Source: an uncultured Planctomycetota bacterium (lineage in GTDB: Bacteria; Planctomycetota; Planctomycetia; Isosphaerales; Isosphaeraceae). From it: DNA of 64,000 bases. Under the pieces are notes generated by a model. The model was not told the DNA's origin, did no database searches, and saw only the letters and a program-made list of their open reading frames with translations. The DNA lies in the NCBI GenBank assembly GCA_963823665.1, contig CAWGMQ010000008.1, positions 384,001 to 448,000 on the forward strand, in the 5' to 3' direction. Each line of letters opens with the position of its first letter. Position 1 is the stretch's first letter. Positions 1 through 64,000 of this stretch are shown one piece after another. The translations under genes were made by a program, and so were the position numbers.

Positions 1-516
1 GCAGCACCCAAACACGCGCGAGAGCGGCTGGCGAAGGTCCCGTATTTCCTCATGTACGGCCCGAAAGCGAGAAATGGCGGGAAGCCGAGCGGGCTTGACT
101 ACATTCAGAAGAATGGGCCTGAGCATCATCCCGAGCTCGACCCGCGGTGGGGTGACGCCATTGTGATCTACTGTGCCAAGAATTATCTGGACATCACGGA
201 TCTCTGGGCGCTCAAAGCACTCTTCCATGAACTTGGCCACGCCTATCAACTCGAGCAGTGGCCCGAGAAACAGCCGGACATTCTCGCGGCCTGGGAGCAC
301 GCCCGGGACAACAATCTGTACTTGAACGTGCGTGACGTCGAAACCGGCAAGAGACTGCCCGAGGCGTATGCACTCACGAATCAGCTTGAATTCTTCGCCG
401 AACTCTCGTGTATGTATTTTGTTCGATGCAACTACGAGCCGTCGAATCAAAAACAGCTCAAGGCTTACGATCCGGTGGGGTACGCGATGATCCGGAAGAT
501 GTGGAAGGTCGAGTGA
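1..516 (+). CDS. Zn-dependent metallopeptidase (MtfA/anthrax-LF-like zincin), 5' part outside window
   Basis: Frame open from base 1; HELGH (HExxH) motif and downstream EFFAE third-ligand motif, C-terminal LKAYDP. Confidence 0.7.
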   Translation, partial: AAPKHARERLAKVPYFLMYGPKARNGGKPSGLDYIQKNGPEHHPELDPRWGDAIVIYCAKNYLDITDLWALKALFHELGHAYQLEQWPEKQPDILAAWEHARDNNLYLNVRDVETGKRLPEAYALTNQLEFFAELSCMYFVRCNYEPSNQKQLKAYDPVGYAMIRKMWKVE

Positions 517-2767
517 CGGGCGATTTTGGCCCGTCGGTCAGGAATTCGGTGGGGTTCAACATCACTTCGTCGCCGCTCTCGATTCCTTGCTTGATCTCGA
601 CGAGCTTGTCGCTGGAGAGACCAAGGCTCACCTCGCGCAGCTCGATAGCACCGCCGGGCTTCTGCACCGCCACGTGGGCTTTTTGGGTGTTGGGATCGTA
701 ACGAAGGATCGCCTCGACGGGAACGGCTAACGCGTTTTCGCGATGAGCGAGCAGGAACTCGACGTGGGTTGCCATGCCGGGGCGAAGCTCCGGGATGGCG
801 TTGTCGACCGTGACTTTGGTCGTGTAGAACTTGGCGCCGCCCTGGGTCAACGCCGGCGCGTCTGGCAGGGGCGCGATTTCGACGACCGTGCCATCGAACG
901 ACTGGCTGTGAAAGCTGTCGACGCGAATCGTGGCGTGCATCCCTCGTCGAAGCTTATCGACGTGCGATTCGCGCACTTTCGCGATCACCAGCTTCGGTCC
1001 CTTTGGGTCGATCACGCTGAGGATCTTCTGCCGTTCGCGGACCTGCGCACCTTCCTCGATTTGAGGGATCGGGGGTTGGTTTGCGCGGCTGCGTGGTGGG
1101 TTTGCGTAAACGATCGTGCCGTCTCCGGGCGCGATGATCTTGCATGCGGCGATTTGCCTCTCCAGCTTCCTCTGCTTACTCTGCTCGAGCTGCCACCTGG
1201 CCTGTTTGGCGAGCTCGTCCAGCCGCTTTTGTTCGACGTCAACTGTCAGCGCCTTGATCGTCTTTTCTTTGGTGTACTTCTCAAGAAGCTCCCGCCTCGA
1301 CTTCGCCAGCTCAAGTGCGGCCTTCTCACGTTCGATGGTTTGTTCGCTTACGTCGACGCGGTCTTCAATTTCGAGCTCCGTCAGTACGTCCGAGGGCGCC
1401 GCGGCACCGTTCCTGGCTGCCGCCAGCTCGGCGAGTCGCTGGCGAGCGCGCCGGGCTCGATCGAGCCGGTGTTCGGCTTTCTGGATGGCTGATTCGGCGA
1501 GAGTCACGTCTCTCTGCACTGCGCTCAACTCGTGCTTGTAAGTGCCCTCGATAAACTCCCGCACAGCGAGCTCAGTGACCTCCCGGGCAGCGGTGGCGGT
1601 TTGATATTCGGCATTTGCGCTCGCGACCGTGATCTGGGCGTTCGTCAGTCGATCGCGAAGCGAAGCCGAGTCGAGCTCACAGATCGTCTCTCCCTTCTTG
1701 ACGAACTTGCCGTCAGGAACGATCTGGATGATCGTCGTTCCTCCCTCAACGCTGCTGTAAACGTCCTGATGCCGCGCCGAGTCAAGCTGGCCCCGCTCGA
1801 CGATGGTGAGGTCGAGCTTGCCTGGCGTGACGCGAAGCGTGAGGGGGCCGTCGCCGCGGGTTGTGTGGGCGCCGTCTGCGGTGTTCGTTCGCGCCGCGGG
1901 GGCCTGCCTTTGTGCGTAGATGCCGGCGCCCGAGACGGTCGCTCCTAACACGAATAGAACGGAGCCGGTCTTCAACCATCGGGCGAGTGACATGGCTTTC
2001 GTAACCTCCTGCGCGAGCGAGAGAGTCGACGCTTTGACGGCGGTCTGGCAGGTGACAAATTGAACGATTGAGCGGGTGGTGGATTCGACCAGGGCAGGCG
2101 GGACAACCGGATTGGCAGCGGTGAAAACGGAGCCGCTGCCGAGCAACGCAACGTTCGGTGTGACACCTTGCCGTCGAAGCCGATCGCGGAGTTTTTCGCG
2201 GCCCCGCGCCTGTCGGCTTTTCACGGTGCCGACCGGCCAGCCCAGATGCCTTGCCGCCTGCTGGTGGCTGCATCCCTCGAGATCGCAGAGAATAACGGGC
2301 GTCCGATAACGCTCGGGGAGCCTTTCGATCTCTTGGTGGAGCAAATTGTCGAGATCGGCGGTTTTCACGGTGTGTGCCTCCGGCCGGGTTGCGGCCACGC
2401 GCTCTTCATGCTTCCGCCGCCGGGCAGCGGCGAGTCGGGCGCACGACGCGGTGCGAAAGGCAACCTGATGGAGCCACGGGCCGAGCGAGTCGCGAACCCA
2501 CAATCCGCGCGCCTTCTGGACCAAGACCAGGAATGTGGCCTGGAACGCGTCGTCGACTTCGAGGCCACCGGAGAGCGTGCTTCGGCAGACGCGGAGAACC
2601 ATCGGCCCATGGCGCTCAACAAGCACGGCGAAGGCCAGCTCGGCTGCCTCGCTGCGGTCAGTGGCAAACCGCTCGAGGAGTTGACCGTCGGTCAGGTCGC
2701 GGACCACTCCGATGTTGAAGAGCGTTTTGAGCTCGTGGACCAGGGCCGCGCTTTGGTCGCATTCCAT
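458..2767 (-). CDS. ECF sigma-70 factor fused via TM helix to RND/HlyD-type membrane fusion (periplasmic adaptor) domain, copy 1 (intact)
   Basis: sigma2 (TDGQLLERF..RHGPMV..DDAFQATFLVL), sigma4 (LPERYR..GWPVGTVKSR), TM (VLFVLGATVSGAGIYA), then lipoyl halves, coiled coil, APGDGTIVY, LRPGM; start MECDQ at 2767 with GGAGA RBS. Confidence 0.9.
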   Translation of the reverse strand: MECDQSAALVHELKTLFNIGVVRDLTDGQLLERFATDRSEAAELAFAVLVERHGPMVLRVCRSTLSGGLEVDDAFQATFLVLVQKARGLWVRDSLGPWLHQVAFRTASCARLAAARRRKHEERVAATRPEAHTVKTADLDNLLHQEIERLPERYRTPVILCDLEGCSHQQAARHLGWPVGTVKSRQARGREKLRDRLRRQGVTPNVALLGSGSVFTAANPVVPPALVESTTRSIVQFVTCQTAVKASTLSLAQEVTKAMSLARWLKTGSVLFVLGATVSGAGIYAQRQAPAARTNTADGAHTTRGDGPLTLRVTPGKLDLTIVERGQLDSARHQDVYSSVEGGTTIIQIVPDGKFVKKGETICELDSASLRDRLTNAQITVASANAEYQTATAAREVTELAVREFIEGTYKHELSAVQRDVTLAESAIQKAEHRLDRARRARQRLAELAAARNGAAAPSDVLTELEIEDRVDVSEQTIEREKAALELAKSRRELLEKYTKEKTIKALTVDVEQKRLDELAKQARWQLEQSKQRKLERQIAACKIIAPGDGTIVYANPPRSRANQPPIPQIEEGAQVRERQKILSVIDPKGPKLVIAKVRESHVDKLRRGMHATIRVDSFHSQSFDGTVVEIAPLPDAPALTQGGAKFYTTKVTVDNAIPELRPGMATHVEFLLAHRENALAVPVEAILRYDPNTQKAHVAVQKPGGAIELREVSLGLSSDKLVEIKQGIESGDEVMLNPTEFLTDGPKSPVTRPSTSSGSSRTPPDRKP

Positions 2768-2856
2768 TGGTGGGGATTCTCCGTCGCGGGGATGGTCGAG
2801 GCGGACCCTACGAGAGCGTGTGTCGGCGGCGGACGCGGTTGGCCCCGCCACAGGTA

Positions 2857-2882
2857 ATGTACCGCGGGGCGCTCAGAGTTCC
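2857..2882 (-). promoter_or_regulatory. Putative ECF-type promoter GGAAC-N15-GTACAT of copy 1
   Basis: Both boxes invariant in all three copies while the spacer diverges. Confidence 0.65.
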
Positions 2883-2902
2883 GAGATTCTGGGGATTCGC
2901 AG

Positions 2903-2977
2903 TCGAATCAAAGCGGACTCACGGCTTACGATCCGGTGGGGTAGGCGATGATCCGGAAGATGTGGAGGGTTGAGTGA
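2903..2977 (+). pseudogene. Fossil 3' tail of the Zn-peptidase (copy of 442-516)
   Basis: Reads SNQSGLTAYDPVG*AMIRKMWRVE* versus SNQKQLKAYDPVGYAMIRKMWKVE*. Confidence 0.85.
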
Positions 2978-5214
2978 GGGGTGATGTTGTCTTTCCGCTC
3001 AACGTGGCAGTGGGATTCAGGATCACGTCGTCGCCGCTTTTCAATCCTTGCGTGATCTCGACAACCTTCTCGCTGGAAAGGCCCACGCTCACGGCGCGGA
3101 GCTCGCTCTTGCCGCCGGCCTTTCGCACGGCTACGTGGGGCTTTCCTTCGTGATGGAGTATTGCCTGAACGGGCACAGCCATCGCGTTCTCTCGATTGGC
3201 GAGTAAGAACTCGACCTCGGTCGACATGCCGGGGCGCAGGCCGGGGATGGCGCCGTTGATGAGCACCTTGGTGGTGTAAACACTCGCGCCCGAGTCTGAG
3301 GGAAGCGAGTCCGGCAGGGGCGCAATGTCGGTGACGACGCCGTTGAATAACTGTTCGGGGAAGGCGTGAACGCGAACCTTGGCTTTCATGCCGCGCCGAA
3401 TGCCGGCGACCTGCGACTCGCTCACCTTGGTGGCAACCTGCATTCTCGATAGGTCTGGAATCGATAGGATTTTCTGCCTCTCCCGAACCTGCGCGCCTTC
3501 CTCGATATATGGGAATGGCGGGCGGTTTGTCCCGACCCGTGGCGGTTTGGCATAGACCAGCAGTCCGTCCGTGGGCGCTACGAGCGTGCACGCCGCAATT
3601 TGTCGCTCGAGGCTCTTCGCTTTGCTCTGCTCAAGCTGCCATCGCTCTTGTTTCGCGCGCTCTTCGGGACGAGCTCGCTCGACCTCAAGTGCGAGCGCTT
3701 TGAGCGTTCTGTCTCGCGTAAATTTCTCGAGGATCTCCTGTCTGGACTTTGCGCGGTCGAGCGCGGCCTTTTCGCGCAACAGGGATTGTTCGCTTTCATC
3801 GAGCCGGTCTTCGATGTCAAGCTCGGCTACGATATCCGAAGCCGCGACGACTCCGTTCTTGCCAGCCAGTAAGTCGGCGAGCCGCTGACGAGCTTTGCGG
3901 GCTCGATCGCGCCGGCGCTCGGATTGCTGGATGGCCGATTCGGCCAGGGCCACGTCCGCCTTGGCGGAATTCAGCTCTTGCGTGAATGTGCCATCGACGA
4001 ATTCCGCGACCGCACTTTCGGCGAGCTCACGGGCGACCCTGGCATTTTGAAAATCGACCTCGGCGTTCTTGATCGCGATCTGGGCGTTGACCAGTTGATC
4101 CCTTAGCGACGCTGAATCGAGCTCACAGACGACCTCGCCTTTTGTGACCCGAGTTCCTTCGGGCTTGATCATGATGATGGACGTTGTACCCTTGACGTTA
4201 CTGAACATGTCTTGATTCCTCGCCGATTCGAGCGAACCTCGCTCAACATAGGTGAGCTCGAAGGCACCCGGCTTGACCTGGAATGTGATCGGCTCGTCGC
4301 TAAGGGCGGTTTCGGTATCAGTTCGGGCCGGAGGCGGAGGCGCAGGCGCTCGACCGTGGGTAACCAGCCCGGCGCCCGAGACAGTCGCGCTGATCACGAA
4401 AAGTACGGAAGCGGCCTTCGACCATCGCGATAGCGACATGGCTTTGACAACCTCTTGCGCGAGTGAGAGAGTCGATGCTTTGACCGCGGTCTGGCATGTG
4501 ACAAATTGAACGACGCAGCGAATGGTTGATTCGACGAGCACCGCCGAGACCACGGGTTGGGGACCCATCGAGAGAGAGCCGCTGCCGAGCAAAGCAACGT
4601 TCGGCACGACGCCCTGGCGGCGGAGCCGGTCGCGGAGTTTTTCCCGTCCCCGTGCCTGCCGACTTTTGACCGTGCCGACTGGCCAGCCCAGATGCCGCGC
4701 CGCCTGCTGGTGGGTGCATCCTTCGAGATCGCAGAGCACAACGGGCGAGCGATAACGCTCGGGCAACCTTTCGATCTCGGCGTGGAGTAAACCGTCAAGA
4801 TCATCATTTTTCACAGTCTGTGCCTCCGGCCGAGTGGCCGCCAAGCGCTCTTCGTGCTTCCGCCGGCGGGCGGCGGCCAGGCGGGCGCGCGACGCGGTGC
4901 GAAAGGCAACCTGATGGAGCCATGGGCCGAGGGAGTCGCGAACCCACAGGCCGCGCGCCTTCTGGACCAGGACGAGGAACGTGGCCTGGAACGCGTCGTC
5001 GACTTCGAGCCCGCCGGAGAGTACGCTTCGGCAGACGCGGAGGACCATTGGTCCGTGGCGCTCGACGAGGATCGCAAACGCGAGCTCGGCGGCCTCGCCG
5101 CGGTCGGTGGCGAAGCGCTCCAGGAGCTGACCGTCGGTCAGGTCGCGGACGACGCCGATGTTGAAGAGTGTTTTGAGGCTCATGAGCCAGGGCCGTGCTT
5201 TGGTCGCATTCCAT
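2919..5214 (-). CDS. ECF sigma factor-RND membrane fusion protein, copy 2 (+1 frameshift near 5178)
   Basis: Paralog of 458-2767 over full length; MECDQ start at 5214 is in another frame because of one extra G (ttttgaGgctc vs ttttgagctc). Confidence 0.88.
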
Positions 5215-5240
5215 TGGTGGGGATTCTCCGCGGCGGGGAT

Positions 5241-5262
5241 GGTCCGCAATGGCGGACCCTAC
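5241..5262 (-). repeat. GTAG-type REP hairpin GTAGGGTCCGCCATTGCGGACC in 5'UTR of copy 2
   Basis: GTAG plus GGTCCGC/GCGGACC stem; same family at about 51615-51636; shortened versions in the UTRs of copies 1 and 3. Confidence 0.7.
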
Positions 5263-5307
5263 GGTAGCGTGTGTCCGCGGGTGAGTCGGTTGGCCCCGCT
5301 ACAGGTA

Positions 5308-5333
5308 ATGTACCGCGAAGCGGTGGGAGTTCC
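5308..5333 (-). promoter_or_regulatory. Putative ECF-type promoter GGAAC-N15-GTACAT of copy 2
   Basis: ggaac tcccaccgcttcgcg gtacat on minus strand. Confidence 0.65.
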
Positions 5334-5353
5334 GAGATTCTGGAGATTCGCCG

Positions 5354-5425
5354 TCGAATCGAAACGGGCTCAGGCTTACGATCCGGTGAATCGCGATGAT
5401 TCGGACGATGTGGAAGGTGGAGTGA
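5354..5425 (+). pseudogene. Second, more decayed fossil tail of the Zn-peptidase
   Basis: gccgtcgaatc..gcttacgatccggtg..gatgtggaaggtggagtga aligns to 438-516 with small deletions. Confidence 0.8.
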
Positions 5426-7746
5426 CGGGCGATTTGGGCCGGTCACTCAGGAATGCGGAGGGATTCAAGATCACGTCGTCGCCGCTCACGATGCCTTGCG
5501 TGATCTCGATGAGCTTGTCGCTCGAGTGGCCGACGCTCACCTCGCGAAGCTCGACGATCGCCTCCGGGCTTTCTTACGGCTACGTGGGGCTTGCCCTCGT
5601 AACGAAGAATCGCCTGGACGGGCACCGCGAACGCGTTGTCGCGATTGGCGAGGAGGAACTCGACTTCTGCCACGATGCCCGGACGCAGGCCGGGGACTTC
5701 GTTGTCCAACAGGAGGTGGGTCGTGTAGACCTTCGAGCCTCCCTGGGTGATGGCCGCCGCGTCTGGCAAGGCAGAAACTGCATCGACCGTGCCGTTGAAC
5801 GACTGGCCCGGGAAGCCGTCGATGCGAATCCGGGCTTTCATGCCGCGCTTGATGTGATTGACCCTCGCTTCACGCACTTTGGCCGTCACCCGTTTCTGGG
5901 CGTTCGGGTCGATCACACTGAATATCTTCTGGCGTTCGCGGAGCTGCGCGCCTTCCTCGATTTGATCCGCGGGGCCCTGATTTCCGCTTGGGACGGCGAG
6001 GCCGGCTCGTTCCAACCGGTGACGTTCCTCGATTTGAGCCGCGGACCCCTGATTTCCACGGCCGCGCGGAGGAGGGGCGTAGACCACGGTGCCGTCTGCC
6101 GGCGCTTTGATACTACACGCCGCGACCTGCCGCTCGAGCTTATCCGCGTTGCTCCGCTCGATCTGCCAGGTAACGCGTTTGGCAATCTCTTCGGTGCGCT
6201 TCCGATCAACCTCGAGTGCCAGTGCCTTGAGCGTCTTGTCGCGGGTGTATTTACTCGAGGATCTCCTGTTTGGTTTTCGCCTGCTCAAGGGCTGCCTTTT
6301 CGCGAGCGATGGTTTGCTCGCTCGCGTCGATCCGGTCTTCAATGTCGAGCTTGGCCAGGATGTCCGCGGGCGCGGCTACACCCTTTCTTGAAGCCATCAA
6401 ATCGCCGAGCTGGTCGCGTGCCTGCCGCGCACGATCTCGCCGCCGCTCGGCATGCTGGAACGCTGACTCCGCCAATGCAACATCGGCTCTGGCGGAATTC
6501 AACTCGTACTTGAAAGTTCCATCAACAAACTCGGCGACGGCGCTTTCGGCGAGTTCCCGCGCGATCCTGGCGTTTTTATGCATCGACGCTCCGCGGTCTG
6601 CACAATGATCTGGGCGTTCGTCAGTCGATCGCGAAGCTCCGCCGAGTCAAGTTCACAGACCAGCTCACCCTTCTTCACGAACGCACCCTCCGGCTTGATC
6701 ATGATGATCGACGTCCCTCCTTCGATGTTGCAGAAAGCGTCGTTCGTGCGGGCCATTTCGAGCCGGGCCGGCGAGACGATCGTGAGGTCGAGCCGGCCGG
6801 GCTTGACCCGGAGCGTGAGCGGCTCGTCGGCACGGGTTGTGGCTGCTACGCTGGTTCCGGCATTGAGCCGCGCCGCGGGCGTCTGCCTCTGCGCGTAAAT
6901 GCCGGCGCCCGAGACGGTCGCTCCTAACACGAACAGGATGGAACCCGTCTTTAACCATCGTGTCATCGACATAGCCTTGAGAACCCCCTGCGCGAGTGAG
7001 AGAGTCGACGCGTTGACGGCGGTCTGGCATGTGACAAATTGAACGACCGAGCGAATGGTTGATTCGACGAGCGCCGGCGAGACAACGGGATTGGGGCCCA
7101 TCGAGAGAGAACCGCTGCCGAGCAAGGCAACGTTTGGTACGACGCCCTGACGGCGAAGACGGTCGCGGAGCTTTTCCCGCCCCCGTGCCTGGCGGCTCTT
7201 GACGGTGCCGACCGGCCAGCCAAGATGCCTTGCTGCCTGCTGGTGGCTGCATCCTTCGAGATCGCAGAGGACCACGGGTGCGCGGAAACGCTCGGGGAGC
7301 TTTTCGATCTCGGCGTGAAGGAAACAATCGGGAGCCTCATTTTTCACGGTGTGTGCCTCGGCCCGGTTGGCAGCCGCGCGCTCTTCATGCTTTCGCCGGC
7401 GGGCGGCGGCCAGGCGGGCGCGCGACGCGGCGCGAAAGGCAACCTGATGGAGCCACGGGCCTAGCGAATCCCGAACCCACAGGCCGCGTGCCTTCTGGAC
7501 GAGGACCAGGAACGTGGCCTGGAACGCATCGTCGGAATCGAATTCGCCACCCAGTACGGTTCGGCAGACTCGGAGAACCATCGGGCCGTGGCGCTCGACC
7601 AGCACGGCAAACGCCAGCTCGGCGGCCTCGCCGCGGTCAGTGGCGAAGCGCTCCAGGAGCTGGCCGTCGGTCAGTTCGCGGATCACCCCGATGTTGAAGA
7701 GCGTTTTGAGCTCGTGCACCAGGGCCGCGCTTTGGTCGCATTCCAT
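5370..7746 (-). CDS. ECF sigma factor-RND membrane fusion protein, copy 3 (several frameshifts; pseudogene or sequencing errors)
   Basis: ORFs 6499-7746, 6251-6583 and 5443-6342 together align to copies 1 and 2; MECDQ start at 7746. Confidence 0.85.
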
Positions 7747-7831
7747 GTGTGGGGATTCTCCGCGCGGGGGATGGTCGAGGCGGACCCTACGAGGGAGGCG
7801 GCGGGTGAGTCAATCGGGCCCGATACATGTA

Positions 7832-7857
7832 ATGTACCGCGGGGTGCTCGGAGTTCC
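7832..7857 (-). promoter_or_regulatory. Putative ECF-type promoter GGAAC-N15-GTACAT of copy 3
   Basis: ggaac tccgagcaccccgcg gtacat on minus strand. Confidence 0.65.
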
Positions 7858-7954
7858 GAGATTCTCGAGAATCGGGGCGCGCGGCGGCGCAAGGCCTTCG
7901 ACCACGCTCGTGAGACCGTGGTCACGGCGTGGAGGGTCGAGACAAGGATTTTTA

Positions 7955-9765
7955 TCAGTCTTCTCGGTAGGGCTGCTTTTCGCGGTAGAGTTTGAGCCGC
8001 TCGTCGCCCTTCTTTTTGTCTTCGGCGTCGGAATAGAGTGCATTCGCCTTGAATTGCCACTTCACGGCCGCGTCGAATTCGCCTGCCTCAGCTTGGGCCG
8101 CGGCGAGTGTGCCGATGGAACAAGCTTCCGTGTATTGGGTCAGCTCGCATGCCTTGGTCGCTGACTCAAGCGCCTTTTTGGGATCGCGATACTTCGCATC
8201 CGGGCAGGTCGCCCAGAGCCATGCGTGGCCGCAGTAGGCAGAGGAGTTATCTGGATCAAGCCGGATGGCTACCTCGTAATCGACGATTGCTTTGTCGTAT
8301 TGCTTCTGGTAGCACCAAGCATCCGCACGATACACGTAAGCCAAGGAGTATTTAGGGTCGACGCGGATGGCTTCGCTGAAACCGGCGATTGCTTTGTCGT
8401 AGTCCTTCTTGTCGTACCAGACGTCGGCGCGGTACAGGTAAGCCCTTGCGTATTTGGGATCGAGGCGAATGGCTTCGTCAAAATCGGCGGTGGCCTGCGT
8501 GTAATCCCTCTTCACGTACCAGACTTCGCCACGGTGGCAGTAAGCGAGCGCATCGTTGGGATCAAGGCGGATGGCTTCGCTAAAATCGGGAATTGCCCGG
8601 GAGTAATCCTTCTTCGCGCACAAGCCTCGCCACGATTGAAATAAGCCCCGGCGAGGGCGGGATCGAGACGGATCGCGTTGTCGCAGTCGGCAATCGCCTT
8701 GAGGTAGTCTTTCTTGCGAAGCCAGCAGGCGCCGCGGTTGATGAAGGCGAGCGCCAACTGCGAATCGAGGCGGATCGCCTGGCTCAGGTCGGCAAGTGCG
8801 CGATCGAGGTCCCCTTTGTGCAAAAGTGCGGCGCCGCGGTTGTTGTAGTACATAGCGTGGTGCGGATCGAGCGGGATTGCCTCGTTGAAATCGGCAATCG
8901 CACGGTCGTAGTCTTTCTTCAAGAAGAAAGCGCCACCACGACCGCCGTACGCTTTTGCAAGCTTCGAATCGAGCTGAATCGCATTGGTAAAATCAGCGAT
9001 CGCGCGATCGTAATCCTTCATGCGATCGAATGTAATGCCACGGTTGAGGTAGGCTTTGGCGTACGTGGGCTTGAGCCTGATTGCCTCATTGTAATCGGCA
9101 ATCGCGCTCCGGTAGTCGTTCTTGCCCCACCATGCGAGGCCCCGGTCATAGTAGGCGACGGCGTCATTCGGCTCGAGCCGGAGGGCTTGGTTGAAATCGG
9201 CAATCGCCTTGTCGTATTCCTTTGCGTCGGACCAGAACAGGCCTCGATTGCAATAGAGGTAAGCTTTTGCCGGAGCGAGACGAATCGCTTGATCGTAGTC
9301 GCTCAGGGCGCGGTCGGTCTCGTGCATCATGTCGTGCCGGATGATCGCCCGCCCCGAATACGCAAAGCTATCGCCCGGATTGGACCGGATGCATTCGGTG
9401 AAGAACGCGTCGGCTTGGTCCATCGAGACAACGGAATCCGCGAGCGCCCATCCGCTTGGACCGCCTTCTTCGGGTTCCAGCCAGAGCCAATTGCCGTTGA
9501 CGTGCTGGACTCGATAGGCGGTTGAGACCATCGGGTGGAAGACCTGGTGCTCGATCTTCAAATGGAAGCCGCGGCGACTCGCCACGACTCGCTTGCCGAG
9601 CCAGCCGCCCGAAGGCTGAGCGGCGTGGGTTGGCGGTGGGCCGATGGTATTCAGAAGGAGGAGCGAGGGTAATAGAAATAGCGCCGGAAAGATGCGGAGC
9701 GCTCCGGCCCGAGTCCGTGCCGCGAGTTTGGATGATCTGCACGCCTGCGCGATACCGTATGGCAT
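7955..9765 (-). CDS. Exported TPR protein A (signal peptide, SH3-like N-domain, 11 TPRs, ATCPD cap); frameshift near 8620
   Basis: 34-aa repeats AY.NRG..W..K.DYD.AIAD...AIRLDP across ORFs 8512-9870 and 7955-8623; GGAGG RBS before 9765. Confidence 0.85.
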
Positions 9766-9895
9766 GGCTTGCCGCTCCCTCCGTGAGCTGTGGCGGCGCT
9801 CCCGCGGTTCGCGTTTTGTCGATGGGAACCGCGACAATTGGATCACTGGCGCGCGGCGTTGGTTGCGCACGGAACCATCGAGCGCATACCAATCC

Positions 9896-9923
9896 TATCG
9901 GCGGCGAGCGCGGGGATTCTTGA
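9896..9923 (-). promoter_or_regulatory. sigma28-like promoter candidate TCAAG-N16-GCCGATA upstream of TPR A
   Basis: GCCGATA -10 box; same motif and spacing upstream of paralog TPR B. Confidence 0.45.
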
Positions 9924-9974
9924 AAACTCACGACCAGGGCGCGACATGCTTCGGTTATCGAAAGGGCCGGGATC

Positions 9975-10020
9975 GGCTGAAGCCTGACGTACTCAATCGT
10001 CAGGCTGAAGCCTGACCTAC
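9975..10020 (-). repeat. Two GTAG-type REP elements (GTAGGTCAGGCTTCAGCCTGAC family)
   Basis: gtcaggctgaagcctgacctac at 9999-10020 and a partial copy at 9975-9992; GTCAGGC/GCCTGAC stem. Confidence 0.8.
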
Positions 10021-10028
10021 TAGTCCGT

Positions 10029-10190
10029 CTATCGCTGGGTGGCTGGCTTTCCCTCGTCGTGGGGTTGTTGGTACTCGTCCAGGACCTCCTCCATACGGGC
10101 GACGAACCGGGGCCTGTCTTTCTCCGAGATGCAGAACCGCTCGATGCGCCAAGGCTGGAGCGCGTTTGCCTGACAAAGAGTCGTGGATGG
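10029..10190 (-). mobile_element. IS630-family transposase remnant
   Basis: LQPWRIERFCISEKDRPRFVARMEEVLDEYQQPHD resembles the IS630 segment LKPW..WCI..FVA.MEDVL.VY..PYD that precedes the first catalytic Asp; no full ORF or ends seen. Confidence 0.6.
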
Positions 10191-10191
10191 A

Positions 10192-13067
10192 CTACGACTT
10201 TGGGTGGTCGATGCGATCGAGAAGCACCTTGAACTCGGCCTCGGAGAGAACCTGCGTGAAGTCGGGCTCGGCGCGGATCGGGGTGGGATCGCGGTAGCCG
10301 CCATCGACCGCGCGGGCCAGTGCATCGTGCGCGAGTGCTCGCGCGCGGCGACCTTCATCATCGTTAGCACGGGCGGCGCAGACCGCGAAACAGCGGGCGA
10401 GGGGAAGGAGGATGGGCGTTCGATCCGCGTTCGACTTGAGCAAGTCTTCGGCCTTTTTCAGTGCCTCGTCGCGACGACCTGAATGCGCCAGCGCAAGGGC
10501 GAATGCCGCTTGCATCGGCAAGTTGTGGGGCTCGAGCTGCGCGAGATCGGTGCGAATCTCGAGGGCATTACGCCAGAGTCGCTCTGCGTCCGCGGGCTTG
10601 CCGTGCTTGGATGTTAGCGCGGCCAGCAACTCGCTGTCGGCGGCGGTCACTTGTCGCTGGAACGTGTCTTCGGCGTCGTGAGCCAGCACTTCGCGTGCGT
10701 AGGCAAGCGATTGGTTCAGGGCGCTCTCCGCTTCGGCATCCTGGCCGCTTCGCGCCAGCATGGCGCCATATTCGCCTTGAATTGTGGCCAGGTCACCCCG
10801 GAACGGCATGTGCTGCGGGTGCTGGGTGATGAGCAAGGTGCAGATCTGGAGCGCCTGATCAAAGTGGCTGCGTGCGTCTGGCCAGTCGCCGAGCTGACTG
10901 CTGGCGACGCCCAGCCAGAGCTCGGCTTCCGATGCGTAGCTTTTTGCGTTCCCATTGCGGGGCTCGAGCTTGATCCAGGCGCGTCTCAGTTCGAGCGATT
11001 TCTGGAACCGCTCGCGCGCAAGTGACGCGTGGCCCAGGGCGAGCTCGGCGGTCCCCTGTTTGATCGCGATGCCGGAAAGGATTCGATCGTTGTCCGCAGC
11101 GGTGTAGTTGCCGCTCTTGGGGTGCAGCGAGATTTCTTCCTGGACCTTCCAGGCGCGGGCGAACTCGTCGCGAGCGCGGGCGGCATCGCCGGTTTGATCG
11201 AGAGCCGTCTCGCCCAGGCGGACCAGCATGACACCCAGGTTGGCGCGCGCCACGTCGTTGGTGGGCTGATCGTTCGCCACCCGAGCGATCCGGTCGTAGC
11301 CTTGTTGATATTCCCGGCGCGCGTCGTCGACTTGACCGAGCTTTCGAAGCATGTCACCCAATCGCTGATGAAGCGTTGCAAATGCGAACGGGCTGACTCC
11401 CTGGCCCTCGATCCGCTCGGCCAGGGGAACCATCTCTTTCTGGAGCATGGTCAAGAGGTCGGTGCGGAGGCGGAGCCATTCCGCCTCGGCGCGCGCGGGA
11501 TCGTGCTGGGCCTTGAGGCGGACCATCACCTGCTCGCCCAGGTGGATCATCTGCACGATGGCATCCTGAGCAATTCCCTTGGCGGCCGTTTCCTGGCTGC
11601 GGGCGCGGGCTTCGTTGGCGCTGGCCCGCTTGGCATTGGCAAGCGCCTCCTCGGCCTTTGAGTGGGCCTCTTGGGCGTTGTGCTGGGCGAGCGCCGCGTT
11701 ATTCCTGGCAGCACGGGCATTGGCGAGCGCATTGCGCTCATTGGTGAGCGCCAGCCGATAGAGAAACGTCGAGGTCGCCGCCCAGGCGAGGACCAGGAGC
11801 GCCACGACCGCGCTCAGGCCCGCGACCCAGGGATTGCGCCGGCACCAGCGCCAGAGCCATTCGGCGCTGCTCACGGGTCGGGCCAGAATCGCTTCGCCCG
11901 AGAGGAAGCGGCGGAGATCTTCCTCGAGTGCGTCTGCGGAGGCGTAGCGCCTGGCGGGATCCTTCTGCAAGCACTTCAGGCAAATTGTTTCGAGATCACG
12001 CGGTATCTTGGGCTGAAACTGCGAAGGCGGAATCGGCTCCTGGGTGCGCACTTGCAGAAGCGTGTCCAGGACCGACGCGGCGCGAAACGGCGGGCGCCCG
12101 GTCATGAGCTCGTATAGGATGCCGCCGAGCGCATAGATGTCTGTGGACGGGCCGATATCCTTGATTCTTCCCTCAGCCTGCTCGGGGGCCATGTAGCTGG
12201 GGGTGCCCAGGATCGAGCCGGACTGGGTTTGGCCGGCGTCGTCTTCGAGGCGCTTGACCAGGCCGAAATCGCTGACCTTGGGCTCACCGGATTCGGTCAG
12301 AAGGACATTCGCGGGCTTCAAGTCGCGATGCACGATGCCGCGCTCGTGGGCGTAATGCATGCCGCCGGCGAGCGTTTTGACCAGTTGTGCGGCGTCGCGC
12401 GGCGGGAACGGAGTGCCGGCTATCTTCCTGGCGAGGCTGCCGCCGGCGACATATTCCAGCGAGAAGAAAGGCTGGCCGTTGTCTTCGCCGACCTCGTAGA
12501 TCTGGACAATGTTGGGATGCTGCAAATCGGCAACGGCCATGGCCTCGCTGCGAAACCGCGCCAGGTCTTCCGGGGCGTGATGTCCCACGGCGCTGATCAT
12601 CTTGAGCGCGACGATTCGCTTGAGCCCGCGCTGACGGGCCTTGTAAACGACGCCCATTCCTCCCTGGCCCAGCACCTTGAGGATCTTGTAGCCGGCAACC
12701 TGGTCGAGGCGGGGTGGCGGCACGGCCGCGGCGGAGTCCGAGTCGGAGCTGGCATCGGATGGGTCGCGGGCTGGGAGCTGGAATGTCGCGGAGTCGGTGC
12801 TGTCGACGGGCGAGCTGACGGCAGAGCCTGCGAGCGTCGGGGCGAGTATTTCGCGCGGTGGCGCTCGGGATCGTCTGCCAACGTCGAGCCGGCTTCGTGG
12901 GGGGTGTGACGATGCGATTCGGGAGCGGGCTCCGGACTGATCGCGTGCGGGGCGCCTTCGACGCGTGTGGTGTTCATCGGGAACGTATCACGCGACGGTT
13001 CCTCGCCCGAGGCTCCGGACGGATTCTGATTGACCGTTTCCTGAGTGGGTCTGGGAGAATCATTCAT
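10192..13067 (-). CDS. Hanks-type Ser/Thr protein kinase with TM helix and C-terminal TPR-like helical domain; frameshift in N-terminal linker
   Basis: LGQGGMGVVY, VALKM, HRDLKPAN, DFG, GTPSYMAPE; WCRRNP plus TM; N-terminus MNDSPR in ORF 12597-13154. Confidence 0.9.
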
Positions 13068-13165
13068 GGGACTCAACGGAGTTCGACATTGCGAGTGGTC
13101 TCGTCGGCGGATGTGCTTGCCTTCAAAGATACCGCGTCTCTTGATTCCCTGCACTATTGATCAAG

Positions 13166-15082
13166 TCAGGGCTCGCGGTAGGGCTTCTTCTCTCTGAAGA
13201 GCTTGAGCTTCTCTTCGCCCTTCTGTTTGTCTTCGGCGTCGGTGTAAAGTGCATTCGCCTTGGTCTGCCATTCCACCGCCGCTTCGAAGTCGCCCGCCTC
13301 GGCGTGGGCTGCGGCGAGACTGCCGAGGGAGCAGCCATCCTTCCATTCCGTCAGCTCACAGGCTGTCGTCGCTGAATCAACAGCCATCTTGCCCATGCGG
13401 TAATTGGCGTCGGGGCAGGTGGCCTGGAGCCAGGCTCGGCCGCAGTAGGCGCTCGCGTATTTGGGATCGAGACGGATGGCTTCGGTGTAATCGGCCATCG
13501 CTTTGTCGGGTTGCTTCTTGGCGTCGCGGGCATCGCCACGCCAGACGTAGGCCTTCACGTACTTGGGGTCGAGACGGATGGCCTCGGTGTAATCGGGAAT
13601 TGCCTTGTCGTACTCTTTCTTGGCGTACCAGGCGTCTCCGCGGTAGCAGTAGGCCGAAGCGTACGCCGGATCGAGACGGATGGCCTCGGTGTAATCGGGA
13701 ATTGCCTTGTCGTACTCTCTCTTGGCGTACCACGCATCCCCGCGGTAGCAGTAGGCCAAAGCGTACGCCGGATCGAGACGGATGGCTTCGGTGTAATCGG
13801 CAATGGCCCGGTCGTAGTCTTTCTTTTCGTACCACGCGTTACCGCGGTTCTCATACGCGCGGGTGTAGTTCGGATCGAGACGAATCGCGTCGTTGTAATC
13901 GGCTATCGCTCGGTCGCGATCGTTCTTTTCGGACCATGCGCTACCGCGGTTACTGTGCGCAATCGCGTATTTCGGATTGATTCGGATCGCCTCGGAGTAA
14001 TCGGCAATCGCCCGGTCGTGATCCTTCTTGCCGTACCACGCGTTGCCGCGGTTATTGAAACGGCTGGCGCGGCTCGGATCGAGCCGGATCGCCTCGGAGT
14101 AATCGGCAATCGCCCGATCGTAGTCGTTCTTGCCGTACCACGCCTCGCCGCGATTGTTGTACGCAGCGCCGGCCGTCGGGTCGAGACGGATCGCTTCGTC
14201 GTAATCGGCGATAGCCCGGTTGAAATCCCTCTTGGCGATCCAGGCATTTCCGCGGTTGATGTACTGGCGTGCGTCCTTCCGGTCGAGCTGGATCGCCTCG
14301 TTGTAAGCGGCGATCGCCCGGTCATAGTCCTTCTTCGCGGACCAGGCATCACCTCGGGCGACGAACGAGGGAGCGTGCGTCGGATCGAGCCGGATCGCCT
14401 CGTTGTAATCGGCAATCGCCCGGTCATAGTCCTTCTTGCCGCACCATGCATTGCCGCGGTTGTGGTACGTTGCCGCGTCCTTCGTGCCAAGTTCGATCGC
14501 CACGCTGTAATCGGCAATCGCCCGGTCGTACTCCTTCTTGTCGGACCAGGCCAGGCCGCGATTGTAGAAGAGACACGCTCTCGCAGGGTCGAGCCGAACT
14601 GCTTCATTGTAATGGGCGAAGGCGCTTTCGAAGTCGTGTTGCTCCGCACGCAGAATGCTCGCTCGCATTGTGTATGAAAAAACGTCGCCTGGATTGGACC
14701 GGATGCAATCGCTGAAGAATGCGATGGCCGCGTCGAGGGGGACAACTCGATCGGCGAGCGCCCAACCGCTCAACTCCCGCTCCTCCGACTTGAGCCAGAG
14801 CCAGGGACCGTTCACCTGTTCGACCCGGTAGATCGCGATTTCATCCCTGCGATCGATTAGCTGGTTTTGGATCTTGAGTTCGAAGTGGGCGAGTTTCTGC
14901 ACGACCCGCTTGCCGATCCAGCCGTTATCGGGCCCGGCGGAGCGAGCGATTGGCGGGGCCGCCGAGATGAGCAACACAACGGCCGCCAGCAGGATTGGCC
15001 TGGCGAAGGAGCCGAAAGGCGCCGGGTTTCGCAACACATGGCAACCCGGCAATTCGTGGTCAGCCGCGATGTGCAACGTCAT
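13166..15082 (-). CDS. Exported TPR protein B (paralog of 7955-9765; 12 TPRs plus cap)
   Basis: Signal peptide, WIGKRVV..VNGPWLWL..SGWA domain, 34-aa repeats, AWLQATCPDA cap. Confidence 0.9.
   Translation of the reverse strand: MTLHIAADHELPGCHVLRNPAPFGSFARPILLAAVVLLISAAPPIARSAGPDNGWIGKRVVQKLAHFELKIQNQLIDRRDEIAIYRVEQVNGPWLWLKSEERELSGWALADRVVPLDAAIAFFSDCIRSNPGDVFSYTMRASILRAEQHDFESAFAHYNEAVRLDPARACLFYNRGLAWSDKKEYDRAIADYSVAIELGTKDAATYHNRGNAWCGKKDYDRAIADYNEAIRLDPTHAPSFVARGDAWSAKKDYDRAIAAYNEAIQLDRKDARQYINRGNAWIAKRDFNRAIADYDEAIRLDPTAGAAYNNRGEAWYGKNDYDRAIADYSEAIRLDPSRASRFNNRGNAWYGKKDHDRAIADYSEAIRINPKYAIAHSNRGSAWSEKNDRDRAIADYNDAIRLDPNYTRAYENRGNAWYEKKDYDRAIADYTEAIRLDPAYALAYCYRGDAWYAKREYDKAIPDYTEAIRLDPAYASAYCYRGDAWYAKKEYDKAIPDYTEAIRLDPKYVKAYVWRGDARDAKKQPDKAMADYTEAIRLDPKYASAYCGRAWLQATCPDANYRMGKMAVDSATTACELTEWKDGCSLGSLAAAHAEAGDFEAAVEWQTKANALYTDAEDKQKGEEKLKLFREKKPYREP
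13569..13772. repeat. Two near-identical 102-bp tandem TPR-coding units
   Basis: 13569-13670 vs 13671-13772 differ at about 5 positions by eye. Confidence 0.85.
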
Positions 15083-15207
15083 GGCTCACCGTTCCCTCCG
15101 TGTGCTGCGCCGGCATCTGCGCCCGTGTGCGCGGCAAATGCGGCCGCGACGATACGAGTGTCGAACCGGCGGGTCAAGAGCAACCGATGCGGTCGCGCAT
15201 CCAACAA

Positions 15208-15235
15208 TATCGGCGGAAATGGGGAGGGATCTTCA
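15208..15235 (-). promoter_or_regulatory. sigma28-like promoter candidate TGAAG-N16-GCCGATA upstream of TPR B
   Basis: Homologous to 9896-9923 at a similar distance (about 126-130 nt) from the start codon. Confidence 0.45.
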
Positions 15236-15308
15236 CGATGGCTCAATGCTCGACGGACCCATCGTTCGATTCGCCGACGACAGGATTGGGCTTGAGTCAC
15301 GAAAAATC

Positions 15309-15330
15309 GTCAGGCTGAAGCCTGACCTAC
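15309..15330 (-). repeat. GTAG-type REP element
   Basis: gtcaggctgaagcctgacctac, identical to 9999-10020. Confidence 0.85.
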
Positions 15331-15336
15331 GGGCGC

Positions 15337-15906
15337 TCACGAGATCGGATCGGGGGAATCGCCGGCGAGCAGCCGCTGGGGGACTTGTTTGAAGGAATAG
15401 GATTTTGACGATCGATCGAGGTCGAAAACCCAGACGATGTCAAAGCGATGGGCCGGCCAGGACTGCGGAACCGTGGTGCTGTTGCCCACGATCGCGTTGG
15501 CGATGGTCGGGATGTCTTCGTGCTGCCAACTGATGAGGGCGACTTCGCCGCAGGTCATGGCGTCCTCTGCGAGTTTGTCGATGGCGTTTTTCTTGTGCGT
15601 CTTGGGAGTCAAGCCGAGCTTGCTTGCGAGCGGGGTGATCGTCTCGACGGGCCGCTTGCTGCCGCCGCCGCTTTTCGACTCGGCGGCGAAGAGGAACGTT
15701 GGCGTTGCGAGCTGGGCGTCTTGCAAGGGGCCGCGCGAGGGGGCGAACAGGCAGGCGAGGGCACCGGCGCGCTGCCAGCCCTCGATGATCAGCGACTCTT
15801 CATCTTGAACCCCGTCGGCGGTGACGCCGAACGGCTGGCCGGAGGCCGGCGGTTTTTCCGCGTGGCGGATGATCATGATCTTGGTGGTTGTGGGCGATTG
15901 TGCCAT
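15337..15906 (-). CDS. Histidine phosphatase superfamily protein
   Basis: IIRHAEKP catalytic-His motif, RPVET, SWQHEDI. Confidence 0.75.
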   Translation of the reverse strand: MAQSPTTTKIMIIRHAEKPPASGQPFGVTADGVQDEESLIIEGWQRAGALACLFAPSRGPLQDAQLATPTFLFAAESKSGGGSKRPVETITPLASKLGLTPKTHKKNAIDKLAEDAMTCGEVALISWQHEDIPTIANAIVGNSTTVPQSWPAHRFDIVWVFDLDRSSKSYSFKQVPQRLLAGDSPDPIS

Positions 15907-15932
15907 GAGCAGGCTTCCTTGGGAGGGTGAAC

Positions 15933-15984
15933 GTCAGGCTGAAGCCTGGCCTACTTCGGATGTCAGGCTGAAAGCCTGACGTAC
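15933..15984 (-). repeat. Two GTAG-type REP elements
   Basis: gtcaggctgaagcctggcctac (15933-15954) and gtcaggctgaaagcctgacgtac (15962-15984). Confidence 0.8.
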
Positions 15985-15989
15985 AGGGG

Positions 15990-18395
15990 TCAGGGTTTTA
16001 TGCCCAGGCGTTGCCTCAAGCGGATAAATTTGTCGTGGAGGACCGTTCCCCCCAGCTCAGGGCGGAGGATCGAGGTTGAGTCAATCAACTGGGCTGCTTC
16101 GCGGATCTTGCCGGTGTGGAAGTAGGCCAGAGCGAGCGCGTAGCGAGCGTCAAACCAGGGGAGGGAGCCGGGCGGGTTGTTCTTCATTCGCAGGCGCTCG
16201 ACGTCAATTGCGTGCGAGTGAATCTGGAGGCGGTTGTAGGTGTCGCCCAGCTCGCGCAACAAACGGTCGCTCGAGGTGAACGTATCGAGGTCTTTCCATG
16301 CCGAGAGGGAGAGGCGAGCCTCGCGATCGGCACCGGTGAAGAGCAGGGCCCTGGTCTCGCGGAACGCCAGCTCGCTGCGCTTCTCGGGCGGCATCTCCTC
16401 GTCGCTCTTGAGCACGGGCTCGACGAGCAGCCTGAGCACCAAGCCGAACCGGCGCGCGCCGCAGGTCGGATTCGGCGGTGGAAGCGCACTGGTCGAGCAG
16501 GCGGATCGCATCGAAGTAGACGTCGAGCTCGGTGGGGATTCTCCAGGAATGATGGCTCTGTGCTTCGCGCTCGGCTTCGATGTAGCGGCGCCAGCTCGAC
16601 CTGTGCGACCAGACGAAGCAGCCGGGCGCGGTAGAGCTGGACCGGGATGCTCGGCAACCGCGCGACCTGATCGCAGAGTTCGCGTGCGGTTTCCGGTGAG
16701 GCGGAGCCTGGAGAGAGGTCGAGCCGCGCTCGCGCGAGCAGCAGCTCGGCCTTTTCCGACTCGGTGCGCGCGCGCTTGTAGCTCTCGATGGCGAAATTCC
16801 GAGCGCGGGCCAGGATCTCGGCCACGCGCTTGCGATCGGGGCTGATGTCATCGATCGAGAGCTGATCGCGGTCGAGGGCGAGGATGGCCAGGCGGGATTC
16901 GAGCCAGTGTGGGGAGCGCGGGTCGATGGCGGACCAGAGCTTTTCGGCACGCTCGCGCTCGGCGCTTGCGATGGCCGCCTTGCCGAGCAGCCAGCGAGCT
17001 TCGTCGGTGGAAGAATCCTTGGGAAAATCGCGAATCTGCCGCTCGAGTGCAGCGATGTACGTGGCGGTCGAGGCACCCGGGAGATGCAGCGCGGCCGATC
17101 GACCGCGGGCCACGGCACGCAGCATGCCGGCCCGCGCGCGCGGGACTCCGGGCCTGGGGAATCGGCGACCTCAGAAAGCACCGAATCGGCTTCCGCGAAC
17201 TTGCCTGCCTGAAACAGAAAACCGCCGGCTTTGAGGCGAAAAGACGCCGCGGCGTCGGTTTGCCCGAGCGCCGCAGCACGGTTGGCGGCGAGCGTCATCT
17301 GGGACCCGGCAGTCGACGGGTCTCCTCGGGCGCTGTAGGCCGCGGCGAGCGTCTCCCAGACTTCAGGAGGATGGGCCGCGTCCGGGCTGAGCCTGCTTGC
17401 GGCCAGCTCGAGCAGGGCCGCTCGCGATTCGGGTGACGGTTTTTTTCGCAGCTCGCCCACGGCACGAAACAAGTCGGTCTCCGCGGCCATTCGAGCGGCC
17501 CCCGAGGGTAGGCCGGCAACCTCGGCCAGGCGAGTGCGCACGATCCAGAGCTCCTCGTGCGGGCGGATCGACGTGAGCCGTCTTCAGGAACTCGATGGCC
17601 TCGGGGTATTTCTTGCGGTCGAGCAAGAGCGGGAGCTTGACCTCGGCGACTTGGCTTGCGGGGGGGGCAGAGGGTGACTTGACGGCCGCGTTGAGCTGGG
17701 TTTCGGCCTCCTCGGGCTTGCCCAGGCGGCGGAGCAAGTCGGCCTTGAGCAGGAGCCAAAAGCCGGTGAGTGCCGAGGAATCGCCCGGGGTCTGGGCGAG
17801 CAAATCGACCGCTTCGGACTCGCGAGAGCGCCGGCCGGGAGAATCGACGGGCTCAAGGCTGGCGCGGTCGGCGAGCGATTCGGCCAGGCGGAAGCGAAGA
17901 TTCTCGGCCAGGGCCGGTTTATCGCCCAGCGGATCCCACTGCTCGAAAACGAGCGATCGCGTCATCGAGCGCGGCGATGGCCTCCTTGGGCGGCCGGGGA
18001 TCGTCGGGCGAAGCCTGGCCGGAGGAGATCCAGCTCTGCGCCTGGGCCCAGCGATAGACGCCGGCCTGAAAGCGCATTTCGCTGGCATGGGGCGGCTCGA
18101 CATTCTCGTTGAGAAATGTGTCGAAGAGCTCGATGGCCTGTGTCCAGCGAAGGCGCCGCTTCTCGGCGGAGGCGGCAGCCTGGGCGGCCCGGTCGAGCGT
18201 GGCGGCCATGTCGAGCAGCAAGTCTTCGCGGCGGGAGAGCTCGAGGAACTTGCCGGTGATCTGTTCGCGGACGGTGGACAGATGACGGTCGAGCTCGGCG
18301 TCCGAAACCGAGTCCTGCATGCTGGCGGCGGCGGGCGCGGCAGCGGCGGCGCACGCCGCGAGAACGATCAGCAAAGCCCACGTCTTAGTTGACAA
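15990..18395 (-). CDS. Large exported helical/TPR-like hypothetical protein (several frameshifts)
   Basis: Signal peptide at 18395; consecutive overlapping minus-strand ORFs 17919-18395, 17363-18103, 16204-17541, 16184-17125, 15990-16511 with TPR-like helices (WFDARYALALAYFHTG). Confidence 0.6.
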
Positions 18396-19673
18396 GAACG
18401 GGAACCTCTTCGGGGACGGGCTCCTTGGCTGGGGGGTGGAAGAAAACCCATAGGATCGCCGTCGAGATCAGCCCGAGCACGAGGGGAACCGGAATAACAT
18501 CGGATAGTCGATGCTAATCTTACCGTCGACCTTTGTCGAGAACGCCGCCTCGAGTCCCTTCCAGAGGAAGCCGCCAACGAACGGCCCCAACCCCAGAATC
18601 AGCAGATTGAACAGGCTCTGGGCACTGGTGCGAACGTCTTTCGGGAAGTTCTCGTCGACGAAAATGTAAACCGTGGCGAAGAAGAATGCGTACGCAAAGC
18701 CATGCACGACATTGCTGAGAACGATCAACCCCAGCCAGAGCTGTCCGCCGTAGTAGCCACCCAGGGCGTAGATTCCGAACCGCACCACGTGGCCCAAGAC
18801 ACCGATGATCATGGTGGTGCGCCAGCCAAGTCGCTTCAGGAAGAAGCCAAGGGTCGCCATGGTCGCGATCTCGGCGATCTGTCCAATACTCATCGCCGCG
18901 GAGATCCACCGCTCGGGCAGGCCAAGTTTCTCATAAAAGGGGCCGCTCGTGATGAAATAACAGTTATGCACAAGCGAATCGATAAATGTCACGATGAAGA
19001 GCACGAGAATTGTGGGGACAGCGAGCAGGCGGAAGGCCTTGAACGGGGCAAACGCCGCGCCCTCGCTCTTGACCGGTGGCGTGCTGGGAAGCGTGAGGCA
19101 GTATGCGGCGGTGACGAGCGCCGCAACTCCCGCTACCGTGAACAAATTGTGAATAGGCAGGAGGATGAAGGGCCAGGCGGCTGCAATCCATCCCAGGGTT
19201 CCGCCGACACGAACGAGCCCGAACTCCTTCTGCGCGTCCTTGAGATTGGCGAACGCAATTGCATTTGTGACCGACAGCGTCGGCACGTAGAAGAAGCTGT
19301 AAAGCATCATCAGACCGAAAAAGAGCCAAAATGTCGATGCGAGGGCCGGCGCAGCTTCGAGACCGGGAGCGGCACCTGTCGCACCGGCTGAGATGCCGAC
19401 CGCGCTGAGTCCGAGCAACGAAAGCCCGCTCACCAGGAGGCTGAAGGCCAGGAATTTCTCTTGAGAAAAATAACGATCGGCAAGCTGGCCACCGAAGAAG
19501 ATCGCAGTCAGCGACATGATGGCGAACGCGTCGTTGACCAGGGCAGCCTGCAGCCAATCAAAGTTCAAGTACTTGGGGCCAAGATAGTTATTCAAAAGTG
19601 GGAACCACGCTCCCCAGATCAAATACTCCAGGAACATCATGACGATGAGCTTGTAGCGGATCACGGAGTTCAT
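18385..19673 (-). CDS. MFS nucleoside:H+ symporter family (NupG/XapB-like); frameshift near 18480
   Basis: MMFLEYLIWGAW, GQLADRYF, RVGGTLGW, SIGQIAE; last TM VLGLISTAILWVFF..VN* in shifted frame. Confidence 0.85.
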
Positions 19674-19776
19674 CGCGGGGGACTCGCGGGCGAAGTTGCG
19701 GGAGGAAGAATCGAGCACACACACGAGCTGCCCGGTGTGCGGTCGAATTCCGAGTGCCGAAAACGCGGTTTCGACT

Positions 19777-21053
19777 CTACCGACTGGCGCGGCTGGTTGC
19801 CATTGGCTGCCGGTCAGAAGATCGCGAAGGTCTCGGAGCTAGCGACGCCTCGACGAGATCCAGGATCCGTTCGACCATTCCGTGGCAGGTGTTGGCCAGC
19901 GCATATGCGTGCCGCAGGCCGGCGCGGCCGTCATCCGAGCGACGGGCCAGGATCTCGCGCACCGCCGCGGCGAATTCGTCGTCGCTCGTCGACGACGTGG
20001 AAACGCTCGGCATGCAGACGGCACTCGGGAATGGCCGTGGCGACGATCGGGCGGCCCGAGCCCATCGCGTCCATGATCTTGGTCGGGTTGCACGCTCGGT
20101 TGAACGGATGGTCGATCTGGTAGGGAATCAGGCAGACGTCGAACGCCTGATAATATCGCGCGATCTCCGCCTGCGGGCGCCAGCCCAGTGCGTGGACATT
20201 CGGCCGCGCAAGGAAGCGCGAACACGCCTCCCACCACGGCTCGGACGTCGCGTCGCGGACCCGGCCGACAACCACGATCGAGGCTTCCGGAAAGTCGCGG
20301 CTCAGTTTCCCCAGAAGCTCCCAGTCCACCCGATCCTCGAGGGAGCCGACATAACCGAGATAGGGACGCGAAAGCCTGGCCAGGTCAGCGGGCGGCTGAG
20401 CCGGACGCTCGAGCGGCGCGTCGGCCAGAAACGGCGTCGGGGCGCCATGGGGCACGTGGTGAATTCGCTCGGCGGCTTCCGGGATCGTGGCGATGAGCTC
20501 GTCGCGCGCAGAGCGCGAGACACAGACCGTCACATCGGCGGCGAGAACGGCCGCGCGCTCGAGCTCCCGCACCTCTTCAGCCGACTTCGGGCCAGTAGAG
20601 CGTGTAGTCGTCGATGTTGTAGTAAACCAGGACGTCGGGGCGGAGCATCGCACTCAGGTAGAGATAGTGAGGATAGGTCATCACCAGCCCGCGGCGCCGG
20701 TCCGCCGGCTGTGACTGCCACCAGCGCCGGATCGTGCGGGCCACCGGGCGCATTCCCAGCCGCGGATAGCGCTTCATCCATCCGGAGGGGAGCACAAACT
20801 CGCGTTCCCAGAAGGCGGGGTTGCTGTGGCGCAGCCGGCACTCACTGGACCAGGGGTAAAGCCCGCGCCGCCAACCATTTAGGTAATCGTGGCATTTGAG
20901 CAACAAGACCGAAACGCCTTCGCGGTCGATTTCGCGGAAGAGGTTTTCGGTGTTGAACCAGCCGACGTCGGCCACGGCCAGCGCCAGGCCGCGCCGTCCT
21001 CCGGCATTTGCCGCAGTGAAAGAGCGGCTCTCGCGGGTTGTCGCGCTCGGCAT
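19777..21053 (-). CDS. Glycosyltransferase (GT-B, family 4-like); frameshifts near 20580 and 19985
   Basis: VYYNIDDY, GYVGSLEDRVDW, FDVCLIPY..CNPTKIMDAMGSGRPIVAT. Confidence 0.8.
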
Positions 21054-21208
21054 GTTGCTCGTTCCCAGCCGCCGCGCAAGGGGCGATCCGATGGCTGTCT
21101 CGCTAGAGTCCCTGCGGCGATATCCTGTTCCGGCGGACCGATCTATAGCGGAGATCGGCAAGATCGTCAACCGACGATCAGGGGACCCGGCTCCGATGGC
21201 GGTCCTTT

Positions 21209-22226
21209 TCACTGCGAGCTCAAGATGGTCGCGAACGCTTTGATCTTGGCCGGCGGCTCGTCCTTCAAGTCGCTTTCGACCTCGAGTATCGCGTGAAACG
21301 GGCCTGAGAGGTCCGTGGGGGCTTTGAGGGTGATGTTCACCGTGTGCTCGGCCGAGGAACCGGGCTTCTCCTCGGCGGCGGTGAGCGACGGCTGGCTGCC
21401 GGAGAGCGCTTTGATCGCGAATGGAGAGGACGACCGCACGCGGACGATTTTTTGGGCGGATTGCCCGGGTTTGAGCGGTCCGAAGTTGATGATCGAGGGG
21501 GTCACCGAGACGGCGCCTTGCACGTTGGCCACGACCGAGATCGGAATGGTCTGTGGTGGCGTGTCGTTGGTGATGATCGAGATTTCGTCTCTGAAGAAGC
21601 CGTTGGGAAGCCCGGGCTCGAGGGTTGCGGTGAGGTGCCACTGAATCCGCCCGTCGGCGGTTCGCCCGAGCTCCTTGGCGACGGCCTTGACGCTCGAGGA
21701 CTGGGTCTTCATGTCGGCGATCTCCCAGCCCGCGCGGCCACCGGCGTAGTTGAGGGTCAGGGCCGTCGCGGCACCCTTCTGGGACGGGCGAACGACGCCG
21801 AAATCGACAAATCCCGGTGTGAGGGTGATGTCGGCCCGGATGAAGCAGTTCATGTTGAGATCGACGGCGGTCGAGACTGGGCGGTCCAGAAAGAGAGTGA
21901 GGCCCGACGCCTTGGTACCGGTAAAGCGAGTGGTGTCGATCGTGGCCTCGATCGTCGTCTGGGTGCCGGGGGGAATCACTTTCGAGCCGACGCGCACGTC
22001 CGTACACCCGCACTTGGGCTTCCACTCGACGATACGGACTTCCATGTCGGTGCGATTGATCACGGGGAACGTGTAGCGCACCTGCGAGCCCTTGGCGACG
22101 ACGCCGAAGTCGTGGGTGCGCTCGGGAAAGACCTGTGAAATCCAGTCGGGCTGCGCCGCGCGGCACGGGGAACCCGTAGAAGAAGGTGGTTGCAACCAAG
22201 GCAGCCCAGACGACAAACCGCCGCAT
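21209..22226 (-). CDS. DUF1573 domain-containing exported protein; frameshift in signal region
   Basis: HDFGVV, KCGCT motif, repeated Ig-like PGFVDFG/PSIINFG; MRRFVVWAA start with GGAG RBS. Confidence 0.8.
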
Positions 22227-22483
22227 CGAGGTAACTCCTTCCATGACCGACCGTGGCGACCTTAGATGCCTCCGTTTCCGTCGATCATTCCTTTATCAAT
22301 CGGATGATGCAATCCCATTACTGTTCCGTTGGAGAGCTGCACTTCGAGCGGCGGGGGCCGAATGCGCTGATTTTGACGAGCTTACGCCGCGGGCTCGCGC
22401 GACCGGCTTGCCGGTTCGGGGTTGCGGTGCGATACTCAAGACTCGCCCAATTTCGCCCGATTTTTCGACCCGGCGACAGGTGA

Positions 22484-22978
22484 TTGATGTTGAAGCCCGC
22501 GCTCGAGACCCACAATGTCGACGGAATCCTGGTTGCGGAGTTCTGGGATTGTATGCGGCTGGACCCCGCACCGGTCCAGGATCTCCGAGCCGTGTACGAG
22601 AAGCACGTGAAGAGTGGGGGGCGGCCCGAAGTGGCGGTGGACTTGAGCGGAGTCGGCTTCGCCGGCTCGGCTGCTCTGGGCAATTTTGTGGCCCTGCATC
22701 GAGCCGCGCGGGGGCGCGGCGGCCGGCTGGTGCTTTGCAACGTTGACCCGACGGTGAGAGAAGTGCTGCGCGCGAGCAAGCTCGATGTGTTCTTCGAGTT
22801 TGCCGGTGACCGCGCCGACGCTCTCCGCGTCATCAAGGAAACGACTCCGGGCCCGGCCTCCGACGGCGATCCGAGCGCGGCGACAGGAGCCGCTGCCCCG
22901 CGCGAAAGGCCTGCTCTTGCGCCACGGACCGGGCCGGCGCCATTGCGTCGACGATCGCGAGGCCCTGAATCCACGTGA
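22484..22978 (+). CDS. STAS domain anti-sigma factor antagonist
   Basis: VDLSGVGFAGSAALG, GGRLVLCNV..VREVLRASKLD. Confidence 0.85.
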   Translation: MMLKPALETHNVDGILVAEFWDCMRLDPAPVQDLRAVYEKHVKSGGRPEVAVDLSGVGFAGSAALGNFVALHRAARGRGGRLVLCNVDPTVREVLRASKLDVFFEFAGDRADALRVIKETTPGPASDGDPSAATGAAAPRERPALAPRTGPAPLRRRSRGPEST

Positions 22979-23159
22979 CGGGAGCGAAGTTTGGGGCGCG
23001 CACGAGCAAGCACCGGGGCCGCTGCCGAGAAAAGAGGTGTCCGAAGGCGTCACACTCTCGTTGTTCCTAGTCGAATTCTCTACAATTTAAGCGCCTGAGC
23101 CGGACCGACGTAAGAAGCTGGGTGCAAATGGATTGATTGCAACTCATATCGGGGTGTCG

Positions 23160-23522
23160 ATGATGTCCGCTACAACCAGGATTCAGATCAACGATTCCGA
23201 GGGGATCAAGGTTGTCCGTTTTCAAGATCATCAGCTTTTCGACGAGCGAACGGTCCGCGAGATCGCCGATCAGATCGCCGAAGCGCTTCCGAACGACGGC
23301 AGCCCGATCCGGCTGGTGGTTGACTTCTCGGACGTGAGCTTGATCTCGAGCACGTTCCTCTCCAAGCTCATCCTGCTCCAGCGCCGCATCGACGCGACTC
23401 GCGGTAAGCTTCGCCTGTGCGAAATGACGCCGATCATCCAGCAGGTATTCCGCACCTCGAACCTTGACCGTCTGTTCAAAATCGACCGCGATCAGAGGAC
23501 CGCGATCGAATCGTTTCATTGA
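23160..23522 (+). CDS. STAS domain anti-sigma factor antagonist
   Basis: VVDFSDVSLISSTFLSKL, GKLRLC..IQQVFRTSNLD. Confidence 0.85.
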   Translation: MMSATTRIQINDSEGIKVVRFQDHQLFDERTVREIADQIAEALPNDGSPIRLVVDFSDVSLISSTFLSKLILLQRRIDATRGKLRLCEMTPIIQQVFRTSNLDRLFKIDRDQRTAIESFH

Positions 23523-23531
23523 GGTGAATCA

Positions 23532-24932
23532 TTGAAGTTTCTCGGGCAAGCCAAGAAGTTCTTCAACGTGCTCGCGACCGAGCCCGAGACGAAGGCGGAG
23601 CATTTCAACGTCAGGTGCGTTGCGGGCCACCGCGTTCGCGGCGAACGGACGGAGGGCTATCAGGCCTTGCGCTGCCCGGCTTGCGGCGAGGGGGTGTTCG
23701 TCCTGCCTCGAAGCCCCCTGCCCATGCCGACGGCACCGAAGCGCTCGGAGATGCCGAGATCCCGGCAGATGATGGGCGAACGGCTGGTCGACGAGGGACC
23801 GGTCGAGCTGTCTGATCCGGCGAGCGTTTCGGTTGATCTGGGTGGCGACGACCACGGTGCCGTGGATGCCGATATCATCTGGGATGACGCGCTGCCTGAG
23901 GCCGCTCCGCCGGTGGCGCCCAAGAAGCTCGTGCGATCGCTGGACGAGTCAGTCGATCTGGGCGTAGCCGGGCCACCGGCTGCCGCGGGGGCAACCCCGA
24001 AAGCCAGGTCGACGCCAGGCGGCGGGGCGTCACGGGGACAACGTGCCAGAGAGCGGACGCATCCGCGTGCGGCGGGCGGGCGAGAGACGCGAACCGCGCC
24101 GGGAGACGATCGACTATCGCGGCCACGACCTGAGACGGCCGTGGCCGCTGCGCCGGGCCAAGCCGAGCAGGTGCACGAGATCAAGCCCCTTTCCCGGAAG
24201 CGGTTGCTGAACCGCGTGCTGATCGTGCTCGTGCCGGTTCTGGTGCTCGCAACGGTCGCGTGGACGTACCGGCAAAACGTCCGGCAGGGGTTACCGCTCG
24301 TGGCCGAGAAAGGCCGCACCGAGGGAATCGCGGCGCTTGAAGCGGGCGAGTTCGACAAAGCCAACGAGCTACTTTCCAAGGCCAAAGCGGCCGTTGATGA
24401 CCTGGGAGGGGCCGTTCAAGACGCCGACAAGATCCGTCAAGCCGCCGACGAGACCGCGATTTTCCTGAAGCTGATCTCCGAAGACCTGGGCAAGTTGCTG
24501 GGCGATCTAAGCAGCATGAGCCCGTCAGAGCGAGCAAACACGTTCGACACACTCTACAAGGGGCGGTCGATCATTCTCGACACCACCATTACTGCCGCGC
24601 CCGACGGAACGGCTGCGTCGAAGTACGAGCTGGCGTTTCGCATTCTGCCGTGGGGTGAATCCAACAAGCGCGACGGCAGCCCGGACCGGAGTGGCGTGTT
24701 TGATCTGACAGGCTTTCAGTTATTCGAGCAGGTGCCACGTAAAGTGGGCGACCAGGTGATCTTCGGCGCCCGGCTCCAGTCGCTGGAGTTCGACGCAGAT
24801 ATGAATTTATATCTCGTTCGGTTCATGCCGAAGTCCGGTGTCTATATCACGCATACCAAGGCGCTTGAGTCGCTGCACTGGGGAGCCGAGCCGATCGCAA
24901 TTCGTGAGGAGCCGGAGGAGGGGCGTCCATGA
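23532..24932 (+). CDS. Hypothetical membrane protein with N-terminal Zn-ribbon
   Basis: C..GH and CPACG motifs, disordered linker, single TM, C-terminal domain; GAGG RBS. Confidence 0.65.
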   Translation: MKFLGQAKKFFNVLATEPETKAEHFNVRCVAGHRVRGERTEGYQALRCPACGEGVFVLPRSPLPMPTAPKRSEMPRSRQMMGERLVDEGPVELSDPASVSVDLGGDDHGAVDADIIWDDALPEAAPPVAPKKLVRSLDESVDLGVAGPPAAAGATPKARSTPGGGASRGQRARERTHPRAAGGRETRTAPGDDRLSRPRPETAVAAAPGQAEQVHEIKPLSRKRLLNRVLIVLVPVLVLATVAWTYRQNVRQGLPLVAEKGRTEGIAALEAGEFDKANELLSKAKAAVDDLGGAVQDADKIRQAADETAIFLKLISEDLGKLLGDLSSMSPSERANTFDTLYKGRSIILDTTITAAPDGTAASKYELAFRILPWGESNKRDGSPDRSGVFDLTGFQLFEQVPRKVGDQVIFGARLQSLEFDADMNLYLVRFMPKSGVYITHTKALESLHWGAEPIAIREEPEEGRP

Positions 24933-26508
24933 GCCATCGCTTCTGGGGGTCAGGCTGCGCTTGCGTTGTGTTCGCGGTGAGCGCGGCTTTCGGCGCCCTT
25001 CAGGACGAGGAAACCGCGGTCGAACCAGGCGAGCTGGCGCGGCGAGATGAACTGATCGGCAAAAAGGTGGTTGTGGACGACCACGTGAGGTTTTTCGTCA
25101 AGCGGCCCGGCAAGGAGCCGGACGAACTGCAATTGCGCCGCACGAATGTCACTTTCCTGGTTCCGGGGAAGCTTCCATGGAAGAGCAAGCCGGCCGCGGC
25201 GCTCGTGCATGGCGTGCTCCGGCGCGATGGGGGGCGTCTGGTCTGCGACGTGACCGAAGTGAAAGCGATGGCAGGCGATCTCGACCGGCTGGAGAATGGA
25301 GTGAAGGGCTTGAGCGCACGCGATGCCCAGACGCGTCAAGCGTGGGCGCGGTGGGCCTCGAAACGTGCGCGGGAATTCAAGGACGAGGCCTTGCTCAAAC
25401 GGGCGCGTGAAGTGGAAGCCGAAGCGTTCCGGATCGAGACGGCGATGAAACGGCTGGGGGTGGACGCTCCGTCGGAATGGCTGGCGATGGCGAAAGACGC
25501 GCGGCGGCGACGAGTGCCTGAGCCCGAGCCGGCGGCACTGGCGCACCGTGCGCTGCGGGCGAAGCTCAAGGCGGCGACGGAGGTTGCCGAGGCTCGAGGA
25601 GACCGTACAAGAGATCGAGAAATTCTTTCCGGCGGCCGCGAACGAGCCGGGGCGGCCCGAGCGAACGTGGCGCGGTGGGACGAGCTGTACGCGAAGGACC
25701 CGGCCGGGGCGTATCGCGACGCGCCCGAGAACGCGCGAAAGGCCTTCGATCGCCGGTTGTGGGCGGACGCCAACGAACGGCTGATCGACACCCAGACGAC
25801 GGGCGATCTTGGTGCGGCACTGGCCCGTGCGGAGCGTGCCACAACGCTGCTACCGGAAAAGAAGGAGCTCGCGAGTCGATTGATCGAGAAGGCCGTCGGC
25901 CTGGCCAGAAAGAACCTGGCCATGCTGCGCCAGCCCGAGTTGAAAGAGCTGGCCGAGGTGATGCGAAGCAAACTCAATCGGCCGGACGAGGCCGTAGCGG
26001 TGACGCGTGAATGGCTGGAATTCCGAAAGAATCGATTGAGCGACACGGACGCACTCGCGACGCTCTCCCTGGCCATGCATTATGAGGAAATGCTTGGAGA
26101 CACGGTCACAGCCGTGGAGTTACTGCGTAGAGCCTGGCGAATCGACCCGAATTCGAAGGAGATAGCGGAGGCCTTCCGAAGTCGTGGATATCGGAAGGTC
26201 GAGAACGAATGGGTCGAGTCGGCGCCGGCGGTGACGGCGCTGGAAAAGAAGGCAGACCGGAGCTTGGCCGATCGAAAGGGCTGCTGGGCATGACGCCTGA
26301 GGAGGTACGGCAGCGAATGGGTGGCAAACCGAACCGGGTGTGCTACCTGGGCTCGCAGGGACAGTCGATCGAGCAGTGGATCTATCTTGACACGCAGGGG
26401 GTGCGTTATGTAAACCTTCTGCACAGTCCTGGCGAATCGAAACCGAGAGTCGTGGCTTTTTACACCCTTCCGCTCAAGGTGAAGGGAGGCCTCGGCCAAT
26501 CACGATGA
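24929..26508 (+). CDS. Exported hypothetical helical/TPR-like protein (frameshifted)
   Basis: ATGA overlap with upstream gene; signal peptide; C-terminal GMTPEEV..GGKP domain in ORF 26209-26508. Confidence 0.6.
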
Positions 26509-27027
26509 TCCGCAACTCGCTCTTCCGCCTCGCCTCCAGGGCCTATTCGAGCGAATGCGGGCTCGAAGCCCTGACTGCCCGCCAACGGCCTCACCCCGCC
26601 ACCATCGATCTTGCGATCGTCGCGGCTCGAACCAGGCCAATCCTGACGGGAATGGACGCGCCGTCTCCTGGAATCCCTACTGACCGAGCACCGAGACGTT
26701 TTTTTTCCAAATTCCGGCAACCCGTTTGCCAAACGGAACGTAATATTCCTGTTGAGCGGAGGAAAACGGGCTCCGCCACTTGTCGATGGCGCATAATGTG
26801 CTAGACCCCTTGTGTAGGAGCGATGTGTTTTCGCTCCGGGCCCAGCGCGTCGCGACGAGCAGCCGAAGACGGGATTGATCTCTTCACCCAGTCCGAGCCA
26901 TCATCAATTTGAATTGAACCATCATTCGATTCCATTTGTCGACTGGGACACGGTCAGACCGGAATTGGCGGCCCGACACCGACGAACACAAACATTACAC
27001 GCGAAGTTCGACACCAGGAGGTGTTTT

Positions 27028-27512
27028 ATGGCCCGCAAAGACGCCTTACTAAGATTGACGCAGCGATTAATGGCACGACGCGATGCGCTGCGGAAGGCCC
27101 TGAACGGCGATCTCGACAGTTTTCGTAAGTTTTCGGAGCTGAACGCGGTTGGCGATAATGTCGATGCGGCGGTTGATTGTGCGAATGACGAGATTTGCTC
27201 GCAGCTCGTCGAAATCGAGAGCCGGGAGCTGGGCCAGATCGAGCACGCGCTGGCAGCGTATTGCCGGCGGGGTTTACGGCCGTTGCGAATACTGTGGTGG
27301 CAAGATCGCCGAACCGCGGTTGAACGCGTTGCCTTACACGAATAGCTGCATCGATTGTCAGCGCGAGAACGAGCGATCGGGGCAGTCGCGTGTCGCTCGA
27401 ACCCGAATCGAAGCGGTGGGCAAAGGTTTACGATAAACCTGAAGACGCCGAAGGCGATTCGAAGATCAACCTGAGTGACTTCGAAATGGACTTCAGCGAG
27501 ACCGGCCGCTGA
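27028..27512 (+). CDS. dksA: TraR/DksA C4-type zinc finger protein (two frameshifts)
   Basis: AGGAGG RBS; coiled coil with D..DAA tip, then YGRCEYCGGKI..RLNALPY..CIDCQ. Confidence 0.8.
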
Positions 27513-27519
27513 GAGGTCT

Positions 27520-27599
27520 TCGCGTCGGGGGTTTTCCGCTCGATGCGACTTTTTCTTTGCCGACGAGCCGCCGGATCCATTCCGGCGGCTGTTTTGTTT
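27520..27599 (+). terminator. Two tandem intrinsic terminators
   Basis: tcgcgtcg/cgatgcga stem + tttttcttt; agccgccgga/tccggcggct perfect stem + gttttgttt. Confidence 0.6.
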
Positions 27600-27889
27600 G
27601 GTGTTCTGAGTGGGCGTCATTCCCGACCCGGATGACGAACGCGGGGAGCGTGGATGAACTCGCCGCTGCTTTGAAAGATTGTCGGTCGGCTGTCACCCCT
27701 TTTTTCAAATGCGTGCGTGCAGGATAATGCTGTCGACGATGGAGACCGCGCGAAGAGGATCGATCTTTGACATGGTCGCGCACAAGGCAGTATATTAGGG
27801 TGAAACTGCACGTGAGAGAAAGATGGATCTTGAATGTGTAGCCGTTGCTCCCCGCGCCTCCTTCCCGCCGCGGGAGTGGAGAACGATTG

Positions 27890-29455
27890 ATGCTATCGCG
27901 ATCTTCCGCGGTCATTGTCTCGGTGACATCGCTGATCATGGGAATCGTGCTGGGGATCTTCCTGGCCCGAGGCGGGCCCGTGGTTTCCGCGCAGGTGGCC
28001 GGAGCGGAGCAGCGGAGACGATGGCATCGCCCCGAAGGGGCGGGCCGTTCAGCAGCAAGCAGACGACGCGATTTATGACGACACTGGCGAAGCAGTACGA
28101 CCAGTTCGAGCAGGTCAATCGCACGTTCGAGCTGGTGGCGAAGGCAGTCTCGCCGGCAGTGGTGCACATCGTTGCCGAGAAGGTGTCTCGACCTGAGTTT
28201 GAAGACTCTCGGCGCACGCGGCGTTTCGAAGAAACGGGCTCGGGCGTGATCATCCGCAGCATCCGGGGCCCGGGGCTTTACGTACTGACGAATCATCACG
28301 TTGTCGACGGTGCCAAGATTTCGAGCATCCGGGTGTTCCTGCACGACGGGCGCTCGATCTTTCCGGTGAAGGTCTGGAATGACGCTCAGGCCGACGTCGC
28401 GGTGCTGCAACTTGACCGAGACGACCTGCCCGCCGCGCGGCTGGGGAACAGCGATGAGACCCGGGTTGGCACGTGGGTGATGGCGCTGGGCAGTCCGTTC
28501 GGCTTGATGCACTCGGTCAGCCAGGGGATCATCAGCGCTCGCGGGCGCCAGATGGACGAGCTTCCCGACGTCATCAACCAGGACTTTCTGCAGACCGACG
28601 CCGCGATCAACCCCGGCAACTCGGGCGGGCCGCTCGTGAATATGAAGGGCGAGGTGATCGGCATCAACAACTCGATCGCATCGAACGGCGGAGGGAACGA
28701 GGGGGTCGGTTTCAGCATCCCGATCAATCTGGCCCGATGGATCATGGACGAGCTGATCGCTCACGGGTATGTCACGCGGGGCGCCCTCGGTGTCGATCTG
28801 CAACTCGCCGTTCCTCGAGAAGGACGCGATCGCCCTGGGCATGGACAAGCCAAGAGGGGCGTGGATCGGCCGGGTTCACGTGTCCTCGCCGGCTGCGAAG
28901 GCCGGCATTCGCGACGGCGATGTCGTGCTGCGATTCGCCGGGGTTGACATCATCGATCTGAACCACCTGATCAATCTGGTCTCGATGACGGCGGTGGGTC
29001 AAACCGCCGACGTCGTTGTCTGGCGAGACCGGCGCGAGCACAAACTGACGGTGACTGTCGGCGAACGGGACCGGACGCTGAATCAAACGTCCGCCGCCCC
29101 CGTGGCTGGGCGTGATCAGCAGTCCGGGCTGCTCAAGCGGCCGAATCGGCCCGACGCGCTCTCAAGCTACGTCCTGGGGCTGGAGCTGGCGACACTCAAT
29201 CCTGAGCTGGCGAAGCGCATCGAGTTCCCGGAGACGTGGCGTGGTGCGCTGGTCCTTTCCGTCGACAGCCAGAGCCCGCTGGCACGGCTGGTAAAGCGGG
29301 GGGACGTGATCTCGGCGATCGACGACGAAGTGATCCAGACGGCCGAGCAGACGGTGAAGATCTTGAACGGCCGAGCGGACCACCGCCAGCTCGTCATGGG
29401 GCTCGACCGCATGAACCAAGGCAAGATGGAACGACACACCGTCCGGGTGCCTTGA
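27890..29455 (+). CDS. HtrA/DegP-like serine protease with two PDZ domains (frameshifts)
   Basis: N-terminal TM; TNHHV, D, QTDAAINPGNSGGPL; PDZ repeats in ORF 28769-29455. Confidence 0.9.
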
Positions 29456-30492
29456 TGAGCGTCCTCACTCGAGCGCTCGAGCGGTTGAGGGCGACAATGG
29501 CGCTCTCCGCGGATGAAACGCAGGGCGCAGTCGGGGCCCTGCTCGACGGCGAAGGCGACGACCCACTTGCGAGTGGATTTCTCACAGCCTGGCGCGAGAA
29601 GGGTGTAACGGCGAACGAGCTTGAAGGGACCATTCGCGCGGTGCGAGAGCGGATGAGGGCGTGGGACGGCGGAATCGCGAGCGACCGCCTGCTCGACACA
29701 TGCGGAACCGGCGGAGACGGTGCGGGAACGATCAACATCTCCACGGCGGCGGCCATCGTCGCCGCTGCGTGCAAGGTTCCAGTCGTGAAGCATGGAAACC
29801 GCGCGGCAACGGGCCGCGCCGGCAGCGCGGACGTACTGGCGGCCCTGGGTGTCGCGTTCGATCCGGAGCCTCTCGTATCCAGACACTGCCTGGCCGAGGC
29901 CTCACTGGCCTTCTTGTTTGCGCCCAGGTACCACCCCGGGCTGGCGCGGCTTGCAGCGGTGAGGCGCAGTCTGCCGTTTCGCACCGTATTTAACATGATC
30001 GGGCCGTTGTGCAATCCTGCGAGCCCCGGGCACCAGCTTATTGGCGTGCCGGACCACGGCAGCGCCGATCTTCTGGCCGAGGCTCTCTCACGGCAATCCC
30101 ACATCCGGCGCGCGATCGTCGCATCGGGCAGCGACGGTCTGGACGAGATCACGCTCGACGGACCGACCCTGGTCCGACTGGTCGAGCCGGGGCGGGTCGA
30201 GCACTCGCGCTGGGTCCCGGAGGATTTCGGGCTTTCGGCGCAGGGAATAAGCTCACTCATCGTGCGCGATGCAGCCGAGAGCGCGGAGAAGCTGACGCGA
30301 ATTCTCGACGGAGAGCGCGGCGCTCTGCGCGACTACGTGATCGCCAACACGGCGGCGGCCCTCTTGACGGCTCTGGGCTGCACGCTGCGCGAGGGGGCGG
30401 AGCTCGCCGCCGCTGCGATCGACTCCGGATCTGCGCTCGGCGTGCCGGAGCGCTACCGAGAGATTGCGCCCGGGATCCAGAGATCTTCGTAG
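29455..30492 (+). CDS. trpD: Anthranilate phosphoribosyltransferase
   Basis: DTCGTGGDG, NIST, KHGNR, GSAD, GLDEI. Confidence 0.95.
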   Translation: MSVLTRALERLRATMALSADETQGAVGALLDGEGDDPLASGFLTAWREKGVTANELEGTIRAVRERMRAWDGGIASDRLLDTCGTGGDGAGTINISTAAAIVAAACKVPVVKHGNRAATGRAGSADVLAALGVAFDPEPLVSRHCLAEASLAFLFAPRYHPGLARLAAVRRSLPFRTVFNMIGPLCNPASPGHQLIGVPDHGSADLLAEALSRQSHIRRAIVASGSDGLDEITLDGPTLVRLVEPGRVEHSRWVPEDFGLSAQGISSLIVRDAAESAEKLTRILDGERGALRDYVIANTAAALLTALGCTLREGAELAAAAIDSGSALGVPERYREIAPGIQRSS

Positions 30493-30950
30493 ACAGAATA
30501 CCCGCCGGGCTTCATCCCGAGAGCCTGGTAGGTCAGTTGAGCGCGGCGATTGGCGTCTTCGACGTAGAGGCGCAGGCCGATGACTTCGGGCTGCGAGCGC
30601 GCGACAGCGTGGATGTGGCGATAGAGGGAGCGGAAGATTCCGTGGCGACGAAACGGCTGGGCGACGTAGACGCTCTGGAGCCACCAGATCCAGCCGTTGC
30701 GCCAGTCGCTCCACTCCCTGGTGATTGCAGCCTGGCCAGCGGCGACAGGGGAGTCGGCGGTGGTGGCGACCCAGTAGCGAATGCGATCGGGATCGGCGAT
30801 CGCCTTTGATACGCCACGAGCAAGGACTTCGGGGTCGAGCGCTTTGGATTCGGTTTCAAGGGCGAGGAGGCGATTGAACTCGACGATCGCGGGGAGATCG
30901 CCGGGCAGGGCCTCGCGGATGGAGAGCGAAAGAGCTGGATCATCGCTCAC
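30453..30950 (-). CDS. GNAT family N-acetyltransferase
   Basis: EWSDWRNG, SVYV..RRHGIF, RLYVE..N..Y..LGM; GTG start overlapping rhomboid stop. Confidence 0.85.
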   Translation of the reverse strand: MSDDPALSLSIREALPGDLPAIVEFNRLLALETESKALDPEVLARGVSKAIADPDRIRYWVATTADSPVAAGQAAITREWSDWRNGWIWWLQSVYVAQPFRRHGIFRSLYRHIHAVARSQPEVIGLRLYVEDANRRAQLTYQALGMKPGGYSVYEDLWIPGAISR

Positions 30951-31876
30951 GGCCGGTCGCTCCGCTTGATTCGCGCGCGGCGGCTGGCTTCCTGAAGCAC
31001 CCTGAGCTCTTCCTCGGTCAGGCCGGCGCGGCCTTCGCGGGCGATCTTGGCTAGCACTTCGTCCAGGCGTGCGTCGAGTTGTTCCTCGGGAAGCACGGAG
31101 ACGGACGGGGCCCGTGGGGAGCCACCGACGCTGGCCGCGGAGCGAGACGGGCTCGACGAGCGAGACCGGCTGGGCTCGCGCGGGACCGGCGTAAAAATGC
31201 GCAACCGCGGCCGGGAGAGCCGCCCGGAAACAAGACGCGACCACCGAAGGTCGAACTGTTTGAAGAGGAATCCGAAACCGGCACCGGCCAGGTGAGCCTC
31301 GATTGCCACGTTCGTGCTGCCGCCGCTCAAGAGGTTCAACAGGGGAAGGACGAGGAAGATCGTCAGCACCATCCACATCTGCATCGGGATCATGAACATG
31401 AAGAGGATTTCGCGCCTGGGGTGGTACAAGGTGAAGAGAGTGACGACTGCGGTGACGGCCCCCGAGGCACCGATCATCGGCAAAGGCTGATGTGAGAGGA
31501 CCGCGAAGAGGAGCCAGATCGCGCTCGAGAAGATTCCCGCGCCGAGATAGAAGGCCAGAAAGTCGCGGCTGCCGTAGAGGGGCTCCATGTCCCGCGCCAC
31601 CATCCAGAAGAACCACATGTTCATGATCAGATGCCAGATATTGGCATGGAAGAACGTGGCGGTCAGTAGCTGCCAGAACTTGTAGTGGTGGAAGGTCTCC
31701 TGGACCGACACCGCGAAATGCAAGTTGATAAAATCGTGGTCGAGCTTGGCGAGATTCTGAAACAGGAATACGGCGACGTTGATCCCGACGAGCCAATTGC
31801 AGACCGGGGATACTCCGCTGAACCAGGCGGAGCCTTGCGTTTCGCCACGGTAGTATTCGCGGTCGTAGATGCCCAT
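30947..31876 (-). CDS. Rhomboid family intramembrane serine protease
   Basis: MGIYDREY, HANIWHLIMNM, GASG, AHLAG; C-terminal LDEVLAKIAREG domain. Confidence 0.92.
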   Translation of the reverse strand: MGIYDREYYRGETQGSAWFSGVSPVCNWLVGINVAVFLFQNLAKLDHDFINLHFAVSVQETFHHYKFWQLLTATFFHANIWHLIMNMWFFWMVARDMEPLYGSRDFLAFYLGAGIFSSAIWLLFAVLSHQPLPMIGASGAVTAVVTLFTLYHPRREILFMFMIPMQMWMVLTIFLVLPLLNLLSGGSTNVAIEAHLAGAGFGFLFKQFDLRWSRLVSGRLSRPRLRIFTPVPREPSRSRSSSPSRSAASVGGSPRAPSVSVLPEEQLDARLDEVLAKIAREGRAGLTEEELRVLQEASRRARIKRSDRP

Positions 31877-32002
31877 GTCGGCCCTGCCCCGGGGGAACCC
31901 GATCAAGCGCCGGCCCTCTAGATCCCGCCCGAAGGAAGCGCTCGAGAAACCCCTGTGTTCATCATCGGACGGGAAGTCGAACCTGTCAACGGCTCGCGCT
32001 AG

Positions 32003-32386
32003 CTAGTCGAGCAGAAGGGCATCCATGGCTTCTCGCTTCGAATCGTAGATCGGCCAAACGGTGTCGAGTGCGGTCACGCGCAGCAACTCCCGCGTGCGAT
32101 CGGTGACTCCGGAGAGCGCCATCGACCCGCCCTGGGAGATCGCAAGCCGGGAGCAGCGGATCAGGAGCGCGAGGAACATCGAGCCGAAGTACTGGACACG
32201 ACTCAAGTCAAAAACGATCAACGGGTTTTCCTGGCGCTTGAGCGGATTCAAGATCAGCTCGGCGACTTCTTCCGCCAGGCTGAAGTCAATGCGCTCGATC
32301 GCCTCCGTTGCCGTGATCACGGTCAGGTCGCCATGGCGTTCGAATGTGAACGCATCGCCAGTAGAAGCGAAATCCTCGGTGGCCAT
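32003..32386 (-). CDS. STAS domain anti-sigma factor antagonist
   Basis: VFDLSRVQYFGSMFL, ELLRVTALD. Confidence 0.85.
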   Translation of the reverse strand: MATEDFASTGDAFTFERHGDLTVITATEAIERIDFSLAEEVAELILNPLKRQENPLIVFDLSRVQYFGSMFLALLIRCSRLAISQGGSMALSGVTDRTRELLRVTALDTVWPIYDSKREAMDALLLD

Positions 32387-32501
32387 AACGCGGAGGCTCG
32401 AATCTCTGGAGGCCGGGATAGCGTTTGCGAAACTCAGGCGACCTGGGAACGATTAATAACAGTAGACCTTTCGCCCTCGCCAGGCAAGCCCTGAGAAGGG
32501 A

Positions 32502-32727
32502 TCATGCCGAGGGGCGGCAGTTCGAAAACGCTCGAACGACCTCGTAGAGATCATTGCTGACCAAGAGCTCGATCATCCTCGAAATCTCGCAGCCATACGT
32601 AGTTGTCGCGATACGCCTGCGCGAGTAGGGGGTACAACTCGCTCAGCCTGATTGTGATTGAGGGGTTGTTCGAATCCTCATGTTCTTCCTCGGGATGGGG
32701 AAAAACTCGCAGTTGCGCGGTAGCCAT
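32502..32727 (-). CDS. Small hypothetical protein (about 74 aa; one extra base near 32571), absent from ORF track
   Basis: GGAGGAGG RBS; MATAQLRVFP..WLRDFEDD then ELLVSNDLYEVVRAFSNCRPSA* after removing one base. Confidence 0.65.
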
Positions 32728-33060
32728 GGGCTATCCTCCTCCCCGCGTTCTGTTGCCGTGATAGCAGACGATCGCAACTTGATTTGTGCGATTCGGTCGA
32801 ATTCCGATCCTGGACTCGGACCGATGGACCCTCAACTGGTTGAAAGACGTCAACTCCTCATCTGAGATCGAACCTGCCTAAGCATCGGACGAAACCGGCA
32901 GGCAAGATCAGGGAAATCGCCGGACAATCATTTCCGCGTGCCGTCGCGTACAGTGGAACCGGAACAAACCGTTTAGAAGATGTAGCGACACGAATCGCGC
33001 GTTCTGCTAGAATCCCGCTCCGCTTCGGATCGCGAGCGAAATCACGGAGGAATTGAGAGC

Positions 33061-33858
33061 ATGGATGCTCGTTCCGATTGGAATGTTCGTGGACGATGGA
33101 CTGCGCCGCTGCTGGCGATTGTCATGCTTCCGCTCGTCGGCGGCGCTTCGCACCGGAGCGCGAACTTCGTCGTGGACGCTCCGACGAAGGAAATTGCCCA
33201 GCGCGTGGCCGAACGTGCTGAAGCATGCCGGGTTTCGGTGGCCAAAGCCTGGCTGGGCCGTGAGTTACCGGCGTGGGCGACGCCTTGTCCAGTGCATGTG
33301 GTGATCACGAGGGGCGAGGGGGGGGGCATCACGTCATTCGGATTCCATGGAGGACGAGTGACGGATCAGCGCATGACCGTCGAGGGGCGGCTGGAACGCA
33401 TCCTTGCTTCGGCGATCCCGCATGAAGTCACACATACGATTTTCGCGAGCTACTTTGGGGGCCCGATGCCGCGTTGGGCCGACGAGGGGGCATCGCTCTT
33501 GAGCGAAGACAACCGCGAGCTTCGCCGACACGACCAGATCGTCGTGGACCTACTCGGTCGCCGCGGAGAGCTTCCACTGTCTCGTTTGTTCGTGATCGAG
33601 GAATACCCCAAGGACCTGATGAGCTTCTATGGTCAGGGTTACTCGATCTCTCGATTCTTGATCGAGATGGGTGGGCGGCCCAAGTTTCTCGAGTTCGTGC
33701 GGGACGGGCTCAAAGACGGGTGGGACGCCTCAACTCGTGTTCACTACGAGCTCAGCAATGTTCGCGAGCTGGACCGCGCCTGGAAATCGTGGCATCGCGT
33801 CGCGACCGCAGACCGCGCGGAACTCGCGCGTACTGACTCGCTTGCCGCGCAGCCTTGA
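33061..33858 (+). CDS. Exported gluzincin-like (peptidase MA) hypothetical protein
   Basis: IPHEVTH (HExxH) and PRWADEG motifs; signal peptide; GGAGG RBS. Confidence 0.75.
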   Translation: MDARSDWNVRGRWTAPLLAIVMLPLVGGASHRSANFVVDAPTKEIAQRVAERAEACRVSVAKAWLGRELPAWATPCPVHVVITRGEGGGITSFGFHGGRVTDQRMTVEGRLERILASAIPHEVTHTIFASYFGGPMPRWADEGASLLSEDNRELRRHDQIVVDLLGRRGELPLSRLFVIEEYPKDLMSFYGQGYSISRFLIEMGGRPKFLEFVRDGLKDGWDASTRVHYELSNVRELDRAWKSWHRVATADRAELARTDSLAAQP

Positions 33859-33941
33859 ATTGTGAGTGGTGTCGTCTCTTCCTTCGCCAGAGTGACGACC
33901 GGTGGCTGGGCGGCGGTTATCGCGTTTGTGGCGTCGTGCGA

Positions 33942-34608
33942 TCAGTCGCGTAATTCGAGCGTCGCCCATAAGCCAGGGTTATCGCCGACTGGAAAATCAC
34001 GTCCGACGCTGAAGAATTGATCTTCGCGGACAAAATCGGTGATTTGAAACGCAAACCCGAGCCGCCGATTGGTGTCGGGGTCAAAGCCGCTCAATGCCTG
34101 GCTCGACAGGAACAGTTCGAGGAGCCAGCTCGTGCGGCTGAGCTCGACCCGCACGGGGATGTCGTCGGCCCTGCCGATGGGTGCATCGGCAACTGCGCGA
34201 GATGGCACGCTGGGCGACCTGCGCGTCCAGCCGCCCGCGCGAGCTGCCGCGATCAATCCGCGCGACAAAACGATGGCAGAACTTCGTGGCGCGACTCACG
34301 TTACGTGTGTCGCGCGTGTCGACCCAGAATTGCGCAACCGCGAATCCCTCGGGCCGGCGATCGGCGAGCTGCTGCGCGGTCACTCCGTCAGCGAGGACGG
34401 CGATTCCGAGGCCGCCTGAATTCCATCCCACTCGAACCTCCGCCCACCTGGCGCCGCCATCGAGCGGCTTCAAGTCCGGCAGCGCGCAGGACGGCGGCAA
34501 CGCGAGAAGACCGGACGAGAAATTAGCGCGGGGAATTCCGTCGACGCGCATGCAGGGTGCAGCGAAACGGAACCAGAACGCTTGCGGCAAAAGAGTTTTG
34601 GCAACCAT
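33942..34608 (-). CDS. Hypothetical protein, DOMON/CBM9-like fold (frameshift near 34200)
   Basis: VRVGWN..GL, WVDTRDTR, RRLGF..D, WATLEL across two ORFs. Confidence 0.55.
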
Positions 34609-34818
34609 GCTCTATCCTCCAGTGATCGTGTGGGCCTGCTGTGGGTGGAGCTGCATCGCGAAACCTGACCTTCCCCGAGGCGACGAGGGAATTGGATCCT
34701 CCACGCGAGCACCCGTTTCCCGCGATTGAGCGGTTGCGTTACCCGCGCTGGAATTCGGCAGCACCTGCGAAATCTTGAGGTGATTTCTGCTCGGTTTTAT
34801 AGAAAGCGGGCGGGCGGC

Positions 34819-35286
34819 TCATTGAGGGAGCTTGGTTAGTAGGTTGACCATCTCGATCGCGGCCAAGGCGGCGTCGGAGCCTTTGTTGCCGCCTTTGAGA
34901 CCTTCGCGGTTGAGTGCTTGCTCGACCGTGTCGGTGGTGAGGATGCCGAAGATCACCGGGACGCCGGTTGAAAGCGACGCCTGCAGGACGCCTGAGGCGG
35001 CCTGACCGGCCACGTGGTCGAAATGGGCCGTCTCGCCGCGGATCACGCAGCCCAGGCAGATCACGGCGGCGTAACGGGCGGATGCGGCCAGTTTGCTGGC
35101 AACCAGGGGGATCTCGAAGGAGCCGGGGACCCAGACCACGTCGACGGCGTCATCGGGCACGCCGTGGCGAAGGAGCGTGTCGCGGCAGGCGGTGAGCAGC
35201 GATTCGGTTACCAATCCGTTGAATCGGCCGGCGACAATGGCGAACTTACCGGCGGGAGATGACAGGTTTCCGATGAAATCGGCCAT
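34819..35286 (-). CDS. ribH: 6,7-dimethyl-8-ribityllumazine synthase
   Basis: RFN, VPGSFEIP, CLGCVIRGETAHFD, FGILT, GNKG. Confidence 0.96.
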   Translation of the reverse strand: MADFIGNLSSPAGKFAIVAGRFNGLVTESLLTACRDTLLRHGVPDDAVDVVWVPGSFEIPLVASKLAASARYAAVICLGCVIRGETAHFDHVAGQAASGVLQASLSTGVPVIFGILTTDTVEQALNREGLKGGNKGSDAALAAIEMVNLLTKLPQ

Positions 35287-35367
35287 ATCGAGCAGGGCTC
35301 TCGGCGGGGGCACTTTTGAGTAAGTATCGCGGGGCCTTGGTTCAGACACTCTTTGGGAGGGCATGGC

Positions 35368-35503
35368 GGGAAGACACGTGGCGTCGTCCGCACTCGACCC
35401 CCCCTGGCCCCCCCTTCTAAAGGGGGGGAAAACTGGGTGGGGGGAAGACATCTGGAGTCATCCGCACTCGACCCCCCCTGGCCCCCCCTTCTGAAGGGGG
35501 GAA
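35368..35503. repeat. Two tandem ~74-bp repeats with CCCCCCCTT-NN-AAGGGGGG hairpin
   Basis: tccgcactcgaccccccctggcccccccttct(a/g)aagggggg occurs twice between rho and ribH. Confidence 0.8.
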
Positions 35504-35533
35504 GCAGAGCGAGGAGTTTCTGGATCGCGATCG

Positions 35534-37519
35534 TCACGTCAGGTTCATGCTCATCAGGAACTCGGCGTTGACCTTGGTTTTGCGCATCCGGCCGGTGAGA
35601 AGCTCCATGGCCTCGACGGGGTTCATGTCGTTCAAGACCCGGCGGAGGATCCAGACGCGGCGCAGCTCTTCGGGATCCATGAGCAACTCTTCGCGACGGG
35701 TGCCCGACTTGTTCACGTCGATCGCCGGCCAGATTCGCTTGTCGACGAGCCGGCGATCGAGATGGAGCTCCATGTTGCCGGTGCCCTTGAACTCCTCGAA
35801 GATCACGTCATCCATGCGGCTGCCGGTATCGACCAGGGCCGTCGCGAGGATGGTGAGACTGCCGGCTTCCTCGATCTTGCGGGCGGCTCCGAAGAACCTC
35901 TTGGGTTTCTGTAGTGCCGAGGCGTCGATGCCGCCGGTAAGGATCTTACCGGAGTGGGGCGCTTCCGTGTTGTAAGCGCGGGCGAGGCGGGTGATTGAAT
36001 CGAGCAGGATCACAACATCCTTGCCGAACTCGACCATGCGCTTGGCCTTCTCGATGACCATCTCGGCCACCTGGATATGCCGCGACGCGGGCTCGTCGAA
36101 GGTCGAGCTGATCACCTCGGCCGTGGGGCCCTTGACGGAGCGCTCCATGTCGGTGACTTCCTCCGGCCGCTCGTCGATCAAGAGAACCATGACGTAAGCG
36201 TCGGGGTGGTTGGTCAGAATGCTGTTGGCGATCTTCTGGAGCAGGATGGTTTTGCCAGTTCGAGGTGGTGCGACGATCACGCCGCGCTGGCCGAACCCGA
36301 TGGGGGTGATCAGATCGACGACCCGCATGTTGATCTCGTCGCTGGTGGTCTCGAGCCGGATCCGGCCCTGGGGGTGCAGCGGCGTCAGATCGTCGAAGCA
36401 GACCTTCTCGCTGAGCTTGTCGGGATCTTCGAAGTTGATCGCCTCGACGCGCAAGAGTGCGAAGTAGCGCTCGTTTTCCTTGGGCGGGCGGATCTGCCCG
36501 GAGACGATGGCGCCGGTCTTGAGCCCGAACCGGCGAATCTGGCTGGGTGAGACGTAGATGTCGTCGGGGCAGGGAAGGTAATTGTAGTCGGGGCTGCGCA
36601 GGAAGCCGAAGCCGTCAGGCAAGACCTCGAGCGTGCCCTCGCCGTACATGAGGCCGTTCTGCTTGACCCGCTCTTTCAAGATCTTGAAGATCAAGTCTTG
36701 CTTCTTGAGACCCATATACTCAGCGATGCCCTCGCTCTTGGCGGTGCGGATCAACTGAGGCATCGTCATCTTCTGAAGCTCGGTGAGGTGGATCTCGCCG
36801 CGCTTGATATCTTCGTAGCGATCGTGGAGCGCGGCGTCGCCGAAGATATCTTCCTCTTCCTCGACGAAGTCAGCCGGCAAGTCGGTGTACGGCAGCGGTG
36901 GCGTGCGCTCGACGCGGGCCGGTGGAGCGTATTCGCGATCGCGGTCCCGGTCCGGGTGGCGATCTCGATCTCGATCCCGATCTCGATCGCGAGCAGGAGT
37001 TGCCAGCTCGCCACGGTCGGCCCGATCGCGGAAGTTCCCGCCGAGCTCGAGATCGCGAGGGCGCTCGCGCGGCAGCAATGGAGGCGGAGCTTCCCTCTCG
37101 CGATCTCGATCTCGATCTCGATCTCGATCTCGATCTCGATCTCGGTCGCGAGCCATCGGGATTCCATCGCGGTGAATCGGACCTGCGTCGCGCTCGGCTC
37201 GGTCGCGGGCGAGGCGATCGCGCACCGAGATTCCGGGATCGTGATCGGGGCGCTCGCGCACCGGCTCGCGATCACGCTGGCGAATGAACCGGATCGGCTC
37301 GCGATCGGCGGGTGCCTCCTCGCGATGGGGCTCGCGATCCTTTCGTTCACGCGGCGGCTCCGACGGAGCGGGTGCAGAATCAGCGGCGCCGGGATACCCC
37401 GGCACCGGAGAGCCGGCTTCCACCTGTTCGTCAGGTGCCTGCGGACCAGACGATCCGATGGTTTTTCGAATGCGCGACGGGCCTGATGATTCTCGGCGTG
37501 GGCGAGTCTCGTTGGCCAT
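35534..37519 (-). CDS. rho: Transcription termination factor Rho with long disordered N-terminal extension
   Basis: [56 protein letters not shown] best spaced for ATG 37519. Confidence 0.98.
37101..37142. repeat. (CGATCT)7 hexamer microsatellite encoding Arg-Asp repeats in Rho
   Basis: Direct read; second imperfect tract at 36960-36989. Confidence 0.9.
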
Positions 37520-37648
37520 GGGAACCATTCTCCTGTTCAATCGAAAAGAGCGCTCTCGGAGCAGACCGCAACGGCAGCATGCTGAGTTCGAGGAAGCCGC
37601 GGTCGATTTCAGTCTTCTACGATCATCACCGTGTCTAGTAAGAAGTGT

Positions 37649-38452
37649 TCACGAAACAGGGCAGGGATCATGCCAGGCGTCGGAGCCCGTTCCATCCTTG
37701 CAGTGGCGGCCGCTTGGCCGCGATCCGGTGAGCGATTGCGAGGGGGCCCATGCCGCGGAATCGGGCAGGGCCTGCCCGGCGAGTGTTGCGAGAATCCGTT
37801 CGACCTCGCGGTGAAGCGAGGGGAGCGGGACGCTCGAGGAGATCACGAAGTCAGATTGAAGCTGCTTGCGCTCGCAGGGCCACTGTGCGCTCTCGCGGGC
37901 TGTGAAATTCTGATCAGACCATCCGCGATTCTGGGTGGCGCGGCGAAGCCGTTCGGCTCGGGGCGCGTCGACGAACACGACCGAGTCGCACAGATCATCC
38001 CAGCCGGCCTCGCGCAAGATTGCGGCATCGAGCACGACCGGTCGGCCCGAAGCGCGGCCGGATCCCAGCTTTTTCTCGAACTCCTCGAGGAACCGAGCCC
38101 GCATGAGAGGGTGAACAATCGCCTCCAAGGCTTGCCGAGCTTCGGGGTCTGCGAAAACGATCGCCGCCAGCACTTTGCGATCAACCCTGGGCTCGCCTGA
38201 ATCGGAAGGCCCGTGGCCGACGACGACAGCGGGGCCGAAACGGCCGGCAAGCCGCTCTTTCACGAGCGGAAGCTCGAGCACTGCATGGCCGACCGAGTCG
38301 GCATCGATCACGGCGCACCCGCATTCGGCGAACAGACTCGCCACCGAGCTCTTGCCGCTGGCAACGCCGCCTGTAAGGCCGATCACGGGGGCGGTTCCGT
38401 GTTTCCAGCGTCTCGCCGCGCGCGGCTGGTAAGATCGCTCGCCTGGAGTCAT
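37649..38452 (-). CDS. coaE: Dephospho-CoA kinase
   Basis: IGLTGGVASGKS, IDAD, VDR, LEAIVHP; start uncertain (AAGGAG RBS before 38452). Confidence 0.92.
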   Translation of the reverse strand: MTPGERSYQPRAARRWKHGTAPVIGLTGGVASGKSSVASLFAECGCAVIDADSVGHAVLELPLVKERLAGRFGPAVVVGHGPSDSGEPRVDRKVLAAIVFADPEARQALEAIVHPLMRARFLEEFEKKLGSGRASGRPVVLDAAILREAGWDDLCDSVVFVDAPRAERLRRATQNRGWSDQNFTARESAQWPCERKQLQSDFVISSSVPLPSLHREVERILATLAGQALPDSAAWAPSQSLTGSRPSGRHCKDGTGSDAWHDPCPVS

Positions 38453-38843
38453 CAAGGAGGTGCTCCTTAGCACCGAGGGCAGATCGATATCGGGCATAGC
38501 CGAGGACAGTCCGCTCGCCTCGACCCGCGGCTCTTCATCCCCTGACCCAACGGGACGAAACCGCATTTGACTACGAAAACATGATCACCGGTTCGGCCGC
38601 CAGATCAACCAGCCAACGACGAGACGGTGCAGACTCTGAAACTGGATGACGGTGCCGGCGGCACGAAAAATGATTCACGCGACGCGGTAGCTTCGATTAA
38701 ACCAGGTGGGTTTCCTGAGGGTGTTGCCGCCTTCGTTACTCGTCCAGGGCTCACGTCTAGCAACAGTGGCCGTGGGGAAGGAAGAAAGGCGAAAGGACGG
38801 GCCTGACCATCTTGAAGTCGATCAGATGAGGTTCATTATTCAC

Positions 38844-38872
38844 TTTATACGACATCCCTAGGACTGCTGCAA
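38844..38872 (-). promoter_or_regulatory. sigma70 promoter TTGCAG-N17-TATAAA for coaE-rho(-ribH)
   Basis: Near-consensus boxes with 17-nt spacer. Confidence 0.6.
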
Positions 38873-38957
38873 GGGTCTCCCGGCGATTCAACAAAAATCC
38901 ACGAGACGTTCGCGCCACGACTCCTTCAATCATTTCGACCGCGGGCATCGCTTTATT

Positions 38958-41696
38958 TTATTCGACTCGGTTTTCCGAAGGAATCGATGCCACGTCGAGC
39001 CAGTTCGGCCCTGCGGCAATGTCGACGGCCAGGGGCACGTTCAGTTCGAGCGCGGTCGTCATCGTCTGCCGCACCAGTGCGGCCAGCCGTGGAATCTCCG
39101 GCTCGGGCGCCTCGAAGACAAGCTCGTCGTGGATCTGAAGGAGCATCCGCGCCTGGAAGTTTTGCCGAACCAGGTGATCGTCCAGGAGGATCATGGCGCG
39201 TTTGATCAAGTCAGCCGCCGAGCCTTGAATGACTGTATTGATCGCCGTGCGCTCGGCGAGGTTGCGGGTGCGGCCCGTCGTCGACTTGATCCCGATGATC
39301 GGCCGGCGCCGACCGAGGATTGTTTCCACTCTGCCTGCGGCCAGGGCCGTATCCAGCGTTCGTGTTATGAAGCGATCGACGCCCGAGTACTCCTGGAAGT
39401 AGGCTTCGATGAACGTGGCCGCCTCGGCCTGGGTGATACCCAAGCGGCTCGAGAGTCCGAAGGCGGAAAGCCCGTAGACGACGCCAAAATTCACGGTCTT
39501 GGCGACGCGGCGCTGCGCCTCGCTTACTTCGCTCTCAGGTACGCCGAAGATCCTGGCTGCCACCGCGCAGTGCACGTCGCGGTCTTGCTCGAAGGCCCGG
39601 CAAAGGGCGGGATCAGCGGAGTAGTGAGCCAGGATGCGGAGCTCGACCTGGGAGTAGTCGGCCGCGAGCAGGAGCCATCCGGGCCGGTCGGCGATGAACG
39701 CCTGGCGGATCTGGCGGCCTTCCTCGGTGCGCACGGGAATGTTCTGGAGATTCGGGTCGCTCGAGCTCAAGCGGCCGGTCGCCGCGACGCTTTGATTGAA
39801 TGACGCATGGATCCGCCCGTCCTCAGGGTGCACGAGCTCGGGGAGAGCGTCCAGATATGTGCTCTTGAGCTTGGAAAGCTGGCGATGCTGGATCAGGAGG
39901 GCGGGGAAGGGGTGCTTGGCCGCGAGCTCCTCGAGCACCTCCTGCGCCGTGCTCTGCTCGCCGCCCGGGGTTTTCTGGAGTGACGGCAGCTTGAGCTCGT
40001 CGAAGAGCACCTGGCGGAGCTGGGGCCCCGAGTTGATGTTGAAGGTATGGCCGGCCATGGAATAGATCTGGGTTTCGATCGTGTCGATTCGACCGGCAAA
40101 TTCGCGGGAGAGCTGCTTGAGCCGCGCCGAGTCAACGGCGATGCCGGCCCGCTCCATCCGCGCCAGCACCGTGATCAGCGGGCGCTCGAGCTCGGCGTAG
40201 AGGGTCCAGAGCCCTTCGCTCTGGACCTTGGCGGAAAGAATCTCTTCGATGCGCAGGGTCGCATCGGCATCTTCGCCGGCGTATTCGGTGACCTGCTCGA
40301 TGCTCACCTGGTCCATGCGCAACTGGTTCTTGCCCTTGCCGATCAAGTCGGAGATCGGAATCATGTCGTGCTCGAGCAGGCGCTTGGAGAGCTGGTCGAG
40401 GTTGTGGTTGCGCTCGCCGCTTTCCAGGAGATAGCTCAAGACCATCGTGTCGGTGAACGGTCCGGCCAGATCGAGGCCGGCGCGGCCCAAGGCGAGGAGG
40501 TCGTACTTGATATTCTGGCCGATCTTCTCGATCGCAGGGTCGGTCAAGATCGGGCGCAGGGCTTCCAGAGCGGCTCGCTCATCGAGCAGCACGGCGCCCA
40601 TCGGCCCACGGACGGGCAAGTAATAAGCCTCACCGGGCTTCCACGAGAACGACAGCCCGACCAATCGGGCGCGAAGGGGGTCGATCGCCGTGGTTTCGGT
40701 GTCGACGCAGAACCGGGGCTGTGCGCGGAGCTCGTCCAGGAATTTCGCGAAGCTCTCGGGGGAATCGACGGTGTGGTACCGTGCCTCCCAGGGCTTCTCG
40801 GCGGCGGGGGAGGGGGGCTCGCCCTTTCCGAGCTCATCGCGAAAGCGGTGGAACCCGCATTGATCGCAGAGTGCTTTCAATGCGGCGATGTCGGGACCGG
40901 CGGTCTTGAGCGCCTCCCAATCGAGCGAGATCGGGATATCGTCTTTGAGGGCCACGAGCCGCCGGGCGCGGAGGGCCGTCTCCTTGTGTTCGCGCAGGGC
41001 CTGCTGCTTCTTGGGGCCCTTGACCTTTCCCGGGTTGGCGAGCAGGTTGTCGAGGGTGCCGAATTCCTTGAGGAACGTGCTGGCGAAGCCCGGGCCGATG
41101 CCGGGCACGCCGGGGACGTTGTCGACGGAGTCACCGACCAAGGCGAGGTAATCGACGACCTGGTCGGGGCGAATGCCCCAATCGGCTTCGAGGGCGGCGG
41201 CATCCATCACGGTGTTCTTGCGGATGTTAAAGATTCGGATGTGGTCGCCGATCAACTGGCGGGCGTCCTTGTCGGCGGTGACGATGAAGACGTCCAGTCC
41301 GCGCTCCTCGCCACGGCGGGCGAGGGTGGCGATCACGTCGTCGGCCTCCATCATGGGCTCCATGAAGACCGGCATGCGGAAGCCTTCGAAGAGGGTGCGA
41401 ATCACGGGGATCTGGGGAACCAGGTCGACGGGCATCTCCTTGCGCGTCGCCTTGTATTCGGCAAAGATGTCCGAACGAAACACCGGGCCAGGCCCGTCGA
41501 AGGCGACCGCGATAAAATCAGGCTGCTTGTCTCGGAGCAGGTTGAGCATGTCGCGGAAGATGCCGAAGACGGCCTCGGTGGGCTGGCCGGCCGGACCGGT
41601 CATCACGCTGCTCTCGCGCGGGCCGCGGATCGCATGGAAGACCTGAAATATCAGTGAGAAAGCGTCGAGGATGTAGAATGTAGGGCGTGTGGACAT
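38958..41696 (-). CDS. polA: DNA polymerase I
   Basis: 5'-3' exo (EADD, GDSVDNVPGVPGIG), 3'-5' exo (DTET), TGRLSSSDPNLQNIP, DYSQVELR, KTVNFGVVYG, QIHDEL. Confidence 0.98.
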   Translation of the reverse strand: MSTRPTFYILDAFSLIFQVFHAIRGPRESSVMTGPAGQPTEAVFGIFRDMLNLLRDKQPDFIAVAFDGPGPVFRSDIFAEYKATRKEMPVDLVPQIPVIRTLFEGFRMPVFMEPMMEADDVIATLARRGEERGLDVFIVTADKDARQLIGDHIRIFNIRKNTVMDAAALEADWGIRPDQVVDYLALVGDSVDNVPGVPGIGPGFASTFLKEFGTLDNLLANPGKVKGPKKQQALREHKETALRARRLVALKDDIPISLDWEALKTAGPDIAALKALCDQCGFHRFRDELGKGEPPSPAAEKPWEARYHTVDSPESFAKFLDELRAQPRFCVDTETTAIDPLRARLVGLSFSWKPGEAYYLPVRGPMGAVLLDERAALEALRPILTDPAIEKIGQNIKYDLLALGRAGLDLAGPFTDTMVLSYLLESGERNHNLDQLSKRLLEHDMIPISDLIGKGKNQLRMDQVSIEQVTEYAGEDADATLRIEEILSAKVQSEGLWTLYAELERPLITVLARMERAGIAVDSARLKQLSREFAGRIDTIETQIYSMAGHTFNINSGPQLRQVLFDELKLPSLQKTPGGEQSTAQEVLEELAAKHPFPALLIQHRQLSKLKSTYLDALPELVHPEDGRIHASFNQSVAATGRLSSSDPNLQNIPVRTEEGRQIRQAFIADRPGWLLLAADYSQVELRILAHYSADPALCRAFEQDRDVHCAVAARIFGVPESEVSEAQRRVAKTVNFGVVYGLSAFGLSSRLGITQAEAATFIEAYFQEYSGVDRFITRTLDTALAAGRVETILGRRRPIIGIKSTTGRTRNLAERTAINTVIQGSAADLIKRAMILLDDHLVRQNFQARMLLQIHDELVFEAPEPEIPRLAALVRQTMTTALELNVPLAVDIAAGPNWLDVASIPSENRVE

Positions 41697-41858
41697 CGGG
41701 CTGTGTTTCATTTTCGAGGGAACTTTGACGCGCCTGGGAACATCCAACGTAGGGAGTGCGCGCTCGGGGCTGCAAGGCTGCAGCGAACGCCGGGATGACT
41801 CCCCGCCGCGGCCGCGAAGACGGCGGGAGGCAGATTTTCACGGACGGTGACTGCCTGT

Positions 41859-41887
41859 TTGACCGGCATCTTGACGGTTCTTACAAT
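41859..41887 (+). promoter_or_regulatory. sigma70 promoter TTGACC-N17-TACAAT
   Basis: Near-consensus boxes with 17-nt spacer upstream of 42052. Confidence 0.6.
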
Positions 41888-42051
41888 AAGTTGAATCAGA
41901 CGGATTCTACGGATGACGCGCCCCGCGACGAATAGCTTGACGGGGATTTCGGTGGATGGTTCCGTCGTTTCCTCTCGCGTGTGACATAGTATCAGCAAAC
42001 CGGCGGATTGTATGAGCAGGTCGCGACCCGACTGCTCGGGGGGTACCATTC

Positions 42052-43740
42052 ATGGCCGCAGCCAATGAGTCGCAAGGCCTCAAGATTGCCGTCGCGGTGT
42101 TCATCGCGCTGACGGTCATTCTCATGGTCTCGTCGTATTTTCTTTACACCAATGGCGTTTCGGAGGCAGCCCGAAACGATTCGGCGCAGGAGTCATTGCG
42201 AAAGGCCAAGGCGGCGCAGGATCTCGCGGTCAACCAGTATGACACGTTGCGAAACAAGATCGGCGTCAAGGCCAGTGAGATCGACCCGGTGAACGAAGAG
42301 ATCTCCGCCCAGATGAAGAAGATGGCCGAGCGGATCGGCGCAGCGCTCGAGCCGGTGAACACTGCGGTGCAGAAAGCCAAGCAGGCCAACTTGCAAGGAC
42401 CCGAGCTCGATGAGGCCCAGCAGAACGTGCAGAAAGGGGTCTCGTCATTCCAATCCGAGCCGAACAAGACCTATATGTCGGCGATCGAACGGATGGCGGA
42501 GATTTTCGAGAACATGTCGATGCTGACGACCGAGATGGCCCTCAATTACGTGAATCTCAGGCGTAGCCTCGAAGCGGCGACGAGCGTGGCCAAGGCGCAA
42601 GTGGACACACAGACCGGCGCGGCGAGCAAGGCCCATGCCGAGACGCTGGAGGAGACGAAGCGGCACGAAGAAGAGCGGAGCACGCTTTTGACCAAGGTGG
42701 ACCAGCTTCAAACCGCGCTCGACAAGGCACAGAACGAGCTGCTGGCGGCCAAGACCGAGATCACGCGGCAGGGCGAGGATTTCGCCCGGCAGCGCGAGAC
42801 GTTTCTGGCGATCCAGCGAGAGCTGCGAGACAAGAACGAGCGCAACAACGAGAACATCCTCGACCGGCCGGACGGCTACGTCACCTATGTCGACTACGAG
42901 ACCAAGGAAGTGCTGGTGAGCATCAACCGGCGGATGGGCGCCAGGCCGCAGATGAAAATGACAATCTTCGACGCACGGTCGCCGGGCATTCCGACCGAGA
43001 AGCCGAAGGGCAATATCGAGCTGACTTCGGTCGGCGAAACGAGCAGCCACGCTCGCATCACCAAGACCGACAGCTCGATCGACCCGATCCGGGTGGGAGA
43101 CATCGTCTACTCGCCGTCGTGGTCGCCGAACCAGCCGACGCGGTTTGCACTCGTGGGCAAGATGGACGTGAATCGCGACGGCAGGGACGACCGCCAAGAG
43201 CTGAAGCGGATGATCCTGGAATCCGGCGGTGTCGTCGACTATGATCTGCCGCCGGGCGACCTGGGCAAACCGATGGGCGCGGTCAATCCGCGAATCGACT
43301 GGTATGTGATCGACGACCGGCCGCCGTTCCGCGACATCTTCGCCAAGCAGTCCGACTCGGCGGTGGCGCAACAAGCCAGAGACCAGAAAGCCGTCTCGGA
43401 CGCGACGAAGGAATGCCGGTTGAACGGAATCCGGCCGATGAACATCGGAAAGCTCCTGGCTTATCTCGGCTACGACATGAATTCGCCGGTGCTGGGCCGG
43501 ACCGAGGTCTCCGACCCGAACGCAATGCGCCGGCTCACCGCGCCACGGCACACGATGGAGGCCCAGCCGAAGGCCGCTGCGCCGGCGACCAAGCCGGAAG
43601 CCGCGGACGAGATGAAGAAAGACGATGACGCTGCGGCGAAGAAGGACGACGCCGGGGATGACGACGAGCCCAAGCCCAAGGCGAAGGCCAAGGCGGCAGT
43701 GAAGAAGGCGGAGGCCAAAAAAGCCGCCGAGGACGAGTAG
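42052..43740 (+). CDS. Membrane-anchored coiled-coil hypothetical protein with possible C-terminal BRCT-like domain
   Basis: N-terminal TM, long heptad region, RFALVG..D..D..LKRMI..SGG. Confidence 0.7.
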   Translation: MAAANESQGLKIAVAVFIALTVILMVSSYFLYTNGVSEAARNDSAQESLRKAKAAQDLAVNQYDTLRNKIGVKASEIDPVNEEISAQMKKMAERIGAALEPVNTAVQKAKQANLQGPELDEAQQNVQKGVSSFQSEPNKTYMSAIERMAEIFENMSMLTTEMALNYVNLRRSLEAATSVAKAQVDTQTGAASKAHAETLEETKRHEEERSTLLTKVDQLQTALDKAQNELLAAKTEITRQGEDFARQRETFLAIQRELRDKNERNNENILDRPDGYVTYVDYETKEVLVSINRRMGARPQMKMTIFDARSPGIPTEKPKGNIELTSVGETSSHARITKTDSSIDPIRVGDIVYSPSWSPNQPTRFALVGKMDVNRDGRDDRQELKRMILESGGVVDYDLPPGDLGKPMGAVNPRIDWYVIDDRPPFRDIFAKQSDSAVAQQARDQKAVSDATKECRLNGIRPMNIGKLLAYLGYDMNSPVLGRTEVSDPNAMRRLTAPRHTMEAQPKAAAPATKPEAADEMKKDDDAAAKKDDAGDDDEPKPKAKAKAAVKKAEAKKAAEDE

Positions 43741-43819
43741 CGGGCGGGGCAGGCGGCAGTTGCGGAAATGGGATTCACTTCCGGCAATCGACGGCGGGCC
43801 AGCCGCAGAGCGGCACGAA

Positions 43820-43850
43820 ACTCGTTCCCACGCAAAGCGTGGGAACGAGT
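43820..43850. repeat. REP-like palindrome ACTCGTTCCCACGC-AAA-GCGTGGGAACGAGT between convergent genes
   Basis: Perfect 14-bp inverted repeat. Confidence 0.75.
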
Positions 43851-43931
43851 GTCTTCGCGCTCAGCGGTTTGAGGAAAGTCGGGAAGCCAGCGCTTCCGTG
43901 ATCGCACGCAGTCGGTCACCGGGTGTGCTGT

Positions 43932-45084
43932 TCACCGATTGTTGATTGGCTTCACCGCACGGTGAGGGGGGCCGATATAGCGCGCCCGCGGCCGCATCAA
44001 TCGGTTGTGGTCGAGCTGCTCGATGACGTGGGCTGCCCAGCCAGCGACGCGCGCCATTGCGAAGATCGGCGTGTAGAGGTCGGTGTCGAGCCCCATGTAG
44101 TGATAGAGTCGTGCGCTCGGCCAATCGACATTGGGCGGGAGGTGCTTCTGCGTCGTCACGACTCGCTCGATGGGCTCGGCCATTCTTTCCCAGCGGTCGT
44201 CGCCGATTTCGTTGGCGAGCTCGATGCAGTAGGGCGTGAGAATCGCGGTGCGCGGGTCGCCTTTCTTGTACACGCGGTGTCCGAACCCCATGATTCGCTC
44301 TTTGCGTGCAAGGGCCGCCTGGATCCATTTCTCCGCATTCTCGGGGGAGCCGACTTGCTCGAGCAGCTTCCACGCTTCTTCATTGGCACCGCCGTGCAAG
44401 CGGGCCCTTGAGCGTGCCGATGGCGGCGACGATGCCGGAATAGATGTCAGAAAGCGTGGAAACGGTGACTCTCGCCGAAAAGGTTGAGGCGTTGAGCTCG
44501 TGCTCGGTATAGAGGACCATCGAGAGGTCGAACGCCTCGCGCATGGTCTCGGACGGCACCTTGCCGTTGACCATGTTGAGGAAGTTGGCGGCATGATCGA
44601 GATCGGCTCGGGGCTCGATCACGGGCAGGCCTTTGACAATCCGCTCGCGAAAGGCGACGGCGGTGGCCATCTGGGCGAGCAGACGCTCGGCCTTGCGGAC
44701 GTTGGCGGCATGATCCAGGGGCGAAGCGTTGCAATCGGGATCGAAATGAGCCAGCACACTCACCGAGCTGCGCAGAACGTCCATGGGATGGACGTTCTTG
44801 GGAATCTGACCGTAGAGGGCGACGAGCGGCTCTGGAATCGCTCGACTGCGTCTGAGTCGAGCGTCGAACTCGCTCAACTGTGCGCGGGTCGGGAGATCGC
44901 CGTGCAGGAGCAGGAAGGCAGTTTCCTCGTAGGAGACGTGACCGGCGAGGTCTTCGATCCGGTAGCCTCGGTACTCGAGGCCGCCGGCGCCGTCGGTCCC
45001 CTCGATATTGGCGATGGCCGTTTCATTCGCAATGACGCCTTCCAGGCCAGGACGATAATCGTCCGCCGCAGACACGCCGCTCAT
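43932..45084 (-). CDS. Citrate/2-methylcitrate synthase family (frameshift near 44400)
   Basis: GLEGV, EHELNASTF, GPLHGGANE, MGFGHRVY..GDPR, PNVD. Confidence 0.92.
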
Positions 45085-45246
45085 ATCGGAACTCCACAGA
45101 AATTTGATCGCCACGGCAGCACAAGCGGTCGAGAACCACACGACCGGCCGGGATGAGCAAGGATCGGGCCCTCGCTCGCGAGCAACGCCCGATTTCTTCC
45201 GAGTCTATTCCGCCAGTCTAGACGAATCGGCCCGAGTGTTCCATGA

Positions 45247-45800
45247 CTAAGTTGTGTCCTCGGGGCTCGGAAAGTCATCGCTTGCCGATTGGGCAGAGGG
45301 CAAGGAGAGAAGGCGCACGGCGAGGGAGTCGATCAGCCCGAAGAACTGGCGCAGCGACTCGACGCGTGCCTGCACTTGGGCCATGTCCGGGCGAGCCTGG
45401 GCGAGGCGCACCGTGCGATCGAGCACTTCGAGACTGGGATCGAGCTCACGCCGCTTGCGTTCGGAGAGGATCCTTGCGAAACAGTGTCCAGACATCGGTC
45501 TCGGCGCGGAACAACTCGCGGCGCTCACCGGGGCGATGGACCCGGTGTACGACTCCCCAGGCGAGCAGCTCGCGCAGGTTCATGCTGACATTACCGCGCG
45601 AGACCCCGCAGTGTTTTGCGGAGATCGTCGGCCGTCCAGTCGGTACCGGTGATGTAGAGCAAGGCGAACAGCTCGCCCATGCTGGAATTGATGCCCCAGG
45701 TGCGAGCCATCAGGCCCCAGTGCGCGACGAAGTCGTCGATGAGAGAATCCGAAGGAGCCGGGGCCTGCTCGGCTCGTGATCGTGCGCGCCCGGGATTCCT
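45247..45800 (-). CDS. GbsR/MarR-family transcriptional regulator (frameshifted; start unclear)
   Basis: Manual read: FVAHWGLMARTWGINSSMGELFALLY..SRGNVSMNLRELLAWG..ERKRRELDP. Confidence 0.75.
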
Positions 45801-46054
45801 CCTTGGAAGCGTTCAACGGGGGACTCCGGCTTAATATGGGATCGATGTCTGCAGCGGGGAGTGATTGTACGGGTTGCATGCGTGGTTCGCCGATCAAACC
45901 GTATCATTTCCGAGAAAATAATGAAAGTTCGCGTCTTGATTTTCGGGTACAATAAGATTGCATGCCCCGATTCGCGTACGCACGGAGCCGGGCCAGGTCC
46001 CCGGCAGATCGCTTGGTGGTCCGGGGTAGATTTTTGATCTGAGGAGACGCTGCA

Positions 46055-46219
46055 ATGCCTGAAACCGTGGTTCACTTCCAGATTCGCATGCCTCCGGTGC
46101 TGCACGAGCAACTGGCGAGCTGGGCGAAGGAAGACAAAGCTTCCTTGAACGCCCTGATCGTCGGCATCCTCGAAGACGCCATCAAGGTGCACGAGAAGTC
46201 CGTCGCACATAAGGAGTGA
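46055..46219 (+). CDS. Arc/HicB-like ribbon-helix-helix DNA-binding protein (54 aa), absent from ORF track
   Basis: GAGGAG RBS; MPETVVHFQIRMPPVLHEQLASWAKEDKASLNALIVGILEDAI. Confidence 0.8.
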   Translation: MPETVVHFQIRMPPVLHEQLASWAKEDKASLNALIVGILEDAIKVHEKSVAHKE

Positions 46220-46418
46220 TCGGACCGGCCCTACCGGTCTCGTCCGCAAACCGGGCTCAGGGTCGTTCTGTCGTCCCCTGCCAAGAGGCCGCTCCGTGCG
46301 AGCGGTCCCGATCGCTGACCCGAAGAAGCACGCGAGAAGCTCGCCCACCGGTGCGAACGGGACAGGACCGAGTGACCTTGAGCGAGGGCAGCCGCGCCGG
46401 TATGCTCGAAGTACTCTT

Positions 46419-46490
46419 TCCCCGATAGCTCAATGGTAGAGCGAGCGGCTGTTAACCGCTAGGTTCAAGGTTCGAGTCCTTGTCGGGGAG
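46419..46490 (+). tRNA. tRNA-Asn (GTT), CCA not encoded
   Basis: Acceptor TCCCCGA/TCGGGGA, D-arm GCTC/GAGC, anticodon stem AGCGG/CCGCT with GTT, T-loop TTCGAGT. Confidence 0.97.
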
Positions 46491-46673
46491 TTTCATGCAT
46501 GGCTCGATGCCACTGAGTACTCCATTTCTCGCGTGTTCGAGCTCGAATTCGTGCGGCAAATCCGGTCTCGGCCGTGCGACAGGGCGCGCCGGAAGGGATC
46601 TGGCGGCAGAACCCGGCCAGGTGAACGCTTGCGTGACAGCTTAAGAAAGCTTGCCGCGTGGGCGTGAAGGTCG

Positions 46674-48785
46674 CTATTCCGAGACGAGGATAATGGTTGC
46701 GTGGGATTCGACGCGATAGCGTTCGAGTACGGGCACGAGTGGCCCTTGGTCGTCGTCGACGATGTCGTCGGGGGCGGGAAGCGCGGTGTCGAGCTTGCGG
46801 CGCCAGGGGCGGCCTGAGGGGGCGGCGGGGATTTTGAACTCGAGCGGACGCACGTAGGCGTTCATGGCCACGTAGATGTCGCGATCGACGAAATTCGGGC
46901 GGTCGGTGCAGCGGCCGTCGAGGGCGAACGCGAGCGAGTGGCTGTTGTAGGAGAAGTCGGGTTTGGCGGGCTCGACGCCATGCCAGACGATTTCCGGAGG
47001 GAGGCCGCCTCGGTCTCCGCTGAAGAACGTTCGCCGGCGCAAGGTGGGGTGAGCTTTCCGGAAGGCGATCAACATTTTCACGAAGCGAAGGAAGTCGGCG
47101 TTTTGCTGCCGGAGGGCCCAGTCGACCCAGCTCAAGGAATTGTCCTGGCACCATGCGTTGTTATTGCCGTGCTGGGTGCGGAGGAACTCATCGCCGCCCA
47201 TGATCATCGGCACGCCCTGAGAGACCATCAGCGTTGTGAGCAGGTTCCGCACCTGACGGCGCCTTAGCGCAACGACTTTTGGGTCGTCGGTCGGACCCTC
47301 GGCGCCACAGTTCCAGGACCAGTTCGCGTCGCTGCCGTCACGGTTTCCTTCGCCGTTGGCTTCATTGTGCTTGTAGTTGTAGGAGACGAGGTCGTAGAGG
47401 GTGAATCCGTCGTGGCAGCAGAGGAAGTTGATCGAGTGAAGCGGACCGCGGCCGTGGAAGAGGTCGTCGCTGCCGCAGAGCCTGGTGGCGAGCGAGGTGG
47501 TCATGTCGGGGTCGCCGCGCCAGAATTTTCGGACGTCGTCGCGATAGCGGCCGTTCCAGTCGGCCCAGCGGCCCTCGCCGGGGAAGGTGCCGACCTGGTA
47601 GAGACCGGCGGCATCCCAGGGCTCGGCGATCAACTTGACGTCGCGAAGGAGCGAGTCTTCCGAGATGCGAGTGATCACGGGGGGCTCAAGGATCACGTTG
47701 CCGTGACGGTCACGGCCGAAGACCGAGGCCAGATCGAACCGGAATCCGTCGACCCCTCCCTCGACGACCCAGTTCCGCAGACATTCGAGCAGGTAATTGC
47801 GGACGTTGGGGTGGTCGCTGGAAAAGGTATTTCCGCAGCCGCTATAGTTCAAGTACCGACCTTTGTCGTCGAGCATGTAGTAAAGGGTGTTGTCGATGCC
47901 TTTAAAACTCAAAGTCGGCCCGCCTTCGCCTCCCTCGGCCGTGTGATTGAAGACGACGTCGAGGATGACTTCGATTCCGGTCGAGTGGAACGCGTCGACC
48001 ATCTGGCAGAACTCGTGCCAGGGGGCGTAGCGCTCGGGATTGTTGGAATAAGCCGCCTTGGGCGCGCAGAAGAGAACCGGGTTGTAACCCCAGAAGTTGC
48101 GGAGCCTCTCGCCGGTGAGCGGATTGACGAAGTGGCAGTCGTTTTCGTCGAACTCGTCGACGGGGAGCAATTCGACGGTGGTGATTCCCAGGTCGGCGAG
48201 CTCGCCGGCTTTCTCAGCTAACCCGGCGTAGGTTCCGGGATAGTGCACGCCGGAGCTGGGGTCGATCGTATAGCCGCGCACGTGCAGCTCGTAGATGATC
48301 ATGTCTTCCCGAGGCGTGCGCGGGCCGTCGACGCGGGGCCGCTCGATCATCGATTCGGTCATCAGGCAGCGGCGGGGGAGGCTGCCGGAGAGCCCCCATG
48401 GGCGACCGCATGAAAGCGCCCGCGAGTAGGGGTCGTGCAAGATGAACCGCGTGTCGAAGCGATGGCCGTTGTCCTTGGGCCCGTCGACGCGATAGCCGTA
48501 ACAGAATTCTGCGGGAAGGCCGTCGACGCGGACGTGCCAGTGGTCGCCGGTGCGATTGTGGAGCGGGTCGAGCGGGATCTCGGCGTGGATCTCGCCGTCG
48601 CAGGGTTCCGACAGGATGAGCCAGACGTCCGTCCCATGCCGGCAGAGCAGGACGAAATTGATACCGGCGGGGGTGGCGACGGCGCCCGCTGGGAGCGGGC
48701 TACCGCGGGTCACGATGAGCGGATTGTCGCGATAGCTGTATTCGAGGCGATTGACGTCCTTGGTTTTTTCGGTCACGTTCAGCAT
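46674..48785 (-). CDS. glgX: Glycogen debranching enzyme (isoamylase, GH13)
   Basis: IYELHVRG, NFWGYNP, DVVFNHT, DGFRFDLA, AEPWD, CHDGFTL. Confidence 0.93.
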   Translation of the reverse strand: MLNVTEKTKDVNRLEYSYRDNPLIVTRGSPLPAGAVATPAGINFVLLCRHGTDVWLILSEPCDGEIHAEIPLDPLHNRTGDHWHVRVDGLPAEFCYGYRVDGPKDNGHRFDTRFILHDPYSRALSCGRPWGLSGSLPRRCLMTESMIERPRVDGPRTPREDMIIYELHVRGYTIDPSSGVHYPGTYAGLAEKAGELADLGITTVELLPVDEFDENDCHFVNPLTGERLRNFWGYNPVLFCAPKAAYSNNPERYAPWHEFCQMVDAFHSTGIEVILDVVFNHTAEGGEGGPTLSFKGIDNTLYYMLDDKGRYLNYSGCGNTFSSDHPNVRNYLLECLRNWVVEGGVDGFRFDLASVFGRDRHGNVILEPPVITRISEDSLLRDVKLIAEPWDAAGLYQVGTFPGEGRWADWNGRYRDDVRKFWRGDPDMTTSLATRLCGSDDLFHGRGPLHSINFLCCHDGFTLYDLVSYNYKHNEANGEGNRDGSDANWSWNCGAEGPTDDPKVVALRRRQVRNLLTTLMVSQGVPMIMGGDEFLRTQHGNNNAWCQDNSLSWVDWALRQQNADFLRFVKMLIAFRKAHPTLRRRTFFSGDRGGLPPEIVWHGVEPAKPDFSYNSHSLAFALDGRCTDRPNFVDRDIYVAMNAYVRPLEFKIPAAPSGRPWRRKLDTALPAPDDIVDDDQGPLVPVLERYRVESHATIILVSE

Positions 48786-49063
48786 TTCGATCTTCGCGCC
48801 GGTGCGAGGGAAGGATTCATATGGCGGTGGGAATCTCTCGCTGCCGATTTTCGTGGGGGGGTATCGCGGAGTCAAGTAGTTGACGGGCAGGTCTCCTCGA
48901 GGCGAGCCTCCCATCCAAGCCGGCGCTCACCTTGAAAGCGCTCTTGCGGCGGACGATAATCGGCTCTGGCTATTCGTCGCTGCCGCCTGGATGCGGCGAG
49001 GGATCGCTCGCGGCAATCTGGAGGTTTGGTCTCATCGTTTCCTTCGATCAGAGGGGGCTATCG

Positions 49064-49480
49064 ATGGACGCCGATCCGATTCCGACGGAATTCGCCATTC
49101 GGAAACCGTGCCCCACGGACTGGGAGCGCATGGTCGGGGATGATCGTAGGAGATTCTGTGGGGAATGTGGGAAGCACGTTTACAACCTCACGGCAATGAG
49201 CCCCGACGAGGCGGCATCGATCGTCGCAGGCGTCCGCGACGGGGGCGAACGAAGGTGCGTTCGGCTTTACCAGCGGCAAGATGGCTCGCTGTCGCTATCG
49301 AATTGTCAGCCTCCGGGGGCACGAAGCGCGGGAGGAGCCTGGCAGTTCACGATCCGATCGCTCATGGCCGTGATCGCCGGCTGTGCGGCGTTACTGGGAC
49401 TGGCAAAGTGGATTGCGCCGGAATTCAAGCAGCCGCCGCCGACCCTTAATTCTCAAGTCATCACGGGTGACGTGTATTGA
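49064..49480 (+). CDS. Small Cys-rich membrane protein
   Basis: PCPTDWERMVG..RFCGECGKHVYNL, CVR, C-terminal TM FTIRSLMAVIAGCAALLGL. Confidence 0.7.
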   Translation: MDADPIPTEFAIRKPCPTDWERMVGDDRRRFCGECGKHVYNLTAMSPDEAASIVAGVRDGGERRCVRLYQRQDGSLSLSNCQPPGARSAGGAWQFTIRSLMAVIAGCAALLGLAKWIAPEFKQPPPTLNSQVITGDVY

Positions 49481-49485
49481 TTGTT

Positions 49486-49782
49486 ATGCTGTACATGGTG
49501 GTCGAACGATTCAAGCCGGGTGCCGCGGTCGAGGTTTATCGGCGTGCGCGCGAGCAGGGGCGGTTGTTGCCCGACGGATTACTGTATGTTTCGAGTTGGG
49601 TCGACCTCGATTTCACGACGTGTTTTCAGATCATGGAGACCGAGGACGCGGGACTGTTTGAGCAATGGATGAAGAAGTGGGATGATCTTGTTGAGTTCGA
49701 GGTTGTTCCGGTTCGAACATCGGCCGAGGCGAACGAGCTTGCCCCGAGAATCGCGCGGATTTCTGGAGGCGATGGTCGGTGA
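49486..49782 (+). CDS. DUF3303 family protein
   Basis: MLYMVVERF, LPDGL..VSSWV, CFQIME, WDDLVEFEVVPV. Confidence 0.75.
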   Translation: MLYMVVERFKPGAAVEVYRRAREQGRLLPDGLLYVSSWVDLDFTTCFQIMETEDAGLFEQWMKKWDDLVEFEVVPVRTSAEANELAPRIARISGGDGR

Positions 49783-50725
49783 TGGCCGCCCCCTGATCTC
49801 GCTCACGGGGCTGTGCCTGGCGCTTGCGGGGGTGTTTGCGCTCTTTCAATCCGCGACCGGTCATTTTCTGCCGCACGACACCGAGTTCCTCCGGATGGCG
49901 CCGGAGGACCTGTGCAGCATTAATGAATGCCGGATCGTGCACTTCATGTTTCACGATCGCGTGAGCTTCGGCGGCTCGCTGATTGCGATCGGCGTCATCT
50001 ATTTGTGGCTGGCGGCCTTTCCGCTTGAAGCCGGGGAAGCGTGGGCCTGGTGGGCGCTCGTTGTCAGCGGCGTGGTGGGCTTTGGCAGTTTTCTCACGTA
50101 TCTGGGGTATGGATATCTCGACACGTGGCATGGTGCCGCGACGCTTGGGCTGCTGCCGTGCTTTGGCGGCGGAGTGTGGCTGGTGCGGCGGTCGATCGCA
50201 ACCAGCGCGGCATCCAGCGGCGCTGGCGCGTCGTGGCGCTCGCTTTTGCGGCCGGGAGCCACGATGGACTGGTGGTCAACGGCGGGCGTAGGCCGGATGT
50301 GCCTGTTAATCGCCGCGCTAGGCCTCGTTGGCGCGGGCTTCACGATCCAGACGATCGGGGTGACTCGTGTGTTTGTGCCGACGGACCTGGCGTTCATGGG
50401 GCTCTCCCGGGATCAACTCGGCGCGATCAATCCACGTCTCGTGCCGCTGATCGCGCACGACCGCGCGGGGTTTGGCGGCGGTGTTGCCACGGCGGGGCTC
50501 CTCGTGCTGGCGTGCGTCTGGTGCTCCCGACCTTCGCGATCGCTCTGGCAGGCCTTGTTGCTCGCCGGACTCGCCGGCTGGACGACGGCAATCGGAATCC
50601 ATCCGATCATCGGTTATGTCGATGCCGGGCATCTCGCACCGGCGGTGGTCGGCGCAATGCTGTTTTTCGTCGGGCTCGGGCTTTCGTGGTCGTCGATGTG
50701 CGGCAGGAGCCGGGCGGAGAGTTAA
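49682..50725 (+). CDS. Polytopic membrane protein with internal duplication (start uncertain)
   Basis: About 8 hydrophobic segments; two HDR..FGG repeats. Confidence 0.65.
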   Translation: MILLSSRLFRFEHRPRRTSLPRESRGFLEAMVGDGRPLISLTGLCLALAGVFALFQSATGHFLPHDTEFLRMAPEDLCSINECRIVHFMFHDRVSFGGSLIAIGVIYLWLAAFPLEAGEAWAWWALVVSGVVGFGSFLTYLGYGYLDTWHGAATLGLLPCFGGGVWLVRRSIATSAASSGAGASWRSLLRPGATMDWWSTAGVGRMCLLIAALGLVGAGFTIQTIGVTRVFVPTDLAFMGLSRDQLGAINPRLVPLIAHDRAGFGGGVATAGLLVLACVWCSRPSRSLWQALLLAGLAGWTTAIGIHPIIGYVDAGHLAPAVVGAMLFFVGLGLSWSSMCGRSRAES

Positions 50726-50728
50726 CTC

Positions 50729-51592
50729 ATGCACAATGGCGCGAATCATTCGCCTGGTCACGACCTGCCGACGCTCGGCCAGCTCGGCGGCGATCTGCTC
50801 GATGTCACGCCCTTGCAGGTGATCTGGACTCTGGCGCTGCCGTTGGTTGCGATGGGATGCTACGCGATTTTTGCGTGGTGGCGCGTCTGGCCGCTGGCGG
50901 TTGCCTCGGTGATGATGCTCTCGTTTGTGACGTACGGCTCGACCTCACACGACCTCGTTCACCGCACGCTGGGCCTGCCGCGCCGGTTGAATGACTTTTT
51001 ACTCAGCTTGATCGAGCTGCTCTCGCTGCGCAGCGGCACGGCCTATCGTCTTTCGCATCTGAATCATCATCGGCTTCTTCTCGGCGATGGGGATATCGAA
51101 GGCGAGACGGCACGTGGCTCGCTCTTGAGTGCCGTTTCCAGCGGGCCGACCTTGCAGGTTCGACTCTGGGTCTGGGCGTGGCAGCGGTACAAGCCGATGC
51201 GGCCGCGGCTGTTGATCGAAGGGATCGGGATCGTGCTGTTGATCGTCATGGCCATCTTTGCGCTGCGGTTGGGTCCGGGGCCGCTGGTTTATGTCGTGCT
51301 CGTCATCGGAGGGAGCTGGTTGTTTCCGCTGATCACGGTTTACATTCCACATGATGGACGTGCGGAAGGGCCGCTGGCCCAGACTCGTCTCTTTCGCGGA
51401 CGGCTTGTTCAGTTGATTGCCTTCGAGCATCTTTATCATCTCGAGCATCATCTTTATCCGGCCGTGCCCCATCATCAATGGAAAGAGTTGGCGCGGCGGC
51501 TGGACCCGCATTTTGCGCGTGTGGGAGTGAAGCCGCACCGGTGGCTGCGTAGGGGTGCGGCCGAAGGGGACACTGCGCGAGGTGGTTCCTGA
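50729..51592 (+). CDS. Membrane fatty acid desaturase family protein
   Basis: His boxes HDLVH, HLNHH, HLEHH. Confidence 0.85.
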   Translation: MHNGANHSPGHDLPTLGQLGGDLLDVTPLQVIWTLALPLVAMGCYAIFAWWRVWPLAVASVMMLSFVTYGSTSHDLVHRTLGLPRRLNDFLLSLIELLSLRSGTAYRLSHLNHHRLLLGDGDIEGETARGSLLSAVSSGPTLQVRLWVWAWQRYKPMRPRLLIEGIGIVLLIVMAIFALRLGPGPLVYVVLVIGGSWLFPLITVYIPHDGRAEGPLAQTRLFRGRLVQLIAFEHLYHLEHHLYPAVPHHQWKELARRLDPHFARVGVKPHRWLRRGAAEGDTARGGS

Positions 51593-51738
51593 TCTTTGCT
51601 AATCTCGCGATCTGGTCCGCAACGGCGGACCCTACGGCTCAGATCCGGTCCGCATGAGAAGAAGTGCGGGCCGAAGCTTGGGCGGTCCTCCCGCGAACTG
51701 GGGGAGTGGTACAAGGACGATTTCGCCGGGGCTGAAGC

Positions 51739-51927
51739 TCATGGCTTGCGGCTCGGGCGTAGGTCAGCCTCGCTGTAATCGGGCTCGTTGCCGTCGTAAG
51801 CCCGCGCGAGCTGTTCTTGCCCGAACCTCGACCACTCTTGCCGGTCCTGCTCCATGGCGAGAAATCGGGCGAAGTCGATCAACTGGCGGACCCGCTCCTC
51901 CGAGAGCCCATCCACGATCGGCTCGAG
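51739..51927 (-). pseudogene. 5'-truncated DUF2281-like antitoxin fragment
   Basis: LEPIVDGLSEERVRQLIDFARFL..EWSRFGQEQLARAY..EPDYSEADL; no own start. Confidence 0.55.
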
Positions 51928-54358
51928 ACGGCGGTGTGTTTTTCCAGCTCCCGCCGCGAAGGACCCGTATCGAGGCCCCCGCCGCGGGACCGGTCGGATC
52001 GTCCGCGGGTGACCCATCGTAGTATCCCCCGAGGTGCCAATCCCAGCACCACTCCCAGACGCTGCCATGCATGTCATACAGCCCGAACCCGTTCGGCCGT
52101 TTCTGGCTCACCGGGTGCGTTCGCGAATCGCAGTTGGCGTCGAACCAGCCATGTATTCCCAACTCCACCACATTGTCTCCGAACGAGAAGCGCGCCGGAG
52201 TGGACGCGTTCGCCCGGCAGGCGTATTCCCACTCCGCCTCCGTCGGCAATCGATAGCCCTGCCCATTCCAGTCTGGAACCCGGACATCGTTCCCATCGAT
52301 CTCATAGAAGGGCTTCTTACCCTCCTTTTCGCTGAGGTTGTTGCAGAACCGGATCGCGTCTGGCCAGGAAACGTTCTCCGCTGGAAACTGGTCGGTCGAC
52401 TGACCGGCGACCCGGTCCTTGCCTCCACCATTTGCCGAGAACTGGCTCGGATTGCTGCCCATCACGGATTTATACTGGGCCTGGGTCACTTCGGTCACTC
52501 CGAGATAAAACGACTTGCTTATCCGCACGCGGTGCAAAGGTTTCTCGTCGTCTTGAGCCTCCAAGGCGTCGTCGGGTGAGCCCATGAAGAACTCGCCGGC
52601 GGGAATCAGCTTGAACGTCATCCCGATCGAGTTTGTGATCGATTCAAGGCCGTCAGCATTCGGAAGCTCGTTGGTCGGTCTGTCGGGAGCGACAAACCGG
52701 ACTGTGAACTTCGCTTTACCCTGCGCCTGGACGCTCACTTCTTCCCCGGATGTCTCAATTCCATCTTTCTTGACCGTGATCTTGTGCTTGCCAGGCGTGA
52801 CCGTGACCACCGCGGGCTTTCCTCCGCCGGGCCAGGTGACGGCAACAACGTCGCCGTCGACCAGGACTGTCGCATCCGGCGGGAGATTCAGCAACTCGAT
52901 CACGCCGTCCTTCGTCTTTATCTTGAACACTCCAGCCGCCCAGGCGACGACGAGCGCGAGCAGCAGCAACGCGGCGACGGCCAAGCAGGCGCAGAGCGCG
53001 GGACGGGTCAGCTTTTTGAATGCCGGCGGCTCGGGGTTGGGCTTTCCTGAGTCCAGAGCCGAATCGGAGAGCAGCCGCTCAACGGCGGATTTGCCGAGGT
53101 CTGACTTGGTCGCGCCCTCGGGAGCCAATGTGCGGTCAGGCCGATCCAGGGTTCGGCCGGCTCTCTCGAGAGTCTCGGTAAATGGGGCGAGTGCCAGGAC
53201 CACCTCGACGGGAGTGGACGGGCGATGCGACGGAGACTTGGCCATCATTTGCTCGACGAATCGGGCCAGCTCCGGTGGGATGTCCGTGCGAAGGTCGGCG
53301 AGCGGCCGCGGGGTTTTCTCGCTGTGGGCTAGCAGCTTCTGGATCAGACTGCCACCGGGGAACGGCGGGCGGGCGGTTAGTAGAAAATAGAGCGTGCAGC
53401 CCAGGCTGTAGATGTCGGCTCGGATGTCCGCATCGTGCGGGTTGTGGATCTGCTCGGGGGCGATGTAATCGGCGGAGCCCAGGACCATGCCCTCGCCCGT
53501 CAGGCCGCCATGGCTCGCGACTTCGCTGGCGAATCGCGCTAGACCGAAGTCGAGGATTTTGATCTGGCCGCGGGTCGTCCGCATCAGGTTCTGCGGCTTG
53601 ATGTCGCGGTGGACCATCCCGTCCTCGAACGCGTGCTGGAGACCCAGCGCCGTCTGGCGGGCGTAGTCGCATGCTTCGCCGACCGGCAACGGACCGCGGC
53701 GCTCGACCTCGCGTGCCAGGTCGGTTCCCTCGATGAATTCCATGACCAGCATGTGCGTCTCTCCGGCCTGCTCGGCGTCATAAGCGGCCACGATGTTCGG
53801 GTGTGATGCCAGGCGCGCGGCGGACTTGACCTCGCGGCGGAAGCGCTCGACGAGCGCGGGCTTGCCCAGCAAGTCGCCACGGATGACCTTGAGGGCGACC
53901 GGCCGGTCCATCAACTTATGCTCGGTGCGGTAGACCGACCCCATGCCGCCGACCCCGATCGCGGCGACGACCCGGTAACGGGGGTGGTCGCTCAGCTCCG
54001 GCGGGAGCGCGGCCAGGCCGGGCGATCCGGGAGGCGCGCCGGCGACCGTCGGCTTGTCGTGGAGGGCAGTGTTCTCCGTCGGGCCCAGGATCAAGGATGA
54101 GGCGATCTGGAAGCCGGCTGGCGGTCCATCAGCCGGCTTTTCCTGCTCGGTCTGCGGTGCCACGGCCATCGCGGTCGAGCGGCCGCGAAGCTTGGCCACA
54201 AACGAGTCGTCCGGCTGGTTGCGGACCAACTGGCAACACGAGTCGCACAGACCGATGTGTTCCTCGATCTCGTCCATCTCCGGCTCGTCGAGCAGGCCCT
54301 GTGCATACACGGCCAGGCGGTCGACAGGTGGGTGAAGGGCCTCGATTTCCGGCATCAT
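51764..54358 (-). CDS. Ser/Thr kinase with N-terminal zf-HC2 anti-sigma-type finger, TM, PEGA-like and FGE-sulfatase domains (C-terminus truncated)
   Basis: HIGLCDSC; HRDIKPQN, DFG; RLPTEAEWEYACRA, NGFGLYDMHGSVWEWC, RVLRGGSW then homology ends. Confidence 0.9.
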   Translation of the reverse strand: MMPEIEALHPPVDRLAVYAQGLLDEPEMDEIEEHIGLCDSCCQLVRNQPDDSFVAKLRGRSTAMAVAPQTEQEKPADGPPAGFQIASSLILGPTENTALHDKPTVAGAPPGSPGLAALPPELSDHPRYRVVAAIGVGGMGSVYRTEHKLMDRPVALKVIRGDLLGKPALVERFRREVKSAARLASHPNIVAAYDAEQAGETHMLVMEFIEGTDLAREVERRGPLPVGEACDYARQTALGLQHAFEDGMVHRDIKPQNLMRTTRGQIKILDFGLARFASEVASHGGLTGEGMVLGSADYIAPEQIHNPHDADIRADIYSLGCTLYFLLTARPPFPGGSLIQKLLAHSEKTPRPLADLRTDIPPELARFVEQMMAKSPSHRPSTPVEVVLALAPFTETLERAGRTLDRPDRTLAPEGATKSDLGKSAVERLLSDSALDSGKPNPEPPAFKKLTRPALCACLAVAALLLLALVVAWAAGVFKIKTKDGVIELLNLPPDATVLVDGDVVAVTWPGGGKPAVVTVTPGKHKITVKKDGIETSGEEVSVQAQGKAKFTVRFVAPDRPTNELPNADGLESITNSIGMTFKLIPAGEFFMGSPDDALEAQDDEKPLHRVRISKSFYLGVTEVTQAQYKSVMGSNPSQFSANGGGKDRVAGQSTDQFPAENVSWPDAIRFCNNLSEKEGKKPFYEIDGNDVRVPDWNGQGYRLPTEAEWEYACRANASTPARFSFGDNVVELGIHGWFDANCDSRTHPVSQKRPNGFGLYDMHGSVWEWCWDWHLGGYYDGSPADDPTGPAAGASIRVLRGGSWKNTPPSRADRGWALGGAGPPVDRLRPISRHGAGPARVVEVRARTARAGLRRQRARLQRG

Positions 54359-54571
54359 AGCGACTCCGCGCGTCGGGAGCGGGGCGGCACGTTCGACCAG
54401 TTCCGGCGCACGAACGCGTCGGCGGCGGGCCGTGCCGGTTCTCAACGACTATCAAGGAGAATGCTCGACTGGCGCGTTTTCTTTCAATACATGTGAAACA
54501 TTAAATGCAATAAGCTGCGGATGCGATTCGGAGAGAATTCCTGTCGGAACGAGACGAGGCAAAGTGTTAAG

Positions 54572-55090
54572 ATGAAAAAGGCCACGGAGTGGACGGTCCT
54601 CTTTCATCTTGAGTTCGACGGGTGGTTGTCTGGCCAGGAAGAGGATCTTCAGATGATAATCAATGCTGACGACCGTTTCGCGGAGCTCTCGAAAGAGCGG
54701 CAAGAGGCGATTCTGGCGCGTACCGAAGCGATCATCAAGGAGATGACGCTTGCAGAACTGCGGAAGGCTTGCCAGCAATCTCAGGCCACGATAGCCAAGG
54801 AACTTGGCATCAAGCAAGCCGCCGTTTCGAGAGCCGAGCGGCGAGCAGACATGCGCGTAAGCACGCTACGAGACATCGTCGAGGCGCTGGGCGGGACACT
54901 GAAGATCATCGCCCAATTTCCAGGCCGCCACGATGTGTCCGTGAATCTGGCTGACGTGTTGAGCGAGAAAAAAGTGCCACGCAAGCACGGGGATTCGTCC
55001 ACCCTGGACCTCGTGGGTAGCGGCGCAGGCAAGAAAGCGGGCAATCGCGTACGCAAACCGACGCGGAAAGCACAGAGGCGGTCGCCGTGA
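54572..55090 (+). CDS. XRE/HTH antitoxin (HigA-like) with in-frame N-terminal RelE-like toxin remnant
   Basis: EMTLAELRK..SQATIAKELGIKQAAVSRAERRADMRVSTLR..EALGG from 54653; preceded by WTVLFHLEFDGWL. Confidence 0.75.
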   Translation: MKKATEWTVLFHLEFDGWLSGQEEDLQMIINADDRFAELSKERQEAILARTEAIIKEMTLAELRKACQQSQATIAKELGIKQAAVSRAERRADMRVSTLRDIVEALGGTLKIIAQFPGRHDVSVNLADVLSEKKVPRKHGDSSTLDLVGSGAGKKAGNRVRKPTRKAQRRSP

Positions 55091-55159
55091 TGACCCAGTG
55101 ATTCTGGGTCGCGAGCAGAACGCACCACGATCGATTGGGTTGAATTGATGGCGACCGCA

Positions 55160-56971
55160 TCACCGATAGGCGGAGGCCTGGATTCCGTAGAGCTCCGCGT
55201 ACTTCTTGCCGCTCGAGACGAGCTCCTCGTGGCTACCCACCTCGACAACGCGAGCGCCGTCGAGAACGAGGATCAGGTCTGCCATTCGCACGGTGCTAAA
55301 ACGGTGGGAGACCAGGATTGTGATCCGGCCGTCTTCGTTTGCTGTGTCGCCGTTGGATTTGCCGCCGCGCGTGGCGGCGGCGAAGCGTTCGAAGAGGGCG
55401 TGCTCGGTTTCGGCGTCGAGCGCGGCGGTGGGCTCGTCGAGGACGAGAAGAAGGGGGCGGTCGCGCATGAAGCCGCGCGCCAGGGCGAGTTTTTGCCACT
55501 GGCCGAAGCTGACTTCCGCACCCTCGGGCCATGTTGGGCCGAGCTGCGTGTCGAGGCCGGAGGCCAGGCGGGCGACCACATCGTCGGCACCCGCGCGCTC
55601 GACTGCGGATTGCACAGCAGGGGCATCATCGATCCGGGGGAGATCTCCCAAACCGACGGTTTGACGCGCTCGGAACTCGAAACGGAAGAAATCCTGAAAT
55701 GCGCCGGCGAGCCTCGATCGCCAGGCTTCGATCGGCATTCGCGCGAGGTCTCGACCATCCACGAGGATGCGACCTTCTGTCGGGAGGTAGAGCCGGCAAA
55801 GGAGCTTCACCAGGGTTGTCTTGCCGGCGCCGTTCTCGCCCACAATCGCCACAACCGCCCCCGGCTTCAGCTCGAGGCATACATCCTCGAGCACACGCTT
55901 TTCGGTTCCCGGATACGTGAACGACACGTGGTCGAATCGTATTCCAGTCGAGAGCCGGTCAGGGACGGACACGTCTGCATGCTCTGATTGTGCGGCGGCG
56001 TAGTCTTCGAGCCAGGCCAGGCGGATGGAGCCATCGAGCCAGATGCCGCGCAGAAAGCCGATCTCGCCGACCGTCGCGCCGATATAGGCCGAGAGGCGTG
56101 AGCCGGCGGCGAGCACGAGGAGAATCTGCCCGGGCGAGGCGGCGACTCGCACGGCGACGAACGCGACGGCCGAGACGAAGCCGGCGCCGAAGATTGCCCA
56201 CGCGAGCGTGTTCCAGATGGCCGTATCGCGGCGGGCCTGGGCCACCGGGCCGTACCAGCGATCCCACGCCGCGCGCCGGCCGGTGATCAGACGATCGCCG
56301 ATACGGGTCACTCGCACCTCCTTGCCCGGCGCGGCGGTCGTGGCCGTGACGAACAGGTGACGCGCCAGACGAGCGAACGGCGCCCCGCGTTCTTCGGCGG
56401 CGCGCTCGACCCCCGGCCGCCACGTGGAGGCGAGTACTGTCGGCAATGCACAGACTGCCAGGAGCGCCAGCGCCGGGTGAACAGACATGAGCAACGCCAG
56501 CGTGACCCCGAGCCTCAAGATCCAACCACACGTCGAGAAGAGCGACATGTACATGTGGTCGAGGACGAATACCTGGTTGCGAAGCACCGCGAGCCGGTTC
56601 AAATATTCCGGGCGCTCGTGGTGCTCTATTGTCGCAACGGACGCTTGAAGCTGGGCCACGTGCGACTCGAGGGCGATCGTCAGGCGGTCACGAAATCGGC
56701 GCTGGGTGCGATCGCTGACGACGCGCAAGAACCAGGTCAGGGTCGCGGATGCTCCCAGGCCGAGCGCGGCGGCCACCGCCAGGCCGCGGTTGTGAGCCAG
56801 AGCCGCGTCGGCGAGGAATTTGAGCCAGAGGGCGAGGAGGGCGTCGGGCAAGGCCGAGAGCAGTGAGAATGAGAAGGCCACCACAAGAAGCTTGGGCTCG
56901 GCTTCATAGGCACGTTTCAACGCTCGCCACATCGAGGGGAGGGCGGGGGGCAGGCCGTCACGAGAGGACAT
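55160..56971 (-). CDS. ABC transporter ATP-binding/permease subunit
   Basis: TMD plus GENGAGKT, degenerate signature VSFGQ, LDEPT, SHR. Confidence 0.92.
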   Translation of the reverse strand: MSSRDGLPPALPSMWRALKRAYEAEPKLLVVAFSFSLLSALPDALLALWLKFLADAALAHNRGLAVAAALGLGASATLTWFLRVVSDRTQRRFRDRLTIALESHVAQLQASVATIEHHERPEYLNRLAVLRNQVFVLDHMYMSLFSTCGWILRLGVTLALLMSVHPALALLAVCALPTVLASTWRPGVERAAEERGAPFARLARHLFVTATTAAPGKEVRVTRIGDRLITGRRAAWDRWYGPVAQARRDTAIWNTLAWAIFGAGFVSAVAFVAVRVAASPGQILLVLAAGSRLSAYIGATVGEIGFLRGIWLDGSIRLAWLEDYAAAQSEHADVSVPDRLSTGIRFDHVSFTYPGTEKRVLEDVCLELKPGAVVAIVGENGAGKTTLVKLLCRLYLPTEGRILVDGRDLARMPIEAWRSRLAGAFQDFFRFEFRARQTVGLGDLPRIDDAPAVQSAVERAGADDVVARLASGLDTQLGPTWPEGAEVSFGQWQKLALARGFMRDRPLLLVLDEPTAALDAETEHALFERFAAATRGGKSNGDTANEDGRITILVSHRFSTVRMADLILVLDGARVVEVGSHEELVSSGKKYAELYGIQASAYR

Positions 56972-58766
56972 CGTAGGTCACCCCTTCCTCTTCTTCGCCG
57001 CTTTCGGCACCGAAACGCTGCGCCTGGAGGTCGAACATCGTGCGGTACCGGCCGCCGGCGGCCATGAGCTCGTCGTGGGTGCCGAGCTCGACGGCACGGC
57101 CGCCTTCGAGCACGCATATGCGGTCGGCGTGGCGCACGGTGGAGAACCGGTGGGAGATGAGGATCGTGGTCGTGTGCCGGGTGGCGGCCAGGATGCGGTC
57201 AAAGATTTCCGCCTCGCCGCGCACGTCGAGCTGCGCGGTGGGCTCATCGAGGAGCACCAATCCCGCGCCTTGAAGCACCGCACAGAGCGCTCGCGCGAGT
57301 GCGACGCGCTGCCACTGGCCGCCGGATAGCTCGGTGCTGCCTTCATAGCCGCGGGCGAGGATTGTATCGAGCGAAGCAAGATTGGCGGCGCCGGAGTCGG
57401 CGAGCGCGGCGCGGATGACGTCGTCAGGGGCACCGGCGGGGGCCACGTTGTCGCGGAGTGGGAGCTCGAAGCGAATGAAATCCTGGAAGACCGCGGTGAC
57501 CTGGCTGCGCCACGAATCGACGTCGAGGTCGCGTAGGTTGATGCCGTCGATCTCGATCGCACCGGACTGCGGGTCATACAGGCGGCAAAGGAGCTTTGCG
57601 AGCGTGGTCTTGCCGGCGCCGTTCTGGCCGACGATGGCGAGGGATGTGCCGGCGGGGATTGTGAGATCCAGGCCTTCGAGCACGTTCTCGGTGGAGTTCG
57701 GGTAGGCAAACGTGAGGTTGCGGCAGTGCACATCGCGGGCGGGAAGGCCAGAAGCCGAGCGTGAACCGGGCGAGAGCTGACCGGCGGGGGCCATGGCTTC
57801 CTCGAGCCGGAGGGTGGCGGCAACGGGTGCGGAGGCGCGATCGAGGGCCCACGACAGGCCGCCGAAGGCGATCATGCTGGTGGTGATGGCGGCCGTAGCG
57901 TATGTCGCCACGCGGTCGAGCGCGAGGGTGCCGTTTGTTGCGGCGATTGCGAGCGCACCGAGCACAAGCGAGTTCGCGGCGAGGACCAGGACGAGGCTCC
58001 AGGCGACGGGCCGCTCGCGCAGGCGGGTGGCTTTCCACTGAAGCTCGAACAGCCGGCGACGGTTGGCCCGAAACCTGTCGACCGTCCAGGCCGCCAGGCC
58101 GAAGAGGCGCAGCTCCTTGGCGGCGGGCGCATCGACGGCGAGGCGATACGCGTAGTCGGCGTGCCGCTGGGCTCCGCGCACTTCGTCGGTATTGCGGTCG
58201 CGCCAGACGGCGCTTTCCTTGAGCAGCCAGTGGGTCGCGAGCCAGGCGCCGGCCAGGACGAGCGGCGCCCACCAGGTGAAGCCCGCGAGGATCGCAGCGG
58301 AGGTTAATCCGGCGATCATCTCCACCAAGCCGGACGCGATAAAATCCATCGAGATCCAGATCGGCGGGCCGGTGATGCCCATATCGAAATCGCGCGCCAT
58401 CGAGAAGTCGCTGGTGAGCTTGGGATCTTCAAGGTGCCCCATGGCAGGCGGGCGGACACACGCGAGGGTGAGCCGGTCGTAGAGCCAGGAGGCGGTCCGG
58501 CTGCCGAGATTGGCGCCGATCGCGCGATGGATCGGCGCAAGGACCTGGAGCGGGATGAACACTGCGCCGACGAGGACCAAGGGCAGAGTCAGACTCTCAT
58601 TCCGCTCAACGGCGCCCACGAGCAGGCCGATCGCGATCGCAAAGACCGCCGGCAGCAGGCCGCGAAGTGCGAGGACGGTCCACCAGGCGGTCGCGAGCGG
58701 GCCGTCTGCCTTGGGCAGAACCGAAAAGAACTTGATCTGGTCTTTCGAGAGTAAACGCTCAAGCAT
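56958..58766 (-). CDS. ABC transporter ATP-binding/permease subunit
   Basis: TMD plus GQNGAGKT, LSGGQ, LDEPT, SHR; overlaps partner gene. Confidence 0.92.
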   Translation of the reverse strand: MLERLLSKDQIKFFSVLPKADGPLATAWWTVLALRGLLPAVFAIAIGLLVGAVERNESLTLPLVLVGAVFIPLQVLAPIHRAIGANLGSRTASWLYDRLTLACVRPPAMGHLEDPKLTSDFSMARDFDMGITGPPIWISMDFIASGLVEMIAGLTSAAILAGFTWWAPLVLAGAWLATHWLLKESAVWRDRNTDEVRGAQRHADYAYRLAVDAPAAKELRLFGLAAWTVDRFRANRRRLFELQWKATRLRERPVAWSLVLVLAANSLVLGALAIAATNGTLALDRVATYATAAITTSMIAFGGLSWALDRASAPVAATLRLEEAMAPAGQLSPGSRSASGLPARDVHCRNLTFAYPNSTENVLEGLDLTIPAGTSLAIVGQNGAGKTTLAKLLCRLYDPQSGAIEIDGINLRDLDVDSWRSQVTAVFQDFIRFELPLRDNVAPAGAPDDVIRAALADSGAANLASLDTILARGYEGSTELSGGQWQRVALARALCAVLQGAGLVLLDEPTAQLDVRGEAEIFDRILAATRHTTTILISHRFSTVRHADRICVLEGGRAVELGTHDELMAAGGRYRTMFDLQAQRFGAESGEEEEGVTYDVLS

Positions 58767-58784
58767 GGGCGAACTTTCCTCTTT

Positions 58785-59462
58785 TCAAGTGAGCGAATTT
58801 GCCCAATCACTGACGACGCGGGCCATCTCGACGAAGACATCTTCGCTGCTCGAGCGAGATCGCTTCAGCGTGTGAAAACCGTGGTCGGCGGTGTCGAGGA
58901 GGTGCAGCGTCGCGCGCTTGCCGAGCTTCTTGCAGACGGGCTCGAGAAGGTCGAGATGGGCCAGATCGTCGCGTGTACCGCTCAAGAACAGCATGGGGAC
59001 CGTGACCTCGGGAAGATGCTCGGCCCGTTTTGTGTCCGGCTTCCCCGGTTGGTGAAGCGGAAACGAGAAGAAGACCAGGCCCTGGACGCCGGGCAGGGGA
59101 GACTGCGAGGCTGCCGTCGACGTCATGCGGCCGCTGAAGGAATGGCCGCCGGCAAGAAGGGGAAGACCTCGGGCGGCGCGCGCGGCAGCCGCGACGGCAG
59201 AACGGATCGTTGTGGTGCAAACTTCCTGGGAATCTCGGCCCTTGCCGTGTTCCGTGTACGGGAAGTTATAGCGCACGGTTGCGATGGCCTTCTCGGCCAG
59301 GCTGTCTGCGATCGATTGGAGCGTGGCGTGGCGCATGTGCGTGCTCGCGCCGTGGCCGAGCACGAGAAGGTGGGTGGCGTTTTTGGGGCGGAGCAAGAGT
59401 GCGGAGACTTCGCCTTTTTCCGGGGTGGCGGGGAATTTCAGCTCTTGCGCACTATGGGGCAT
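58785..59462 (-). CDS. Alpha/beta hydrolase (KANL3/Tex30-like)
   Basis: HGA, GHSFSGR nucleophile elbow, FPLH, GTRD, ADHGF. Confidence 0.82.
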   Translation of the reverse strand: MPHSAQELKFPATPEKGEVSALLLRPKNATHLLVLGHGASTHMRHATLQSIADSLAEKAIATVRYNFPYTEHGKGRDSQEVCTTTIRSAVAAAARAARGLPLLAGGHSFSGRMTSTAASQSPLPGVQGLVFFSFPLHQPGKPDTKRAEHLPEVTVPMLFLSGTRDDLAHLDLLEPVCKKLGKRATLHLLDTADHGFHTLKRSRSSSEDVFVEMARVVSDWANSLT

Positions 59463-59566
59463 GACAAGGTTCCGTATCTGGCCGTTTGAACAGTATAATG
59501 AGAATAACCGTGGAGTTGCGTGAAGGCAAGCCTGTAGGGACGAAGTGGCGGAAGAGCGCATTGGGG

Positions 59567-59723
59567 CCAAGGGCTGAAGCAAGCGCCAAGGGCTGAAGCC
59601 CGTGGCTATTGACCTGTGCCCCGTTGGGGCACGATGCGGGTCGGTGCGGGTGGCGGACACCGCACGATGTTGGTTTAATCGGTCGCTCGGGCTGGCGGGC
59701 GGCACACGGAGTGTGCCTGCTAC
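59567..59723. repeat. Cluster of REP-like elements
   Basis: ccaagggctgaagc direct repeat, gtgcccc-gtt-ggggcac hairpin, ggcacacggagtgtgcctgctac at 59701-59723. Confidence 0.65.
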
Positions 59724-59759
59724 AGCGCTGGCTGTGGACAGGCTCTCCGGATGCGTTTG

Positions 59760-61017
59760 ATGTCGGCTGCACGTGATCGGGATGATGTGGGCGATGATTC
59801 TGCCTCGCTTTTATCACGGCGGCCGTACGTGATGTTTCTGGCCGGGCGGTTGTGTGCCAATCTGGCGACGAATTCTCAGTCGGTTGTCATTGCGTGGGAG
59901 GTGTATGCGATTGCTCGCCAGACCATGTCGCTCGCGGAGGCCTCGTTCACAGTCGGGATGATCGGGCTGGTGCAGTTTCTACCGCTCTTTGCGCTCACGC
60001 TCATCGCCGGTGAGACGGCTGACCGGCACGACCGGCGGAATATCCTCGCGATCTGCTACTTGAGCAACCTATTGATTTCGACGGCTTTTGCGTGGCGGTC
60101 GGTGCCCGGGGGCGGGCTGTGGCCGATTTTTGCGCTCGCCGGTTTGTTCGGGTGCTCGCGGGCGTTTTTCATGCCTACCGCCAGCGCGCTCGGGCCGATG
60201 CTGGTTCCGCTGCATCTGCTTCCACGCGCTATCGCGACCAACTCGCTGGTGGCGCAGCTCGGCCAGATTCTGGGGCCGGCGCTGGGCGGGTTGCTGTGCG
60301 CCTGGTCGCCGACCGTGGGCTACGTGGTCAGTGCGCTACTCTATGCGGGGGCCGCGGTGTGTGCGTTTTCGATCCGCGCGGACACGCGGCCGAGGGTGGA
60401 GGCGGGGCGGTCGCGAGTCGCACAGATCAGGGAGGGGCTTGTGTACCTGTGGGGGAACAAGCTGGTGCTCGGGGCCATCTCGCTGGACCTTTTTGCGGTG
60501 CTGCTGGGTGGAGCAACGGGATTGCTGCCGGTGTTTGCGCGCGACGTGCTCGAGGTCGGCCCGCACGGGTTCGGCATTCTGCGCGTCGCCGGCCGTCGGA
60601 GCGCTTCTGGTGGCGGCGTATCTGGCGCGGCGGCCGATCCGCTTCCGAGTGGGCGTGAAGATGTTCCTGGCAGTTGGGCTCTTCGGGTTGATGACGGTGG
60701 TGTTTGCGTACTCGCGCTCTTTACCTCTGTCGATATTCGCTCTGGCCGTGCTGGGAGGGGCCGACATGGTGTCGGTCTTCACGCGGCAGAGCCTGGTGCA
60801 AATCGCGACGCCGGATGCGATGCGGGGGCGCGTGTCGGCGGTTGCGACGTTGTTCATCGGGGCATCGAACGAGCTGGGGGAGTTCGAGAGCGGGTCGGTG
60901 GCGAGGCTACTGGGGCCGGTGGGGTCGGTGGCGTTCGGCGGGGCCGGGGCAATGGTTGTGACGGCGGTCTGGGCCTGGCTGTTCCCATCGCTGCGAAAGG
61001 CGGATCGTTTGGTGTGA
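59760..61017 (+). CDS. MFS transporter (MFS_3/EntS-like); frameshift near 60585
   Basis: GETADRHDRR, LGPALGG, ISLDLFAVLLGG, TPDAMRGRV, SNELGEFESG. Confidence 0.85.
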
Positions 61018-61116
61018 GAGCGGGCGGACGATTAAAATCAGGTGAAAGGGGGGCTTGACGGACGAGCAGATGTTGTTCACAGTATCAAAAGCGACTTTTC
61101 TTGCTCTGCCGACGAT

Positions 61117-61476
61117 ATGCCGATGTCTCGAATCGTTCGACATTTCCTGTTCGCATCGGTCATCGCTTGCCACGCGATTGTGACGCTGTGCGGTCCGTGT
61201 TTGCACGCGTTGCCTGGCTCATCTCACGCACTGGGCGCTGCCTCGAAGTCGCGGCGCGGCGATGATTTCTCTCCATCGCGGAGCGACTCGGCGGATAACT
61301 GCGTCGTCTGCCAGTTTGTCGCGCAAGGGCAGTTGCCGGTTGAATTCACGCATGGGCCGTCGATCCTTCAGGTCACCGAGCTGGTGACGCCGGCCCTGCC
61401 GTTCACGGCGATTTCGCCGCCTCATCTCCCCTCCAACCCCCGCGCACCGCCTTTCGCGGCGGCAGGCTGCGCCTGA
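61117..61476 (+). CDS. DUF2946/CruR-like small exported protein with CxxC motifs and C-terminal RAPP
   Basis: Hydrophobic N-terminus, CGPCLH, NCVVCQ, Pro-rich PSNPRAPP near the stop. Confidence 0.7.
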   Translation: MPMSRIVRHFLFASVIACHAIVTLCGPCLHALPGSSHALGAASKSRRGDDFSPSRSDSADNCVVCQFVAQGQLPVEFTHGPSILQVTELVTPALPFTAISPPHLPSNPRAPPFAAAGCA

Positions 61477-61604
61477 CGTACGCGCCGGTTGTGCTTCTCA
61501 GTCCATCGTGCGCGAATGCGGCGGGCGTACGGTCTCGCGGACGAGCCCGGTTTGCTCGAGGGACGTTGGCCAAGCCAGTTCCACTCGTGCATCAGCGGAC
61601 GGGC

Positions 61605-61627
61605 GGCACACGGAGTGTGCCTGCTAC
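61605..61627 (-). repeat. GTAG-type REP (GTAGCAGGCACACTCCGTGTGCC)
   Basis: Identical to 59701-59723. Confidence 0.8.
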
Positions 61628-61808
61628 ATAGTATCGCGGCAAATGCAAAGCCTGTGTGAAACGCGCCGAGCACTGGCACGGCCGGTGCCAGTCGAACAAT
61701 CTCATCCGTCTAGCGCGCCATTTCGAGGTGCAGCACCGCGTTGATCGAACGGCGAAGCCACTCGAATCTCATTCTGATTCATCCATTCATTGTTGACGGG
61801 GGACTTCC

Positions 61809-62862
61809 ATGCGACTCAATCAGTCGAAGCGACCGATCGCGGGATTCACGTTGATCGAGCTTCTCGTCGTCATCGCCATCATTGCGGTGTTGATAGCGCT
61901 TTTGCTGCCGGCGGTGCAGGCGGCCCGCGAGGCGGCCCGACGCTCGGGGTGCGTCAACAACCTGAAGCAGATCGGTCTGGCGCTGCACAATTATGAGCAG
62001 GCCAATGGCGTGTTCCCGCCGGGTTACATCAGCTCGATCCTGATGAGCGTGACGGACGCGTGCAACCAGGATGTAGAAATGGGTCAGAGCGTCGACCTCG
62101 GCTCGGGCTGGGCGTGGGGGAGCATGATCCTGCCGTACCTCGAGCAACAGCCCTTGTACAACTCGATCAACTTCAACCTATCGGTGGCGTATCATCAGAA
62201 CGACACGTGCAGCTTGACCGTGCTCAATGTCTACCTCTGCCCTTCCGACGACGGTCCTTCGGTCGTGCCGGTTTTTGAAGATCCGCCGGACCCGGCCAAC
62301 CCGGGAAGCTACAGCGGGACCCACATCGTCGACACGCTGTCGCGCGGCAATTATGTGGGGATGTACGGGCTGGGCGAGATCTGCTCTCAATCGAACGCGC
62401 TTGATGCTGCGAACAATAACGGGCTGGGCCCACTCGGCACGCACGCCGGGATGTTTTATCGCAACAGCGCGACGCGGGTTGCGGCGGTCACGGACGGGCT
62501 CAGCAACACGACGATGGTGGGGGAACGCAGCCACAACTTGAGCTACGTCACGTGGGTCGCGCGCTCGATCGGCGGCTGGCTGGGGAAGACATCGCTGGTG
62601 GAGGGAGGAACCGACCAGTTCAACCCGTCGCCGGAGGAGTGCTGGACGCAGATCATGGGTCCCGTTGGCCTGGAAGACGGTCTGCGAACGATCAACAACC
62701 CCGAGGCGCACGTCGAGGACTACTGGAGCCGTCATCCCGGTGGTGCGAATTTCATCTTCGGCGACGGCTCGGTGCATTTTCTCAAGGCAACCATCAATCC
62801 AGTGCCGTGGCGCGCTGGCGACCCGGAATTACTCGGAAGTGATCTCCGCCGATTCGTACTGA
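61809..62862 (+). CDS. DUF1559 prepilin-type N-terminal cleavage/methylation protein (frameshift in last codons)
   Basis: [67 protein letters not shown]. Confidence 0.93.
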
Positions 62863-62890
62863 TCTGACGGGTCAACACGGAGGACAGGGC

Positions 62891-64000
62891 CTACTGGAAG
62901 TCGAGGGTATTTAGATCGTCGTTAATCGTGGCGACGATCACTGATTTGCGGGTGCTCTGCACGACAATCTGGTAGGCCGCGCCCAAGGCCGGGTCGAGGG
63001 AGAGCTCGCCCACGAACTGACCTTCGGGCGTAAACTCGATCAGCTCGCTCGGTTGGTTGGCATCGACGTTCACCGCGTCGTCGTTGGTCGTGAGCAAATC
63101 GCCGTTGGGTGCCAGCGCCAGGCCGATCGGCCCGCGGAGGTGCGCCTGATCCTGGTAGACCAGGGTACCCGTGCCGTTATCCGAATGCGTCTTGCTCGCG
63201 TGCTTGACGGCGAAAATCTCGTTGTTGGCCGTCGCGGCGACGTAGAGAGTATCGTTCTTCGAGTCGTAGGCCAACCCGCCCGGGCCGACGATCGTCAGGG
63301 CCGTGCTCGGCTCGGGGACAGACTCGACCGAGATCGCGCCGAAGAGGCCGTCCGTATTACTTGCTAGCCCCGCGGTGAAAAAGAGAGTGTTTGGCGAACC
63401 CGCCGCGCCGCCGTTCCCGAAGGATATCGCCCAGAGGTCGGCCGCGGCGAAAGGTTGACCTGTGCTCAGCGTCAACGTGCCTTCGAAGACCCCATTAAGG
63501 TTGTAAGCATTGATCTCGCCGGGGCCATTGTTATTGCCGACGAGCAGGTCGCCGCCGAACTGGCCCCAACTGGCAGGCGCGATGGCGAGCCCCCAGGGAG
63601 AGTCCAGATGTTGCCCCGCCGGGTCGTCGATCAGCGTCTTGATGAACGTACCGTTCGTGGTGAACTCATCCACGATGCCGCCCGAGGTCGCCTGGTTGGC
63701 AAAGGTCACGAACAACGTCTGTGTCCCGTTGACCGTGAGATTCTGGACGTTGAATGCAGCGTAGCCGGCTGGAAACTGCGAGAAATTCGGGTCGGTGAAA
63801 CTCCCGGTCAGCTTCCACTGACTGTTGAAGACGTCGATGTTGCCGCTATTCTGGTCGGCGGCGTATAACTGAGCGGCACCGGTCGAGGTGTTGCCGATCG
63901 CCAGGCCGGTGAACGAGGCACCTGGGACGGTCGCCTCGATGGTCGAGGTCGGCAGCCCGTTCCATGCCGAGATCGAGCCATCGAGATTGGCGAAAATGAA
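62891..64000 (-). CDS. TIGR03118 family protein (partial), PEP motif fused to a second propeller fragment
   Basis: Frame open to window end; PWGLAIAP..FG.F..DLLVGN, LWAISFGNG, NTLFFTAG, VPEPST then GPGGLAYD..TLYVA. Confidence 0.8.
   Translation of the reverse strand, partial: FIFANLDGSISAWNGLPTSTIEATVPGASFTGLAIGNTSTGAAQLYAADQNSGNIDVFNSQWKLTGSFTDPNFSQFPAGYAAFNVQNLTVNGTQTLFVTFANQATSGGIVDEFTTNGTFIKTLIDDPAGQHLDSPWGLAIAPASWGQFGGDLLVGNNNGPGEINAYNLNGVFEGTLTLSTGQPFAAADLWAISFGNGGAAGSPNTLFFTAGLASNTDGLFGAISVESVPEPSTALTIVGPGGLAYDSKNDTLYVAATANNEIFAVKHASKTHSDNGTGTLVYQDQAHLRGPIGLALAPNGDLLTTNDDAVNVDANQPSELIEFTPEGQFVGELSLDPALGAAYQIVVQSTRKSVIVATINDDLNTLDFQ

What the first reader, a model, noticed from the sequence alone, without database searches (positions are those of the whole stretch)
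458..7857. Tandem array of three membrane-anchored ECF sigma factor-RND adaptor fusions
Seen: three head-to-tail paralogs with a period of about 2.45 kb, each sigma2-sigma4, linker, TM, then a complete HlyD/MacA-type membrane fusion domain. The sigma4 HTH segment (QQAARHLGWPVGTVKSRQARGREKLRDRLRRQGV) is identical in all three, while the adaptor domain has diverged visibly more. No RND/ABC pump or TolC gene lies next to them in this window. Known: planctomycetes encode ECFs with TM-linked C-terminal extensions (ECF57-like), and adaptors normally oligomerise with pumps. Inference: this is a one-component signalling system in which an efflux adaptor senses pump assembly, substrate or envelope stress and controls a tethered sigma factor. 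The paralogs would share one promoter output but differ in input. I know of no functional characterisation of such a fusion.
Basis: partly seen in the sequence, partly recalled or inferred. Interest (0 to 1): 0.82.

Follow-up and report, generated by a model that had tools for sequence, protein, structure and literature searches.

The report
Tethered sigma factors wearing disarmed pump-adaptors
Three neighbouring genes of a soil planctomycete each join a stress-type sigma factor, through one membrane helix, to a copy of an efflux-pump adaptor that has lost its outer-channel docking motif; they are likely self-activating envelope sensors of a known but untested sigma group, not pump parts, and each may also make a second, sigma-less protein from an internal start.

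Summary
The fusion is real and recurrent: 88 of the 120 best adaptor-domain relatives carry a sigma domain. Only copy 1 is intact in this assembly. Copy 2 has one and copy 3 four frame-breaking insertions, probably long-read errors (one is absent from a matching short-read contig). The sigma is ECF57-type, one of over 100 such genes here. The ectodomain is a complete MacA-like fold derived from the family's MacAB-TolC-type adaptor. It keeps the ring-forming residues, but its TolC-docking tip is replaced by a conserved 19-residue extension (97 of 99 fused, 0 of 38 free adaptors). None of 17 relative loci has an adjacent pump. A GGAAC-N17-ACATTAC motif precedes 20 of 24 regions upstream of such genes and 0 of 9 pump operons. 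A Shine-Dalgarno-biased in-frame Met opens a signal-peptide-like helix. Best model (0.4): an autoregulated one-component sensor released by membrane proteolysis, with the adaptor as a pump-independent oligomeric ectodomain. HlyD tails on planctomycete ECFs were already tabulated in 2020, and this scan saw the fusion and the internal start before on other DNA. Verdict: new variant of a known kind.

The parts
458..2767 (-). Copy 1: intact 769-aa ECF57-type sigma - linker - TM - MacA-like adaptor (P0001)
2444..2623 (-). Copy 1 sigma region 2 (residues 49-108) with conserved Cys61
2189..2344 (-). Copy 1 sigma region 4 (residues 142-193) with conserved Cys161 and the HTH shared by all three copies
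1994..2164 (-). Copy 1 cytoplasmic linker (residues 202-258), two predicted low-confidence helices
1991..2014 (-). Copy 1 internal Shine-Dalgarno-like sequence and in-frame ATG (Met259), a candidate second start
1904..1993 (-). Copy 1 signal-peptide-like transmembrane segment (residues 259-288: basic n-region, hydrophobic core, small-residue c-region ending A|Q)
   Evidence: cleavage is inferred
542..1843 (-). Copy 1 MacA-like adaptor ectodomain (residues 309-742): membrane-proximal, beta-barrel, lipoyl and a hairpin of two 84-residue helices
1352..1477 (-). Copy 1 remodelled hairpin tip (residues 431-472): 19-residue extension replacing the RLS-type motif
2854..2882 (-). Candidate autoregulated promoter of copy 1 (GGAAC-N17-ACATTAC)
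2919..5214 (-). Copy 2: same architecture; +1 insertion near 5178 (likely assembly error); intact ortholog P0008 exists
4437..4460 (-). Copy 2 internal SD-like sequence and in-frame ATG
5305..5333 (-). Candidate promoter of copy 2
5370..7746 (-). Copy 3: same architecture, read in pieces; four single-base insertions (one contradicted by a short-read contig) and a 72-nt in-frame duplication in the lipoyl loop
6970..6993 (-). Copy 3 internal purine-rich stretch and in-frame ATG
7829..7857 (-). Candidate promoter of copy 3

Best explanation
Each gene encodes an ECF57-type sigma factor joined by one membrane helix to a MacA-derived adaptor that lacks the TolC-docking motif; the protein is likely a self-activating, pump-independent envelope sensor whose sigma half would be held at the membrane until proteolysis releases it. 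SHOWN in sequence: the architecture, the ECF57 cysteine pair, the origin of the ectodomain from the family's MacAB-TolC-type adaptor, retention of ring-forming residues, replacement of the tip, absence of neighbouring pumps, a conserved two-block motif about 100-150 nt upstream of these genes, and an SD-biased in-frame Met in front of a signal-peptide-like helix. INFERRED: (1) the motif is the sigma's own promoter and its main target is its own gene (about 0.8); (2) the ectodomain still forms MacA-like rings but no longer bridges to TolC (0.65); (3) the internal Met yields a sigma-less, exported or anchored ectodomain that co-assembles with the full-length protein (0.55); (4) a disturbance of ring assembly or binding at the new tip exposes the juxtamembrane site to signal peptidase or another site-1 protease, then a site-2 protease frees the sigma, as in IutY and RsiV (0.5); (5) more transcription makes more ectodomain, which re-buffers the signal. 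The three paralogs would share the promoter and differ in what their ectodomains detect. The stimulus itself is not identified.
For: Fusion recurs: 88 of 120 top adaptor hits have a sigma domain; the long tip is found in 24 of 60 genomes of the family and 0 of 92 genomes of other families searched with this query. ECF57 marks: Cys in sigma2 82 of 82 and in sigma4 79 of 82 own-genome paralogs (definition in PMC7826278 supplement). Origin: 43% identity to the free adaptor of the OMF-adaptor-ABC-permease operon at G000:C10; 18 sampled long-tip adaptors plus one short-tip fragment form a 100/99 branch inside the free adaptors. Ring residues kept: MacA E231 equivalent E in 95 of 99, Y275 equivalent Y/F in 98 of 99, T293 equivalent T/S/N in 94 of 99 (role per PMC8277102 section 7.3). 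Docking lost: anchor span 87-92 residues in 97 of 99 fused vs 71 in 38 of 38 free; RLS-spaced tip in 1 of 99 vs 30 of 38 (motif and its need for TolC binding per PMC3391258 passages). No adjacent pump in 17 of 17 relative loci, while 9 free adaptors with intact flanks sit in the four-gene operon. Promoter motif in 20 of 24 upstream regions (14 of 18 without the six copies from this genus), PWM 18.9-31.9, against at most 2.9 upstream of 9 pump operons and at most 9.7 in 26 background tiles. Internal start: Met in 66 of 82 paralogs and 63 of 65 matched family members; SD-like word in 37 of 78 vs 18.8 +/- 2.9 after synonymous resampling, no signal at 10 control offsets; Gly codon GGA in 16 of 19 vs 129 of 751 in the same amino-acid context; same 11-nt spacing as the genes' real starts. 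Sigma-less long-tip adaptors with their own signal peptides exist (P0067, P0073, P0111). M50 site-2 proteases are in the genome.
Against: No stimulus, cleavage, oligomer or transcript was observed. The membrane-proximal and beta-barrel domains that contact pumps are intact and about as conserved as the rest, so binding to a MacB-type transporter in trans is not excluded. A small-small-Q cleavage-like site is present in only 32 of 65 family members. In a stricter recount with one fused gene per genome only 7 genes were captured and the SD excess was modest (6 vs 4.1, reached in 43 of 2000 resamplings), because the Q-E-V protein motif itself spells an SD. No GTG or TTG occurs at the internal Met position in 82 genes, which a true start site might be expected to show. 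Promoter sites were used to build the PWM that scores them. The exact motif occurs genome-wide only at chance level (11 vs 10 control), so a wider regulon with degenerate sites is neither shown nor excluded. The linker and TM are low-confidence in the model.
Confidence: 0.4

Rival explanations
1. Expression cassette, not sensor: the adaptor-like protein is the useful product (for example a periplasmic spacer, plug or pump modulator). It is made from the internal start or freed by routine signal-peptidase cleavage, while the sigma is switched by something else, such as redox or metal binding at the cysteine pair, and simply amplifies its own gene.
For: The only conserved motif target found is the gene itself. 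The segment after Met259 looks like an ordinary signal peptide in nearly all paralogs: K/R in the first 10 residues in 81 of 82, [AV]xA in 54 of 82. Tails include enzyme-like domains (thioredoxin 2, M16 peptidase, di-haem oxidoreductase among 73 scanned). Sigma-less long-tip adaptors exist. The Cys pair is nearly invariant and is proposed as a switch (PMC7826278 supplement, PMC8999054 passages).
Against: A dedicated sigma per tail, with a tail-specific -35 element (GGAAC for adaptors, GCAAC in 7 of 7 OMF fusions), is easier to explain if the tail feeds information back. Hairpin-only and barrel-less tails are poor effectors.
Confidence: 0.25
2. One reading: the fused adaptor joins a real MacB-type pump encoded elsewhere, alone or in mixed rings with the free adaptor, and reports pump assembly, substrate load or clogging to the sigma.
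For: Complete four-domain fold with MacAB-TolC as best structural match; 43% identity to the in-genome free adaptor; ring residues conserved; the genome has 14 MacB_PCD matches and many RND and OMF matches; the parent operon's adaptor is matched in most family genomes.
Against: Tip motif and FFSSD loop lost; hairpin longer by 19 residues, which would mismatch in a mixed ring at the TolC interface (inference); no co-location; no promoter motif at the pump operons.
Confidence: 0.2
3. Fortuitous capture: a duplicated sigma landed in front of an adaptor gene and the tail has no regulatory role, as proposed in general for planctomycete ECF extensions (PMC7671368).
For: Very diverse tails in one genome; repeated independent captures of adaptor pieces; fused adaptors evolve faster than free ones; two of three copies are broken in this assembly.
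Against: dN/dS 0.27 in the adaptor; a new conserved tip motif in 71 of 99; spread over 22 of 53 genera searched; the shuffled unit includes a conserved linker, Met and TM, not only sigma2-sigma4; the breaks look like assembly errors.
Confidence: 0.1

Closest known systems
ECF57 (planctomycete ECF sigma factors with TM-containing C-terminal extensions; PMC7826278 supplement, PMC8999054)
   Same: Sigma2-sigma4, conserved Cys pair, membrane helix, long variable extension, TPR genes nearby, proposed release from the membrane.
   Different: Described tails are WD40 and homeodomain-like; here a MacA-like adaptor with a remodelled tip. One predicted helix rather than about two. The group is described as having no conserved promoter, whereas this subclade has a clear motif. 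The internal start is not mentioned in the passages read.
Planctomycete ECF extensions by gene sequestration (Pinto and da Fonseca 2020, PMC7671368)
   Same: Same phenomenon; the supplementary Pfam table has HlyD, HlyD_3, HlyD_D23, Biotin_lipoyl, OEP and Poly_export columns, and two Fimbriiglobus ECFs are named efflux adaptors.
   Different: The paper treats tails as fortuitous and does not discuss HlyD in the main text (0 occurrences). Here the tail is conserved, remodelled and under purifying selection.
MacA of MacAB-TolC, and the Isosphaeraceae-type OMF-adaptor-ABC-permease operon
   Same: Four-domain fold, ring-forming residues, inner-membrane anchor; direct ancestor of the ectodomain.
   Different: No RLS-type tip, longer hairpin, variable beta-barrel loop, no pump operon, N-terminal sigma factor.
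IutY of Pseudomonas putida (sigma/anti-sigma hybrid; PMC5411451 abstract)
   Same: Sigma, TM and periplasmic domain in one chain; activation by Prc then RseP is the working precedent.
   Different: FecI/FecR type, driven by a TonB-dependent receptor; unrelated ectodomain.
RsiV / sigma-V of Bacillus subtilis (PMC4183432 abstract)
   Same: Precedent for ligand-gated signal-peptidase cleavage next to a membrane helix.
   Different: Separate anti-sigma protein, lysozyme ligand, Gram-positive host.

Membership tests
ECF57 | Sigma2 and sigma4 only, no other sigma70 regions | tested here: met
   only Sigma70_r2, r4 and r4_2; TIGR02937 66.7 vs cut-off 42.9
ECF57 | Conserved cysteine pair, one in sigma2 and one in sigma4 | tested here: met
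   C61 and C161 invariant in 80 family members; 82 of 82 and 79 of 82 in own paralogs
ECF57 | C-terminal extension with transmembrane helix (group average about 2) | tested here: met
   one hydrophobic segment at residues 259-288 by hydropathy; no dedicated TM predictor was run
ECF57 | Planctomycete host | tested here: met
ECF57 | TPR genes in the neighbourhood | tested here: met
   TPR proteins at 7955-9870 and 13166-15082; shared with only 2 of 16 relative loci
ECF57 | Assignment by the ECF group HMMs or subgroup tree | not testable with these tools
   ECF group models are not among the libraries offered
ECF57 | Activation by release from the membrane (proposed, untested in the group) | not testable with these tools
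   needs experiment
MacA-type pump adaptor | Membrane-proximal, beta-barrel, lipoyl and hairpin domains | tested here: met
   AF2 model with high confidence over 310-745; best Foldseek hits 9qgy_G and 5nik_D; TIGR01730 passed
MacA-type pump adaptor | Hexamerisation residues (E231, Y275/276, T293 of E. coli MacA) | tested here: met
   95, 98 and 94 of 99 fused proteins; copy 1 has Ala at the T293 position
MacA-type pump adaptor | RxxxLxxxxxxS tip motif for OMF docking | tested here: not met
   1 of 99 fused vs 30 of 38 free
MacA-type pump adaptor | Encoded with a MacB or RND transporter and an OMF | tested here: not met
   0 of 17 relative loci and not in the window (tblastn with own-genome pump proteins, two loci under 7 kb)
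MacA-type pump adaptor | NCBIfam MacA equivalog cut-off | tested here: not met
   NF008606 68.3 vs 342 bits; the free adaptor also fails (64.5), so this test does not discriminate
MacA-type pump adaptor | Physical assembly with transporter and OMF | not testable with these tools

The most novel reading that the evidence does not exclude
A pump-less ghost of a tripartite pump used for signalling. One sigma subclade in this genome carries only pump-derived tails: three long-tip adaptors, a POTRA-plus-adaptor, a bare hairpin and a TolC-family protein with both beta-barrel segments deleted, all behind promoters with the same -10 element. The remodelled adaptor tip would dock the barrel-less OMF or act as a ruler across the periplasm; sigma-less isoforms from the internal starts would build the scaffold, and its assembly state would gate release of several sigma factors. 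ECF57 genes in general would be two-product cassettes.
Probability: 0.12. Interest if true: 0.85.

Novelty: new variant of a known kind. Interest (0 to 1): 0.55.

Why it matters
ECF57 is the most expanded sigma group in planctomycetes (5.3 per genome on average in PMC7826278; over 100 here), and no member was described as tested in the papers read. This subfamily gives a ready test set: a candidate promoter, a candidate cleavage site, a candidate second start, and an ectodomain whose ancestor and altered surfaces are known. It argues against the view that these tails are accidental. If the internal start is real, a large class of regulators makes a sensor and its own buffer or effector from one gene. 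It would also be a case of an efflux-pump part reused as a signalling ectodomain.

Tried and rejected
No RNA holder listed for the stretch; this says nothing on expression. Short-read contigs cover only scattered pieces, so most breaks in copies 2 and 3 stay unchecked. Single-sequence AlphaFold model unusable (pLDDT 41.8). A FastTree tree placed free adaptors inside the fused ones, probably from long branches; the IQ-TREE subset gave the reverse and is preferred; the one-clade test did not finish. The first codon control was mis-indexed and was redone. One of 16 rows in the relatives' SD test was a false regex match without an SD (13 of 16 as run, 13 of 15 without it). A count of 36 of 120 reflects split BLAST segments and was not used. 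Genome-wide promoter scans gave chance-level counts and no regulon beyond ECF genes. No conserved neighbour gene apart from generic kinases and TPR proteins. A second structural look (VIA-align) was not obtained. No 16S rRNA found in the own genome; the anti-SD was checked in three relatives instead. Jogler 2012 and Wiegand 2020 are not held; their text and supplements may describe these fusions. Literature searches found no study of a sigma-adaptor fusion or of an internal start in an ECF gene. The weak ATLF/M90 hit on the neighbouring peptidase is below cut-off and was not pursued.
Full report
OBSERVATION. The minus strand of 458-7857 holds three paralogs with starts at 2767, 5214 and 7746. 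Copy 1 is a 769-residue open frame with Sigma70_r2, Sigma70_r4_2, HlyD_D23 and HlyD_3. Copy 2 has one extra base near 5178. Copy 3 has four single-base insertions, a 72-nt in-frame duplication and two small deletions in its last codons. The breaks are probably assembly errors. A 152-nt short-read contig with no mismatch lacks base 6256, which puts the two flanking ORFs in frame. A second contig adds a base at 8619, where a TPR gene is split, and a third at 15121. Each rests on one contig of depth under 5. A same-genus genome has the same three-gene array between kinase/TPR genes and a peptidase, broken at other positions (L108). P0002 and P0008 are intact orthologs of copies 1 and 2. I found no intact ortholog specific to copy 3, so it may still be a pseudogene. 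The 34-residue HTH is identical with 14-16 nucleotide differences; dN/dS is 0.075 in the sigma and 0.27 in the adaptor for copies 1 and 2.

THE SIGMA HALF. The genome is 16.5 Mb. Of the 150 listed matches to copy 1, 138 fall in the sigma/linker half (my count by eye; some are pieces of one gene, and only 150 of 324 candidates were scored). I examined 82 such ORFs, a few of them near-duplicates. All have a Cys in sigma2 and 79 have one in sigma4, the ECF57 mark given in the supplement of PMC7826278 (passages). After sigma4 comes a loosely conserved linker of about 57 residues, then Met in 66 of 82, a basic residue within ten positions in 81 of 82, a hydrophobic stretch and a small-residue c-region. 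Of 73 tails scanned, 21 are carboxypeptidase-regulatory-like repeats, 6 WD40, 3 Wza-like, 2 thioredoxin-like, 2 OMF, 1 HlyD, 7 other single families and 31 without a family. The array is one subfamily of a large modular set.

THE ADAPTOR HALF. With the adaptor as query, 88 of the 120 listed proteins also have a sigma domain. The model from an 80-sequence alignment has mean pLDDT 77, a confident sigma, a low-confidence linker and TM, and a complete adaptor with two 84-residue hairpin helices. Its best structural matches are MacA in MacAB-TolC. The closest free adaptor in the genome is 43% identical and lies in an OMF-adaptor-ABC-permease operon on contig C10. In an IQ-TREE subset of 35 rows with the tip removed, 18 long-tip adaptors and one short-tip fragment form a 100/99 branch among free adaptors (midpoint root). 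An earlier FastTree tree disagreed. Between two fixed anchors the hairpin spans 71 residues in 38 of 38 free adaptors and 87-92 in 97 of 99 fused ones. The free tip has (W/R)xxx(M/L)xxKGY(V/I)S, which has the spacing of the RLS motif needed for TolC binding (PMC3391258 passages); it occurs in 30 of 38 free and 1 of 99 fused proteins. The fused tip has its own motif in 71 of 99. An FFSSD-type beta-barrel loop is kept in 32 of 38 free and 10 of 99 fused; that this loop contacts the transporter is my inference from the domain's role. The residues tied to MacA ring closure (PMC8277102 section 7.3) are kept in 94-98 of 99. Fifteen truncated and 8 unclassified rows were set aside from these counts. 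The long tip was found in 24 of 60 family genomes and in none of 92 genomes from other families, with this one query.

CONTEXT AND PROMOTER. None of 17 relative loci with a sigma-adaptor gene has an adjacent pump; two have a transporter about 6.6 kb away on the other strand, and two loci are short contigs. Tandem arrays recur (L093, L099, L105, L108, L110). A GGAAC-N17-ACATTAC motif lies about 100-150 nt upstream in 20 of 24 regions, and the long exact form occurs only at the three copies in this genome. A matrix from these sites scores at most 2.9 upstream of 9 pump operons. A looser exact pattern gives 11 genome-wide hits against 10 for the control; five lie upstream of ECF genes by coordinates, and in 4 of 5 relatives one hit lies upstream of the fusion gene. 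The motif therefore looks autoregulatory, and I found no sign that it controls the pump.

INTERNAL START. An SD-like word precedes the internal Met in 37 of 78 paralogs, against 18.8 +/- 2.9 when synonymous codons are resampled, with no signal at ten control offsets; relatives gave 13 of 16 against 6.9 +/- 1.3. In the matched amino-acid context the Gly codon is GGA in 16 of 19 genes against 129 of 751 elsewhere. GGAG ends 11 nt before the ATG most often, as at the genes' real starts, and 13 of 17 permease starts carry such a word. Three relatives have the anti-SD tail (pattern recalled). Against: a recount limited to 7 fused genes gave 6 vs 4.1 (43 of 2000), and GTG/TTG never replace the ATG. 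I put the second product at a little better than even.

MECHANISM. Best reading (0.4): a self-activating one-component sensor. The sigma is tethered, the ectodomain forms pump-free rings with or without sigma-less subunits, and a change in its state would permit site-1 and site-2 cleavage, as shown for IutY (PMC5411451 abstract) and RsiV (PMC4183432 abstract). M50 proteases are present. Rivals: an expression cassette whose tail is the product and whose switch is the Cys pair (0.25); a monitor built into a real pump (0.2); neutral capture (0.1). Nothing here shows cleavage, binding or a stimulus.

A WIDER PATTERN. The nearest sigma paralogs in this genome carry a POTRA-plus-adaptor, a TolC-family tail and a bare hairpin (support 0.89 for five members, 0.52 for six). 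The TolC-family tail lacks two long segments relative to its parent OMF, which I read as the beta-barrel parts. It is sigma-fused in this genome and 6 relatives, always behind GCAAC with the same -10 element. This suggests repeated domestication of pump parts with loss of their outer-membrane connections, and is the basis of the novel case (0.12).

WHAT IS KNOWN. ECF57 is described with TM-containing extensions, WD40 tails and proposed release from the membrane; HlyD is not mentioned for it (PMC7826278 main-text passages and supplement passages, supplement cut when stored; PMC8999054 passages). PMC7671368 (section 12 part 1, passages and supplement head row) describes tail capture and lists HlyD, OEP and Poly_export among Pfam hits in the tails; I saw the column names, not the rows. 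A 2026 adaptor review has no occurrence of 'sigma' or 'fused' (PMC13328181). Searches found no study of this fusion. Jogler 2012 and Wiegand 2020 could not be read. This scan noted the same fusion in another genome (e1-2638792).

VERDICT. Real, conserved and uncharacterised; a new variant of ECF57, not a new class. It works like a sigma/anti-sigma hybrid by inference, and it fails membership as a working MacA adaptor on the tip motif and operon tests. Interest 0.55.

Noticed in passing
L007 409-2610 (-), G000:C4; also L237, L239, L240, L244, L247, L248: ECF57-type sigma fused to a TolC-family protein lacking two long segments (probably the beta-barrel parts); found in 6 relatives, always with a GCAAC...CATTAC promoter variant.
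   Followed up: partly
L112 (G000:C11 near 322-325 kb): Fourth sigma-adaptor fusion with a POTRA domain before a shortened adaptor; sister to the three copies in the sigma tree.
   Followed up: partly
L012, L113, L114, L205 (G000): ECF57-type sigmas carrying only a hairpin (L012), lipoyl plus hairpin (L113, L114) or a different adaptor type (L205): repeated captures of adaptor parts.
   Followed up: partly
P0067, P0073, P0111, L097, L110 9052: Long-tip adaptors without a sigma, some with a classical signal peptide.
   Followed up: no
82 ECF57-like genes of G000: Family-wide in-frame Met with SD-biased codons in front of a signal-peptide-like helix; a possible second product from most of these genes.
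   Followed up: yes
L157 (G000:C8 1137-1143 kb): Three tandem ECF57-type sigmas with Wza-like (Poly_export plus SLBB) tails; L155 holds five in tandem with carboxypeptidase-regulatory-like repeats.
   Followed up: no
window 1-516 (+): HExxH zinc-peptidase-like gene converging on copy 1 and overlapping its 3' end by 59 nt; weak M90/ATLF hits below cut-off; also next to the array in the same-genus genome.
   Followed up: partly
window 7955-9870 (-), 10192-13154 (-), 43932-45141 (-): Other split genes: a TPR protein (short-read contig adds a base at 8619), a Ser/Thr kinase, and a citrate-synthase-like gene (label recalled from the translation, not tested); consistent with indel errors.
   Followed up: partly
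L119 (G000:C6 809-813 kb): Four adjacent partial adaptor-hairpin matches, one resembling the long tip, downstream of a divergent ECF gene.
   Followed up: no
L116 (G000:C5 1008-1011 kb) and L111 16169-17308: Free adaptors with no pump match within the stretches fetched.
   Followed up: no
G000: No 16S rRNA match in this 92% complete assembly.
   Followed up: no
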